The notes: a model not told the origin generated them from the sequence alone. A DNA stretch of 64,000 nucleotides from Rhodospirillales bacterium (GCA_038143065.1 JAYQLI010000035.1:1984894-2048893), one strand, 5' to 3'. Positions 1 to 64,000 are shown, counted from the first letter of the stretch. Numbers and translations: made by a program.

Positions 1-1371
1 AGATGCAAACTGCTCTGTTGAAATTGGGCGAATATCAGTATGCCCATCAATGCGAAGAACCCATTCGACCTCTGGAGGAATTGTTGCAATGATTTCCTTC
101 AAGGCAGATGCCAGGGTTTCTATTCGCTTAACGCCTTCGGGGCCTAGGTCCGCTTGAGCCGTTTCAAACAACACTTCTGACTGAAGAACGAAACGGTCGC
201 CTTCGACCCTTATATCTGATCTGTCTTTAACAACCTCACTGACTTTTCCAAAAAATTCAGAACGAAAGCGCCGTAACTCACTAACTTTTGCTGCAAGCGC
301 AGCATTAAGTTTGCCCTCGAGCTGCAATATTGTGGACCCTTGGGTCTTGGCTTGATCCAATGCTTCAGTAAGAGCAGCATTGAGCGCATCTATTTTAAAT
401 TGAAGCTCGGCATTAAGACTGGCCAGAGCCCTTTGTTCAGCCTCCGCATTCCTCTTCGCTGCTTCTAAACCTTGGGCGTCTCGCCTGGCGCCGGCAAGTC
501 CCAACTCTGCAGCCACAGCTGCGTTTTGCAACGCTTCTGCACGGGAGGACATATCAGCTATTTTAGCTTCCAGGCTTACAATTCGATTGCGATATTCAAG
601 CACCACGGCACTACTGGCTGTTTCCTGCTCCTTTAAACGATCTACGAGTGCCGCTGCATTAGCTTCTGCATCACCTTTAGCGGACGTCGCGGCCTCTAGA
701 GCTGCCGCTGCTGTACGAAGTGCCTCCTCGAGTTCGCTGGCCCTCTTGGCGAGAGCATCGCGAGCAGCCTCAGCTCGAGCGGCTCGCTCAATAGCCCTCG
801 ACAGAGTCAGCTCAGCCCGTTCTGTCGTAATAAGATAGGCGGCTTTTGCTTCATTAGCTTCGGACTGCAACGCTTCCAGTGTTGCAGTGAGCCTCGCAAT
901 TTCCGAAGCTTGTATTTCAGCTTTTGCTATCGCCTGGTTATTTATCTCTTGAGCATCTAACAAAGATTTCTCAAGTGTTTGTACTTTATCCAAAAGAAGC
1001 TTCAACTGCTGTTCTACCGCAACCTTTTCTGCACCCTCGCGAGAGAGATCGGCCCGTGCTGCGATTAACGCCTGGGATATATTTTCAGACTCCTTTTCAA
1101 GCGTTGTTAACTGGCTTTGTAGGTCGTTTCTTCGCGCGGTTGCAGCTGCAAGAGCATCTGAGAGATTTGCGCTTTCTTCTATAAGGACAGCAATTTCACC
1201 TTCTGCCGCTGCTAGCGCTTGTTCTCGGCCCGAAAGACGCTCGGAAAGAAAATGCTGCGCTATCGCAAAGACTGACAGAAGAAAAATAACCACCATCAGC
1301 AAACTGGCTAAAGCATCAACAAACCCTGGCCAAAGGTCCTGGCGTACAACGCGTCCGCGGCGGGAACGCAT
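1..1371 (-). CDS. MotB/OmpA-family peptidoglycan-binding membrane protein with long coiled coil (3' end runs off the window)
   Basis: Not in the ORF track. Translated by hand from ATG at 1371: N-terminal TM WPGFVDALASLLMVVIFLLSVF with MotB-type Asp, then Ala/Glu-rich coiled coil, then OmpA-like motif WVLRIDGHTDIRPI. The start overlaps the upstream stop. Confidence 0.85.
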   Translation of the reverse strand, partial: MRSRRGRVVRQDLWPGFVDALASLLMVVIFLLSVFAIAQHFLSERLSGREQALAAAEGEIAVLIEESANLSDALAAATARRNDLQSQLTTLEKESENISQALIAARADLSREGAEKVAVEQQLKLLLDKVQTLEKSLLDAQEINNQAIAKAEIQASEIARLTATLEALQSEANEAKAAYLITTERAELTLSRAIERAARAEAARDALAKRASELEEALRTAAAALEAATSAKGDAEANAAALVDRLKEQETASSAVVLEYRNRIVSLEAKIADMSSRAEALQNAAVAAELGLAGARRDAQGLEAAKRNAEAEQRALASLNAELQFKIDALNAALTEALDQAKTQGSTILQLEGKLNAALAAKVSELRRFRSEFFGKVSEVVKDRSDIRVEGDRFVLQSEVLFETAQADLGPEGVKRIETLASALKEIIATIPPEVEWVLRIDGHTDIRPISTEQFAS

Positions 1372-2547
1372 CAATCGGTCCTGCCGTCCGCATGACCGAT
1401 TAACGTGCGGCCCAGAAGGCGCAGTTCGTTGCGCAATTCCTGTGTTAATTCTGACTGGCCTGCTGTGACCGCTCCACCTAGCCGGGCTAATAATCTCTCA
1501 ATTTGAGCCAGCTGACGACGAGTTTCAGCGTCGATCACAGGATTCGCAAGACGTTCCGTCATTGTCTGTAAAGCTAAAGCTGATGAGTCTTCTCGCTCTG
1601 CCAACAAACCAAGTGCACGCTGTTGCTGTTCCGAAATACGACCCAGGGTTTCAAGGCCATCAGCCAAACTATGAAGCCGGTCCCCCATGGCTGTGAGTAC
1701 CTGGTCTGTCTCACGGCGCTTTTCTTCCGACCGACCCACAAGCCGACGCAAGTCGTCCAGCATCTCTGCTGTCTGCCCCAACAAGGCCTCAACATATGCA
1801 GAGGGCTGCGACGGCCCAATGGCCGCCTGACTCGATAATGCTGGCAAACTTTGAAAAGTAGCAATCGAAGAAAGCCAATCCTCGACCTCGTTATAAAACC
1901 GATTCTGGGCCTGACCTGCCTGAAGGTCCAAAAATCCAAGAGCAAGAGCCCCGCAAGACCAAAGAGAGAGGAGCTAAAGGCTGTGCCCATGCCGTCCAAA
2001 GGCGCGCGAAGCCCCCTCGCAAACTTTCAAAGGTTGTTGCGGCATCTCCTCCTACGTCTAATCCATCGACTACTTGTGAAACAGACCTGACTGTTTCTAA
2101 AAGCCCCCAAAAAGTACCCAAAAGGCCCAGGAAAATTAAAAGCCCAACCAAATAACGCGCTAATTCACGTGCTTCATCTAGCCTGCTTCCCAAACCATCA
2201 AGCAGCGCACGAGCAGATGTTGCATGAAGGCTAACCTTGTCCTCAACTTGCGTTAAGGCGCCGGCAATTGGCGCTAAAAGACGAGGTCCAGGACCTTGTG
2301 GCTCCCGAGTGCCACGCCTTTGAAACCGCTCAATCCACTCCACCTCGTTTTTCAGACTATAAGCCTGTCTCACGCAAACGATGGCACCGACAACAAATAC
2401 GCCGACGATCACCCCATTTAATGCTGGGTTTGCCATAAAAGCTGCAAAAGCAGACCGCCAAGTAACCGCCCCTGCTGCAATTGCCGCAGCCATGAAAAGC
2501 GCCATTCGTAGAAGGAATCTTCCTGGACGTGTCAGGCTGGGGCTCAT
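1371..2547 (-). CDS. MotA/TolQ/ExbB proton-channel family protein with long C-terminal tail (2 probable sequencing frameshifts)
   Basis: Three ORF pieces join: LIFLGLLGTFWGL, then GMGTAFSSSLFGLAG, then FLDLQAGQAQNRFYNEVEDWLS. Breaks at G runs near 2012-2016 and 1949-1952. Confidence 0.85.
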
Positions 2548-3308
2548 GTTTTGGATGCCTCCAAATAAATAACTACCGCATCCCGACTATCATCATTTGA
2601 AACAGGTTTGACTGCAATTGATGAACTCGGGACCCCACTACTAACTAAATATTGATAAACTGCGACCACCCTTGAGAGAGCTTCCTGACGGGCAGAAGCT
2701 TTTTCACTGATGCTGGATCCGCCAAATAAATGGATAGTAAAATTGGACGCTCCCGTGCTGCGCTTAACGACCTGAACGAGAAGTTGCTCGTCATCTCCGT
2801 GGAGTAATTGAATACCTTTGGCAAAAAGTATTTCTGTTTCAAATCTTTCCGATACGGCAGCTAATTTTTGTAAGGGATTTGTAGAGACATCCTCTGTGCT
2901 AATGGGGGTATTTTTATTGGTAGAATCTAGCGTCGATAGATCAGCGACAGGGAACTCTGTGCTTGGCGCCTCGTCTTTTGAGCTTGTCTTAGAAGAAGAT
3001 GGCACCTGCCTTACAGGGGGCAACGGAACCATAACAACTGTCTTTTGGCTCAAAGACGAATTGTGTTTGTTCGAAAAGTCTGGGCGGCGCGGTGGGAAAG
3101 GGGGTAAATCATTGTTGAGCCTCTCGTTGTTATTCGAGAGAGATTTTGCTTCTTTCAAGTTGAGGGCTGGGGCTAACTGACGTTCACTCGCAAGCGCTGA
3201 TGACTGGAGGTAACCACATGGAAGCAGATATAACAGTAAAAACATCCCGCAAAGCTGCCTAAAGCGGGTATTCAATGGGCCCGTGCAATGATGTTTCGAA
3301 CTCATCAT
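2544..3308 (-). CDS. Putative exported protein with low-complexity linker and degenerate OmpA-like C-terminal domain
   Basis: Hydrophobic N-terminal segment, Pro/Ser-rich linker and ALSRVVAVYQYLVSSGVPSSSI (OmpA-like pattern). Stop overlaps the motA-like start. Start position uncertain. Confidence 0.6.
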   Translation of the reverse strand: MMSSKHHCTGPLNTRFRQLCGMFLLLYLLPCGYLQSSALASERQLAPALNLKEAKSLSNNNERLNNDLPPFPPRRPDFSNKHNSSLSQKTVVMVPLPPVRQVPSSSKTSSKDEAPSTEFPVADLSTLDSTNKNTPISTEDVSTNPLQKLAAVSERFETEILFAKGIQLLHGDDEQLLVQVVKRSTGASNFTIHLFGGSSISEKASARQEALSRVVAVYQYLVSSGVPSSSIAVKPVSNDDSRDAVVIYLEASKT

Positions 3309-3386
3309 TTCCAGTTCAATTGCTTAAAGCAAGTTCTACGCCCCCGGATCTTAGCGAAGCTCGAGGCTAACCTCAACTGAGCATGG

Positions 3387-4174
3387 TTAGGCCTGTCTAA
3401 TCGACGTCGATAAAATCTGTCCGTGAAGTTCTCCCGAGGCCGCAACCAATTCGCCAGATTTTAGCCATCCAGCCCCACCGTTCAAATCAGTAATAATACC
3501 ACCTGCTTCTTGCAGGATGATTGAACCCGCAGCGAACTCCCAGGGCTTGAGGCCAACATCGACGTAACCATCAAGTTTTCCCGCTGCTACCTGCACCAAA
3601 CTAATAGAAGCTGTACCCACGATTCGTATTGTACAACTTTGGGCTAGCCGATTGAAAATCCCAGACCATTGATCTGGATTATGAGAATCATGAAGAAACG
3701 GTGCTCCCGCAACTAACGCTTCAGAGAGATGCGTTCTCCTCGAAACGCGGATGCGACGGTCATGAAGGTATGCGCCCTCATTGCGTTCAGCCCAAAAAGT
3801 TCATCTGTAACCGGGTTATAAACGACCCCAGCTATAACCTCACGACTTTCTTCCAAAGCGACTGAAACTGCGAATTGAGGCAAACCATGCATGAAATTGG
3901 TAGCGCCATCTATGGGGTCAGCAATAAAGCGGTGAGAGGTATCTGCTCCGATTATCTCATCCAGACCATCCATTAGGACGCCGAAGCGAGGGCGGGCTTT
4001 TTCAAGCTCTTCTTGTAAAATACGAGAAGCTTTTTCGTCTGCCTTTTCGACAAAATCGCGGGGGCCTTTATTCGATGCCTGGAGATGTTCAACCTCTCCA
4101 AAGTCACGAACAACCGCACGTCCAGCCTTTTCAGCCGCACGAATCATCATGGTCATTACAGGTGTGCGGCGCAT
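3387..4174 (-). CDS. suhB: Inositol monophosphatase family protein SuhB (1 probable frameshift; degenerate active site)
   Basis: RDFGEVEHLQ, DPIDGATNF, VAAGKLDGY, KPWEFAAG. Frameshift at the homopolymer near 3795. Lies downstream of efp. Confidence 0.85.
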
Positions 4175-4196
4175 TTTTATCTCTCTAGGGGCGAGA

Positions 4197-4763
4197 CTAG
4201 TCTTTTGCCCGCTCTACATATTCTCGGTTTTCAGTATGAACAACAATGCGTGTGCCAGTAACAATATGAGGAGGCACTGAGATACGCATGCCGTTTTCTA
4301 ACATAGCTGGCTTGTAAGAAGCGCTTGCAGTTTGGCCTTTCACCACTGGATCAGCCTCAACTACCTCTAGGACAACTGTTGTTGGGAGGGTGACCCCAAT
4401 TGGAGTGCCATCAACTGTGTTGATCCGAATAGCCATGCCATCCTGCAAAAAGTCTGCTTTTTCACCGACGGTCTCACCATCCATCGTGAACTGATCGTAA
4501 GTTTCATTATCCATGAAAGTAAACAATTCGCCCTCGCGATAGAGGAATTGAACTTCACGCTCATCGGTATGTAATCGCTCTACTGTATCGCCTGTTCGAA
4601 AACGGACATTAGTTTTGGTTCCCGTCATCACATCGCGCATATCAAGCGCAATAAACGCATTCCCTTTACCGGGTAAGATCAGCTCGTGTTTTATCACCAT
4701 GTAATGGCGATTATCATGCTCAATTGCGTGGCCAGCACGCAGTGTGTTTGCGATGACCTTCAT
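4197..4763 (-). CDS. efp: Translation elongation factor P
   Basis: PGKG loop with the modifiable Lys, KGQTASASYKPA, EYVERA; 188 aa. Confidence 0.97.
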   Translation of the reverse strand: MKVIANTLRAGHAIEHDNRHYMVIKHELILPGKGNAFIALDMRDVMTGTKTNVRFRTGDTVERLHTDEREVQFLYREGELFTFMDNETYDQFTMDGETVGEKADFLQDGMAIRINTVDGTPIGVTLPTTVVLEVVEADPVVKGQTASASYKPAMLENGMRISVPPHIVTGTRIVVHTENREYVERAKD

Positions 4764-4809
4764 AATGGCCCCGTTATATCCGTTTCGAAACTAAATCGAG
4801 GTGCTTCTA

Positions 4810-5871
4810 TCAGTCGTCGACTAAACCCGCAACCGGCGGCGGGTATCGGTGTTCTTGCCCAAAGGGGTCACTAATGACCCAGTCTCCTTTTTCAGACGCC
4901 TGCACATAGCTCGGGGTGAGAGGTGATTTTCCATATCCCCCCGGCACATCTAAAACGTAGGTTGGCTGACAAAGACCTGACACTCTTCCGCGAAGCGCTT
5001 TCATCAGCTCCTGCCCAACCGAAATATCAACACGAAACCGCGCTGTCCCAGGCGCTAAATCCAAATGATGCAGGTAATAAGGCCGAATACGAGAGGCAAC
5101 CAACGCTCGCATCAAATCTTCTAGAGGACCGATCTCAGCATTAACGCCCGCCAACAGCACGGACTGTCCTAACAAAGGAATACCTGCATCAGCAAAAAGT
5201 GCAGCAGCTTTTACTGCTGCTTCAGTAAGTTCACTGGCATGGTTGCAATGAATGGCGACATAAGACGAGAGCCTTCCTGTGCCCTTAACTGCCGCCACCA
5301 ATTCAGGTGAAACTCTGTCAGGGTCTGCAATTGGAACGCGCGTATGGATGCGCAGGATCTTAACATGGGAGATGAACTCCAGCTGCTTGATGATCCTTGC
5401 AAGAATTGACGGCTTCAGCATGAGTGGATCGCCACCAGTCAAAACGACTTCCCAGATCTCCGGGCGGTTGGCGATGTAAGCCACGGCGTCGGAGATCTCT
5501 GTCGGTTTCATAGCTGGAGCGGAACCAACTGTCTCTCTTCTAAAGCAATATCGACAGTATACAGGGCAAACGCTTATTGGTTTGAGTAAAACACGGTCAG
5601 GGTAACGATGTACAAGTCCTGGGGTTGGGCTGTGTGAATCATCACCGATAGGATCAGACAACTCTTCTGGCATTTGTGTGAGTTCATTAATGTCTGGCAG
5701 AAATTGCTTCTTGATTGGTTCACCATAAGCGTCAATCAGTGCTGCCATCACTGGTGTGACCCGAATGGCATAGTGGCGGCCGACTAACTCAGCTTGCTCG
5801 GCGGCTTCGGTATCTATAAGCCCAGCACCGAGCAGTGCTTGAGCAGAAATAAGAGCAGGTTTAGCGTTCAT
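4810..5871 (-). CDS. epmB: Lysine 2,3-aminomutase-like radical SAM protein (EF-P beta-lysylation)
   Basis: CPVYCRYCFRR radical-SAM motif, LTGGDPL, YVLDVPGGYGK. Lies between efp and epmA. Start placed at MNAKP. Confidence 0.92.
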   Translation of the reverse strand: MNAKPALISAQALLGAGLIDTEAAEQAELVGRHYAIRVTPVMAALIDAYGEPIKKQFLPDINELTQMPEELSDPIGDDSHSPTPGLVHRYPDRVLLKPISVCPVYCRYCFRRETVGSAPAMKPTEISDAVAYIANRPEIWEVVLTGGDPLMLKPSILARIIKQLEFISHVKILRIHTRVPIADPDRVSPELVAAVKGTGRLSSYVAIHCNHASELTEAAVKAAALFADAGIPLLGQSVLLAGVNAEIGPLEDLMRALVASRIRPYYLHHLDLAPGTARFRVDISVGQELMKALRGRVSGLCQPTYVLDVPGGYGKSPLTPSYVQASEKGDWVISDPFGQEHRYPPPVAGLVDD

Positions 5872-5897
5872 ACAGCTTTCTATAAGGGGATCTAGCG

Positions 5898-6926
5898 ATG
5901 ACAGGAAGCGCACCCGCCTGGCGGCCCGATAAATTCGAGCACCGTCGCCCCTATCTCATGGCCCGTAATCGCATTTTGAAAGCCATGCGACAGTGGTTTG
6001 ATGATCAAGGTTTTTCGGAGGTAGAGACACCAGCTCTTCAAATATCGCCTGGTATGGAACCGAACTTAAATCCCTTTGAGACCACTCTTGTTGAGCCTGA
6101 TGGCAGGTCTCAAGTGATGGGGCTTCATACAAGCCCAGAATTTGCGATGAAAAAGCTGCTGGCTGCTGGTGCCGGTCCTATTTTCCAAATCGCACGGGTT
6201 TATCGAAACGGCGAACGCTCAGCGACCCACCATCCCGAATTCACGATGTTGGAATGGTATCGTCCCGGCAGTGATTGGAAACAAGGAGCTATTGATACTC
6301 TAAGCCTCCTTAAAATCGCAGCCAAGGCTGCTTTCCCGTTACTTCAATGTGGCAAATTTGATCCCCAGGCGTCAGCTGATTGGTTAAGTGTTTCAGACGC
6401 CTTTCTGGAAAAACTTGGTTTCGATCCATTGCCCTTTCAAAACGATGAGGCCGCTCTGCGCAGTGCCGCTAACACGGCAGGGATAAAAACCGACGAGAGC
6501 GACGACTGGGACGACATTTTTTTTCGTTGTCTTTTAAACCGGATAGAGCCACACCTTGGGACTAATAAACCTTTAGTTTTGCACCACTACCCAGCTCGAA
6601 TGGCAGCCCTTGCGCAGATAGACCCATTAATTCCTCTAGCCGCAGAGCGCTTTGAGGTTTTTGCTGACGGTATAGAGCTTGCTAATGGTTTTGGTGAACT
6701 TACCGACCCCGAAGAATATAAGCGAAGGTTTAATGCAGACCTCAACGCCATAACCGCGAATGGTGAATCACGCAAAATTGATGAAGATTTTCTCAATGCT
6801 ATTGCTCACGGCCTTCCATCAGGTTCAGGGGTTGCAATGGGTTTTGACAGAGCTGTTATGCTAGCAACCGGAGCACGGCACATTGAAGATGTTCTTTGGC
6901 TTCCCGTGGCAAATTCAGCTAAATAG
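5898..6926 (+). CDS. epmA: EF-P lysine aminoacylase (GenX/PoxA)
   Basis: Class II aaRS catalytic domain only: LHTSPEFAMKKLL, HHPEFTMLEWY, ELANGFGELTD, GVAMGFDR. Confidence 0.95.
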   Translation: MTGSAPAWRPDKFEHRRPYLMARNRILKAMRQWFDDQGFSEVETPALQISPGMEPNLNPFETTLVEPDGRSQVMGLHTSPEFAMKKLLAAGAGPIFQIARVYRNGERSATHHPEFTMLEWYRPGSDWKQGAIDTLSLLKIAAKAAFPLLQCGKFDPQASADWLSVSDAFLEKLGFDPLPFQNDEAALRSAANTAGIKTDESDDWDDIFFRCLLNRIEPHLGTNKPLVLHHYPARMAALAQIDPLIPLAAERFEVFADGIELANGFGELTDPEEYKRRFNADLNAITANGESRKIDEDFLNAIAHGLPSGSGVAMGFDRAVMLATGARHIEDVLWLPVANSAK

Positions 6927-7057
6927 GGCACAGTTGTCACATTTTTGCCCAATTAACAGCAATAAAAAGTGCATAAATAGATTGGTGACGAGATGCTCGC
7001 ATCAGTTTAGTCTCTGAAACCGTTCTCAAAGTAACTAACCAAGGTTTCTGAATACCA

Positions 7058-8338
7058 ATGGATCGCCTGCGCATCAGTGGTGGACACTCTCTTGTGGGCG
7101 AAATCCCAATCAGTGGAGCTAAAAATGCTGCTTTGCCCCTAATGGCAGCTGGATTGCTATCAGAGGACGGGCTGACTCTCGCAAATGTGCCTAGCCTAGC
7201 CGACATCGCTTCAATGGCGGATTTGCTAAATGAATTAGGCGCCGAGTTAACCATAAAGCGAGATGACAATAACCAAGGTCAAACCGTCAGAATTCACGCA
7301 CAAGAAATTACTAATATTGAAGCGCCGTATGACATTGTCCGAACGATGAGAGCTTCGGTCCTGGTTTTGGGGCCACTCGTTGCCCGCGCAGGAGAGGCCA
7401 AAGTGTCACTTCCCGGAGGCTGCGCTATTGGCAATCGACCGGTAGACCTGCACTTAATGGCATTAGAGAGCATGGGAGCAAAAATCGAGTTGGAGTCAGG
7501 ATACATCCATGCATTTGCTCCAAAGGGTCTTCATGGCAACCGCATTACATTTCCAACAATTTCGGTGGGCGCAACAGAAAATGCCATGATGGCTGCCGCA
7601 CTTGCCAATGGTGAAAGCACTCTAATCAACGCTGCGCGGGAACCGGAAATCGCGGATCTCGCCAAATGCTTGATCGGTATGGGTGCTGAGATCACTGGCG
7701 CTGGCTCAGATACGATTTATATTCAAGGTAAACCGCGACTAAATCATACAAATCATTCAGTTCTACCAGATCGAATAGAAGCCGGTACGTTTGCAATGGC
7801 AGCAGCGATGACCTCTGGCAATATAGAGCTCCTTGGTGCCAAATTATCCCACATCGAGGCCGCTGCAACCATTTTGAAAGAATGTGGAGTCAACTTAACT
7901 GAGACAGAGCGTGGTTTACGTGTGAGCCGTTTGGGAGACCGATTGGTAGGCGTAGATGTCATGACTGAACCATATCCAGGCTTCCCTACCGACCTACAAG
8001 CCCAGTTTATGGCGTTGATGACCACTGCTGATGGCGCGTCTATGGTCACAGAAACAATTTTTGAGAACCGGTTTATGCATGTGCCTGAACTTACACGCAT
8101 GGGTGCAAACATTAATGTTCACGGATCCTCAGCAATGATCCGCGGCACTTCCAACCTGAAAGGTGCGCCCGTGATGGCGACAGACTTACGGGCTTCTGTA
8201 AGTCTTGTTCTCGCGGGATTGGCGGCCGAGGGCGAGACTATCGTCAATAGAATTTATCATCTGGACCGCGGATATGATCAGGTAGAAAACAAACTAAAAG
8301 CTTGTGGGGCGGAAATTAGGAGGGAGAAAGAAGCATAA
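7058..8338 (+). CDS. murA: UDP-N-acetylglucosamine 1-carboxyvinyltransferase
   Basis: SGAKNAALP, LPGGCAIGNRPVDLH, PGFPTDLQAQ, HLDRGY. Confidence 0.98.
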   Translation: MDRLRISGGHSLVGEIPISGAKNAALPLMAAGLLSEDGLTLANVPSLADIASMADLLNELGAELTIKRDDNNQGQTVRIHAQEITNIEAPYDIVRTMRASVLVLGPLVARAGEAKVSLPGGCAIGNRPVDLHLMALESMGAKIELESGYIHAFAPKGLHGNRITFPTISVGATENAMMAAALANGESTLINAAREPEIADLAKCLIGMGAEITGAGSDTIYIQGKPRLNHTNHSVLPDRIEAGTFAMAAAMTSGNIELLGAKLSHIEAAATILKECGVNLTETERGLRVSRLGDRLVGVDVMTEPYPGFPTDLQAQFMALMTTADGASMVTETIFENRFMHVPELTRMGANINVHGSSAMIRGTSNLKGAPVMATDLRASVSLVLAGLAAEGETIVNRIYHLDRGYDQVENKLKACGAEIRREKEA

Positions 8339-8787
8339 TGTCTTATCCCATCCGCCCACTCCGCTTATTTGCAAAAGATGAAACCGACTTAACGATTATG
8401 GCTACTTGTTTACAGGATGCGATAATTCCAGTTGGAGATATCGCCTGGCTAAAAAGCAAAAACGAATTCGCGCTCGCCTTTAACCGGTTTATGTGGGAAG
8501 CAAGTGGAGAGGTTTTGGACAACAGTCCTGTTTATTTCCGAACACATAGTTTGCTAAAGATTGAAAATGTCATCAACGTCCAATCACGCTCATTAAACCT
8601 GCAAAATCGATCAGAAATTCTTTCCATGATGAGCTTGAAAACTTTTGATAAGGGTGTCGATCTATTGTTTTCGGAAGATAAAGCTATCCGAATACAGGTC
8701 GAAAAGCTCAATCTTGTATTAACTGACATGGGCCAACCCTGGCCAACTCGCTGGCAACCCAATCATCCAGAAGAAAACTCGGCCTAA
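8338..8787 (+). CDS. DUF2948 family protein
   Basis: LRLFAKDETDL..CLQDA, NRFMWE, DMGQPW; typical position right after murA. Confidence 0.85.
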   Translation: MSYPIRPLRLFAKDETDLTIMATCLQDAIIPVGDIAWLKSKNEFALAFNRFMWEASGEVLDNSPVYFRTHSLLKIENVINVQSRSLNLQNRSEILSMMSLKTFDKGVDLLFSEDKAIRIQVEKLNLVLTDMGQPWPTRWQPNHPEENSA

Positions 8788-8798
8788 GGAAACTCAAT

Positions 8799-9539
8799 AT
8801 GATTAATCTAAGTAATAAAAAAGCATTCGTAACTGGCGCCGCCTCCGGAATTGGCCGAGCAACTGCTACAACGCTAGCCGAAGCTGGTGCTTACGTTATC
8901 GCGACAGACATTGATGAATCCGCAGGCGCTAAGTTAGCCGAGGATTTGAAAAGTGGTGAATTCAGAACCTTAGATGTGACGGATCCAGACGCCATAATTG
9001 CTTGTGCAAATCAACTAACAAATGACCACGGTCCTATGGACATAATTGTAAACGTAGCAGGTTGGGACAAAACCGAGCCATTCATGGAGAATTCACCTGA
9101 GTTTATTGAGAAGATTGTTCAACTAAATTATCTCGGCCAGGTGCGGGTTTGCCAGGCATTGTTGAAACCAATTATTGAAGGTGGAAAGGGTGCTAAAATC
9201 GTTAATGTGTCGTCTGATGCAGGCAGGGTTGGCTCGATGGGGGAGACTGTTTACGCCGGCGCAAAAGGCGGTGTAATTGCTTTTTCAAAGTCACTCGCTC
9301 GCGAAATGGCCAGGCACGGCGTTTGCGTGAATGTTGTGGCGCCAGGGCCAACTGATACACCCTTGTTTCAGGGGCAAAATGAGCGCCTGAAAGAAGCATT
9401 GCTTCGCGCAATTCCGTTTCGAAGGTTAGCTCAGCCTCAGGATATTGCAGATGGGATACTTTATTTTGCAAGCAACCGTGCCGATTATGTCACCGGGCAA
9501 GTGTTAAGCGTTTCAGGCGGCCTTACAATGCACGGTTGA
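8799..9539 (+). CDS. SDR oxidoreductase (2-hydroxycyclohexanecarboxyl-CoA dehydrogenase BadH-like)
   Basis: TGAASGIG, NVAGWD, SSDAGRVGS, YAGAKGG, PGPTDTPL. Confidence 0.85.
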   Translation: MINLSNKKAFVTGAASGIGRATATTLAEAGAYVIATDIDESAGAKLAEDLKSGEFRTLDVTDPDAIIACANQLTNDHGPMDIIVNVAGWDKTEPFMENSPEFIEKIVQLNYLGQVRVCQALLKPIIEGGKGAKIVNVSSDAGRVGSMGETVYAGAKGGVIAFSKSLAREMARHGVCVNVVAPGPTDTPLFQGQNERLKEALLRAIPFRRLAQPQDIADGILYFASNRADYVTGQVLSVSGGLTMHG

Positions 9540-9548
9540 TTTTGCTCA

Positions 9549-10800
9549 ATGCCGAACTCCATAGATTTCCGGAAATATTTGGAGCCAGGTGACCTGGTTG
9601 TTGTAGCGCAGCTAGGGAGCTGAACCTACAAAACTGACAGCAGCGCTTTTCAATGCTGCAAAGGACATCGAGGGGATTAGGGTGCTGACCAGTTTCCCTC
9701 TGGGCGATGCTGAAACACGGCTTGCCAATGAACACATCCGATTTCTTTCCATGGATGGTTTTGGCGCAAATGGTCAACTATTTCAGAAAGGTCGCTTAGC
9801 CGTAGCACCTGCCCGTTTTTCGGATTATTCACGGTTATTCGAAGGCAAGCTTAAGCCAGCAATTACTCTTTGTTCTGTAACACCGCCAGACTCTGAAGGA
9901 AACGTAAGCCTAGGGGTTACTGTCGACCATCTTCCCGCCGCAATCCGGGAGGCAAAGGTAGCTTTCGCGGAAATAAATCCTTTTATGCCATGGACACAAG
10001 GTGATGCTGTTCTGCCACTATCAAGTTTTGGGGGCACGGTTAACGCTATAACAGCACCAGCTGAGTGGGTTTCTCGTGCGCCAGGACCAATTGATCACGC
10101 AGTTGCCGCAAACGTTGCCAGGTTGGTACCTGACAGGGCTACTGTGCAATATGGTGTAGGTTCACTGCCTGACGCCGTGGCTGCTGCACTTGCAAAAAAG
10201 CGCGACCTTGGCCTTCATTCTGGCAGTTTTGCTGACAGTATTGTTGATCTAGTCGAGGCTGGAGCTGTTTCGAACAAATATAAAGAGATTGATCAGAACA
10301 AACATGTGGCAACAGCTTTATATGGGTCTCGCCGGCTATACGACTTTGTAGATAGAAATCCGGACTTAATCATGAGAGCTGGTACGTATACCCACAGCGC
10401 TAATACCCTCTCTAATTTTAATTGTTTTTTCGCGATAAATTCGGCGCTTGAGGTTGATCTTTCTGGCCAAGTGGGCGCAGAAGCGGCAAATGGAAGGTAC
10501 CTAGGAGCCATTGGTGGCCAGTTAGATTTCCATAGAGCCGGATTACTTTCTCCAAACGGGCGCGCAATTATTGCGCTTAGTTCAACAGCTGGAAAAGCAA
10601 GAAAAACTAAAATTGTATCGAGTTTATCAGGGCCGGTAACAGGCCCAAGGGCAGATGCAGATACAGTTGTAACAGAGAATGGAATTGCGGAGCTTGCAGG
10701 CCTAACTCTCGAAGAAAGAGCAGAAGCCCTGATATCTATAGCAGACCCAGAGTCCCAAGCGGCTCTTCGCAGCGCTGTAGAAAAAAATGGACTAGTCTGA
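9549..10800 (+). CDS. Acetyl-CoA hydrolase / 4-hydroxybutyrate CoA-transferase family (probable frameshift near 9616)
   Basis: QYGVGSLPDAV, AINSALEVDLSGQV, IGGQLDF, VVTENG. N-terminus MPNSIDFRKYLEPGD from ATG 9549 is in a different frame. Confidence 0.85.
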
Positions 10801-11517
10801 TCCAGCTATACCTTTCAGCCAAAGTGGGTCTTTGATTTTCATCAAAAAGGCCTCGTGCGCCTCTAATTCTTCCAGCGAGGGGATGTGGGGGCGTGGCGCC
10901 AATTTCTTTCGATTAGTGGAGGAATTTGAAATAGAGGTTTCTATTTTTTGATTGGTACCATCAGTCGAATTTTTCTTATCAGCGGACAACAGCAATCCTG
11001 GCTGCTTTCCACCAATTAATTCTAAATAAACTGCTGCTAGAAGCCGGCAGTCAATTACAGCCCCGTGCTTTTCTCGCACTGAAAGATCAACATCAAAACG
11101 TCGACACAGAGCATCCAAACTATTTGAGCCACCAGGATACTTTTTTCTGGCAATCTCTAGGGTATCAATCAGTCTTGTCGCCGGTATTGGAGGTTTTTTA
11201 AGAGACTCCAATTCCCAATTTAGGAACTTGGCATCAAAGGGCGCATTATGTATCACGAGCGCTGCATCGTCTCCGAGGAATTCCAGGAATTCGTCCACTA
11301 TGTCACCAAAAATTGGTTTGTCCTTCAGGAAATCCTCTGAAATTCCATGAATGGCAAACGCTTCTTCCGGCATATCCCGCTCTGGATTTATGTAAAGGTG
11401 CAGTTCACGACCTGTAGGCACATGAAAGTTAAGTTCCACGCAACCAATCTCGACCACCCTGTCACCTGAACGGGGATCAAGTCCTGTTGTCTCCGTGTCC
11501 AGTACTATTTCGCGCAT
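10792..11517 (-). CDS. dnaQ: DNA polymerase III epsilon subunit
   Basis: IVLDTETTG, HNAPFD, SLDALCRRF, HGAVID, ELIGGKQ. Confidence 0.97.
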   Translation of the reverse strand: MREIVLDTETTGLDPRSGDRVVEIGCVELNFHVPTGRELHLYINPERDMPEEAFAIHGISEDFLKDKPIFGDIVDEFLEFLGDDAALVIHNAPFDAKFLNWELESLKKPPIPATRLIDTLEIARKKYPGGSNSLDALCRRFDVDLSVREKHGAVIDCRLLAAVYLELIGGKQPGLLLSADKKNSTDGTNQKIETSISNSSTNRKKLAPRPHIPSLEELEAHEAFLMKIKDPLWLKGIAGSD

Positions 11518-12138
11518 TTACCGCCCATAGTCTTTGCCTTTCTGACGAATACCGCGCAACGCTTGTCTAATTCTGTCTCGAGTTAGCCTTTTTCCAAGCC
11601 CTGATGGTATAATTATATCTGCTTTCCTGCGTTTTTCAGCATCAGGCAATTGCTTAGCAAGGACCTGACTGAGCCTTTCTTCTGTCATTCCAGGACGAGC
11701 CAACACACGCGCACGCTGGATATGTGCAGGTGCGGATACCACAAGTGTAATGTCACAGCGCTTATCGCCACCAGTTTCAAAAAGTAGTGGGACATCACGT
11801 GCCACAACCTTGTGACCGGAGCGAGCGGCACGAGCTATAAAACTGCGTTCTTCCTCCCCAACCATGGGATGCAGAATTCTTTCTAACTTTGATAATGCTT
11901 CTTGGTTTCCAAAAACCAAAGGTCCCAGTTTCGTCCTGTCAATTGATCCATTTTCAGCATCTCCGGGAAATTCTGCTTCTAAAGATCTGACAGCACGGCC
12001 GCCTTTTGCCATCAACAAATGAACTTCGGCGTCTGCATCAAACACAGGAACGCCTTCTTTGCGTAGGCACGAAGCCGCGAAGCTCTTTCCCATGCCAATA
12101 GATCCGGTAAGTCCAATAACAAAACGCCCACGGATCAT
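11518..12138 (-). CDS. coaE: Dephospho-CoA kinase
   Basis: GLTGSIGMGKS, LERILHP, DVPLLFE. Confidence 0.96.
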   Translation of the reverse strand: MIRGRFVIGLTGSIGMGKSFAASCLRKEGVPVFDADAEVHLLMAKGGRAVRSLEAEFPGDAENGSIDRTKLGPLVFGNQEALSKLERILHPMVGEEERSFIARAARSGHKVVARDVPLLFETGGDKRCDITLVVSAPAHIQRARVLARPGMTEERLSQVLAKQLPDAEKRRKADIIIPSGLGKRLTRDRIRQALRGIRQKGKDYGR

Positions 12139-12980
12139 TTAAGATCATCCAAAATCAATTGCCGAAGTTCTGAGTCAACAGCAGGTTTTGTACCAAACCA
12201 AGCATGAAATCCGGGAACAGCTTGATGCAGCAGCATTCCCAGGCCATCTACGACTTTGTTGCCACGATGTTTCGCTGCTGCAAGTAAATTTGTCTCTAAA
12301 GGAACATAAACGATATCGTAAACAACTGCTTCTTTTGGCAAATCATCTAGGGGAATTTCTAAAGGATGAGCGCCCTTCATTCCAAGGCTTGTTGTGTTCA
12401 CAAGTAGATTACTTTCTGCCAATGAAGACGCCCGTTCTGACCAACTTATAACTTTGATTTTATCTCCAAAATTACTGGCAATAATCTCCGCCTTGGATTT
12501 AGTTCGATTTACTAATCTTATTTCTTTAACACCAGCTTCCAGCAATGAATGAATTGCCGCGCGAGCTGATCCACCTGCCCCTAAAACCACCACTGGCCCA
12601 GCCTGTGGATCCCATTCGGGTACAGTCGCTCGAAGGTGCGCAAAAAACCCTGGAGCATCTGTATTCGAACCAAGTAATGAGCCTTCTGGTGAAACTACAA
12701 TTGTATTAATCGCACCAATTGCTTGAGACGCGGCATCACGCTCATCAACAACTTCAAACGCTGTTAGTTTGTGAGGAACGGTTACATTCATCCCTGCTAT
12801 TCCAAGCTTTGGAAGAGATCGAATAGCATCCGCCGCTGCATCTGGATGAACAGCCAACGGAACATAAGTCCCGTCTATTTTATGCTTTTCAATCCAATGG
12901 CCATGGATCAGGGGTGACCGTGAGTGACTAATAGGCCAACCAATGATCCCAGCAACGACAGCGTTACCTGACATTTTCAT
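12135..12980 (-). CDS. aroE: Shikimate dehydrogenase
   Basis: HSRSP, NVTVPHK, NTD, GAGGSARA, DGLGMLLHQA. Confidence 0.96.
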   Translation of the reverse strand: MKMSGNAVVAGIIGWPISHSRSPLIHGHWIEKHKIDGTYVPLAVHPDAAADAIRSLPKLGIAGMNVTVPHKLTAFEVVDERDAASQAIGAINTIVVSPEGSLLGSNTDAPGFFAHLRATVPEWDPQAGPVVVLGAGGSARAAIHSLLEAGVKEIRLVNRTKSKAEIIASNFGDKIKVISWSERASSLAESNLLVNTTSLGMKGAHPLEIPLDDLPKEAVVYDIVYVPLETNLLAAAKHRGNKVVDGLGMLLHQAVPGFHAWFGTKPAVDSELRQLILDDLK

Positions 12981-13582
12981 ATTAATAATGCCCCCTCTAA
13001 TCGAAGTGCATTAAGAAGAGGTGCCATAGGGAGACCTAATATAGTGAAATAGTCTCCCCTCACTTGATCAAACATTTGTACCCCTAGACCTTCAAGAAAA
13101 TAGCCACCTACAGATTTGCAGGCTTCTTCTCCAACAGTTTGGATATAACTATCTAAAAAAGTATCCGAAAAATTTCTCATTGTTAGATCTGCTGACTCAA
13201 TATGGGTCCAGCGTTCTTTTTCCGGTGCAAGCAAAACTAAGCCTGAAAGAAGTCGATGGGTCTTACCACGAAGAGCTTCAAGCTGTTTTTTTGCAACTTC
13301 AACAGAAGAAGGTTTGTCAAACCAATTACCTTCGAGTTCTAACATCTGATCAGCACCAATGATAATCGCCTCGGGATGCATAGTTTGAACAGCTTCAGCT
13401 TTTGCAGCAGCTAAAGCCAAAGCCGTTTTTGAAACAGTCCAACCATCTTGCTTGGCTATGTTTTTAATCTCGTCTTCGTCGACATTCGAGACAAACACAT
13501 CAAATTCAACACCAGATGCAGATAGAAGAGACCGTCGTGATTGGCTCGCAGATGCTAATATAATTGGCTTTAGTGTCTTCAA
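12977..13582 (-). CDS. maf: Maf family nucleoside triphosphate pyrophosphatase
   Basis: IILASASQSR, IGADQ, KP, ILGLP; standard maf-aroE-coaE-dnaQ order. Confidence 0.92.
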   Translation of the reverse strand: MKTLKPIILASASQSRRSLLSASGVEFDVFVSNVDEDEIKNIAKQDGWTVSKTALALAAAKAEAVQTMHPEAIIIGADQMLELEGNWFDKPSSVEVAKKQLEALRGKTHRLLSGLVLLAPEKERWTHIESADLTMRNFSDTFLDSYIQTVGEEACKSVGGYFLEGLGVQMFDQVRGDYFTILGLPMAPLLNALRLEGALLI

Positions 13583-14169
13583 TATATTTACCTTCCTACA
13601 TATATATATATTTATTATTTATATTTTATTTATTTTTACTTAATTTATTCATGGATTACATTTTTCTACATCGTAACAATAGTTAAAAAGATAAAAAATA
13701 TCTTGAAAATATTCCACCTACAACAAACGTCAAAACGAATCTTAATGACTAAAACGTAAAAAAATCTCTCCTCAAAGCGACGCACATCTATGGAAGAAAT
13801 GGTGGACTAGTAGAGGATAAACAGGTGGATGAAATGTATCTTTTTTCTCATTGTGGATACTTCCCTCATAAGAGATATTTCCTTCAGTCGTGATATCCAC
13901 AGTGGAAATCCAGATTGATAATTGAGGGGAAAAAAAACCTATCCCTGATACTTCCACAGGATACTTCCTTTAGGTCTTTAATAAATTTAACGAGTCGATT
14001 GCCCTGTCTATGATAAATCAACGAATGGAGTTTTTTTTTATCCTGTTAGTAATTTTTTGCTTAGAGTTTTTATCCCCGATATCAGTCGCCCTAACTACAA
14101 CAATCAATATTAAATTAAGTTTTGTTTTGTAGTGTTATTTAACAAAATAAGAAGATATTCCTTGTCACC
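13583..14169. other. Probable chromosomal replication origin (oriC)
   Basis: 587-bp gene-free region upstream of hemE, the usual alphaproteobacterial oriC position. Very AT-rich at 13583-13720. DnaA-box-like 9-mers: TGTGGATAC 13852, ATATCCACA 13893, AGAGGATAA 13812, GGTGGATGA 13824, TTATCCCCG 14070. parAB/parS lie within 12 kb. Confidence 0.8.
13856..13968 (+). repeat. GATACTTCC direct repeats within the origin region
   Basis: Exact copies at 13856, 13947 and 13960; one-mismatch GATATTTCC at 13874. Confidence 0.7.
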
Positions 14170-15207
14170 ATGACTAAAACTCAAACTCTCCTATCTTCTG
14201 TTCTTAGTGGCAAAGCAGCGCCAAGACCTCCTGTGTGGCTAATGCGTCAGGCAGGTCGTTATCTACCTGAATATCGCAAGCTTCGAACACAAGCGAAAGA
14301 TTTTCTAACATTTTGTTACACGCCTGATATGGCGACTGAAGCAACTTTGCAGCCGATAAGCCGTTTTGGATTTGATGCTGCAATAATTTTTTCTGATATT
14401 TTGGTTTTACCTCATGCACTTGGGCAAAAAGTATGGTTTGAACCGGGATTTGGTCCAAGATTAGATGCTTTGAATACATCCGATGACGTGAACAATTTGG
14501 ATCTTGGACAGGTAACAGAATTTCTCAAACCAGTTTATTCCGCTGTGACAAAAACCAGAAATAAGCTTCCAAAAGAAACAGCGCTTATTGGATTTGCAGG
14601 AGCTCCTTGGACACTTGCAGCTTATATGCTTGAAGGTGCGGGTAGTCGCGATTATTCGAAAGCAAGAAAGTTTGCTTTAGAAAAACCAAGCGCATGGTCA
14701 AAACTCCTAAATTTATTGGAGTCAGCAATATCCAAGCATCTGATCAACCAAATCGAAGCTGGGGCTGAAGTTGTGCAAATATTTGATAGTTGGGCTGGCG
14801 CATTGCCGGCTTATGGTGTGAAAGCATGGAGTTTGGAACCTATTGGTCGAATAGCACAAAGTGTGAAAGCAGCTCATCCAGGAGCCAAGGTTATAGCATT
14901 TCCGCGAGGGGCGGATGCATTTGTTAGTGATTTTGCGGCTTTGCCAGCAGTTGATGCTGTGTCATTGGGTCAAGCTTTACCTACAGACGCGTTTGATCAT
15001 GTTCGTAACGCTGGGGCGATACCACAAGGTAATTTAGATCCAGTTACATTAATTTGTGGGGGTGATTTCCTTATTAAAGAGATTGATAACATTCTTAACT
15101 CCAACAAAAACTCAGCGTTTGTTTTCAACTTAGGTCATGGAATTACACCTGAGACACCAATAGCTAATGTAGAGGCTCTTATTAAAAGAATTAGGGATAG
15201 CGCATGA
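14170..15207 (+). CDS. hemE: Uroporphyrinogen decarboxylase
   Basis: PVWLMRQAGRYLPEY, FSDIL, IGFAGAPWT, FNLGHGI. Confidence 0.98.
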   Translation: MTKTQTLLSSVLSGKAAPRPPVWLMRQAGRYLPEYRKLRTQAKDFLTFCYTPDMATEATLQPISRFGFDAAIIFSDILVLPHALGQKVWFEPGFGPRLDALNTSDDVNNLDLGQVTEFLKPVYSAVTKTRNKLPKETALIGFAGAPWTLAAYMLEGAGSRDYSKARKFALEKPSAWSKLLNLLESAISKHLINQIEAGAEVVQIFDSWAGALPAYGVKAWSLEPIGRIAQSVKAAHPGAKVIAFPRGADAFVSDFAALPAVDAVSLGQALPTDAFDHVRNAGAIPQGNLDPVTLICGGDFLIKEIDNILNSNKNSAFVFNLGHGITPETPIANVEALIKRIRDSA

Positions 15208-15653
15208 GTGAATTTCTCGTAGGAAGTTATCCATGGTTCAAAGCAATTCATATTATTGCGGTGATGTCTTGGATGGCTGGACTTCTCTATCTTCCTCGGC
15301 TCTTTGTGTATCACGTAGAAGTCGAATTAAATTCGAAAGAAGATCATAGATTCCAGGTTATGGAGCGCCGCCTCCTGCGCGCTATAATGAATCCCGCGAT
15401 GGTAGTTTCGTACATATTTGGAATTTTGTTGATACTCACACCTGGCATTGTTGATTGGAGCTCTGCCTGGATTTGGCTGAAAATTCTGGCGATTTTAGTT
15501 TTAACAGGATGCCATCATGCCATGGGAAAATGGCGCAAGGATCTAGCGGAAGGGACGAACCAGAAAAGCCAACGGTACTTCAGAGTAGCTAATGAAGTGC
15601 CCACAATATCGATGATAATTATTGTAATAATGGTTGTGGTAAAACCGTTTTAG
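15204..15653 (+). CDS. hemJ: Protoporphyrinogen oxidase HemJ
   Basis: KAIHIIAVMSWMAGLLYLPRLFVYH, MERRL, NEVPT, VKPF. Confidence 0.95.
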   Translation: MSEFLVGSYPWFKAIHIIAVMSWMAGLLYLPRLFVYHVEVELNSKEDHRFQVMERRLLRAIMNPAMVVSYIFGILLILTPGIVDWSSAWIWLKILAILVLTGCHHAMGKWRKDLAEGTNQKSQRYFRVANEVPTISMIIIVIMVVVKPF

Positions 15654-15840
15654 GTTGACAAGTCATCGTTTCCTGAGCAAATAGCGTGAAGCAATCATGG
15701 GGGTGAGTAAAGATTTCTCCATTGGTTGACTGGTCTTTCTTAAGTGCTGGCGTCAGAACGCTTCGTTTCATTTTGCTGGCAGACAACCCTAATTTAAATC
15801 AAAGAAGAGTGGCGACGTGCTTCAGAATGTTCCCCAGAGC

Positions 15841-17097
15841 ATGAATCTAGCTGAGCTAAAACAAAAAGGCCCGGCAGAACTTTTGCAGCTAGCTGAAGAG
15901 CTTGAAATTGAAAATGCTAGTTCGCTTCGCAAACAGGATATGATGTTTGCAATTTTGAAGGAACTCGCTGACCAAGAAGTCGTTATTACTGGAGAGGGTG
16001 TAGTAGAAGTCTTGCCAGATGGCTTTGGGTTTTTGAGATCACCAGATGCAAACTATCTTCCTGGCCCAGACGATATTTATGTTTCTCCAAATCAAATACG
16101 TCGATTTAGTCTCCGCACAGGCGATACGGTAACTGGTGAAATTCGAGCACCGAAGAACGGGGAGAGATATTTCGCACTCGTTAAGGTTTCTACGGTAAAT
16201 TTCGATGCACCCGAAAAAGTACGTCAGCGTATAAATTTTGATAATTTAACGCCTCTTTATCCAGATGAGCGATTAGTTTTAGAGGTACAGAACACAGAAT
16301 CTAAGGACCTCACGACACGAGTGGTTGAATTGGTTTCACCAATCGGCAAGGGCCAAAGAGCGCTTGTAGTGGCTCCTCCAAGAACAGGTAAGACTATGAT
16401 GTTGCAGTCAATTGCTCATGCAATTGCTGCCAATAACCCTGAAGTTTATTTGCTAGTACTTCTGATTGATGAAAGACCTGAAGAAGTAACTGATATGCAA
16501 CGCTCAGTCCGAGGTGAGGTAATTTCCTCTACTTTCGATGAGCCTGCTCAGCGACATGTTCAAGTTGCTGATATGGTAATCGAAAAGGCGAAGCGTCTCG
16601 TTGAGCACAAACACGATGTTGTCATACTCTTAGATTCAATTACCCGATTAGCCCGCGCATACAACACAGTTGTGCCCTCTTCTGGCAAGGTACTTACTGG
16701 AGGCGTGGATGCTAATGCTCTTCAGAGGCCAAAGAGGTTTTTTGGCGCTGCACGTAACATTGAAGAAGGCGGAAGCCTATCAATTATAGCAACAGCCCTA
16801 ATCGACACCGGGAGCCGGATGGACGAAGTGATTTTTGAAGAGTTCAAAGGCACAGGTAACGCTGAAATTGTTCTGGATAGAAAACTTGCAGACAAGCGAG
16901 TTTGGCCAGCAATTGACATAGGTAAGTCTGGAACCCGCAAAGAAGAACTTCTTGTTGATCGTCAAGAGCTTAACAAAATGTGGATGCTGCGTCGGGTCTT
17001 GATGCCTATGGGTACTCAGGATGCCATGGAATTTCTTGTAGGCAAGTTACGAGAGACAAAAACTAATGGAGATTTCTTCCAACAAATGAATCAATAA
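15841..17097 (+). CDS. rho: Transcription termination factor Rho
   Basis: [36 protein letters not shown]. Start taken at MNLAELK. Confidence 0.98.
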
Positions 17098-17117
17098 CGA
17101 ATAAGGTTTTAGATACT

Positions 17118-18128
17118 TTATGCGTTTAAACGGCGAGCATAAGTAGGGCCCCATTCTCTTGTTGTTTCGAATATTTTAGGAAGAGGCCGGCCATTCGGTA
17201 GAGATAGCCAGAGGCGCAGCATGCAGCGCTTCAACCGCGGGTCTTCATAATCAGAATAATTAAAACGAGCATGGAAACAGGTAGCATTGTTAGCTATTTC
17301 CATGTCTCCCGGCTCTAAGTTTAGGGCAAGATGCATGTTAGGGTCGTTGGCTACTTCATCAAGAAGATCCATTGCCGCGATTTGTTCATCTGTCAGTTTG
17401 GGAACATCTTCGAACCGTTGTGCAAGCTCGATGTACCGTCGTTTGTAAAGTGCAGAAACCATTCCATCGTGCAGGTTAAAAATAGGAACGGTCTGTGTTT
17501 GTTTTTCCCAAGGATTTTGAGCCCTGGCATCAAAGTGAAATGGAGCTGTGAGGATTCCCGCTAGTTTCTGGTCACGGTGCAGCAACTCGTTGTAAATGGC
17601 GGTTGATGATACTAATCGGGATCCACCGCCAGATTTTGCCGGTCGAAAACATAAAAGCGCGAAAACATCATCTGCTCCGTCAGTATGAAACGTCAGTTCA
17701 TCATTGGTCTGAAAGCTGCGAATGTTATCGGTTGTTTCAACATTTGCGCCTGTGTCAGTCACGACGTGAAAGAGTTTACCTGCTTTATCTTGTGGCTCCG
17801 GATACCCTAGATGTTGGCCAAAGCACCAATGCATTACTTGTGCTTCTTCTAAGCTAAAGCGCTCAACAGGCATACCGTGTACTACTACGAAGCCTCGGCC
17901 ACCCTCCAGATCTTCTCGGAGGCTACAAATTTTTTTTGAGAGCGTTGGGAGGGCAAAATCAGATGCCGTTAATTTCTCAACAGGCACCTGTTTCTTGAGA
18001 GCAAGATCTGTTGCTTTAATAAGTTCATCGATCTCTTTAGGACTAAGCCGTAAACGCCAATCCCCCTCAGCCGCTAGATCACATGCCCTCCATGCGGCTT
18101 TGCTTTCAACAGGCTTAAGCTTTGTCAC
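17118..18128 (-). CDS. TauD/TfdA family Fe(II)/2-oxoglutarate dioxygenase
   Basis: FHTDG ... CFHAR facial triad, GGGSRLVSS, RCMLRLWL. Confidence 0.88.
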   Translation of the reverse strand: MTKLKPVESKAAWRACDLAAEGDWRLRLSPKEIDELIKATDLALKKQVPVEKLTASDFALPTLSKKICSLREDLEGGRGFVVVHGMPVERFSLEEAQVMHWCFGQHLGYPEPQDKAGKLFHVVTDTGANVETTDNIRSFQTNDELTFHTDGADDVFALLCFRPAKSGGGSRLVSSTAIYNELLHRDQKLAGILTAPFHFDARAQNPWEKQTQTVPIFNLHDGMVSALYKRRYIELAQRFEDVPKLTDEQIAAMDLLDEVANDPNMHLALNLEPGDMEIANNATCFHARFNYSDYEDPRLKRCMLRLWLSLPNGRPLPKIFETTREWGPTYARRLNA

Positions 18129-18826
18129 GCTAAAGTCCGTTTAAAAGCTTCCAACGACCGAGAGTTAGCTAAATTTGCATTCTCTTCGTCATACGGTACC
18201 CCTCCTATGCGAGCAAAAGCATGATCCATTCCAGGGTAGTTGTGGAGTGTCACAGAGTTGTGATCATTTAATCCCTCATTGATCTTTGCCTGTGCCTCTT
18301 TAGATACAAACCCATCTTCTTCGGCAATGTGCATAACTAGTGGATTAGTGATGTTTCGTGCCTCTCCAAGAAGTTCTTCAATCCCCACACCGTAATAGCT
18401 GACGTTGCAATCAGCGTCTGATCTGCAAGCTAGTAGATAAGCAAGCTTGCCCCCAAGACAAAAACCAACAGTACCTACTTTGCCGCTTGCTCCGTTCATT
18501 GACCGACAATGAGCAATGGTGGCCAAGAGGTCTTCAACGCCTTTGTCTAAGTCAAAACCCTGAAACAATTCAAAAGCCTTCTTCCATTCGGCTTCAGACT
18601 GATCGGTAATGTCGACTCCTGGCTCTTGGCGCCAGAACAGATCAGGAGCTACAGCTATATAACCTTGATCGGCCCAGTATTTAGCAATATCCCGCATTGC
18701 GTGATTCACGCCGAAAATCTCTTGTATGCAGATTACTACGGGACCTGCGCCACTTTTGGGCTTTTCCACGTACGCTTTAAAGCTTCCGCCATCATTTGCC
18801 TTAATTTCGATCCAGTCAGCCATCAC
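18125..18826 (-). CDS. Dienelactone hydrolase family protein
   Basis: QEIFGVN, APDLFWR, GFCLGG, HAFAR. Confidence 0.92.
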   Translation of the reverse strand: MMADWIEIKANDGGSFKAYVEKPKSGAGPVVICIQEIFGVNHAMRDIAKYWADQGYIAVAPDLFWRQEPGVDITDQSEAEWKKAFELFQGFDLDKGVEDLLATIAHCRSMNGASGKVGTVGFCLGGKLAYLLACRSDADCNVSYYGVGIEELLGEARNITNPLVMHIAEEDGFVSKEAQAKINEGLNDHNSVTLHNYPGMDHAFARIGGVPYDEENANLANSRSLEAFKRTLA

Positions 18827-18903
18827 TCATACTCCCTCTGAGAGCTATATAATTCTTTAAGTATAGGATAGCCGTGTGGTCGTTAGAGGCGCAATGCTGA
18901 TTT

Positions 18904-19368
18904 TCAAAGCAACAAAGCGCCTTCGTGGGCCAAAAGCCAGCGCTTGGTTTCAACTCCACCTTGTCCCGAGTAGCCAACCATGTGGCCATTGCTGCCCACT
19001 ACGCGGTGGCAGGGAATAATGATTGGAATTGGATTACGGCCACAGGCATGACCAACGGCCTGGGCAGGTTTTCCAGTCATCTTTGCTATGTCACCATAGG
19101 TCGCTGTCATCCCATGCGGGATTTGCGTCATAGCCCGCCAGACCGACAGCTCGAACTCAGACCCTTCGGGAGCGAGAGAAACATGGAAGCTATTGATTTT
19201 ATTAAGAAAATAATGGTGCAGTTGGTCGCTGGCCTGAGATAAAGAGCTGTTTTTAGGCTTTGGCGTTATAGCTCTTTCAGTCCATTCTAGCGCGACGAGT
19301 GAGCCCGCGTCGGCTTTCAGGCAGAGGTTTCCAAGGGGCGAAGAAATAATGTGTTCATCAATCAGCAT
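18904..19368 (-). CDS. ogt: Methylated-DNA-protein-cysteine methyltransferase
   Basis: NPIPIIIPCHRVV active site. Confidence 0.93.
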   Translation of the reverse strand: MLIDEHIISSPLGNLCLKADAGSLVALEWTERAITPKPKNSSLSQASDQLHHYFLNKINSFHVSLAPEGSEFELSVWRAMTQIPHGMTATYGDIAKMTGKPAQAVGHACGRNPIPIIIPCHRVVGSNGHMVGYSGQGGVETKRWLLAHEGALLL

Positions 19369-19461
19369 GGGCTATCACGGTAATTCCTCGATATCTTATG
19401 TGTTAAGCACTTAATTTAACGCTATTATGTAGCGTAAGGCAGACTTATTGGAGTTATCTCT

Positions 19462-19737
19462 ATGAAAATAAGCATCGATATTGACGCTACGCCGGAAGAG
19501 GCTCGCCGGTTTTTTGGGTTACCAGACGTAGGGCCCATGCAAGACGCCTTGCTTTCAGAGATGACGGAAAGAATGCGCACGAGCTTAGCCAACATGGAAT
19601 CAGAGGCGCTGTGGAGCCAATGGATGCCGGGAGCCGCAGGTGCAAGTCAAGGCATAGAGTCGGTGCGTCAATTTTGGGAACAAGCGATGCAAACAGGCTT
19701 GTCAGGTGCTAAATCTCGGAAATCTGGTTCGGATTAA
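19462..19737 (+). CDS. DUF6489 family small protein
   Basis: MKISIDIDATPEEARRFFGLPDV; GGAG RBS upstream. Confidence 0.8.
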   Translation: MKISIDIDATPEEARRFFGLPDVGPMQDALLSEMTERMRTSLANMESEALWSQWMPGAAGASQGIESVRQFWEQAMQTGLSGAKSRKSGSD

Positions 19738-19751
19738 ACCAGGAAAAAGTC

Positions 19752-21053
19752 ATGACTGCAGGAGACGTGATTTTCGCCTGTGCTTCTGGTGCGGGCCAGT
19801 CTGGGGTGGCTGTGATACGGATTTCAGGCCCAGGAGCAGCCCTCGTATTTGAGGCCTTAACGCATATGAGTCCTCCACTGCCACGCAAGGCTTCGCTCAG
19901 GAAATTGTATAACTCTGATAAAGAGGTGCTTGATAAAGCGTTAACCCTATATTTCCCGGCTCCTAAAAGTTTTACTGGAGAGGAGTCGGTCGAGCTTCAT
20001 GTTCATGGCGGCCCAGCAGTTATAGATGGTGTTCTCGCTGCCCTTTCGAACCTGCAAGGTTTTCGTCCAGCTGAAGCTGGGGAGTTTACGCGACGCGCAT
20101 ATCGAAACGGCAAGATGGATCTTGCAGAAGCTGAGGGCCTGGGGGATCTGATAAGCGCTGATACCGCAGCCGCTAGACGACAAGCGTTATGGCAAATGCA
20201 AGGAGGACTGACGACGCAGCACCTATCATGGCGTGAAACCCTGATTTCTGCGTCTGCTCTGGCAGAAGCTGAATTGGATTTTTCAGACGAGCCCGTTCCA
20301 GGGGACCTAGAAGGCCAATGGAAGATGGAAATTCTAGAATTAAAAGAAACCTTAAGTCATTATCTATCGGAACGTCCTATCACAGAAAGACTATCTGAAG
20401 GGTTTCGTGTTGTACTGGTGGGGGCTCCTAATGCAGGTAAATCTAGCATTTTAAATGCCTTAGCGCGTCGTGATGCAGCAATAGTTACTGATATACCTGG
20501 AACAACCCGTGATATCCTTGAGGTCCGAATGGATTTGGATGGATATCCTGTAACAATTGTTGATACAGCGGGCCTTAGGGAAACCGAGGATCCAATTGAG
20601 CGGGAGGGTGTCCGTCGTGCATACGACGCACAGGGTTTAGCGGACCTTGTGGTTGAAGTTAGAGATATCCTTTCACCCACAGAACTCGCCAAACTTCCGG
20701 AAAATCGATTGGTTTTTCATAACAAGAAAGACCTTTCGTCAACACAACCTCCAGATGGGATTAGTGGGTCTGCAAAGACGGGAGAAGGGCTTAAGGATTT
20801 AGAAAGGGAATTGACCGCAGCAGCAAAGACTGCGATTGAAGGGGCGCCGAGGCCGCTCGCAACGCGGCATCGCCATCGCGTCGCATTAGAAGAGGTGGTT
20901 GCTGCAATTAATCGTGCTATGGAAGCCCCCGCATTGGAGCTTGCAGCTGAAGATTTAAGGCTTGCTAGCCGTGCTCTTGGGCGCATAGCCGGGCTTGTTG
21001 ATGTAGAGGACGTGCTAGATCGAATATTTTCTTCGTTCTGCATTGGGAAATAA
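19752..21053 (+). CDS. mnmE: tRNA modification GTPase MnmE
   Basis: [25 protein letters not shown]-terminal FCIGK. Confidence 0.97.
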
Positions 21054-21055
21054 CG

Positions 21056-22946
21056 GTGTTTCACGTGAAACAAATAAAAAATAACTATGATGTAATTGTT
21101 GTTGGTGGAGGCCACGCCGGTGTTGAGGCGGCAGGCGCAGCTGCAAGGTTTGGCGCGAAAACATTGCTGATCACCCATCGGTTTGATCGTATTGGTGAGA
21201 TGTCTTGCAACCCAGCTATAGGTGGTCTTGGAAAAGGACACCTTGTTCGTGAAATTGACGCTTTAGATGGCATTATGGGGCGTGCGGCAGATGCATCAGG
21301 TATTCAGTTTCGTGTTTTAAACCGCAGTAAAGGGCCGGCAGTTCGTGGTCCGCGTGCTCAAGCAGATCGTGCGTTGTATCGGGAGGCAATTCAAGAAGCA
21401 GTAAAAGAACAAACCCACTTAAGCGTTTTAGAAGGAGCAGTGGCTGACATTTTGGTTTCAGGCCAAGGGCACTGCTCTGGTGTCAGAATGGAAACAGGAG
21501 AAGAGCTGGTTGCGGGCGCTGTAGTTATTACAACCGGCACGTTTCTCCGAGGCGTTATCCATATAGGCACCAAAAACAGCCCAGCGGGCCGGGTTGGTGA
21601 TGCAGCGGCAACGGTTCTCGGGGAGCGCCTTGAGGTGGCAGGGTTTCAAATGGGGCGACTTAAGACAGGCACACCGCCTCGGTTGCTTAAAGAGACCATT
21701 CGGTTCGACGTGTTAGAGCCACAATTAGGGGACGATCCTCCGGAGCCATTTTCGGCTCTAACCGAACGCATAACGGTGCCCCAAACGGTCTGCCATATTA
21801 CTCGCACGACCTCGAAGACCCATGACATAATTCGGTCGCGGATCAATGAATCGGCGATCCATAGTGGGAATATCAGTGGGTCGGGCCCAAGGTACTGTCC
21901 TTCGATTGAGGATAAGATAACTCGGTTCTCTGACAAAGATAATCATCAAATATTTCTTGAGCCAGAAGGCTTAAATGACCCCCTTATATACCCGAACGGA
22001 ATCTCGACCAGTCTGCCAGAAGATGTGCAGCGTGCGTTCCTTCAAACAATTCCAGGTCTAGAGGCTGTAGAAATAGCCCGACCAGGCTATGCAGTGGAAT
22101 ATGATTTTATTGATCCAAGGGAGCTGGATCACAGTTTAGAGACGAGGCGGATACCTCGGCTATTTTTAGCAGGCCAAATCAACGGCACCGACGGGGTATG
22201 AGGAGGCAGCCGCTCAGGGCCTGGTTGCCGGATTGAATGCAGCTCGAACAGTAGGGGGCAACGACCCCGCAGTATTTGATCGCACAGAGGCATATTTGGG
22301 TGTCATGATCGATGACCTTGTTGTGCGAGGAGTAGATGAGCCATATCGAATGTTTACATCGAGAGCTGAATTTAGGTTGCGACTTCGTGCAGATAATGCT
22401 GATCGGCGATTAACTGGTCGTGGAATAGAGTTGGGATGTGTGGGAGAGCCCAGGCAGCACTTGTTTCACGTGAAACAAAATGCATTGGAGGCCCTCGAGG
22501 CTAAGCTTAACGCCCTAACTGCATCACCTTCTGAGTTAGAGGCAGTTGGATTGCCTGGTAGTTCTGATGGCAAACGCCGAACGGCTTTGGAGTTGTTTGG
22601 GCGATTTGGTCCATCTTCAACTAGACTGCTGGCGCTCTGGCCGCAAATTGCGGATACCCCCATGTGGGCGCGCGCGAGCCTATCGACTGACGCACAGTAT
22701 GCAACATACCTTGCTCGTCAGGAAGCCGATGTTGCGGCTTTCAAGCGCGATGAAACGATGGAATTGCCCGACGATCTCGATTTCTGGAAGATAGAGGGCT
22801 TATCTACGGAAGCTCGGCAAAAATTGACTGCATCAAGGCCGCGGACGATTGGAGCTGCTGCACGAACCCCGGGGGTAACTCCTGCTGCGATTACAGCTTT
22901 GTTGCGTCGGGTCAGGGCTAATCGCAGGGCTGACATGGCGTCGTAA
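21056..22946 (+). CDS. mnmG: tRNA uridine 5-carboxymethylaminomethyl modification enzyme MnmG/GidA (probable frameshift near 22188)
   Basis: [41 protein letters not shown] split across frames, [11 protein letters not shown]. Confidence 0.95.
21057..21072. promoter_or_regulatory. parS centromere site
   Basis: Perfect palindrome TGTTTCACGTGAAACA overlapping the mnmG start. Confidence 0.93.
22462..22477. promoter_or_regulatory. parS centromere site
   Basis: Perfect palindrome TGTTTCACGTGAAACA (extends to 18 bp) inside mnmG. Confidence 0.93.
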
Positions 22947-22978
22947 ACCCCCTAATTGAATTCCAGCCACCTCACGAT

Positions 22979-23610
22979 GTGCGCGTTGCGTTAGAAAATT
23001 TTGGTGTTACCGATTTAAGCATAGAGAGGCTTATTCGTTACGTTTCTGTGCTAGATCGCTGGCGTCAACGGATCAATCTGATTGGCCCAGCTAATTTAAA
23101 TGATATTTGGAACAGACATGTCTTAGACTCTGCGCAGGTCTTTCCTTTATTAGGGGCAAGCCGAAGCTCAAGTGCTTTGGTGGATTTTGGCTCTGGTGCT
23201 GGTTTTCCTGGCCTTGTGTTATCATGCATCAGTGGCTTGCCCGTAACCTTGGTAGATAGTGATCAACGAAAAGCAGTTTTTCTTCGTGAGGCTGCAAGGC
23301 ATGCTGGTGTTGATGTGCGTGTAATATCAGAGCGGTTTGATAAAGCTTTAAAGAATGAGACTTTTGGCAAATTCCAGTTTGTAACTGGCCGGGCTGTAGC
23401 TCCTCTGGTTCGACTTTTACCTTTTATCTATGGGTCTCTTGAACCCGCTGGTTTTGCTTTGATGCATAAGGGGCGCAGGTCGAAAAAGAATTGACCGAAG
23501 CAATGAAAAGCTGGACAATGAAATATGAAATGATCCCTAGTATTACCTCTGATGATGGTATAATACTCAAGATATGGTGTCTAATGCCGGATGACGCAAA
23601 TAAACTCTGA
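22979..23610 (+). CDS. rsmG: 16S rRNA m7G527 methyltransferase RsmG (frameshift at G run near 23470)
   Basis: RHVLDS, DFGSGAGFPG, GRAVAPL. C-terminus QVEKELTEAMKSW continues in another frame to TGA 23610. Start uncertain. Confidence 0.92.
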
Positions 23611-24454
23611 TACAAATGATAACGCTCATGAGGAAAGATTGCCTCGCGTTATTGCAGTAGTTAATCAAAAGGGTGGTGTTGGCAAAACCACCACTGCAGT
23701 TAATCTTGCGGCTGCTTTAGCTGCTTGCGGCCAGCGAACTCTCGTAATTGATTTAGATCCACAGGGAAATGCATCGACCGGAGTGGGAATTCCAGCCAAT
23801 CGGCGGAAGGTTGGGGTGTATGATGTTTTAATTGGCGAATGTAGCCTTGCTGAGGCAGCTTTTAAGACTGAGATGCCGCTCTTTGACATTGTTCCATCTA
23901 CGATGGATTTGTCTGGTGCAGAAATCGAATTGGTAGATATGCCGAGGCGGGAGCGCCGATTAGCAGATGCTTTAAACCAAGCAAAAAGCGAATCAGGACC
24001 ATTAGGATACTCATTTATTTTGATTGATTGTCCTCCGTCGCTTGGCCTTTTGACTTTAAATGCGCTTGTTGCTGCAGATGGCGCTTTTGCCCCACTGCAA
24101 GCCGAGTTCCTTGCGCTTGAGGGGCTAAGCCATTTGAAGAGAACAATTGATCTGGTCGCCGAGCGATTAAACCCCAAGTTAGCGCTTGAGGGCATTGTGA
24201 TAACAATGATGGACAGAAGAATTCGGTTGGCTGAAGCCGTTGCGGCCGATGTGAGAGCGCACTTTGGTGACATTGTTTATAAAGCCGAGATTCCAAGGAA
24301 TGTGCGAGTTTCCGAGGCCCCGTCCCATGGAAAGCCTGTGTTGCTCTACGATCTTAATTGCACGGGCAGCAAGGCCTACCTGGATTTAGCCCGTGAGTTT
24401 TTGCAACGTGAAGGTTTATTGCCGGGTGGGCCAGTTAAGGTGGTAGCAGCATGA
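23591..24454 (+). CDS. parA: Chromosome partitioning ATPase ParA
   Basis: NQKGGVGKTTT, DLDPQGNAS, DCPPSLG, IPRNVRVSEAPSHG. Confidence 0.97.
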   Translation: MTQINSDTNDNAHEERLPRVIAVVNQKGGVGKTTTAVNLAAALAACGQRTLVIDLDPQGNASTGVGIPANRRKVGVYDVLIGECSLAEAAFKTEMPLFDIVPSTMDLSGAEIELVDMPRRERRLADALNQAKSESGPLGYSFILIDCPPSLGLLTLNALVAADGAFAPLQAEFLALEGLSHLKRTIDLVAERLNPKLALEGIVITMMDRRIRLAEAVAADVRAHFGDIVYKAEIPRNVRVSEAPSHGKPVLLYDLNCTGSKAYLDLAREFLQREGLLPGGPVKVVAA

Positions 24455-25347
24455 GCATTGTCGAAAATAAATCTGTTCGTCCAAAGCTAGGTCGCGGCTT
24501 AGCCGCGTTACTGGGAGAAGATGGTTCAGACCACGTAAGTGAGGGCAGTGCTAACAATAAAGCCACCCGGTCTCTACCTGTGGCATCACTCCAGCCTGGT
24601 GTTGGTCAGCCCCGACGACATTTTAATGAAGAAGCTCTAGACGCGCTTGCACAATCCATTCGTGAGCGTGGAATGCTACAACCCATTATTGCTCGAAGGC
24701 TGTCTGGCGAGCTGTCTGGTTATGAAATTATTGCCGGTGAACGACGCTGGCGCGCTGCTCAAAGGGCGGGTTTGGCAGAGGTTCCAGTAATTTTAAGGGA
24801 TATGACGGATCGTGATGCCTTAGAAATTGCTTTGATTGAAAATATTCAAAGGGAAGACCTGAACCCAATCGAAGAGGCAAATGGTTATCAGAACTTAGTG
24901 GATTCATTTGGCTATACCCAGGAAGATTTAGCTAAAGCGGTTGGTAAAAGCCGACCTCATGTAGCCAATATGATGAGACTTCTAAATCTTCCAGCAAAAC
25001 TTCGTACCTATGTGGCGGAAGGTCGTTTATCTGCGGGTCACGCGAGAGCATTGCTGGTGGCCAAAGACCCAGAAAAACTTGCTGAACTAGTGGTTCAACG
25101 TGGATTGAATGTGCGTCAGACCGAGCGATTGGTGCAAGAGGGCGGTATGCAAGTACCCCGCAAACCCTCTAGTAGAGACCCAAATGTCGTGTCTGCAGAG
25201 AAAGATCTGAGTGATGCGCTTGGTCTCAAAGCTGCTCTACAGCCTGTTGGAAAGCGCGGCGGCCGTCTTGTTTTGCATTATAAAGATTACGATCAATTAG
25301 AGTTTTTAATCTCCCGTTTGACCAAGCGGCCACACCAATACACTTGA
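24451..25347 (+). CDS. parB: Chromosome partitioning protein ParB
   Basis: LGRGLAALL, IIAGERRWRAA, IENIQREDL, GKSRPHVAN, GHARALL. Confidence 0.97.
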   Translation: MSIVENKSVRPKLGRGLAALLGEDGSDHVSEGSANNKATRSLPVASLQPGVGQPRRHFNEEALDALAQSIRERGMLQPIIARRLSGELSGYEIIAGERRWRAAQRAGLAEVPVILRDMTDRDALEIALIENIQREDLNPIEEANGYQNLVDSFGYTQEDLAKAVGKSRPHVANMMRLLNLPAKLRTYVAEGRLSAGHARALLVAKDPEKLAELVVQRGLNVRQTERLVQEGGMQVPRKPSSRDPNVVSAEKDLSDALGLKAALQPVGKRGGRLVLHYKDYDQLEFLISRLTKRPHQYT

Positions 25348-25466
25348 TGCAATCAATACAACAATATAAATATTAAAAATTACAATACAATAAGAACAAA
25401 TATAAATTAAATATTTAATATAAAATACTACGTATTTAGTGATATAATTTGTTTTTTATTATACTT

Positions 25467-26461
25467 TTATATTGATATTGTTTTCCTGCTTTCTGCGGAT
25501 TGAATAATTGCCTCTAAGACATTTGTCGCATGCTCAATCTCTTCGGCACTAACGGGGAAACTATCTCCACCGGTAACGTCGTTACCAAAGCATTCGAGTG
25601 CGGCTTGAATGGTCGCCATCGCCGGGTAATCAAACCCGGGGTAACTAGACTGTGAGGTACCTTCTGCAATAGATGATATTTCTATTTTATCTTGGTCTCT
25701 AATCTCTACCCAACCACCAAGGCAATAGGCCGAAATGCGCCAGAGCGTGTTCGTCGCGGATAGGGTTGTCAAATGCCCGGTACAGCCATTCTCAAAATTC
25801 ATGCGAACTAGGTAGAGTCGTCAACATCAATTGGTGAAGCGACCCGTAGGCTTTGAACATTAACGTCTTTTATTCGCCCAAACATGTTGATGAACATGTC
25901 TAGCGCATGGATCCCCATCGAAGTCATACCGCCGGCTGGGCTCTCTTTTCGGCTATCGCGCCATAATCCACCCGCAGGTGCTAAATTAGAATCAAAGTGC
26001 CCATCAATATGGATGGGAGCCGCCAATTGCTTGCTATCTAGAATTTTCTTCATTTCTATTGAGTTTGGTGCAAACCGCCGATTGTGACCTATAGCAACCT
26101 TTAATCCCAGGGACTTGAAGGCATCTAAAGCTTGTTTTCCTTCTTTGCCGCTCAAGGTCCAAGGCTTTTCGCAGAAAACATGTTTTCCTGCCTCAGCTAC
26201 GGCCATTAATTGCTCAAAATGCTGGGTGTGGGGGGTTGCGATAACAACGACATCAATGGAGTCGTCGTTTAATGCATCTTCTAGACTGTCGGAAAGCGCT
26301 ATTTTACGATCTTCACAAAACGTATCTACTTTCGATGGTGTTCTTGTTACGGCCCTTTTAAATCGAAATGAGGCGCTGTCATCAACGGATGAGACCAAAA
26401 GTTGACCCCATCGACCTAAACCAACAATTGCTGCCCCGACCACATCACCCATTCTAAGCAC
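25467..26461 (-). CDS. Gfo/Idh/MocA family oxidoreductase (frameshift near 25811)
   Basis: VGLGRWG, HVFCEKP, GHNRRF, GIHALD. One added base joins DDST to LVRMNFENG. Confidence 0.88.
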
Positions 26462-26619
26462 CTTTCTTAAAAGAGCTTTCAGTATAACAAAGAAAATACC
26501 AAGAAGCCCACGACTGATTCATCTACACTAGAACTGAGTTTTACCTAACATTCATCGCTATTTGATGGGTTGTCTAAGCACTGGAAATCTAAAGCCCCCC
26601 AAAAATAGCTGAGACCTCT

Positions 26620-27330
26620 TCAGTGATTTAGATAAAGCTTAGTCATTACTTCTGGGTCTCTGAATGCCTCTGGAGGGCCGCTCGCAACAATCTGACCTCT
26701 ATTAATAACTACGGTGCGGTCCGCGACCTCTAAGGCGTGATGAGTATTTTGTTCAGATATTAAAACAGCGGTTCCTGCATCTCTGACTTTGCGAATAGCA
26801 TCAAATGTTCGGCCAACAGCCATTGGAGCAAGACCAAGTGATGGTTCATCAAGCATAATCAACTTTGGGGAACGCATCAGAGCTCGGCCTATAGCAAGCA
26901 TTTGCTGCTCTCCTCCTGAAAGTCGCCAGGCTTCAGACCGGCGCCGGGCCAATATCTCGGGAAATAAGGTCCAGATTTCTCCCATCCGAACTTTGGTGGC
27001 ATGCCAATTTCCATTGAAGACGGCCATCAGATTTTCTTCTACGCTTAGGCCGGGGAAAACCCGCCTTCCTTCTGGAACATAGCCAATGCCCAACAAGGCT
27101 ATCTCTGTTGGTTTCTGCGATGGAACAGGCTGACCTTCCCATGTTACTTGGCCAGAACTTATGGCCTCTAAACCCATTACCGCCCTTAATAGGCTGGACT
27201 TACCAGCGCCATTTGGCCCAAGTAATGCAAGTATTTCGCCGCTTCTAATCTTAAGGCTTATCGGGCCGCACCTTGGGGTTTCCGCGGGTCCGATAGTGGC
27301 CTGGTCAATATTGAGCAAGTCGCAGGTCAT
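26620..27330 (-). CDS. HAAT (Liv-type) ABC transporter ATP-binding protein, LivF-like
   Basis: GPNGAGKS, VPEGRRVF, LSGGEQQMLAIGRAL, LDEPSLGLAP, EQN. Confidence 0.92.
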   Translation of the reverse strand: MTCDLLNIDQATIGPAETPRCGPISLKIRSGEILALLGPNGAGKSSLLRAVMGLEAISSGQVTWEGQPVPSQKPTEIALLGIGYVPEGRRVFPGLSVEENLMAVFNGNWHATKVRMGEIWTLFPEILARRRSEAWRLSGGEQQMLAIGRALMRSPKLIMLDEPSLGLAPMAVGRTFDAIRKVRDAGTAVLISEQNTHHALEVADRTVVINRGQIVASGPPEAFRDPEVMTKLYLNH

Positions 27331-28842
27331 TGCTCATGTCCTAAATCAATCGCTGTGCCTAGGTATGCAGAAACTACGACAGGGTTACGAACAACGTCTT
27401 TTGGTTTTCCATCAGCAATTATACGACCTTCTGAAAGGCACACGAGCCGATCAGCAAGATTAGCAACGAAAGGAACGTTGTGTTCCACTATAACCACAGC
27501 CGCAGTATTTGCTAATTTCCTGACTTCTTTGGCTAGTTTATTCCGTTCATCGGATGAGAGACCGGCAGCAGGTTCGTCTAGCAGAACGACCCCGTTGGCG
27601 TATTCACGCGCCCTGGTCATCTCAACAAAACGACGCTCGCTCTGCGAAAGGGATTTTACCAGGCGCCGGTCGTTGTTTTTGTAGCCCACCACCGCATAAT
27701 TACCGTCAACTGTTTCATCCTCAATTAATGCGGGTGTTTGAAAAGTTCGGCCAATTCGAACACCGAACACTAGTTCAATTTGACCAGAATCCGGTCGATC
27801 GATACCAGACAGCAGATTGAGAAGTGTTGACTTTCCCGCGCCGTTTGGACCGATAAGGCCTACAATTTCTCCCTTTTTAAGGTTCAGAGAAACGTTATTC
27901 ACAGCAGTTAAACCGCCAAAACTTCGGTAAAGTCCCAGCGATCGAAGCGGTATTTCATCGCTTATAGGAAATTTTTTGGCTTTCTTATCTGAGTATCTGA
28001 TAAGCGAAAATTTGGGGAAAAGGCCTGCTATGCCAGTAGGAAGAAATAAAATAGCTATAAGGAGAAGAAGGCCATAAAAAATCAAATAGGAATCTTCTAA
28101 AAATCGCAGGTATTCTGGCCCAAAAGTAACTGCAATCGAGGTTATTACAGCCGCTGTAGGACTATAACGCCCCCAATTAGAACCACTGCCAGAATAGCAG
28201 CCATTGTTTTAAATGACAGGATGTCTGGGGAAACAACTCCAACTGCGAGTGCGTGTATTGCCCCCCCAAACCACCGCACAGTCCACCCGCTAGCATGGCG
28301 AAAAGTCTTGTTTGTGGACCATTTATTCCAAAAGCTTTTGCTGCCAATGGCTGTGAACGCAATAGAGCTAGCTTTTCTTGCCCAGCGTATCGCTTAAATG
28401 ATGAATAAATGAATACGGCGATTAGTGTTGCGGATCCGGATAAGAACAATTTGCCTTGATCATCTAAGAGCCAATCTGGAGGGGTAGGACCGAGGAGCCC
28501 ATTAGCTCCACCAGTCAAGCTTTCCCAGTTAATAGCAACTAATACTACTCCTTCCGCCATAGCGAGTGTGGCAAGAGCAAAGTAGTGAGTTTCCAGCCTC
28601 GCAGCGGCGACCCCCATAGCCGCAATAATTAGACTGGCTATAAGAGCTGCCGCGGGAACTGCAACGGCGTAGGGCAAATCAAGTTTAAGCGCCAGAAGGA
28701 CAACAGCATATGCCCCTAGTCCCATCGCTGTTCCCGCGGCAAGCGATAGAGCTCCTGCAAGGCCAAATACAATTTGCCAACCTATGGCACCAGCTGCCAA
28801 AGCTAATGCTAATGTAAGCAAATGCAGGTCATATGGACTCAT
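27327..28842 (-). CDS. HAAT ABC transporter LivM-like permease fused to a shortened LivG-like ATPase (2 probable frameshifts)
   Basis: HYFALATLA, LTGGANGL, AAKAFGIN. Breaks at G runs 28261-28267 and 28170-28174. The TM end IFYGLLL runs in frame into FGGLTAV, GPNGAGKST, RTFQ, LLDEPAAG, VVSAYLG. Confidence 0.85.
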
Positions 28843-29712
28843 ACGCGGCGTCCTCTGACGTCTCCAGCTAAACCTTCTGGTCGGAAAACGAGCAGTGTTA
28901 GGAAAGCTAAATACAGAACACCTTCGGCTACAGCGTGAGAGAACAGTGCTGCGCCAACAGTTTCAAATAGCGCAATAGCAACTGCAATTAATGCAGTTGG
29001 AAAGATTCGACCCCATCCTGCGGCCGTTGCAGCGATGTAGGCCTTAAGAATGTAAATAGCTCCAACAGCAGGAGTGACATAATGTTGGGTGGATAAGATG
29101 GCTCCGGCCAATCCCGATAGAATTCCAGCAAAAACGAAGGCAAATATTGCTAGCTTTATAACAGGAAGCCCATGGGCAGCAGCTATTTCCGGATCCTCTG
29201 CGGCAGCGCGAAGCCGCATTCCAAATCGGCTTTTAAGTAGCAAAAGAGCGGTAAATGTGAAGGCAAATATTGCCATTCCTAAAGAGATTATGCCGTGGGC
29301 AGATAAATAAAGCCCATCAAGGCGCCATCCACCACTCAAAATAGCTGGCAAAGCTCGAGGCGCACCGCCAAAACCAACAGTTAAACTATTTTGTGCCACT
29401 ATTCCTAAGGCGATGGCGGCTATGAAAGTAGATTCTACTGGGCGCTGACGGAGAGGTGCCCATGCAATAGCGGCCACCTACAAGGCCTAAAGCTCCACCT
29501 ACAAGTGCTGCCACTCCAACAGCAAGGACTCCGGTCGCCCCAAATAATACTGCAGTTACCCCACCATAGGCTGCCACTGCGGCAACATCCCCATGAGCAA
29601 AATTAACTGCACCGGCAGCCCTAAGCGTTAGTGCAAAACCGAGCCCCAAGACGCCATATCCAGCTCCCAGAACAAGTCCATTAAAAAGAAGCTGAAAAGA
29701 AATTGCGTCCAA
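28839..29712 (-). CDS. HAAT ABC transporter permease, LivH-like (frameshift near 29478)
   Basis: NGLVLGAGY, VNFAHGD, GMRLRAAAED, VFRPEGL. Confidence 0.88.
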
Positions 29713-29762
29713 GCTAAAGCCTTATTTTTTGAGAGCCCTACATTTCAGGGCTAAACATTGGC

Positions 29763-30899
29763 TCAATCCACCCAAGCCCCGTCTTTGTATCGACGAACTA
29801 CCGTTGCATCGCGTGATGCGCCATCATAGCAAACGATGAGCGCCGAATGAGCCATATCTCCTTTTCCATCGCTGGAATAGTTCATGGCCGCACCGTTGTA
29901 AGAGTTTTTACTAAGCCAACTACGCATGCTCTCTGGCGATTGGGCGCCAGCGTCCATGGCCTCTGCGAACATACCTACGGCATCATATTCTGCGAGTGCG
30001 AACGCGTCGGGTTCAGAATCAAAGCGGGCGCGGTACGCGTCAGCAAAAACTATAGCGGCTCCTTTTGTTTCTGCGGCAGGGGCCGAACCTGATTCAGCAC
30101 AAACCCCCTTTAGCATTGAGGGCTCTAGCAAATCAGCAGTCGTAGGTTGATGCATTGCGGAACCGGCTACAATCGGTAGATCGAGGCCCAGTTCTTTTGC
30201 TTGTCGGATTGCAAGTGCTGTTGGGCCCGCATGTAAATGCAAGAGAAAGCCATCTGCACCGGCAGCTGCGGCCTTCATTAAAGCTGCTGAAAGGTCTTTG
30301 GCTGCAGGAGACAAGCCCTCTTCATAAACTGGAGCAACGCCTAGGTTTTTTAAATTTTCTTTAAGTACAGTGCGTCCGCTTTGGCCGTATGCGGTTGTCT
30401 GGAACAAAATTGCAGGGCGTTTCATACCCATTTGATCAATGGCATAAAGGGCGTGAGCGGCTTTTACCACGCTGTCTCCAGGGAAAAAGCGAAAAACGTT
30501 TGTGCTTCCCATTTCGGTAAGCTTCGCAGTTCCCGATATAGTTAGGATTGGCAAGTTTTCTCTATCTGCAAGCGGTAATAATGCCAGCATTTGGGAACCC
30601 AGTATTGGTCCTAATATCGCGGCAGGCTTGTTACCTTTAAGTGCTCTTCGAAATGCACTTACTGCCACATCTGGCGCAGTGGTTGTATCCTGAACATCTG
30701 CAACAAACGTTAAACCGTGCCGTTTGCTAGCATGCTCAGCTGCTAAAATGGCTCCGTTGCGCTGCGCTCCGCCTTCCAGCGCTAAAAAGCCTGTGATTGG
30801 AGCCAGTACAGGCACATAAACTTCTTTGGAAACTGCGGATCCGGTGAAGCCCGATAAACTGACAAAAAACGTCAAAATAGCAAAATAGGCGCGTTTCAC
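29763..30899 (-). CDS. HAAT (LivK/LivJ-like) periplasmic substrate-binding protein
   Basis: Signal peptide, APITGFLALEG, ILGP, NVFR, AYG. First gene after the riboswitch; GTG start with GGAG RBS. Confidence 0.88.
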   Translation of the reverse strand: MKRAYFAILTFFVSLSGFTGSAVSKEVYVPVLAPITGFLALEGGAQRNGAILAAEHASKRHGLTFVADVQDTTTAPDVAVSAFRRALKGNKPAAILGPILGSQMLALLPLADRENLPILTISGTAKLTEMGSTNVFRFFPGDSVVKAAHALYAIDQMGMKRPAILFQTTAYGQSGRTVLKENLKNLGVAPVYEEGLSPAAKDLSAALMKAAAAGADGFLLHLHAGPTALAIRQAKELGLDLPIVAGSAMHQPTTADLLEPSMLKGVCAESGSAPAAETKGAAIVFADAYRARFDSEPDAFALAEYDAVGMFAEAMDAGAQSPESMRSWLSKNSYNGAAMNYSSDGKGDMAHSALIVCYDGASRDATVVRRYKDGAWVD

Positions 30900-30900
30900 G

Positions 30901-30992
30901 GCCGTTCTCCCTTCGCTGGCATGACCCAGAGCAGGTTCGACGGGTCCTTCTCAGCCGCAAGAGTTAGGTCTCGCGGCGCCCCAGTCGGCTCT
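30901..30992 (-). ncRNA. TPP (THI-box) riboswitch
   Basis: Minus strand reads GCCGACU GGGGC GCCGCGAGA-CCUAAC-UCUUGCGGC UGAGA AGG ACCC GUCGAA CCU GCU CUGG-GUCAUG-CCAG CGA AGG GAGAACGGC. P2, P3, UGAGA J3/2, P4 and P5 all pair; P1 is imperfect. Confidence 0.9.
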
Positions 30993-31039
30993 CTTATAAA
31001 ATGTAGCGTAATTAATGATTGGTCAATGCCATTAAAATA

Positions 31040-31067
31040 CTTGAACGGCTCTAACCGATCACCATAT
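31040..31067 (+). promoter_or_regulatory. RpoH (sigma-32)-type promoter
   Basis: CTTGAA-N15-ACCATAT upstream of the small heat-shock gene. Confidence 0.7.
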
Positions 31068-31078
31068 CCCTACTGCTA

Positions 31079-31175
31079 GCAGGGTTTGCCCAAATGGGGA
31101 GCCTTTGCGGCATCAACTGGCCCAACTGGGCATTTGGCTAATTTTAAACATCGCTTTTAAGGAGGATGTGTTATG
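31079..31175 (+). ncRNA. ROSE-like RNA thermometer in the ibpA 5' UTR
   Basis: Hairpins at 31079-31108 and 31120-31131. ACAUC(G)CU at 31148-31155 pairs with SD-containing AGGAUGU at 31163-31169, leaving the bulged G of the U(U/C)GCU ROSE motif. Confidence 0.75.
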
Positions 31176-31631
31176 CGTTCTATTGATTTTGCCCCACTTT
31201 ATCGTAGTGCCGTTGGATTTGACCGGCTTTTCAACATGTTTGAAAGCATGGACCGAGCAGACGATAGTGGTTACCCACCTTACAATATTGAGAAAACTCG
31301 TGATGACGGCTACCAGATAACTCTGGCCGTAGCTGGATTTGCGGAATCTGATTTATCGATTGAAGTAAAAGAAGATCAGCTCACCATTTCTGGGGGCATT
31401 GGACAGAGCCAAGACGAAAAGCGGGTTTTTCTACACAGAGGTATTGCATCCCGAGCTTTCCGGCGCGCGTGGAGATTGGCCGATCATGTTGAAGTGATTG
31501 GTGCCCGGCTCGAAAGAGGTCTCCTACACGTTGACCTGGAGCGGCGTGTACCAGAGGCTAAGAAGGCCCGCCAGATTAATATTTCTACTTCAAGCCTTTC
31601 AAAAACGATTGAAGCGGAAACCGTTAATTAA
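31173..31631 (+). CDS. ibpA: Small heat shock protein (Hsp20 family)
   Basis: DFAPLYRSAVGFDRL, YPPYNIEK, LAVAGF, FLHRGIA, GLLHVDL. Confidence 0.93.
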   Translation: MRSIDFAPLYRSAVGFDRLFNMFESMDRADDSGYPPYNIEKTRDDGYQITLAVAGFAESDLSIEVKEDQLTISGGIGQSQDEKRVFLHRGIASRAFRRAWRLADHVEVIGARLERGLLHVDLERRVPEAKKARQINISTSSLSKTIEAETVN

Positions 31632-31699
31632 CCTTTGGAACAGAATGCCAGAGTGAATGTGGGACCGTGCCATATATGCGCGGTCCCTTTTTATATTGC

Positions 31700-32040
31700 T
31701 CAAAGCGCCTCCGTCAGGGTGACTATGCCGTCACGCACTTCAAAGGCGCATTTTTCCAGAGAATCACCCAAGCATGGTCCATCGATACACAGGCCGGTAT
31801 CTGGCTCGAAGCTAGCACCATGGCTTGTGCAAAAAGATTTTGTTTTCCGCGATCAAAAAAACGATCTGGAACCCAATCTAGTGGAGTGCCTGCATGGGGG
31901 CATCGATTACGGTATACAATTGTCTCGTTTTGCCAACGCAGGACGATAAATTTCCGTACCCTGGCACCAATTTTGATTGTCACACCTCTGGCATCGTTTT
32001 CAGGAACGTTGGCAAGTTCTATCAAGGCGGTTGTTGTCAT
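31700..32040 (-). CDS. Rieske (2Fe-2S) ferredoxin (frameshift at run 31831-31835)
   Basis: NRCPHAG in one frame; CTSHGASFEPDTGLCIDGPCLG in the next. ATGA overlap with the EVE gene. Confidence 0.85.
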
Positions 32041-32450
32041 GCTTCTATCCCAGCCATTTCGCAAAGCCAGGCCCAATGTTCAGGCGATACAGGCACCACA
32101 GACAGACGAGATTGTCGTATTAGAGCAAAATTCCCAAAACGTGCGTCTTGTTTGATCTGCTGCAAAGTCACTGGAACCTTTACAGGCTTCACTGCTTTGA
32201 CGCCCACCATTCCAAATTTACCGCTTTCATCTGTTGGGTCAGAATGAAATTCCTTAACAACCTCTACAATGCCTACAATTTGGCGTTCATTTACAGAATG
32301 ATAAAAGAAGCCAAGGTCCCCTTTTTTCATTGCCCGCATGTTGTTACAGGCTTGGTGGTTGCGCACGCCATCCCAGCCTTCGATTTCAGTTTTAACTTGG
32401 TCGTCCCAGGACCAAGTGCCAGGTTCACTCTTGAACAACCAGTAGGCCAT
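32037..32450 (-). CDS. EVE domain-containing protein
   Basis: YWLFKSEP, WDGVRNHQA, FFYHS, RLSVVPV. Confidence 0.93.
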   Translation of the reverse strand: MAYWLFKSEPGTWSWDDQVKTEIEGWDGVRNHQACNNMRAMKKGDLGFFYHSVNERQIVGIVEVVKEFHSDPTDESGKFGMVGVKAVKPVKVPVTLQQIKQDARFGNFALIRQSRLSVVPVSPEHWAWLCEMAGIEA

Positions 32451-32549
32451 GAGGTCACTCCTCTCTTTGGGGTTTCCGCAATCACACCAAGGGGGTAGAC
32501 AATGGTTAATGGAGCGATGGCGTCAACCGCGGTGGGAGCATTATAGTCT

Positions 32550-33875
32550 ATGCAATCTGTAAAGCGTATCGTTCAAAAGGCTGAAAACGGCTCTCTAACC
32601 GCAGCGGTTATTGGGCTGGGTTATGTTGGGCTTCCTCTTGCGTTGGCACTAGCTGATGCAGGGGTAAAAGTTATTGGTGTTGATATTGATCCATCAAAAA
32701 TAAGAATTCTAAACCAGGGAGAAAGTTATCTTACCACCGCTCCCTCCAAGCAGGTTGCGGCAGCTATTGCTTCTAATCGATTAATGGCAACAACTGATCA
32801 CACTGCTGTAGCATCTGCAGACGCTACATTAATTGCAGTTCCAACTCCCCTTGGGGCAGGGCGAAACCCTGACATGCAGTTTGTAGAGACCACTATAAGA
32901 GAAATCGCCCCACATCTGAAAAAGGGGTCCTTGTTGAGTCTTGAATCAACGGTCTATCCAGGCGCAACGCGCGATACGGTGTTACCTATTTTAGAAGCGG
33001 CTGGCTATGAGCCTGGCAAAGATATTTTAGTTTCTTATGCGCCAGAGCGAGAGGACCCCGGCAACAATAATTTTGCACTTGCTGATATACCTAAAGTCCT
33101 GGCCGGATTTGATGCTGCATCCCAAGAGGCAGCAAGTGCAGTTTACCGACTTATTTCCCCAAGCATTAGAGAAGTTTCTAGTCTAGAAACCGCTGAAGCA
33201 GTCAAAATTACAGAAAACGTATTTCGCGCCGTGAATATCGCGTTGGTGAACGAGTTGAAGCATATCTATGGTAAGATGGGAGTGGATATATTTGAGGTCG
33301 TAGACGCTGCAGCAACCAAACCTTTTGGTTATATGCCATTCTATCCTGGGCCTGGATTAGGCGGCCACTGCATACCCATAGACCCGTTTTATCTAGCCTG
33401 GCGTGCTCGTCAGCTTGATACCAAAGCCCACTTTGTAGAATTAGCTGGCGAAATCAATTCAAGACAACCAGAGATTGTGGTTGAGACTCTTGAGCGTGCC
33501 CTAAAACTCCATGCAGGAATAGAACTAGAAGGCGCATCAGTTCTTATGATTGGGATCGCCTATAAGAAAAACGTTAATGATCTTCGAGAGAGCCCAGGGC
33601 TGGAAGTAATGTCGCTTCTGCGGCGAGCTGGTGCGAAAGCTGAATATCATGATCCATGGACACCTTCAGTTGGCCTAACCCGCCAGTACCCTGAGTTATC
33701 TGGAATGGCCTCTGTTCCAATGGAGGGCCTGGGGAAATTTCAAGCCGCTGTCATCATTACGGATCATGACGATATAGATTATGAGCTCTTAGCGGCTGAA
33801 ATTCCGCTTATAGTTGATTCACGAGGGGTTTATCGAAACTTGGATGGTCGTGCTGCGAAAATTATCCGAGCATAA
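32550..33875 (+). CDS. Nucleotide-sugar dehydrogenase (WecC/WbpA, UDP-GlcNAc/ManNAc 6-dehydrogenase family)
   Basis: GLGYVGLPLA, ESTVYPG, PEREDPGN, GPGLGGHCIPIDP, AYKKNVNDLRESP. Confidence 0.9.
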   Translation: MQSVKRIVQKAENGSLTAAVIGLGYVGLPLALALADAGVKVIGVDIDPSKIRILNQGESYLTTAPSKQVAAAIASNRLMATTDHTAVASADATLIAVPTPLGAGRNPDMQFVETTIREIAPHLKKGSLLSLESTVYPGATRDTVLPILEAAGYEPGKDILVSYAPEREDPGNNNFALADIPKVLAGFDAASQEAASAVYRLISPSIREVSSLETAEAVKITENVFRAVNIALVNELKHIYGKMGVDIFEVVDAAATKPFGYMPFYPGPGLGGHCIPIDPFYLAWRARQLDTKAHFVELAGEINSRQPEIVVETLERALKLHAGIELEGASVLMIGIAYKKNVNDLRESPGLEVMSLLRRAGAKAEYHDPWTPSVGLTRQYPELSGMASVPMEGLGKFQAAVIITDHDDIDYELLAAEIPLIVDSRGVYRNLDGRAAKIIRA

Positions 33876-33902
33876 TATTCTACTGAGAAGATCTGGGGAT
33901 TA

Positions 33903-35168
33903 CTACTTTAGAGCTCGGTGTCCTATGTCTTTGCGCCAAAAGCCCTCTGGCCAATCAATGGATTCAATCCCCGAATAAGCTAGGTCCCTAGCATCTTTCA
34001 GTTCTTGCCCCTCTCCAGTAACCGCCAGCACTCGGCCGCCCGCGCTCAGAATATCATCGTCTGCCTGGACTGTTCCAGCATGGAAGACTGTCACGCCTTT
34101 AATGGCGTTTGCTGCCTCAATATTACGAATAACAGATCCTTTTTCGTAGCTGCCAGGGTATCCTTGGCAGCCATGACAACAGTTAAACAACTCTCTGTTT
34201 TCCAGCGTAAATCAAAGTGCTTTAGACCACCTTCAGCAGCGACAACTAGAGCGGGTAAGAAATCTGAGCGCAGGCGAGGCAGTATTGCCTGAGTTTCCGG
34301 GTCTCCAAAGCGAGCGTTAAATTCTATGACCTTTGGTCCACTGTCAGTCATCATAAGGCCCGCAAAGAGAATTCCCTTGAAAGGCCGGCCGTCATCTTTC
34401 ATAGCTTCCACTACAGGACGGATAATTTCTGACATGACGGTCTCGGTCATCTCCTCAGTCATCATCGGGGCAGGAGAATAAGCTCCCATCCCACCTGTGT
34501 TTGGTCCAATATCGCCATCAAAGGCGCGCTTATGATCCTGAGCAGAGGAGAAAGGAAGTGCGTCTTGTCCATCTACCAGAGCGAAAAAGCTAACCTCATC
34601 GCCTACTAAGCATTCTTCAATTACGACTTCAGCCCCCGCATCGCCGAAAGAACCATCAAAGCAGGCATCTATTGCTTTCAGAGCCTTCTTCGACTGTTTG
34701 AGCGACGACAACGCCCTTTCCAGCCGCAAGGCCATCAGCTTTTACTACTATAGGGGCACCCTCGTCGCGTACATAAGCGGCAGCCTTTTCGCGGTCATCA
34801 AACCGCTTGTATGCAGCCGTGGGAACGCCGATTCGAGCGCAAAGATCTTTCATGAACCCCTTGGAGCTCTCGATTTCTGTTGCTTTAGCGGATGGGCCAA
34901 AAGCCAATAGCCCTTCAGCTTCCAGTGCGTCAGCAAGCCCTGCTGCAAGCGCCGCCTCTGGCCCAATTACTACAAGATCTATTCTTTCTTTTTGGGCAAA
35001 GCTTACTAGCCCATCAACATCTGTTGCTTGTATAGGTACGCATATAGCGTCTTCGGCAATGCCGGCATTACCTGGTGCACAATAAATTTCTGTGGCAAGG
35101 GGTGACGCAGCTATGGACCAAACCAATGCATGTTCACGACCTCCGGATCCTACGACAAGTACGCGCAA
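33903..35168 (-). CDS. purD: Phosphoribosylamine-glycine ligase (2 probable frameshifts near 34685 and 34160)
   Basis: [55 protein letters not shown] across three frames. Confidence 0.95.
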
Positions 35169-35215
35169 GCTTCTGCTCCTTGGACTTATGACAATCTCTT
35201 CATATCATTGGCTGC

Positions 35216-36730
35216 ATGGAAACGAAACGCGACCCTCTGGATGACTTGATGGAACCCACTCCGGTTACTAGCAACAATCCTACTATTTCCGTTAGCGACC
35301 TTTCCCGTTCGATCAAGCGTACGCTGGAAGGCGACTTTGCGCATGTTCGGGTGCGTGGAGAGATTTCCGGTGCTAAGCGAGCTACCTCTGGCCACTGGTA
35401 TTTTCGGCTCAAGGATGAAAAGGCGGTAATTGATGCCGTCATGTGGCGGGGTCAAGCTGGCAAATCTCCAACCCAGCCAGAGGATGGCCTTGAAGTTATA
35501 GCTACAGGACGGATCACTACTTATGAAGGGCGTTCAGTCTATCAGATAGTGGTAGAGGCATTGGAGCCTGCTGGCGTGGGCGCTCTTTTGAAGATTTTAG
35601 AAGACCGACGCAAAAAATTGGCCGACGAAGGACTTTTTAGTCCTGATCGAAAGAAGGTTTTACCGTTTCTTCCAGATGTGATTGGGATTGTTACTTCACC
35701 AACTGGAGCTGTAATACGTGATATTTTACATCGGGCACGCGATCGCTTCCCAAGACGTATCATTGTGTGGCCCGTGCGTGTGCAAGGAGAGGGAGCAGCT
35801 GAGGAGATAGTTACTGCTATTCAAGGGTTTAATTCGATCACGCATGGTCAATCAGTGCCAAGGCCAGATGTATTAATTGTGGCTCGGGGTGGCGGGAGCC
35901 TGGAAGATCTATGGGCTTTTAATGAGGAGGCCGTTGTGCGCGCGGCTGCGAGCTCTTCTATCCCATTAATCTCCGCTATTGGACACGAAACAGATACCAC
36001 TTTGATTGATTATGCTGCCGATAAAAGAGCGCCAACACCAACTGCAGCAGCAGAATTAGCTGTACCAGTTCGAACGGATTTAATGGCAAATTCTGGCCGG
36101 CTCTCTATTCGTCTCGATGATGGTGTCGCTCGAGGTTTAAGCCATCGGTCAGAAAAAATTTTGGGGCTTGCGCGGGGACTTTCGGATCCAGCAAGATTAT
36201 TGGATACAGCTTTTCAGCGGTTAGATGTTTGGACAGAGCGACTTAAATTTACATTGCTATCAGGGCTAAATAGACGACAGGATCACATCACTGCTCTGGC
36301 TGCTGGCCTACCTAAGCCACAAAGACAGCTGGATGCCAAACAAGAATTGCTGGAAGCAAGGTCTCAGGCGCTGCAGCAAGCACTGGCTTCAGCGATTAAA
36401 ACAAAGGTCCATAATTTTGATCGCCTAGACCCAGTAAGACGGTTGGTAGGCGCGATAACCCGGAAACTAGATGATAGGCAGGTTCAATCAGATAAATTGG
36501 CTGGGCTGCTCGAAAGCTACTCACCTGAAAATACCCTTGCACGAGGATTTGTTTTAGTTCGTGATGGAAGTGAAGTTATAACGTTACCTTCTGCTGCTAC
36601 GCCTGGCAGAAAAGTAGAACTGCAGTTTGCTGGAGGTCAGCGTCGCCGAGCTACTATTGATGGCCAGGTTAAGAGCAAGCAAATAACAGAAAGCTCGCCA
36701 CAACGAGAAACTCAAGGGAAACTATTGTAG
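35216..36730 (+). CDS. xseA: Exodeoxyribonuclease VII large subunit
   Basis: [44 protein letters not shown]. Confidence 0.96.
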
Positions 36731-39153
36731 CCTGATTTTACGAAGCCTAAGGGCATTTGTAATAACACAAATCGAAGATAGGCTCATGGCTGCAGCTGCC
36801 AACATCGGTGAAAGCATAATCCCAAAAAATGGGTATAGAATTCCGGCTGCAATCGGCACTCCAGCAGCATTGTAAACAATCGCAAAGAAAAGGTTTTGGC
36901 GTATATTTGCCATTGTTGCGATAGCTAGGTTTCGCGCCCGCACTACTCCCATTAAGTCACCTTCGGCAAGCGTAATACTTGCAGACTGAATCGCTACATC
37001 TACCCCTGTTCCCATAGCGATACCGACATCGGCAGAAGCTAACGCTGGTGCATCATTAATTCCATCGCCTGCCATTGCCACTCTTCGCCCTTGGGTTTTC
37101 AGCTTATTTACTAGTTGGATTTTTCCTTCTGGAAGAAGTTCAGCGTGGACCTCATCAATACCAAGACGGCGCGCGATAGATGTTGCAGCGGTGATATTGT
37201 CCCCTGTTGCCATGACCACCCTTACGCCGAGGTTTTGTAGTTCTTTAATTGCCTTTGGTGTGGACGCTTTCATCGGGTCAGAGATGGTAATGATTCCTGC
37301 CAACTTTCCATCTACAGCCACCATCACCTCGCTTTGCACCCTATTATGATCATTGTTAGCGAGGCTTTCTGAGAATGAGACGCCTTCGGCATCCAAGAAT
37401 GATTTCGTACCAAGGACGACACGGCTACCTTCAACCCGTCCTATAACCCCCCTTCCAGGCAGAGCCATAAAATCTTGGGAGTCGGAGAGTTGGAGGTTTT
37501 GTTCTTTTGCACGAGCTGTGATTGCGGCTGCCAAAGGGTGTTCTGACTTGTTCTCGAGACTTGCGGCAAAGAAAAGAATGTCATTCAGATTAAAGCCCTT
37601 TGCTGGATAAATGTTTGTAACAACGGGCTTGCCTTCAGTCAGAGTGCCAGTTTTATCTACAACTAAGGTATCAATATTGGAGAACTGCTCCAAAGCTTCT
37701 GCATCCTTTACAAGGACTCCACTCTGTGCCCCCCGTCCTGTAGCTGTCACGATTGACATGGGTGTAGCCAATCCGATTGCACATGGACATGCGATTATCA
37801 AAACAGCTAACGCAGATACAAGAGCATATGAAAGACGTGGTTCTGGTCCCCAATTAGCCCAAGCTAAAAATGAAATAATGGACACAAGAATCACAATTGG
37901 CACGAATATCCCAGCCACTGCATCTGCTACTTTTTGAATTGGGGCACGTGACCTTTGGGCAGCCACGGTTAAAGTAATAATTTGAGAGAGAACTGTTTCT
38001 AAGCCGATCCGTTGAGCGGTTATAAGGAACGTTCCATAACCGTTAATTGTTCCTGCCCTGACTATATCACCAGGTGTTCTTTCAACAGGGATTGGCTCGC
38101 CTGTTAACATGCTCTCATTAACGCTTGACCAACCATCAATCACGATACCATCTACTGGAATCTTTCCGCCTGGCTTTACACGCAGTTGGTCACCTACCTT
38201 GACCTTATCAAGTGGAATTTCTTTTTCGCCCCCGTCGGTACTAATCAAATGGGCTGTTTGGGGCGCCAGGTCCATTAGAGCTCTAATGGCGGCTCCAGTG
38301 CGATCGCGAGCACCCAGCTCAAGTAATTGGCCCAATAATACTAGCTCAACAATTACTGCCGCTGACTCGAAATAAACCCCAACGTCACCCCTTGGGCCTT
38401 TAAACCCTGTTGGAAAGAGACCCGGTGCGATTACTGCAAATACGCTAAAGGCATAGGCAGAAGCCACACCGATGCCAATTAAACTGAACATGTTGAGGTT
38501 CATAGATAAGAATGACCGTCCCCCCGAAGAAGGAAGGGCCACCCGCACCATAGGATTACTGGAGTTGCTAGAGTAAGCTCGACCCATGGAATAATGTCTG
38601 CGTTAAGCCAGCTGTTTAATGGTAGACCAATCATAGACCCCATGGACATCATAAAAAGAGGAATGGTCAGCACGGCACCTAAAATGAAGCGCCGACGGAA
38701 ATCGATGAATTCTGGATTGGGGCCCGCATTTGGGTCGGGCAAACCCATTGGCTCTAAAGCCATCCCGCAGAGAGGGCAGTCACTTGGACCTATGGTCTCA
38801 ACCTCTGGGTGCATTGGGCAGGTGTAGACAGTACCAGGTGGTGTCGTGACCGTGGTCTGGCGGCCATCTAGATAGTTGTCTGGATTGGTTTCAAATTTAT
38901 GAAGGCAGTTTGAGGAACAGAAATAGAAACGCGCTCCTTCATGCTTTGTCATATGTTCTGAGGTTTTTCGAGATACCGTCATACCACAGACTAAATCTTG
39001 CGCTTCAATGAAGTCTTCAGGAGCCTCCACGAACCTTTCGCGGCAACGACTTGCGCAGAAATTATACTCTTCACCAGAATGATTATGGGTATGCTTAGCC
39101 GTTTTTGCGTCAACGGTCATTCCACAGACTGGATCACGTTCTATTGGAGTCAT
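36722..39153 (-). CDS. copA: Cu(+)-translocating P1B ATPase with two N-terminal YHS domains (frameshift at run near 38520)
   Basis: DPVCGM and [43 protein letters not shown]. Confidence 0.9.
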
Positions 39154-39202
39154 TTAGTCTAGCCAGTCTGTTTTAGTGTTTCTCCACCTTTAGGATTGCC
39201 GT

Positions 39203-40828
39203 CTACTGCACAAAGGAAGCCGTTTTCGCGTCTTCCAGCATCATCGAAGCTGCTTTCTCTGCAATCATAATAATGGGGGCATTTGTGTTCCCAGATACGA
39301 GTTGGGGCATAACTGAACCATCTGCCACACGAAGGCCAGAAATTCCTTTAACCTTAAGTCGGGGGTCAACCACTGACATTGGGTCGCCTTCTGGCCCCAT
39401 TTTGCAGGCACCAACAGGGTGGTAGACTGTTGCACCTGTGCGAAGCGCAAAGTCTAGGAGCTCATCATCTGTTTGGCAGTCTTTCCCAGGTGTAATTTCA
39501 AATTTCACGTAGGGCCTTAGAGCAGGCTGCTCCACTAACTGTCTTGCAATCTTTAGCCCGCCAATCATCGCCTGCTGATCTTCATATTCCTTTAAGAAAT
39601 TACAAACGATCCTGGGTTGAGTGAACGGGTCAGCAGATTTTATGTGCACGAAACCTCGAGATTGTGGTCTCAATTGGCATGGAGCGCAGGTCATTCCCGG
39701 CTCCTTTTCTAATGCTCTGGTCTTAATGTCCGTTATGCTGGCATGGGCGATGTGGTATTGGACATCTGGGGTCTCTAATTCCGGACGTGTTTTTACAAAA
39801 CCGTGCACGATGCCAGCGGGATACGTGAGTAAACCTTTCCGTCCAAACACATATTTTAATACTTCATTTACCAGCCGAACCCCTCTGGCATCGTTATTAA
39901 TTGAAACGTTTTTTGTCAGACGCCACATTGGGCGAGACAAGTAGTGGTCGTGATGATTTTCTCCAACGCCTTGGAGTTCATGCACCACATCGATACCAAG
40001 GTCTTTCAGAAGACTAGCTTGTCCCACACCAGATAGTTCTAAGATTTGTGGCGACTGAATTGCACCCGCTGCTAACACTACCTCTCGGCCGGCTTGGAAT
40101 TGATGGGTTTTCCCTTGTTGTATTACTTCTACGCCAACGCAGCGCTTTCCCTCAAAGATTAGGCGTGTCGTGTGCGCTTGTGTTTCTAAACGAAGATTGG
40201 AGCGTTTTAAGGCTGGCTCAAGGTAAGCCTTTGCGGTGGACCATCTTCTGCCAGCTTTTTGGGTTACTTGGTAATAACCGAAACCTTCTTGATCCCTCCC
40301 ATTGTAATCAGGATTACGCGGATAACCTGCCTGTTCACCAGCATCAATGAAGGCATCCAGCAACTCATGAGTGCTTGGCATGTCCATTACATTTAAGGGC
40401 CCTCCCGACCCCCGCATTTCGTCCCCACCGCGCTCAAAATTTTCTGACTTCTTAAAAAAGGGCAGGCATTGCTCAAAAGACCAGCCAGTGCAGCCCATCT
40501 GAGCCCAATGATCATAGTCTTGATGCTGACCTCGAACGTAAAGAAGTCCATTTATTGACGAAGAGCCCCCCAACACCTTTCCACGCGGTATAGGTATATG
40601 TCGATTATATGTACGTTCCTGGGGCTCAGAGTCGAAGCGCCAATTCAAGCCGGGCTTATCTAATGTTTTGGCGTATCCAACGGGCACGTGAATCCAAATG
40701 TTATTATCTTTTCCACCTGCTTCAAGCAGCAGCACTTGATTGGCGGGGTTTTCAGAAAGTCGATTTGCGAGGGTACAGCCTGCAGAACCTGCGCCAACAA
40801 CAATATAGTCGAAAATCTCAGCAGTCAT
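39203..40828 (-). CDS. GMC family oxidoreductase (choline dehydrogenase-like)
   Basis: [30 protein letters not shown]. Confidence 0.92.
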
Positions 40829-40877
40829 TTTATTCCCTCTCCCAGTCCTTGCCCTTAAAAATTATTACTCCACTGTT

Positions 40878-42011
40878 TCAACGCATCCGAAACATTGGAT
40901 CTTTTAAGTCAACAGCTACGGCCAAAGCTGCTCCAAGTCCTATCTGTAAAGTTAACATGGCTGTCCCACCAAATGAGATGAATGGAAGTGGCACTCCAAC
41001 CACAGGCATAAGTCCCATTACCATAGCCACGTTTATAAAGACGTATAAAAAAAGTGTAGTTGCCATGCCAATTGCTAATAATCGGCCATATTTGGCTTCC
41101 GCCAAAAGGCCAATTCGATAAAGCCTAAAAATTATTATTGAGAACAATATTAAGACAAATATGCACCCAGCCATGCCAAGCTCTTCACCTAACATTGTAA
41201 AAACAAAATCTGTGTGCTTCTCGGGCAAAAAAGACAACTGCGCTTGACTTCCTTTGAGCCAACCCTTGCCGAAGACTCCCCCAGACCCCATCGCAATAAA
41301 TGACTGTAGAATGTGATAGCCAGACCCCAAAGGGTCTCTGTCAGGTTGAAGAAATGTTAGAATACGGCTCCGTTGGTAATCATGGAGCATGAACCATGCG
41401 ATTGGCGCAGCTATACAGGCAATGGTTGCAGCTATTCCAAAATTCCGAAGAGCTACACCCCCTATAAAAAGCAGCACAACGCCACCAACGACAATTAACA
41501 TTGCTGTTCCAAGGTCAGGTTGTTTTAGTATTAGGACAGTGGGCGCCAATATCATCAAAAGAGCGGGCCCTAGAATATGAAAACGGTTTGTGGATTCCAC
41601 CCCAGCGTTATGCAGTAGGCGAGCTAGAGCTAAAACAAGGGCTACTTTCATAAGTTCCGATGGTTGAAGGCGCATAAACCCAACATCCAGCCAGCGAGTA
41701 GCTCCAGACCCTGACCCGACAAACTCGACAACAATTAATAACAAAAAACAAAACCCATAGGCAAAGTAACTGACCTTAAAGAAAGGCTTCATGCCGACGA
41801 GGGCGATTATCAACATAAGCCCCATTCCAACGGCAAACCGAATGGCATGGCGCCCTGCCCATGGTGTCGTGCTTCCTCCGCTGGCGGAATAGAGCATTGC
41901 AGTTCCAATTAACGCAATTCCAGTAACAGCAAATACTATTAACCAGTCAATTCGGCTTAAACGCTGCAGCGTACTATTAGATTCTCGAGTCTGATGAAGG
42001 TAAGGTCCCAT
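40878..42011 (-). CDS. rodA: Rod shape-determining protein RodA
   Basis: LQPSELMK, QPDLGT, LPEKHTDF, GVPLPFISFGG. Confidence 0.95.
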   Translation of the reverse strand: MGPYLHQTRESNSTLQRLSRIDWLIVFAVTGIALIGTAMLYSASGGSTTPWAGRHAIRFAVGMGLMLIIALVGMKPFFKVSYFAYGFCFLLLIVVEFVGSGSGATRWLDVGFMRLQPSELMKVALVLALARLLHNAGVESTNRFHILGPALLMILAPTVLILKQPDLGTAMLIVVGGVVLLFIGGVALRNFGIAATIACIAAPIAWFMLHDYQRSRILTFLQPDRDPLGSGYHILQSFIAMGSGGVFGKGWLKGSQAQLSFLPEKHTDFVFTMLGEELGMAGCIFVLILFSIIIFRLYRIGLLAEAKYGRLLAIGMATTLFLYVFINVAMVMGLMPVVGVPLPFISFGGTAMLTLQIGLGAALAVAVDLKDPMFRMR

Positions 42012-42023
42012 AGCAGCTAACCT

Positions 42024-43896
42024 CTACCCCTTAAGTAAGGTTGCTTTTGAAGTGTCTGCCTTATTCGATTTTCCTCCGTTCCAATTTGCAGATCTTCGCA
42101 TTTGGGCTTCCAGCAAAACGTCGCGGGCAACTGGAGCAGCTCCCAGTGAACCTGAACCACCATGTTCCAGGACGACTGAGCATGCATACTTTGGGTTTGT
42201 TAAAGGTGCGTATCCTACGAAGAGCGAATGATCTCGCTGCTCAAGCGGCAAATCCTCATTCCTGATCCCCCCAAGCCTACGCTCTTGTGCTGTTATCCTT
42301 CGCACTTGTGAGGTTCCGGTTTTCCCACCCATACGGTATGCTTTAACTGATATTTGGGAATTTCTTGCCGTGCCACTGGCGCTAGATGTAACAGCACGCA
42401 TCGCTCGCATTATTGCTTTAAGGTGTTCACTTGATACGTCTATCCTGGTTCCTTCAGGAGGAAATTCTTCTTCGCCCTTTTTGCGTAAAATTCTAGGCTT
42501 TACTGAAATACCTCCATTCACAAGCCGCGCCGTCATTACAGCTAGTTGAAGGGGTGTAGTTAACACAAACCCTTGGCCTATTCCTGCAATCAAAGTTTCT
42601 CCAATTTGCCAGGAAGCTTTAAGTTGGCGTCTTTTCCACTCTTTGGTTGGAATAAGCCCCCCTTTTCTGAAGGGGCATCAATTCCAGTTGGTTCGCCCAG
42701 GCCAAATCGGCGCGCCATCTCAGAAATCTTTTCAATCCCAACTTTACGAGCAATTTCATAGAAATAAACATCACAGGACTCAGCTATGGCCTCATGTAAT
42801 GCGACCCAGCCATGACCGCCTCGTTGCCAACAATGAAAACGGCCAGCGCCCAGTTCATGGACACCACTACAGAAGAATGCATTCTTTGGCGTTACTACTT
42901 TGGCTTCTAGAGCTGCCATAGCAACCAGCATTTTAAATGTTGAGCCAGGCGGATATTGGCCCGCTATAGCCCTATTATTTAGCGGGGCGGCGGGGTTCTT
43001 CAAAAGAGCTTGCCAAACATCCCCTTTCAGCCCTTGAACAAACACGTTTGGATCGAATGTGGGATTGGACGCCAAGGCCAACACATCCCCATTATGCACG
43101 TCCATTACTGTTACAGCTCCAGTGTCCTCACCGAGACGGTTTTGCACAAAGCGCTGTAATTCTGAGTCTATTGTTGAGACAAGAGTAGATCCACCAGCAC
43201 CTGGGTCTTTCTCCAGTTCTCTCACTACTCGACCAATGGCATTTACCTCGACTTTAGAGGTACCTGCTTTACCCCTGAGAGGTTGGTCATATGAGCGTTC
43301 CAAGCCAGACTTACCTATCTGAATGTTTGGAGTTTTTTAACTTCTTCGTTTGCTAGGTCTTCTTTGTTTGCTGGTCCAATGTACCCAATTGGATGTGCAG
43401 CGGCTTCTGCTATTGGGTATATTCGCTGGCTCGATTCTATTACATCAACCCCAGGCAGTTCAGGTATACGGGCAGAAATCCTTGCAACCTGCTCCCAATT
43501 AAGGTCTTCGTGGACCAAGATGGGTAGAAACTTTGCAGTGCGTTTAGATTGACGAATAATTCGAAGTCGCTGTTCGGGCTCTATCGGTACGATTTGACTG
43601 AGTTTAGAAAGCGCAGCGCCAATGTCTTCAATTGCTTCAGGTGTAATCAAGACTTGGTACGTACGCCGGTTAAGGGCTAGAGGGCGTCCAAAACGGTCCA
43701 AAATCAAACCGCGCTGAGGCGCTAAAAACTTAAAACTAATCCGATTGTTATCGGCTAGTGTGGAATAACGATCACCTTTCACTACCTGCAGCTGGTACAT
43801 GCGTGCCCCAAGACCGAGAAACAGCAAGCCTTTGGCCCCTCCAAGTAAAAGAGAGCGCCGAGTAAATCTCTGCCTGTCGTCCAACGGTGAACTCAA
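42024..43896 (-). CDS. mrdA: Penicillin-binding protein 2 (2 probable frameshifts near 43330 and 42640)
   Basis: RGLILDR, YPPGSTFK (SxxK), SCDVYFY, GIGQG, GKTGTSQV across three ORFs between mreD and rodA. Confidence 0.93.
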
Positions 43897-44420
43897 GTGC
43901 TTTTCACCCCAAACTTAAAAACAGCCAAAACGAATTCAATCGTAAACGCGATCAACGGGTATATAGCAACTGTAAGCGTAAACTCAGCCAAGGTAGGCAT
44001 CCAGGGCTGAAAGCTGAGGTTATATAAAGAGGCAATAATCCAACTTACAGGTGCTATAAAAAGAGATGTGACTACAACTCCAACCCAGGAATGTATCAGT
44101 CCACGTGACTTGAGAAATTGTCTTTGGGTTGCTGCTATCAGATGAACGAGTAGACATGTAAGCACACCAAGTCCAAAAATTGTTGCAGTCGTTAAGTCCA
44201 AGAATAGTCCCACCAGAAAACATGCTATCGGCGGCAGAGAATTTGCGTGGCGCAGGCTTAATTGAAAAACCATGCAGTGAGCTACAGCTGTTGGGGCTAG
44301 GGCTGAAATGGCGAAAGGCCATGGCGCAGTTGATATTAAAATTGAAAGCCAGATTACCCCAATAGAAGTTACAATTTTGAGCCATGGTATTTGCTGGTAC
44401 TGATCTTTGCGTTCAGCCAT
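43893..44420 (-). CDS. mreD: Rod shape-determining protein MreD
   Basis: Multi-TM protein with GLFLD motif, between mreC and mrdA. Confidence 0.85.
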   Translation of the reverse strand: MAERKDQYQQIPWLKIVTSIGVIWLSILISTAPWPFAISALAPTAVAHCMVFQLSLRHANSLPPIACFLVGLFLDLTTATIFGLGVLTCLLVHLIAATQRQFLKSRGLIHSWVGVVVTSLFIAPVSWIIASLYNLSFQPWMPTLAEFTLTVAIYPLIAFTIEFVLAVFKFGVKST

Positions 44421-45300
44421 TGTTTTTCTTGCCTGCTGGCTTGGCAGGCAATCCTTTTGCTCCAAGGTCAATAACCCGTACGAAGGTAATTCTGCGCCAA
44501 TCGACAAAAGTCTGGGCTAATATCTCCCCTTCTATTTCGCCAGCGACAACGCCAATAGGCAGGCCTTGAGGGTATATGCCTCCATGGCCTGATGTTGTTA
44601 TTAGGTCACCTGGTGACAAGTCAGTGTCGCTGGCTACAAATTTTATCGAAGGATTTTCCGTGTTGTTTCCCTCCAGAATTGCCCTTGTTGCCTTTTCTCC
44701 CACCAGAACGGGCACGTGAGAATTAATATCGGTTAATAGAAGGACTCGCGAAGACCTCTCCCCAGCACTTATCACCCTGCCAACAACGCCATCACCAGTC
44801 ATTACCGCTAGATCAGATCGCATGCCCTTATCTTCGCCTACGTTGATAAGAAGCACCCTTGCAAAGGTACTTCCAATCTCGGCAATAGCGCGTGCAGATA
44901 TAAATTTCGCGTCAGGACCTGGGTCAAACCTAAGTAGCGACTTTAATTCCTGATTCTCTGCTTCCAACTTTCTGGCAAAGACTTGCCACTGCAGCAGTCG
45001 AGTGTTTTCTTCTTTGAGCCGTTCATTTTCTTCAATGAGGTTGGCAAGGTCTACAATATGATTGGCAGCATTGCGAGCAAGCAGCACAGGTGCTGATAAA
45101 ACTTCTAGAATTGGGGCGCTAATATCTGAAGAGTTCGCGCGAATTTTATCAACTAAGACAGTTTCGATTTTACCAATGAATATGAGAGCAACTGCGCTAC
45201 CAACTAAAAATACATAAATTAGACGCTTAAAAGCGGGTTTAACGGGCTGAGACGATTCAACGAGTTCGTCTATCGGCGCTAATCCTGAGTCGCGCGCCAT
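44413..45300 (-). CDS. mreC: Rod shape-determining protein MreC
   Basis: TM plus coiled coil ENERLKEEN, GVVGRV, SRVLLLTD, TSGHGGIYPQGLPIG. Confidence 0.93.
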   Translation of the reverse strand: MARDSGLAPIDELVESSQPVKPAFKRLIYVFLVGSAVALIFIGKIETVLVDKIRANSSDISAPILEVLSAPVLLARNAANHIVDLANLIEENERLKEENTRLLQWQVFARKLEAENQELKSLLRFDPGPDAKFISARAIAEIGSTFARVLLINVGEDKGMRSDLAVMTGDGVVGRVISAGERSSRVLLLTDINSHVPVLVGEKATRAILEGNNTENPSIKFVASDTDLSPGDLITTSGHGGIYPQGLPIGVVAGEIEGEILAQTFVDWRRITFVRVIDLGAKGLPAKPAGKKNNG

Positions 45301-45336
45301 GTTTCCCTATTACACCCCCATTAACCAAATTTTCAA

Positions 45337-46412
<1,076 letters not shown>

Positions 46413-46628
46413 CTAAAGAATAAACGCGAGGGTTTTCTTGATAATCTTGGCAGAATGTTAACAAAAATGAGCCGATAGCAAAATTTTGAAGGTTTTTATG
46501 TAAAAATAACAAGTTCAGAAGATTGGGTTAATTGCGGCTAGTTTCGGATAACGGCCCAGTTTTCTGAACCTAAAAACAAATCAGCAAGGACAGTATAAAG
46601 TTTCGATTAGTTGAGAGGACCACACCTG

Positions 46629-47624
46629 ATGGAGAAGCTTGCAATTGCAATTTCTGGCGGCCCGCGCCCGTCCGAGATAGTGGAACTTTTAATTAAAGCA
46701 GAAAAATTAGGCTATGAATCTGGTTGGGTTGCAGAGGGTCACGGGGGTGATCAATTTGCAATTATTGCTTCGGCAGCTTCCAAAACTGAACATTTAAAAT
46801 TGGGCACAGCTATTTCGTCTATTTTTGTTAGAACGCCGCCTACAATAGCCATGGCAGCGGCAACACTGGATGACATTTCTGGTGGTCGTTTTATTTTAGG
46901 TTTGGGTTCCAGTCACAAGGTTCAAGTGGAGCCAGAGCATGGTGTTCCCTATGGGAAGCCAATCCTTAGAACTCGCGAGACCGCAGACTTTGTTACTCGC
47001 CTGATTGCTAATGGAGAAGCTGGGATAGAAGGAGAAACCATCTCAATAGATCGGTTTGACCTGTGGTTTGAACCTGTCCGCAAAAAGGTACCACTTTATT
47101 TAGCTGGTCTTTTCCCAAAAATGCTGGAGGTGGCTGGTGAAATAGCAGATGGAATTATTTTGACCCGAAGCACATTAAAAACAGCCTCAAGTGTTCGCGT
47201 TTCTATTGCCTCTGGTGCTTCTAAGGTTGGGCGAGATCCATCTAATATTGTTGTCACTTCGTTACTACCAACATCGATTTCTGAGAACAGAACAGCAGCA
47301 TTTGACGCTATGCGACCAGGGCTCGCCTTCTACCTTGGCTTTTTCCCTCGCTATAATCGATTGGTATCTGAACATGGTTTCGCTAGGGAAGCCGCGATGG
47401 TGGCAGAAGCGTGGATTTCTGGAGATGCTGAAGAGGCAGCGCGGCGTGTAACTGATGAGATGCTGGATTCTACAGGAATTGTTGGAACTCCTGCGGATGC
47501 GCGATCTAAAATTGCTGCTTATCGAGCTTCGGGTATCGACCTTCCTATTTTGAGTCCTTTTGCTCGTGGGCCAAAAGCTCATGAGACATTTCACTATGTT
47601 TTGGATGCATGCGCTGGGGCATGA
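46629..47624 (+). CDS. LLM class flavin-dependent oxidoreductase
   Basis: WVAEGH, LGTAI, SGGRFILGLG, AGEIADG. Confidence 0.88.
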   Translation: MEKLAIAISGGPRPSEIVELLIKAEKLGYESGWVAEGHGGDQFAIIASAASKTEHLKLGTAISSIFVRTPPTIAMAAATLDDISGGRFILGLGSSHKVQVEPEHGVPYGKPILRTRETADFVTRLIANGEAGIEGETISIDRFDLWFEPVRKKVPLYLAGLFPKMLEVAGEIADGIILTRSTLKTASSVRVSIASGASKVGRDPSNIVVTSLLPTSISENRTAAFDAMRPGLAFYLGFFPRYNRLVSEHGFAREAAMVAEAWISGDAEEAARRVTDEMLDSTGIVGTPADARSKIAAYRASGIDLPILSPFARGPKAHETFHYVLDACAGA

Positions 47625-47690
47625 CGCTTAAATTTCTGGTGGCACCTTGATTTATTTGCGGGTTTGAAAGGGAAACTATACAGCTTGTTG

Positions 47691-48850
47691 ATGCAACGCT
47701 TTGTATTCGCTCTGGTAATTTTAGCAATAGTACCGTCTTTAGCTCTTGCCGACGTGCTGGGAGTCCGCGCTGCCCCCAGAGGAGAGGGTTTACGGTTAGT
47801 AATTGACCTATCGGAACCCAGTAAATTTCGAGCCTTCGAGCTATCTGAACCTCCTCGTGTGGTGGTCGATCTCCCTAAGCTTGCTTGGCTTACAAATAAG
47901 TTGCCCGATAAAGTTCAGGGGCTAGCAGGTATTCGATATGGCCTTTTTCGCGCAGATGTGTACCGACTAGTTTTTGACCTTGAGCGAAGTGCGGCGATAT
48001 CTTCTGCCAACCTTATCTTAGGGCGGCAGGGCCAAGGCAAAAGGCTTGTAATTGATCTTGAATACGGGGCGAAGCTAAAGGGTCAGCAATTTGGCACCTT
48101 TTCTCCTCTTAAAACTCCCCAATACCACCAACAAAACCCAAAGAAGAATGGGTGGTTATGATAGACGCGGGCCACGGAGGGGTTGACCCAGGAACCATCG
48201 GAGCTGGAAAAGTTCGAGAGAAGCATGTGAATCTAGCTGTAGCTAAGAAGCTGAAGAAAATCCTTGATTCTAAGCCTGGTTATAATGCTAAGCTTACCCG
48301 TACTAAAGATGAGTTTCTGAGACTTCGTGAACGTGTTCGCATTGGCAGGGCTAGTAGAGCAGATCTTTTCATTTCAATCCATGCAGATGCCCACCCAGAC
48401 CCAAGTGTATCTGGCGCTTCAATTTATACCTTGTCAGAGAAGGGCTCTGACAAAGAGGCAGAGCGACTGGCAAAATCAGAAAACGCTGCGGACTTAATCG
48501 GCGGCGCTCCATTAGAAGAAGACAATCAAGAAGTCGCTAGCATTCTAATAGACCTGGCCCAACGCGAGACTAAAAACCAGTCTTTGGCAGTCGCAGACGA
48601 TATCTTATTTGCTCTAGCGCCAACCCAACCCCTGCTGCGCCGCCCAAAGCGGTCTGCTGGTTTTGCGGTCTTGAAGGCGCCAGATGTCCCATCTGTTCTA
48701 ATTGAACTTGGTTTTTTGACCAACAAAACAGATGCTCACCGTCTATCCCGCCAAAAAAACCAGGAAGCTATTGCTAATGCTATTGCTGCAGGGATTGTTC
48801 GCTATTTTGAAGGAGCGAATACGGCTCGGTCACGACAAAATCCAAAATGA
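47691..48850 (+). CDS. amiC: N-acetylmuramoyl-L-alanine amidase with AMIN domain (frameshift at C run 48117-48121)
   Basis: Signal peptide, RVVVDLP, RLVFDL; then IDAGHGGVDPG, FISIHAD, FAVLKAPDVPSVLIELGF. Confidence 0.9.
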
Positions 48851-49275
48851 TACAGCTCTGAAAAGCTGAGACCAATTAACAGAATTAGTTTTACTACTGA
48901 TAACACTGCGAACACAGGATGCGCCAAGGAGGCTTCCACTTGGCCACCGTCAGCGAGAACAGAAGCTCTTTCAGAAAGAACAGGATGCAACCAAAGCTCT
49001 TGCAAAATAAAGATTACAGCGATCACGCCAGTGACCAAGGTTCGCTTTGGAGGAAATTTCAGCGCTAAGACACCCAGCAAAATTAATCCCAGGAAACCCC
49101 ACTCTATTACCGCTACTCTTTCAAAAACTCTGGCCGCTGCGGAATACGCAAATGACTTTTCGGCTGATGGAACGTCAAAAATGGCAAGAATGGATAAAAT
49201 TCCACCTCCGAAAATCAATCCAGCCCAAAGGCTTGGAACTAAATTCATGAAGACGTGGGCCGCTCGTTTTTTCAA
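48802..49275 (-). CDS. DUF4149-like membrane protein
   Basis: Four hydrophobic segments and HP motifs; directly downstream of the PqiA-like gene. Confidence 0.6.
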   Translation of the reverse strand: MKKRAAHVFMNLVPSLWAGLIFGGGILSILAIFDVPSAEKSFAYSAAARVFERVAVIEWGFLGLILLGVLALKFPPKRTLVTGVIAVIFILQELWLHPVLSERASVLADGGQVEASLAHPVFAVLSVVKLILLIGLSFSELYHFGFCRDRAVFAPSK

Positions 49276-49276
49276 A

Positions 49277-49735
49277 TTAAATGTCCATATGTCGCTTGCT
49301 TAAGCTAGCTAGAGCAACCGTCGAGGTTATTGCGGCAGCAGTAAAGCACCATGCCCCTATGCCCACACGAGCGTCTGCCACGATGCTCGATTTTGCTGTC
49401 ATTACGACTAAAGCAATCACAAATACGTCTAACATCGACCATTTTGACACTGAATTTGCTGCCCGCAGGACAGATTTTGCTTTTTTAGGCTGCACCCACG
49501 CGAAAATCCCAATCATAACCTTGCACGCAGGAAACAGGACAGCGAAAGCTCCGATAATTAAAATCAGAAGCCATTCACCGTCCTGAAAAAAGGTAACAAG
49601 GCCTCCGTATATCGAGTGCTTTGTCTCAAAAACCCAAAAACTCGTGACAGAGAGGATTGGAAGAACCCAGCCTGCTATTAACAGTGGTCCCGACAAGAGG
49701 AGGGCCCAAGGAGCTGCAGAAGACCAGAGTCTCAT
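49277..49735 (-). CDS. Paraquat-inducible protein A (PqiA) single-domain membrane protein
   Basis: FAVLFPACK, KWSMLDVFVIAL. Confidence 0.85.
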   Translation of the reverse strand: MRLWSSAAPWALLLSGPLLIAGWVLPILSVTSFWVFETKHSIYGGLVTFFQDGEWLLILIIGAFAVLFPACKVMIGIFAWVQPKKAKSVLRAANSVSKWSMLDVFVIALVVMTAKSSIVADARVGIGAWCFTAAAITSTVALASLSKRHMDI

Positions 49736-49737
49736 TG

Positions 49738-52023
49738 TTAAATAGACCTTCTAACCTTTTTGTGGATTTGATCCTTGGTCTTAATCTCAAACAATTGTTG
49801 TCCAGCAACAGGCACTAATGCAGCAAGCGCGATCCAATTTGAGCCATCGCTAGGGGCGACCATCATAATTGCTCCGAAGGCCAAGATTATTCGCCATCCG
49901 ATGCCCAGGGGCGCGGCTAAATACCCTGTGAGTGCGGCTCCAAGCAAAATGATGCCGGCTGCGCAAGATATAACGACACTAAGATACTCGACTAAATCGA
50001 AATCATCGATGACGATCAGCATCGTTGGCGCGTATACAAAGACAAACGGGACCATCACTTTAGCATTTCCAAGTCGAAAGGCTGTTGTGCCTGTCTTGAA
50101 AGGATTGGCGCCGGCAATTCCACCTGCAGCATAAGCTGAGACGCAAACCGGTGGAGTCAGGTCAGCAAGAACTCCGTAATAAAGAACAAAGAGATGCGCT
50201 GCTAACGGTGGTACACCTAAATTCCCAAGAGCAGGCGTCGCAATCGCCTGAAGCATTATGTATAGGGCTGTTGTGGGAAGGCCTGCTCCCATCAAAACAC
50301 AAGAAATGGCAATAAATAGCAAAGATATAAATAGGGTGGCTGAATCAACTGAGAAAAGTGCAGGCCTGTCAGTGCTGTTTCCAATTAGGTCGGCCGGTAG
50401 AGAAGCCGTAAGTGCTGACAATGCATCAACAGTCTCGAGTGCTCCCTGGGTCACCATGAAACCAAGTCGGAAAGTAACTCCCGTCAATGTTATGACACCA
50501 ACAACAATTCCAACGGCGGCCCCTGCTGCCCCCACAGCAAGGGCATATTTAGATCCCATTGCGAACGCGGCCGTTAAGCTCTGTCTGTCTAGGCGTTGTT
50601 TCCATCGGGTGAATCCGATTGTGAGGGCTGCCGCGAAAAGCCCAAATGTCACGGGGTCAAACTTTAGAACTACTATGTCAAGAACTGTTGCTAAGCACGC
50701 CAGTATTCCCGCTCCTGCAGCAAATAACGGCCAGCCAATAGCTAAGGCACTAGAAATTCCCCAGAACGCAGCCAGGTAAGGGGTATATCCAGAAAAAAGG
50801 ACATAAATAAGAATTATGAGAGGCACGGTGGTGTGCCAGCCACGCTTCATGACATCCTTGAAACGAGGCACCTCGTCTGCAGGTAACCCTTTAAGGCCAA
50901 GCCTTTTGGCTTCAAAGTGAACCATCGCTAACACGGCTATATAGTGCATAGCCGCTGGCGTCGCGGCCGCTAAAATTATGGTCGTGTATTGAATTTCTAA
51001 GAATTCCACCATCAGGAAGGCAGCGGCACCCATTATCGGTGGGGTAATCTGGCCTCCTGTAGAGGATGCAGCTTCCACGGCTCCCGCAAAATGACCGGGA
51101 TAACCAACGCGCTTCATCGCAGGAATGGTTAATGAGCCCGTGGTTACTGTGTTGGCAATTGAAGATCCTGAAATAGTACCGAAGAGGGATGAAGAAATGA
51201 CCGATACTTTGGCGGGGCCGCCTGATAGCCGGCCTGCTACTACCTGCGCCAACTCAATAAAGAATTGTCCCAATCCCATTCTTTGGGCAACAACTCCAAA
51301 TAGGACAAAATGGAAGACGATCGAGGAAATTACTTTTACTGGAACACCGTATAGCCCCTCGGTGGTAAGGTATAAGTGGTTCACGAGATCGCTCCAGGAG
51401 GCTGGAGGGATTAAAAGAACCTGAATTGGAGAAAGATAACCAAATAATGCATACAGAATGAAACATATCACAACAATTGGTAGCACCGTACCCATCGCAC
51501 GCCGCACGGCTTCAAGGGATATTAAAATTAATATAGTACCAAAGATGATGTCAGTTTGGTTCGGCGACCCAATCCGAAAATTCATTTCTTGCATTGGAAT
51601 TGGCCAGGATAGCCCTGTAAACGTAACCGGAACGTAAAGAGCAGAAATCAAGGCAAGAATAGCGAATACCCAGTCCCAAATGGGCACTCCACCTAATAAA
51701 ACCTTCGTATTTTTTTGTGATTTACGGCTAGATGAACGCCTAAGTTCAAAACACAGAAAAATTAATCCGAGAACGGCAGCTAGATGAATACCCTTATGCC
51801 ATTGTTCTCTGGGAATTCCAAAGCCGGCCGTGTAAAAGTGATAAACACCAAGTCCAACCAGTGCCCAAGTTATTGCTCGCTGAAGCCATGGAGCAACGGG
51901 CCTAAAATTCATTTCTGGATCGTACTGTGATTCCAGTTCTTCAAGACGTTTCTCGTCAGGGAGTTCAGCGTTAGGATCCCTGAACTGACTGCCACTCGGT
52001 ATTTCTTTTTTCTCGGTAACCAT
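49738..52023 (-). CDS. TRAP transporter fused (4TM/12TM) permease, TAXI-associated
   Basis: GGPAKVSV, GTISGSSIAN, EAASSTGGQITPPIMGAAAF, LGVPPLAAHLFV, DLTPPV. Confidence 0.93.
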   Translation of the reverse strand: MVTEKKEIPSGSQFRDPNAELPDEKRLEELESQYDPEMNFRPVAPWLQRAITWALVGLGVYHFYTAGFGIPREQWHKGIHLAAVLGLIFLCFELRRSSSRKSQKNTKVLLGGVPIWDWVFAILALISALYVPVTFTGLSWPIPMQEMNFRIGSPNQTDIIFGTILILISLEAVRRAMGTVLPIVVICFILYALFGYLSPIQVLLIPPASWSDLVNHLYLTTEGLYGVPVKVISSIVFHFVLFGVVAQRMGLGQFFIELAQVVAGRLSGGPAKVSVISSSLFGTISGSSIANTVTTGSLTIPAMKRVGYPGHFAGAVEAASSTGGQITPPIMGAAAFLMVEFLEIQYTTIILAAATPAAMHYIAVLAMVHFEAKRLGLKGLPADEVPRFKDVMKRGWHTTVPLIILIYVLFSGYTPYLAAFWGISSALAIGWPLFAAGAGILACLATVLDIVVLKFDPVTFGLFAAALTIGFTRWKQRLDRQSLTAAFAMGSKYALAVGAAGAAVGIVVGVITLTGVTFRLGFMVTQGALETVDALSALTASLPADLIGNSTDRPALFSVDSATLFISLLFIAISCVLMGAGLPTTALYIMLQAIATPALGNLGVPPLAAHLFVLYYGVLADLTPPVCVSAYAAGGIAGANPFKTGTTAFRLGNAKVMVPFVFVYAPTMLIVIDDFDLVEYLSVVISCAAGIILLGAALTGYLAAPLGIGWRIILAFGAIMMVAPSDGSNWIALAALVPVAGQQLFEIKTKDQIHKKVRRSI

Positions 52024-52044
52024 TAGTTCAAAACTGCAAATCTC

Positions 52045-52082
52045 AAAGAAAGGCCCGGCCAATACTTAGATTTGGCCGGGCC
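52045..52082 (-). terminator. Intrinsic terminator-like hairpin between the TAXI receptor and permease genes
   Basis: 11-bp inverted repeat GGCCCGGCCAA / TTGGCCGGGCC followed on the minus strand by TTTCTTT. Confidence 0.7.
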
Positions 52083-52106
52083 ATCAATTCGTTAGATAGG
52101 ATCTAA

Positions 52107-53111
52107 CTATTTCAAAAGTCCTACTTCTTTATAGAACTGCTCGGCGCCTGGATGCAGAGGAATTCCGATAGCGTCGAGTGCAGAAGACGTTTGTACGTCT
52201 TTACCTTTAGCATGACCTCTGTCGAGCAGCTTCCGGGTATTTTTGTTCCAAAGAGCTTTAGTGATGCCGTAAACAAGCTCTTCTGATTGATCGGCAGAAA
52301 CTAGCCATTGGGCCGCAACAGCTAACGTTGCTGTATCCGTGGAGACTCCCTCATAAGCGGATGCAGGAATCGGAGATCCAAAGTAGAACGGCGCTTTTTT
52401 GATGACAATTTCTTGGATTGGTTTAGGGATCGACATCAGCTGCAAACCTGCAGTCGAAGCGAGTTGCGCTATGCCTGATGAAGGAGCACCCGTAACAGTT
52501 AAAAATGCATCTAATTGTCCGTCAGCAAGTCGTTCGGCAGATTGAGAAGTATTCAACTCTTCTGCAGTGAAATCTTTATTTTTCTCTAACCCGGCAGCGT
52601 TAAGAATGAGAAGCGCCCCCACCTGTGCACCAGAAGCGGGAAGCCCAACGCCAATCCGCTTACCTTTCATATCTGAAAAGGTTTTTAGATTTGATTTTTT
52701 AGGAAGTACCACATGAATGTGCTCAGGGTATAGCGTGGCTATGGCCCTTAATTTAGTCAGAGGTGCCTTGCCTTCAAAAACACCTGTGCCTGTATAAGCC
52801 CAATATGCAACGTCTGATTGTGCCAGACCGCTCTCGGCGGCGCCTGACTGGATAGCATTAACGTTTGCGACAGACCCATTTGCTGACTGGCCAATTGCAA
52901 TCAAGCCAGGTACGCCGCATGAACCGCCTTTATCGCAGGGGCGTGAACCTGGTGGATTTGAAATAGCATTTGCGAGCAAACCCGCCATTGGTAAATAATT
53001 GCCGCCAGCGCTACCGGACACAATCCTAAAGAAGCTCGGTGTTTGTGCACTTACAGCACTCGTCGCTAGTAGGGCACCTGCTGCTAAAGCCGCAGTAATA
53101 AACTTTCGCAT
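52107..53111 (-). CDS. TAXI family TRAP solute-binding protein
   Basis: Signal peptide MRKFITAALAAG, GSAGGNY, GSVANV, AQSD, LYPEHIH, IPLHPGA. Confidence 0.93.
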   Translation of the reverse strand: MRKFITAALAAGALLATSAVSAQTPSFFRIVSGSAGGNYLPMAGLLANAISNPPGSRPCDKGGSCGVPGLIAIGQSANGSVANVNAIQSGAAESGLAQSDVAYWAYTGTGVFEGKAPLTKLRAIATLYPEHIHVVLPKKSNLKTFSDMKGKRIGVGLPASGAQVGALLILNAAGLEKNKDFTAEELNTSQSAERLADGQLDAFLTVTGAPSSGIAQLASTAGLQLMSIPKPIQEIVIKKAPFYFGSPIPASAYEGVSTDTATLAVAAQWLVSADQSEELVYGITKALWNKNTRKLLDRGHAKGKDVQTSSALDAIGIPLHPGAEQFYKEVGLLK

Positions 53112-53285
53112 TGATTTATCAGCCTCGCATTTTTCTAATAAAAAGGAGAAAATAGTATTTAGGTTTTTAAAACTAAATACAAATGTAAATCCGGATGCCT
53201 TTGTTGGTGATATTTTTATGACTAATTGAGCTAAGCAAAAACGCAACCAAAGCCAGCGTTTTAAAATGCTTAAAGAGGAAGATGC

Positions 53286-53987
53286 ATGCTCAATACTGAA
53301 GTGAAAACCGAAGTAGGTTCTATGGGGGCGTATATTGCTATGCCCAAAAACGCTGGTCCTGCACCAGCAGTGGTCATCCTGATGGAAGTCTTTGGTGTTA
53401 ATAGATTCATTCGCCGCATTGCTGATTTTTGGGCACAACAAGGCTTAATTGCATTAGCACCAGATTTATATTGGAGACTGAGGCCTTGCATTGAGTTAGA
53501 CCCAGAAACGGATGGACATAGAGAGGAGGCTTTGGCTACTCGTGGTCAGATGGATACTGGCGCCGCTGTCCTCGATGTTGAGGCTTGCGTCCAACATCTC
53601 CGCAAGATGCAAGCCTGTACGGGTAAGGTTGGTACGTCAGGATACTGCCTTGGTGGTTTGCTTGCATACTTGTCAGGGATCCGTGGCACTGCAGATGCGA
53701 ATGTGAGTTATTATGGTGTGGGTATTGAAGCTTATTTAAAGGAAGCTGAAAAACTTCAGTCACCATTTTTATTTCATGTTGGTGAGACAGATGCATGGAC
53801 ACCACTTCCAGTGCGGCGCGCTCTCGACGCAGCACTTCTTCCGCTAAACGATGTAACCTCACACACATACGAGGGAACGGGCCATGCTTTCGCGCGAGAA
53901 GGGGCTAGTGCGGATGTGCCAGAGATGCGCGAACGCGCGAATGCCAGGACAAAAGCTTTCTTTCAGCGAACGCTTGGGCTCCAGTGA
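53286..53987 (+). CDS. Dienelactone hydrolase family protein
   Basis: MEVFGVN, APDLYWR, GYCLGG, GHAFAR. Confidence 0.9.
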
Positions 53988-54063
53988 CGCGTTGACAGGC
54001 TCGGTCGCTCTCCGCCATTGTCCGACAAGTTTTGATTTTATTTTCCAGGGAGCTTTTGGTTCT

Positions 54064-54921
54064 ATGTCGACCGCTGAACTCGCCAATACAATTGAAGAGG
54101 CTTGGAATAACCGAGAGGAAATTTCCAGCAGCACCAAAGGTCCAATCCGGGATGCCGTTGAGGCAGCTCTAGACGCCTTCTATAGCGGACAAGGCCGCGT
54201 GTCGGAAAAAAAACAAGGCGAGTGGATAGTCAATGAGTGGTGCAAGAAAGCAGTGCTTTTATCCTTCCGTCTTTACGATAGTGCTCCAATGGCTGGAGGC
54301 GCTGTGGATCCTACTTTCGGGCGATCTGCTTGGTTTGATAAGGTCCCACTGAAGACTTCCGGATGGGGTAAGCGCGAGTTTGATGCTGCTGGTTTTCGAG
54401 CAGTACCCGGCGCCGTTGTTCGGCGGTCCGCATACATTGCAAAAGGCGCAGTCTTGATGCCTAGCTTTGTAAATCTTGGGGCTTATGTTGGTGAAAACAC
54501 AATGGTCGATACCTGGGCGACTGTTGGCTCATGCGCCCAGATTGGCTCAAATTGCCATCTTTCTGGAGGTGTAGGCATCGGTGGTGTTCTAGAGCCCATG
54601 CAGGCAACTCCTGTGATCATTGAAGATAACTGCTTTATAGGTGCTCGTTCCGAAGTTGCTGAAGGCGTGATTGTGGAAGAGGGAGCTGTATTATCCATGG
54701 GTGTATTTGTTGGTGCATCCACTAAGATAATTGATCGACACACTGGCGAAGTGCACGTCGGTCGGGTCCCCGCTTATTCAGTCGTTGTTCCTGGCACTTT
54801 GCCGGGTCACGACCTGCCAACAGGTGGTCCAGGGCCTTCAACTTATTGTGCTGTTATAATGAAGACAGTCGATGAAGGCACTAGAGCCAAGACCTCCATT
54901 AATGACCTGTTGCGCGATTAA
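54064..54921 (+). CDS. dapD: Tetrahydrodipicolinate N-succinyltransferase
   Basis: [45 protein letters not shown]. Confidence 0.97.
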
Positions 54922-56086
54922 ATGGGGCTCTGGCCACTTGATCCTGTTGAGCTTGCTCAATCTTTGATTCGTTGTGAGAGCGTTACGCCAATTGATGGCG
55001 GCGCTCTAGCAGCTCTCGAAGGATGGCTGCAACCAATGGGTTTCACTACCGAGCGAATGCCCTTTCAAGATCAAGGCACCCCTGATGTAGACAATTTATT
55101 TGCTCGAATTGGCACAGCTAATGCGGGCCAACATTTTTGCTTTGCGGGACATACGGATGTAGTGCCCGTAGGCGATTCTAATGAATGGCGCGACCCTCCT
55201 TTTGCAGCCACTGTCCGCGAAGGCATTTTATATGGGCGCGGCGCCGTTGACATGAAGGGCGCCATTGCAGCGTTTGTCGCTGCATCAGCTGCATACCTGA
55301 ACGATATCAATAAAGAGCCCAAAGGGGCTATCTCTCTTCTGATTACCGGAGATGAAGAGGGGCCTTCTATTAATGGCACCAAAAAAGATGCTGAACGTTC
55401 TTGGTGAGCGTGGCGAACGCTTCGATGCTTGCATAGTAGGGGAGCCAACAAATCCCTTGCAGATGGGGGAAATGATCAAAATAGGTCGCCGCGGAAGTCT
55501 GAATGCCGTTTTAAGTGTTAAAGGCGTTCAAGGGCACGTGGCCTACCCGGAACGAGCTGATAACCCAATCCATGGAATACTACCGCTTTTGCATGCATTA
55601 ACTGATACGCCGTTAGATTCTGGACATCCCCACTTCCCAGGCTCCAGCTTGCAACTCACATCTGTTGATGTGGGCAATACAACAACCAACCTGATCCCTG
55701 CAAAAGTGGAGGCGCGTTTCAACGTTCGCTTTAATGCAAATTTCGATGGGGCGGCGCTGGAAAAAGAACTCAAAAGACGCTTGGATGCTGTGGGTCGTCC
55801 ATATGAGCTGTTGGTGTCGGTATCTGGTGAAAGTTTTGTAACAGAACCAGGACAGCTAACGGAGATTGTTGCAAAAGCAGTTCAGACTGTATCTGGTAGT
55901 CGACCTGAGTTCTCGACATCTGGCGGCACATCGGACGCACGTTTTATTAAGGATTATTGCCCTGTGGTGGAGTTAGGCCTAATTAGCGCAACTGCCCACA
56001 AGGTTGATGAGCATGTTGCTACTCAAGATATTCGCGATCTAGCAGAAACCTATCGATTAATTCTACACGCGTTCTTTGAAGGTTAG
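54922..56086 (+). CDS. dapE: Succinyl-diaminopimelate desuccinylase (frameshift at A run 55381-55386)
   Basis: FAGHTDVVP, GRGAVDMKG, TGDEEG, GEPT, GRRGS, GGTSDARF, HKVDE. Confidence 0.95.
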
Positions 56087-56092
56087 GGATAG

Positions 56093-56657
56093 ATGCTAGG
56101 CGAGTTATGCCGCAATTTGAAAATCGCTTTTAGACTTGCCGCATTTGACTCTTCACTCACAGGGCTTTTGCCAAGGAAATGGGGAAAGACATTTCTGGCT
56201 TTCTTTCTTTGCTTTCCCTCTAGTTTTAGCGTGCGTATATATTCAAAGCAGCATTCTGTCATTCGCTGAACTTGGCCTTAACTCATCAGGGGCAACTATC
56301 TCAATAAAGTTGCTGTTGGTAATGGCTATTGTATGGCTGGCATCGTTGCATATTGCGGCATCATTCGCTGAGCAGTTTGGTCAGGAAGATGCATGGCTAA
56401 AATATGTGATAGCTTCAAATTTTTGTGCCTTAGCCCAAGCGCTGATTACAACGTCAGCCGCTGGCGTTGCAGTTCTTTTGGGTCTGTCGTCAAAATCATA
56501 TGACACCACAACATTTGTTTTATTTTTATGGTCCATTGCATATGATTGGTTTGTTGTTCGCCGAGTTTTAGGGCTGTCAAAATTCCAAACCACAGCACTA
56601 ATAATGCTGGAGTTTGTGCTACTTTTTATGATGCTATCTATTGTGGGACCGCGCTAA
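56093..56657 (+). CDS. Hypothetical membrane protein (probable frameshift near 56190)
   Basis: Several TM segments (FWLSFFAFPL...). Likely ATG 56093 lies in a different frame from the main ORF. Confidence 0.6.
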
Positions 56658-56730
56658 CTCTAAAATCAGATAAACAGTCTGGTAAAAAATTGAAATTTTG
56701 CATCAAAATCATGCTGAGGAGATCCACTAA

Positions 56731-57612
56731 ATGAACCCTGAAGTCCAAGCAGCAATTCCTGAATTAGAAAAGTGGATTGGAAGAAAGCGCGTAGTGCATG
56801 ATGAAATAGGGCTAACATCTGTGCAGAGGGCAGCTGCAACATTGGACGTCGATCCTGCTTCCATAAAAGAGGGTGATGCAATCCCACGTGCATGGTTCAA
56901 TATGTTTTTCCCAGACATTTGTAAGGATAGTGACATTGGTCCTGATGGGCATCCGCACAAGGGGGTTTTCCTTCCACCAATCCCCCTACCCCGCCGAATG
57001 GGAGCAGGGCGCCGAGTGCAGATCATGGGCAATCTCGTTGTTGGCCAACCAGCGATTAAGACAGCAGAAGTTGCAGCGATACTGCCCAAGAGTGGTCGAT
57101 CGGGAAATATAGTTATCTTAACTATGCGGCTAACCTTTGAGACTGGCGGCAAAGTTATTGCAGTGGACGAATTTGACGCGATTTATCGTGAAGCCGTTCC
57201 TGCTGGTGCAAAGTCCACCAAGACTCAATCAAATCTTGCTCCAGAGCAAAGTGATTGGCAGGAAACTGTTTATTTTTCCGAGGCTAAAAATTTCCGATAC
57301 GGTGCAGTTACCTGGAATGCTCATAGAATTCACTATGATGCGGATTACGCTCGAACTGAGGAGGGTTACGACCATACTGTTCAAAACGGCGGCCTAACAA
57401 TGCAGACAGTCACGGACCTTGCCGTCAAGCATGACACCCGCATAATTACAGGTTTGGATGCCCGCCTGACCAAACCCATTTGGGTTGGCGATACAGTCAC
57501 TGTTTATGGAAATAGGACTGAAGAAGGGCAAAGTTGTTGGATTGGTGACAAGCATGGCCACCTATGTGCAGAAATAAATGTGAGTTTTGAAAAGGGACGG
57601 GAGGCCCCCTAG
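56731..57612 (+). CDS. Double hot-dog acyl-CoA dehydratase (mesaconyl/itaconyl-CoA hydratase-like, MaoC superfamily)
   Basis: [31 protein letters not shown]. Confidence 0.85.
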
Positions 57613-58792
57613 ACGGCATACGTGTCATTGATATGACCACAGTGGTTGTCGGTCCTATTTGTGGACGAACACTTGGTGATCAGGGTGCAGATGTAATTAA
57701 GATAGAGGCTCCGGGGGAGACCTTTTGCGCACCATGGCTAAGGGTTCCAGAAATCCCGGAATGTCGGGAAAGTTCATGAACTTTAACCGTAACAAGCGGT
57801 CGGTCTGTTTGAACATAAAGGAGCCCGCTGGGCTTGGGGCCTTAAAAAAATTAATCACAACAGCGGATGTATTTGTCACAAATGTGCGGCCAGCTGCGCT
57901 AGAGAGGGCTGGCCTAGACTTCCAGAGTTTGTCAGACCTTAATCCTCGACTGATTTATTGCGGTATAGTCGCTTTTGGAAAAGGGGGTCGTTACTTCAAT
58001 CGCCCAGCCTATGATCCAATCGTACAAAGCTTGTCAGGTGTCGCAGGAACTTTTGAGCGAGCCATCGGCAAGCCAAGGTTTGTCCCGATGGTAATGACAG
58101 ATCATGTCACAGGGCTGATAGCGGCTCAATCAATTGGCTTTGCACTATATCGTCGTGAAAAAACAGGTGTCGGTGAGGCAATCGAAGTGCCGATGTTGGA
58201 AAATATGGCAAGTTTTGTCTCATCTGAGCATTTAGCTGGTCTCACATTTGTCCCACCAGCTGGAGAGTCGGGTGACAATAGATTGCTTTCGCCGGATTAC
58301 CGTCCATTACCAACCTCTGATGGCTACATCACTGTTGGCCCCAATACCAATCCTCAAGCCTTTGCGTTCTTTGATGCAATTGGAAGACCAGAACTCAAAA
58401 GCGACCCTCGTTTTGATAGCGCTGCTAGCCGAACAGAAAATGCTGCAGATTATTTTGAAGTTCGTGCTTCCGGCTTGCTGAAGAAAACGACAGCAGAATG
58501 GTTGGAAATTTTCGATAAATTAGATGTCCCAGCCGCAGCTTATAATAAAATAGATGACCTCTTGGATGATCCGCACCTGAATGACATTGGTTTTTTTGAA
58601 GAAATTGAGCACCCTACTCAAGGTCGCATTTTAAAGACAAAGACGCCCACAACATTTACAGGGGGGATGCGTGAAGACGCCCTACATGCACCTCTCATAG
58701 GCGAGCAGACTCGCGAGGTCTTAGCTGATGTGGGCTTTGGTAAAGATGAGATAGATCAACTATTAAATACCGGTGCTGCAATCGAGCCCTAG
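57594..58792 (+). CDS. CaiB/BaiF family III CoA-transferase (frameshift at G run 57713-57717; start unclear)
   Basis: [49 protein letters not shown]. Confidence 0.88.
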
Positions 58793-58848
58793 CTGGTACC
58801 GGAGGCTCCTTTGAGGTCAAAAACTTTTAATGTGGTGGAGACATCTTG

Positions 58849-59742
58849 ATGTCAGAAAACTTAGGTCCTTCGTTTCCATTCCATCCTTATGATCAGCGAC
58901 CAAAGCTTGAGTGGCCAAATGGGGCGCGAGTTGCTCTTTGGGTGCTGCCCAATATTGAGCACTATGAGTATCAACCTGAGTTTACAAACGTTCGGACTTC
59001 TTGGCCTCGGATGCCTGCACCAGACGTATTAGGCTATGGAGTTCGAGACTATGGTAATCGTGTTGGTGTCTGGCGAATGTTTGATGTTTTCGACAAACAT
59101 AATGTGACGTGCACTGTTTCTCTTAATTTCGGAATTATCGAGCACTATCCTGATATATGGGAAGCGATGGAGGCACGAAATTACGATTATCTTTGCCATG
59201 GTCTTTACAATACTCGTTACATTTGGGGCCTTGGTAAGGAAGAAACCTATGCCGTAATAAAGGACTGTGTGGACCTTCTGCGAGCTCGCACGGGTAGACA
59301 GCTTAATGGCTGGTTTGGATCTGCTGTCAGTCAAACGAAATGGGGGGCCGAGGCTTGTGTCGCTAACGGGATTGGCTACACGACGGACTTTTATCATGAT
59401 GACCAGCCTGTTCCGGTCGAAACAGCAAACGGGCCAATCATGACAATTCCATATTCAATGGATGTGAATGATGCGGTTGTATATCGCTGGCACTCAGAGG
59501 GGGAAGAGTTCTCGCGTATGATGCGAGACATGTTTGATGTCCTCTATTTAGAGGGAGAAAAGAGCGGGACTGTGATGCCCCTTTGTCTGCATCCTTATCT
59601 CTATGGCCAGCCGCATCGTCTCAAGTACTTAGATGAGACGCTGGGTTATATCCTGGGGCATGAAGACGTCTGGATGGCTACGGGAACGGAAATTATGCAA
59701 TGGTGCCGGGAAAATTGGCTGCCTAAATTAAAAAAAGTCTAA
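58849..59742 (+). CDS. Polysaccharide deacetylase (CE4, PuuE-like) family protein
   Basis: WPNGARVALW, DYGNRVGVWR, HG, DDQP, PYSMDVND, LHPYLYGQPHR. Confidence 0.88.
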   Translation: MSENLGPSFPFHPYDQRPKLEWPNGARVALWVLPNIEHYEYQPEFTNVRTSWPRMPAPDVLGYGVRDYGNRVGVWRMFDVFDKHNVTCTVSLNFGIIEHYPDIWEAMEARNYDYLCHGLYNTRYIWGLGKEETYAVIKDCVDLLRARTGRQLNGWFGSAVSQTKWGAEACVANGIGYTTDFYHDDQPVPVETANGPIMTIPYSMDVNDAVVYRWHSEGEEFSRMMRDMFDVLYLEGEKSGTVMPLCLHPYLYGQPHRLKYLDETLGYILGHEDVWMATGTEIMQWCRENWLPKLKKV

Positions 59743-59746
59743 TTTT

Positions 59747-60313
59747 TTAAATTAAAGGCCTTTTAGCCCTAACGGGACATGGTCGCATTGTGTTGGTCTC
59801 AGGTTCAAATTCAGATCGCCCAGTATGGGCTAGGCTTTTGCCGTATATGTGAAGAGACAGCGATGGGTGATCGGTTATATTTTTCACGCTGTGTATGTCG
59901 TTCGGCATAAATACAATTGCTTGTCCTTTTCCAACATCCGCTTCGTGATGAACCTCTAAGACGGCATGGTGTTGTCTTGAGCCATCATCTGTGCGTCGCC
60001 AAATGGTATTCCTTTCTGTTCCATCTAGCCCAACTACAACTCCCCAGGTTTGATGGTCATGAGGCAATACACCCTTACCCGGGGCCCAAACTATAGCTTC
60101 CACTAATAAAGTATGATCTGGTTCTTCGTGCAGAACGGTTATCCCAATACCTTGGTTTTCGTCGATATCGTAGAAGCTGGATTGCACCCAGCTTTGATCC
60201 TCGGAAAGACGGGCTGCCAGATGCGCTATTTCGGGAAGGATTTCTTTTGGCGATGCATTGGCTGCGTTTAACCGTTTTAGGTCTTTTACAAACGCTTCAA
60301 TTTCATATGGCAT
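59747..60313 (-). CDS. Cysteine dioxygenase family cupin
   Basis: PHDHQTWG, IHSV, SLHIYG. Confidence 0.8.
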   Translation of the reverse strand: MPYEIEAFVKDLKRLNAANASPKEILPEIAHLAARLSEDQSWVQSSFYDIDENQGIGITVLHEEPDHTLLVEAIVWAPGKGVLPHDHQTWGVVVGLDGTERNTIWRRTDDGSRQHHAVLEVHHEADVGKGQAIVFMPNDIHSVKNITDHPSLSLHIYGKSLAHTGRSEFEPETNTMRPCPVRAKRPLI

Positions 60314-60353
60314 GACCAAGGTCCCCGATTAGAGATCGCTTCAAAAAACTTAA

Positions 60354-61823
60354 TTATTTTACGAAGCTCGCAGCATCAGTAAATGCTTGAGGAAGAACAT
60401 TTATAATATCAGAGGCGATCATTCCCCGTCCTAGCCTTGCAGCCGAAGCACCATGCAACCAAACACCAGCAGCCGCAGCATCAAAAGCCGATGTTCCTTC
60501 TGACATTAGGCCCCCGACAATGCCCGCTAAGACGTCGCCAGACCCAGCGGTTGCAAGCCATGCTGGTCCATTGGAGTTAATGGCCGCCTTCCCATCTGGC
60601 GCCGCAATTACTGTATCTGGACCTTTTAAAATTAAATTAGCATGAGCTCTAAAAGCGGCCATCCTTGCTTGGTTCAGCTTTGAGCCTTCAGCATCAGGAA
60701 AAAGGCGACGAAATTCACCAGTATGTGGAGTAAGGATGACTTGAGGGGTTTGTTCTAAAGTATCAAAAAGGTCTTTTGGGTGCTCTGCAAAAGCAGTCAA
60801 AGCGTCGGCATCCAGCACGAGGTTGCGTTTTGATCGAGCGGCAATTTTAACGAGCTCTTGTGTTTCTTCGTTGACGCCTAGGCCTGGGCCTAAGATCACA
60901 GTGCTGTACCTAGGGTCCTGAAGTAAATCAGCAAGCCCTGTGGGCCCAGATATAGAGCGTACCATGACTTCTAATTCTGATGCTGCGTAGATTGGCCATG
61001 CTTCTGAGGGCGCAGCAATTGTTACAAGCCCAGCCCCTCCACGCAGGGCAGCCCGAGCGGCGAGCCGACTCGCCCCAGTTGTTTCTTTCCCACCAACTAC
61101 AAGAACATGACCCCGCGAATATTTGTGGCCTAACAAATTTAATTCAGATGGGGTGTTATTCCAAAGAGGGGGTGCATTTTCGAAAACTTTAGCTACCCCG
61201 GCCAGTGGTTCAGGTATGCCGATGTCTGCGACTACAGTGTTGCCAGCAAGGAAGCGACCAGGGGCTAGTAAATGGCCAGGTTTTTTTCGAAAAAAAGTGA
61301 CCGTCATTGCTGCTTTTGCTGCTGCACCCATCACTTGCCCGTCGTTGCCATTGACTCCACTGGGAAGGTCAACGGAGATTACTGGTGCTGGATGTTCATC
61401 CATCGCCTTTACAAGTGCTGCTTCGGAATTTTTCAAATTACGATTGAGACCAGCTCCAAATAAGGCATCTACGATCAAATTCGATCCTAAAAGAGCGTTG
61501 GGCGTTGCAGGTTCAACAAGACGATCCCACCGATTTGCGTGGATAGATGAGCTGCCTTTCAACTGTTTTGGATCAACCAGTGAAGCCAACTTTACGGGCC
61601 AACCCGCTTTAGCTAACTGGCGTGCTATGACCCAGCCGTCGCCACCATTGGCTCCGGGTCCGCAGAGAATAATAGTATTTGTGGCAGGCCAATGCCGCTG
61701 GATTTCTTCTGAAACAGCAACACCAGCATTTTCCATAAGCAATTCGTGAGTTAAGTCAGCATTAATTGCAGATTGGTCTACTGCGTACATTTCCTCTACG
61801 GATAGGACTTCAAGGCTCTTCAT
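60354..61823 (-). CDS. nnr: Bifunctional NAD(P)H-hydrate epimerase/dehydratase
   Basis: LMENAG, GANGGDG, DALFGAG, HKYSRG, GPGLG, LDADAL, LTPHTGEF, AGSGDVLAG. Confidence 0.93.
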   Translation of the reverse strand: MKSLEVLSVEEMYAVDQSAINADLTHELLMENAGVAVSEEIQRHWPATNTIILCGPGANGGDGWVIARQLAKAGWPVKLASLVDPKQLKGSSSIHANRWDRLVEPATPNALLGSNLIVDALFGAGLNRNLKNSEAALVKAMDEHPAPVISVDLPSGVNGNDGQVMGAAAKAAMTVTFFRKKPGHLLAPGRFLAGNTVVADIGIPEPLAGVAKVFENAPPLWNNTPSELNLLGHKYSRGHVLVVGGKETTGASRLAARAALRGGAGLVTIAAPSEAWPIYAASELEVMVRSISGPTGLADLLQDPRYSTVILGPGLGVNEETQELVKIAARSKRNLVLDADALTAFAEHPKDLFDTLEQTPQVILTPHTGEFRRLFPDAEGSKLNQARMAAFRAHANLILKGPDTVIAAPDGKAAINSNGPAWLATAGSGDVLAGIVGGLMSEGTSAFDAAAAGVWLHGASAARLGRGMIASDIINVLPQAFTDAASFVK

Positions 61824-62518
61824 TCGACCCCTGATATCCGGTTTCGACCGCCAGGACCAGTTTTCACCCATTTCACAGGCCGGTCATCATACAGGCTACC
61901 GTCATTTAAACGATCTCTGATTTCCTTTAGGACGATGGCAGTGATAGGTCGAATTTTCAGCTGTAGTGCAGAGTCGATATCACGCCACTGGAGTTTCAGT
62001 AGTTCATCTTGTTCTACATCCGCAACAACCGAGACCCTTTCATATTCAGTCACAAAAAACCGAGCATTGAAGCGTCTGGGACGTTCGGGTGGTGTGACTG
62101 CCCTATAAATGTAAGTGAGGCCATCCAGGGATGGACCAAAACCAGTTTCGTAAAAAGCATCCCAACCCTTTGGTGGCCGTTTTGGCTTGGGCGCCTTTGA
62201 CCCTATGACTAGACCTGTTTCTTCGAAAGTTTCTCGAACTGCCGCTAGTGCAAGTGCTCTTGCGCGCCGTTCGGTTGCAGACGCAGTCAAACGTTTTAGC
62301 ACTTCAGGGCGTAGATCTTTCTCGGGAATAACGAAGCCATAGCTACGGTCAACTCGGCCACCAGGAAAAACATAGTGATGAGGATAGAAAACATGCCCAG
62401 AGCTCCGTTCTCCCATCAAAATTTCGGGAGTGCTGCCACGCATTCGGACTAGGACGAGAGTAGCGGCGTCCCGAATGGCCGGTTGTTTTCTCATTTTTGT
62501 GGCGTTTTTGTCAGACAT
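61820..62518 (-). CDS. NUDIX hydrolase
   Basis: DAATLVL, VFPGGRVD, AAVRETFEETGL, TPPERPRRFNARFF. Confidence 0.88.
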   Translation of the reverse strand: MSDKNATKMRKQPAIRDAATLVLVRMRGSTPEILMGERSSGHVFYPHHYVFPGGRVDRSYGFVIPEKDLRPEVLKRLTASATERRARALALAAVRETFEETGLVIGSKAPKPKRPPKGWDAFYETGFGPSLDGLTYIYRAVTPPERPRRFNARFFVTEYERVSVVADVEQDELLKLQWRDIDSALQLKIRPITAIVLKEIRDRLNDGSLYDDRPVKWVKTGPGGRNRISGVE

Positions 62519-62557
62519 TATGCCAATCCCCTTGAACGAATCGCTGGAAGAAGCATA

Positions 62558-62635
62558 TGGGGTGCCCAACCGGATTTGAACCGGCGACCTCCTGGACCAC
62601 AACCAGGCGCTCTAACCAACTGAGCTATGGGCACC
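62558..62635 (-). tRNA. tRNA-His (GTG) with encoded G-1, C73 and CCA
   Basis: GGTGCCCATAGCTCAGTTGGTTAGAGCGCCTGGTTGTGGTCCAGGAGGTCGCCGGTTCAAATCCGGTTGGGCACCCCA folds as a cloverleaf with anticodon GTG. Confidence 0.96.
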
Positions 62636-62767
62636 ATCAATCTGTATTGCGTTTACGCGAGAAGCTGCATAGACGTCAACCGGAGTTTGATGTTGCTTGC
62701 TCTTGCTTCTAATCGCCAGGCATAGTCAAACGCTATAAAAGTTTATCCGAGTAGGAAATCAAAAACT

Positions 62768-63931
62768 ATGCAACTTGCTAAAAATCTCTCCCAATTGGGC
62801 ACCGAAACTGCGTTTGAGGTGTTAGCGCGCGCAGCGAAATTAGCGGCAGCAGGCAAGGATGTAATAAACCTCGGCATAGGCCAGCCTGATTTTAAAACAC
62901 CTACTCATGTGGTTGAGGCAGCTATTAAAGCAATGCGAGATGGCCATCATGGTTATACTCCGGCAAAAGGCATCCCAGCCTTGAGGGAAGCTGTTGCGAA
63001 TGACGTTCACATACGAAGAGGTGTGAGTGTCGATCCTGAGAACATTATGATTATGCCGGGCGGTAAGCCTACAATGTTCTTCGCAATTATGATGTTTGGA
63101 GAGCCGGGAGCGGAGATCATCTACCCTAACCCTGGGTTTCCAATCTATGAAAGTGCGATTCGGTACGTAGGTGCTAAACCTGTTCCGATGCGCCTTTTAG
63201 AAGAAAAAGGTTTTGCATTCTCGGCAGATGAAGTTTTGGGCCAAATTACTGACAAAACGCGCCTTATCATCATCAATACTCCTGCAAACCCAACTGGTGG
63301 TGTGACGCCCAAGGCTGAACTGGACAAATTGGCTGCGGGCTTAGAACGTTGGCCCAATGTGGCCTTGATGAGTGACGAGATTTACGATCGTATGCTCTAT
63401 GATGGGCTCCAGCATGCATCGATGCTGGCATATGAGGGACTACGAGATCGTCTTATTGTTTTGAATGGATGGTCAAAAACATATGCAATGACCGGATGGC
63501 GGCTGGGATATTCAATATGGCCAGAAAAATTAATCTCGCATGTGGAGAAGCTTGCCGTAAATAGCCACTCTTGTGTGAATGCTCCTACACAATTCGCTGG
63601 CATAGCAGCGCTAGAGGGACCCCAATCTGCAGTTGACGAAATGCTTGTTGCTTTTTCCGAGCGCCGGAGAGTGATAGTTGATGGTCTGAATGCCATTCCT
63701 GGAATTCGATGTGCAGAGCCTGGCGGCGCGTTCTATGCATTTCCAAATATTGAAGGTACGGGCATGGACTCTAAAACCCTTCAAAGTCGACTTTTGGAAG
63801 AAGAGGGCGTTGCTGTTGTTGCCGGGACTAGCTTTGGCGCTCTAGGTGAAGGGTTCGTTCGTTTCTCTTACGCCGCAAGCCTGAACGAAATTGAAGATGC
63901 ACTTGGCCGAATGAAAAAACTTATTGACTAA
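62768..63931 (+). CDS. PLP-dependent class I/II aminotransferase (aspartate aminotransferase-like)
   Basis: LGIGQPDF, NTPANPTG, SDEIY, NGWSKTYAMTGWRLG, GAFYAF. Confidence 0.93.
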   Translation: MQLAKNLSQLGTETAFEVLARAAKLAAAGKDVINLGIGQPDFKTPTHVVEAAIKAMRDGHHGYTPAKGIPALREAVANDVHIRRGVSVDPENIMIMPGGKPTMFFAIMMFGEPGAEIIYPNPGFPIYESAIRYVGAKPVPMRLLEEKGFAFSADEVLGQITDKTRLIIINTPANPTGGVTPKAELDKLAAGLERWPNVALMSDEIYDRMLYDGLQHASMLAYEGLRDRLIVLNGWSKTYAMTGWRLGYSIWPEKLISHVEKLAVNSHSCVNAPTQFAGIAALEGPQSAVDEMLVAFSERRRVIVDGLNAIPGIRCAEPGGAFYAFPNIEGTGMDSKTLQSRLLEEEGVAVVAGTSFGALGEGFVRFSYAASLNEIEDALGRMKKLID

Positions 63932-64000
63932 AAAAAGTGCAATTGCCTAATAAATAAACAAAAACTAAGCTATTCGGAAACTCTGAACAAAAAATTCTTT

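Follow-up and report, generated by a model that had tools for sequence, protein, structure and literature searches.

We report here an operon of four genes that encodes a HAAT-family (LivKHMGF/Urt) ABC importer and stands directly behind a TPP riboswitch in a 64,000-nucleotide stretch of DNA from a Rhodospirillales bacterium (this whole stretch is hereafter the window), and whose pairing with the riboswitch is a conserved trait of the family. On balance we favor reading the operon as a TPP-repressed HAAT-family importer whose cargo is most likely the thiazole moiety (cHET and/or HET, possibly phosphorylated). The riboswitch, the anatomy of the operon, the conserved pairing and the gene inventories are shown directly; how the operon is regulated, that transport runs inward and which ligand is carried are the parts that we infer. 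No published description of a TPP-riboswitch-controlled HAAT importer was found in searches of full-text papers.

A TPP riboswitch in front of a HAAT-type operon

The features of the region are as follows.

30890..30993, minus strand: TPP riboswitch aptamer (THI element), from Rfam RF00059 and its conservation upstream of orthologs
30897..30911, minus strand: predicted ribosome-binding region inside the aptamer, from the sequence read against the Rfam structure line
29763..30899, minus strand: binding protein, 378 aa, LivK/Peripla_BP_6 fold, with signal peptide (Pfam PF13458, 7.6e-41)
28839..29712, minus strand: LivH-like permease (BPD_transp_2; Pfam on both halves, split in the assembly)
27327..28842, minus strand: LivM-like permease fused to a LivG-like ATPase (Pfam BPD_transp_2, ABC_tran, BCA_ABC_TP_C)
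26620..27330, minus strand: LivF/UrtE-like ATPase, 236 aa (Pfam ABC_tran, 4.2e-30)

The original prediction held that a complete TPP aptamer abuts the GTG of a gene for a LivK-like binding protein, and both parts of it stood. The Rfam covariance model RF00059, which had been proposed as a check, matches 30890-30993 on the minus strand with 60.5 bits, where the gathering score is 54.3 (E 2.1e-9), and the match spans the entire model (positions 1-105, not truncated), with a reduced P3 stem; by Rfam, the whole 4.63 Mb genome has just one other TPP match. In the sequence, the 3' strand of P1 stops 1 nt short of the start codon. The conserved GGGAG near the 3' end of the aptamer (30911-30907) is followed by a 7-nt spacer, which is the P1 3' strand itself, and by the GTG at 30899-30897. 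This GGGAG, as far as sequence can tell, can serve as the Shine-Dalgarno of the binding-protein gene, and a ligand-stabilised P1 would be expected to occlude the predicted ribosome-binding region.

The binding-protein ORF has a signal-peptide-like N-terminus, and its only Pfam matches are Peripla_BP_6 and ANF_receptor. It was predicted to be followed by livH-, livM/G- and livF-like genes with overlapping stops and starts, which Pfam and the ORF coordinates bear out (overlaps at 28839-28842 and 27327-27330). One operon thus holds, by Pfam, Peripla_BP_6, two BPD_transp_2 permeases and two ATPases, with LivM and LivG fused (a single tblastn stretch crosses this fusion in most orthologous loci), which confirms the region as a four-gene operon for a HAAT-family ABC importer. 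As originally noted, no thi gene stands close by, at least among the families searched; thiE, thiD and thiL are elsewhere on the contig.

As assembled, LivH is in two pieces (29386-29712 and 28839-29477), as is LivM-LivG (28177-28842 and 27327-28085), splits that had been overlooked in the original prediction. They are caused by 1-bp homopolymer indels, with one extra base near 29478 in LivH and two bases missing near 28264 and 28174 in LivM-LivG. With three frameshifts within two of its four genes, the operon might be taken in the window genome for a decaying, non-functional pseudogene cluster. We regard this as very improbable, since all three are single-base homopolymer indels, similar ones occur in nearby genes as well as in the operon of the second TPP riboswitch, and the intact frame is found elsewhere. 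The genes are intact in the 94 % identical locus L003 (290 aa for LivH and 505 aa for LivM-LivG), and every contig over the three sites, from four public runs of four studies, carries the frame-restoring indel: the extra LivH base is absent from contigs of X1, X7 and X15, and the missing LivM-LivG bases are present in contigs of X9, X7 and X15 (one intact-frame contig has 5 differences in 1213 bases). The frameshifts, being absent from the relative and from all public contigs covering them, are most likely assembly errors.

Conservation of the pairing and thiamine genes of the carriers

Orthologs of the 29763-30899 protein keep the upstream TPP element, a check that had been proposed with the original prediction. 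In 73 of the 80 orthologous loci the TPP core motif stands on the same strand, 5-126 nt ahead of the gene; three of the 80 (L008, L013 and L039) have no upstream DNA, and three further loci missed by the motif search (L006, L007 and L067) pass the Rfam threshold. Ten of the 11 loci scored with Rfam reach that threshold, the eleventh being L022 with 51.9 bits against 54.3, and two more orthologs from an independent even class sample also have a TPP element. Sources of the loci include records titled Thalassobaculum, Nisaea, Azospirillum, Skermanella, Roseomonas and SAR116; the binding protein, LivH, fused LivM-LivG and LivF stay together across the loci, and neither a thi gene nor any other conserved neighbor was found in their flanks.

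An inventory of thi genes, likewise proposed as a guide to the missing precursor, found thiD, thiE and thiL in the window genome, and thiC, thiG, thiM, tenA and thiamine pyrophosphokinase nowhere in it, which indicates that a precursor is missing. With the Rfam score and the ortholog check, this makes three proposed computational checks that came out in favor of the original prediction. Among 50 transporter-bearing genomes (the set leaves out 30 loci of the 80, most of them Azospirillum) ThiE, which doubles as a check on genome completeness, is present in 48, ThiC in 5, ThiM in 4 and Thi4 in none; because these genomes are related, independent events are fewer than the counts suggest. ThiG is present in 5 of the 50, a figure that understates its frequency among all carriers since Azospirillum was dropped and ThiG is in its one genome tested; in the even class sample ThiG was found in 147 of 301 genomes. 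The five ThiG-bearing carriers are G082, G085 and G086, all with ThiC, G068, without ThiC, and G038, with a partial ThiG match only.

Within the window's order the transporter and ThiG are distributed in a complementary pattern. In genus g1 the transporter is present in 8 of 9 genomes plus the window genome; the sole g1 genome without it, G030, is the only one with full-length ThiG, and a contig-end fragment of ThiG occurs in G029, a transporter carrier. The transporter is found in 0 of 17 genomes of genus g2 and 1 of 10 of genus g3, with ThiG in all 17 and all 10, respectively. ThiE is present in 37 of the order's 37 genomes, ThiM above cut-off in none of them, and ThiC was not found in 36. 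A prediction test on the class sample was small and non-discriminating, the transporter being found in one of five large ThiG-less genomes and one of five ThiG-bearing ones.

Most carriers have two TPP riboswitches. Of the 30 best scorers, 18 stand before a ThiZ/ThiX/NMT1-type transporter and 5 before a LuxE-first operon, which in the window genome runs on into ThiZXY, and the second riboswitch usually controls a ThiXYZ-type pyrimidine importer. The TPP regulon of the complete Nisaea chromosome (G063) comprises thiC, thiX-thiY and the HAAT operon, in a genome with ThiE in which ThiG, ThiM and Thi4 were not found, and that of Thalassobaculum fulvum (G044) comprises thiM-thiE, thiX-thiY and the HAAT operon, in a genome without ThiG or ThiC.

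Binding site, cargo and proposed mechanism

The binding protein, which has 1706 homologs, gave an AlphaFold2 model with a pLDDT of 92.9, and Foldseek aligned it to cluster-B binding proteins at a TM of ~0.8 and 15-23 % identity. In LivJ-type proteins an Asp or Glu presumably binds the alpha-ammonium group while Ser, Tyr and Thr contact the carboxylate. Neither the acidic residue of the G-D/E-G loop nor the Ser/Tyr carboxylate contacts are present here: S247, invariant in the family, aligns with the Asp of 3td9, 4gnr and 3ipc, G101 with Ser and H223-A224 with Tyr-Tyr, and T124, the Thr of the carboxylate loop, is kept, all of these being invariant or nearly so in 59 sequences. The family has invariant residues of its own (E42, Q103, M104, H223, H250 and Q251), of which E42 falls where amino-acid binders have an aromatic residue. 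The site thus appears to depart from that of amino-acid binders, the acidic residue that would hold the alpha-amino group being absent. In NCBIfam the binding protein returned only PRK15404, with 62 bits against a cut-off of 477, and the best component scores against Liv/Urt equivalogs (26-194 bits) all fall below the cut-offs of 250-441; the LivF/UrtE-like ATPase, for example, scores 193.9 bits against UrtE and 181.4 against LivF, both under cut-off. We note separately that ThiB and ThiY were tried as identities for the binding protein and rejected: the NCBIfam scan gave no ThiB/SfuA match, the best TIGR01254 (ThiB) match of the genome lying elsewhere with 83.1 bits against 93.4, and Pfam gave no NMT1/THI5-like domain, the NMT1 protein of the genome sitting in the other riboswitch operon.

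The HAAT family, together with the fact that the position deciding between amino acid and 2-oxo acid in the Anabaena protein described below is non-acidic here, might also suit a TPP-sparing response, with import of the product of a TPP enzyme or of a by-pass substrate, such as branched-chain 2-oxo acids, rather than of anything related to thiamine. Cofactor-sparing control occurs in other riboswitch classes. This seems to us a poor prospect: a riboswitch on essentially every ortholog and a ThiE-positive, ThiG-negative inventory are better explained by thiamine supply, and prototrophic carriers keep the riboswitch too.

Import of thiazole is the reading we prefer: the pairing persists in many alphaproteobacteria, most of them unable to make the thiazole half, so that the transporter probably imports it. 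The ligand class already preferred in the original prediction (thiazole, perhaps cHET) is supported in that it fits the binding-site substitutions as well as the phyletic pattern. The Thalassobaculum genome argues in the same direction, since with a TPP-controlled thiM-thiE and no ThiG the thiazole alcohol must enter the cell.

Alternatively, the cargo might be whole thiamine or a thiamine phosphate (TMP/TPP), which would make the operon a counterpart of ThiBPQ in function, built on a HAAT scaffold; we consider this unlikely, though it ranks first among the rival cargoes. TPP riboswitches commonly control thiamine importers, the window genome has no ThiB-family match above cut-off, ThiL is present and could use imported TMP, invariant E42 could face the cationic thiazolium, and the absence of ThiM from 46 of 50 carriers would be no difficulty. 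Against this, thiamine pyrophosphokinase was not found in the window genome, which leaves no obvious route from free thiamine to TPP; the retention of ThiE together with a pyrimidine importer or ThiC would be pointless without a source of thiazole phosphate; and the Thalassobaculum thiM-thiE arrangement is not accounted for.

As ThiC is as depleted as ThiG (5 of 50 each), the phyletic pattern alone cannot separate thiazole from pyrimidine, and the assignment to thiazole rests on the pyrimidine specificity ascribed to NMT1/ThiY proteins. With ThiC missing from 45 of 50 carriers and 36 of 37 genomes of the order, the pyrimidine has to come from outside the cell, the window genome has ThiD, and a carboxylate-friendly HAAT pocket could suit PCA, which is among the orphan degradation products discussed in PMC11223231. 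Nevertheless, that this operon carries the pyrimidine moiety or a derivative (HMP, AmMP, FAMP or the carboxylate PCA) is in our view improbable: a ThiZ/ThiX/NMT1 importer under TPP control is already present in most carriers, the operon persists in Nisaea (G063) and G062 although both have ThiC, and g2 and g3 also lack ThiC, yet the transporter is absent from 26 of their 27 genomes.

Under the thiazole reading, TPP bound to the 5' riboswitch would shut off translation of the operon, and possibly transcription as well in relatives with a longer leader; with the Shine-Dalgarno and start codon within or beside the P1 helix, the importer would be made when TPP is scarce. The imported thiazole, once phosphorylated, would be joined by ThiE to HMP-PP, itself supplied through the pyrimidine route (a TPP-controlled ThiXYZ-type importer or ThiC, then ThiD), and ThiL would make TPP at the end of the route. 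As no ThiM was found in 46 of the 50 carriers, HET or cHET would need an unknown kinase, or the cargo would be phosphorylated already. No thiazole-kinase candidate was found, the two weaker ThiD-family matches in the window genome being a PdxY-type pyridoxal kinase and a ribokinase.

More tentatively, we speculate that this HAAT system is the so far missing high-affinity bacterial importer of cHET, and that its carriers have an undiscovered route to thiazole phosphate (a new kinase or uptake of phosphorylated thiazole), as suggested by genomes that mostly have ThiE and lack ThiM, ThiG and Thi4. E. coli delta-thiG uses sub-picomolar cHET, and the passages of PMC5899164 on this use name no transporter.

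Significance and comparison with known systems

Microbes exchange vitamin B1 and its halves at picomolar concentrations, and the stretch occurs in metagenome runs of estuary, marine and salt-marsh origin that belong to 12 studies. The B1 transporters tabulated in PMC10881298 (thiB, thiT, thiY, thiV, cytX, ykoF, thiPerm and omr1), a list used to read metagenomes, include no HAAT system and no thiazole importer. A conserved ABC importer marked by a riboswitch would be a testable candidate gene for thiazole uptake; it would reclassify many "branched-chain amino acid transporter" annotations among the homologs of the binding protein, and would point to a second missing step, the kinase. If the more speculative reading is true, the importer of cHET, the thiazole currency of aquatic microbial communities, would have been found, and by either route to thiazole phosphate many Rhodospirillales-type alphaproteobacteria and SAR116 would live as thiazole auxotrophs that rely on salvage, a way of life so far overlooked.

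The operon shares with the E. coli LivJ/LivK-LivHMGF system the Peripla_BP_6 fold, the gene order, two permeases and two ATPases, one with BCA_ABC_TP_C; the Foldseek TM is ~0.8 to closed forms such as 3td9, 4gnr and 3ip5, whereas the open E. coli LivK/LivJ structures 1usg, 1z15 and 2liv give 0.56-0.66. It differs in its low identity to LivJ/LivK (18-23 %), its scores far under the cut-offs of the NCBIfam Liv models, the LivM-LivG fusion, the replacement of the alpha-amino Asp/Glu by an invariant Ser and of Tyr-Tyr by His-Ala, and its TPP riboswitch control. Compared with UrtABCDE, the permease and ATPases score best against UrtB (87.9 bits), UrtD (137.8) and UrtE (193.9) and fall short of the required 250, 304 and 286 bits, UrtA gives no match to the binding protein, and regulation of the operon is unrelated to nitrogen.

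The best structural match is an Anabaena variabilis HAAT binding protein (4obb, 4nv3; E 1e-23, TM 0.82, identity 21 %), which shares the S-x-T-A-K loop and has no thiamine link. Its wild type has Asn at the position of the Asp of amino-acid binders and was crystallised with a 2-oxo acid, and by PDB titles its N280D mutant was deposited with valine; the window family has Ser at this position.

ThiBPQ and ThiXYZ likewise provide riboswitch-repressed, binding-protein-dependent ABC import for TPP supply, and ThiXYZ-type systems co-occur with the operon in the same genomes, but they combine SBP_bac_1/ThiB and NMT1 proteins with BPD_transp_1, families unrelated to the Peripla_BP_6 and BPD_transp_2 of the window system. 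Finally, ThiW is reportedly a predicted ECF-type thiazole (HET) transporter of Firmicutes, a prediction said to go back to Rodionov et al. in 2002. It shares with our operon the proposed thiazole cargo and TPP-riboswitch control, while belonging to another transporter class and phylum, having no periplasmic binding protein and usually standing beside thiM, whereas the window operon has no kinase.

The TPP riboswitch and its operon

A full-length TPP aptamer (Rfam RF00059, 60.5 bits, gathering score 54.3, E 2.1e-9) stands at the head of an operon for a HAAT-type (Liv/Urt-type) ABC importer, and its leader is one of two TPP elements found by searching the whole genome (4.63 Mb, 52 contigs, 97.6 % complete) with the same model.

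30890-30993, minus strand: TPP aptamer
29763-30899, minus strand: binding protein
28839-29712, minus strand: LivH-like permease
27327-28842, minus strand: LivM-LivG-like fusion
26620-27330, minus strand: LivF-like ATPase
25467-26461, minus strand: GFO/IDH/MocA oxidoreductase, 158 nt past the transporter (331 aa in the related locus L003)
31173-31631, plus strand: Hsp20/IbpA-like gene diverging from the riboswitch leader, kept only in relatives L003-L007
62561-62634, minus strand: tRNA gene (69 bits)

The original prediction, that the aptamer adjoins the GTG of a LivK-like protein, is borne out: GGGAG at 30911-30907 lies within the conserved 3' portion of the aptamer, and is followed by the seven bases of the P1 3' strand and then by the GTG at 30899. 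This codon starts a 378-aa ORF whose N-terminus resembles a signal peptide and which matches Peripla_BP_6 at 7.6e-41. The livH-, livM/G- and livF-like genes with overlapping ends that were also predicted are likewise present, namely a BPD_transp_2 permease, a second BPD_transp_2 permease running on into an ABC ATPase with a BCA_ABC_TP_C tail (Pfam), so that the livM/G pair is one fusion, and a LivF/UrtE-like ATPase by profile matches; stops and starts overlap between these downstream genes. Every NCBIfam Liv and Urt model scored the operon proteins far under its cut-off; the operon is a distant HAAT family member and no ortholog of a named system.

The switching mechanism that we infer, with import as the direction of transport, would run as follows. 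Plentiful TPP would be bound by the aptamer, P1 would close on the bases that separate the Shine-Dalgarno sequence from the GTG, and the binding protein would no longer be translated; the window's genus and some other lineages lack a separate expression platform, and in most others a leader of about 60-120 nt would leave room for one. When TPP is scarce the importer would be made and a thiazole moiety taken in, ThiE would join thiazole phosphate to the HMP-PP supplied by ThiD from pyrimidine either imported or made by ThiC, and ThiL would make TPP as the last step.

A promoter and terminator scan of 25300-31250 gave matches fewer than, or no more than, those in shuffles, with none at the leader. 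TTGACC (31026-31021) and TACATT (31005-31000), 15 nt apart, were spotted by eye and rejected as too weak for a promoter claim. The single-sequence fold of the leader RNA has z = -0.78, an uninformative value. Contigs of RNA library X15 overlap parts of the operon, an overlap that is not proof of transcription and in which the uncovered parts carry no meaning.

The window assembly breaks both the LivH-like and the LivM-LivG-like gene in two. Alignment with L003, a 94 % identical locus of a related metagenome-assembled genome, reveals indels of one base in G/C runs (near 29478, 28264 and 28174) and places further homopolymer indels in the gene next to the operon and in spacers. The four genes are intact in L003 (378, 290, 505 and 236 aa), and when Logan contigs from four public runs of four studies were aligned to 26600-31000, every contig spanning the three sites held the frame-restoring indel, one of these, from run X1, with 5 differences over 1213 bases. 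Because the genes are intact in L003, the covering public contigs restore the frame and similarly split genes occur in the genome's other riboswitch operon, we read the frameshifts as assembly errors, and we consider it highly improbable that the operon is a true pseudogene in the window's strain alone. Homopolymer single-base indels also split the GFO/IDH/MocA oxidoreductase gene and, in the other riboswitch operon, LuxE and LuxC; with so many, gene calls in this genome are to be read with caution.

The LivG-like ATPase domain (27327-28085) is short in the stretch from Walker A to the signature motif (LSQSE), and the fusion measures 505 aa in L003 compared with about 530-590 aa in orthologs further removed. 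The short form is probably functional, since L003 and L004 share it at 72 % identity.

Conservation of the riboswitch-transporter pairing

Among 8000 candidates scored, 1706 were homologs of the binding protein at E <= 0.001, and those with names carry annotations such as 'branched-chain amino acid transport system substrate-binding protein'. We collected the best 80 of 244 relatives from species-representative genomes (51-94 % identity), with record titles of Rhodospirillales and Alphaproteobacteria MAGs, Thalassobaculum, Nisaea, Azospirillum, Skermanella, Roseomonas and SAR116. The expected upstream conservation of the aptamer was evident: 73 loci have the TPP core motif upstream in the orientation of the operon, at a median distance of 87 nt (range 5-126) from the estimated start codon, and none of the 80 has it on the opposite strand. 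Three of the seven motif-less loci have no upstream DNA (L008, L013, L039), three are above the Rfam threshold (L006, L007, L067) and the last, L022, scores 51.9 bits. Rfam confirmed the element in 10 of 11 loci picked for diversity, and two further orthologs from an evenly drawn class sample both carry one (60.6 and 67.4 bits).

All loci with a long enough contig keep the four genes together, LivM-LivG fusion included. When the flanking ORFs of the 80 loci were clustered, all groups proved lineage-specific (phosphoribosyltransferase, GST, aminotransferase, epimerase and others); neither a shared neighbour nor a thi gene or kinase was among them. The GFO/IDH/MocA gene, kept only in the closest relatives L003 and L004, is outside the conserved unit.

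Thiamine genes and the cargo

We hold that the system very probably imports a thiamine-related compound under TPP control, and favour, with modest confidence, a thiazole moiety as its cargo. The thi inventory, which the original prediction expected to indicate the missing precursor, comprises thiE, thiD and thiL; thiC, thiM, tenA and thiamine pyrophosphokinase were not found in the genome-wide search, thiG gave just partial matches of 22-31 bits, and no ThiB-family match rose above cut-off. Within the window's order (37 genomes) ThiE is present in all, ThiM above cut-off in none, and transporter and ThiG are distributed by genus.

Transporter and ThiG in three genera of the order
g1 (the window's genus): transporter 8/9 plus the window's genome; ThiG full-length in G030 only, contig-end fragment in G029
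g2: transporter 0/17; ThiG 17/17
g3: transporter 1/10; ThiG 10/10

G029 carries the transporter. G030 is both the sole g1 genome without it and the sole thiC genome of the 37, with a full thiG adjoining a second thiE; this genome, 87 % complete, is either a genuine prototrophic lineage or a contaminated bin.

We then have 50 of the 80 carrier genomes inventoried, where ThiG occurs in 5 (one partial), a count biased downward because the 30 left out are mostly Azospirillum, as compared to 147 of 301 genomes in the even class sample (one of them, G292, unpublished). ThiE is present in 48/50, ThiM in four (all Thalassobaculum/BAL199-type) and Thi4 in none; the carriers are related, so such counts are not independent events.

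Several findings weigh against the thiazole reading. ThiM was not found in 46/50 carriers, and no substitute thiazole kinase was found among weaker ThiD-family matches, which were rejected as PdxY and ribokinase, or in thiE neighbourhoods, which show the usual gap-aldolase-thiE synteny. Four carriers (G068, G082, G085, G086) make their own thiazole, and the transporter occurs in 1/5 ThiG-less and 1/5 ThiG-bearing class-sample genomes, a small sample without discrimination. ThiC is depleted like ThiG (5/50 each). Alternatively, the cargo might be thiamine or TMP, which we think unlikely, or a pyrimidine, which we think less likely still.

The remaining TPP regulon bears on the choice. All 50 carriers have TPP elements, exactly two in most, and gene contexts were tabulated for the best-scoring 30 loci.

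Genes following the best-scoring 30 TPP loci of carriers
14: ThiZ-like ATPase, then ThiX-like permease
5: LuxE-like gene first (L097, L098, L109, L117, L118)
2: permease first
2: NMT1/THI5-like binding protein first
2: HAAT operon
2: upstream of thiC by coordinates (L096, L113)
1: upstream of thiM (L123)
1: SBP_bac_1-type binding protein first (L119)
1: no ORF, contig end (L102)

Nisaea G063, a complete chromosome, has three TPP elements, ahead of thiC, thiX-thiY and the HAAT operon, and has ThiE; the search turned up no ThiG, ThiM or Thi4. Three elements are likewise present in the isolate Thalassobaculum fulvum (G044), ahead of thiM-thiE, thiX-thiY and the HAAT operon, and this genome has neither ThiG nor ThiC. 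Nisaea would be predicted to require a thiazole and no HMP, and Thalassobaculum and the window's genus to require both. A TPP-controlled thiM-thiE in a ThiG-less cell means that thiazole alcohol must enter from outside. With NMT1/ThiY proteins taken as pyrimidine binders, the HAAT system is the sole TPP-controlled transporter left without a role there.

The window's genome has its other riboswitch in an operon (locus L093, G000:C35:2176000-2188000) encoding a LuxE-like acyl-protein synthetase, a LuxC-like acyl-CoA reductase, an ABC ATPase (ThiZ), a BPD_transp_1 permease (ThiX), an NMT1/THI5-like binding protein, an SDR and DUF3047, the transporter being of ThiZXY type.

C35:2185724-2185865, minus strand: second TPP riboswitch (65 bits)

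The SDR (best NCBIfam match PRK08642) is possibly OarX-like. The carboxylate-activating and -reducing pair beside a pyrimidine importer fits salvage of oxidised thiamine moieties (e.g., a pyrimidine carboxylate) by reduction, an idea raised, and unproven, in PMC11223231.

An AlphaFold2 model of the binding protein, built with 59 orthologs (mean pLDDT 92.9), superposes on closed cluster-B binding proteins (TM about 0.8, 15-23 % identity), whose titles name amino acids, 2-oxo acids, hydroxybenzoates, urea, amides and pyroglutamate; no solved structure was closer than about 23 % identity and none held a thiamine-related ligand. HMMER alignments to the amino-acid complexes 3td9, 4gnr and 3ipc, rather than coordinates, were used to compare pockets.

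Invariant family residues aligned with amino-acid binders
E42: an aromatic residue
G101: Ser
T124: the conserved Thr, kept
H223-A224: Tyr-Tyr
S247: Asp of the G-D-G loop

By structure titles, an Anabaena protein solved with a 2-oxo acid carries Asn in place of the G-D-G Asp, and the entry for its N280D mutant contains valine. Given the generally known features of LivJ-type sites, the pattern would argue against an alpha-amino acid. A carboxylate, for instance cHET (carboxythiazole), fits it; the pattern does not fix the ligand's identity. That the cargo is instead a TPP-sparing carboxylate we consider very unlikely.

Comparison with known thiamine transport

Full-text searches found no publication that names a cHET-binding protein or joins a TPP riboswitch with a transporter of Liv/HAAT type; a RegPrecise entry may exist. 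The parts of the sources consulted tabulate known B1 transport genes with no HAAT-type system among them and call thiazole auxotrophs rare (PMC10881298), count 19 transporter orthologs in TPP regulons (PMC3766115), discuss orphan carboxyl derivatives and OarX (PMC11223231), and describe use of cHET at sub-picomolar level by E. coli delta-thiG with the transporter unnamed in that account (PMC5899164). The cargo proposed here probably has no known bacterial ABC importer. A riboswitch-repressed ABC importer for a vitamin precursor is already familiar; here that part is played by a transporter family with no known role in thiamine supply.
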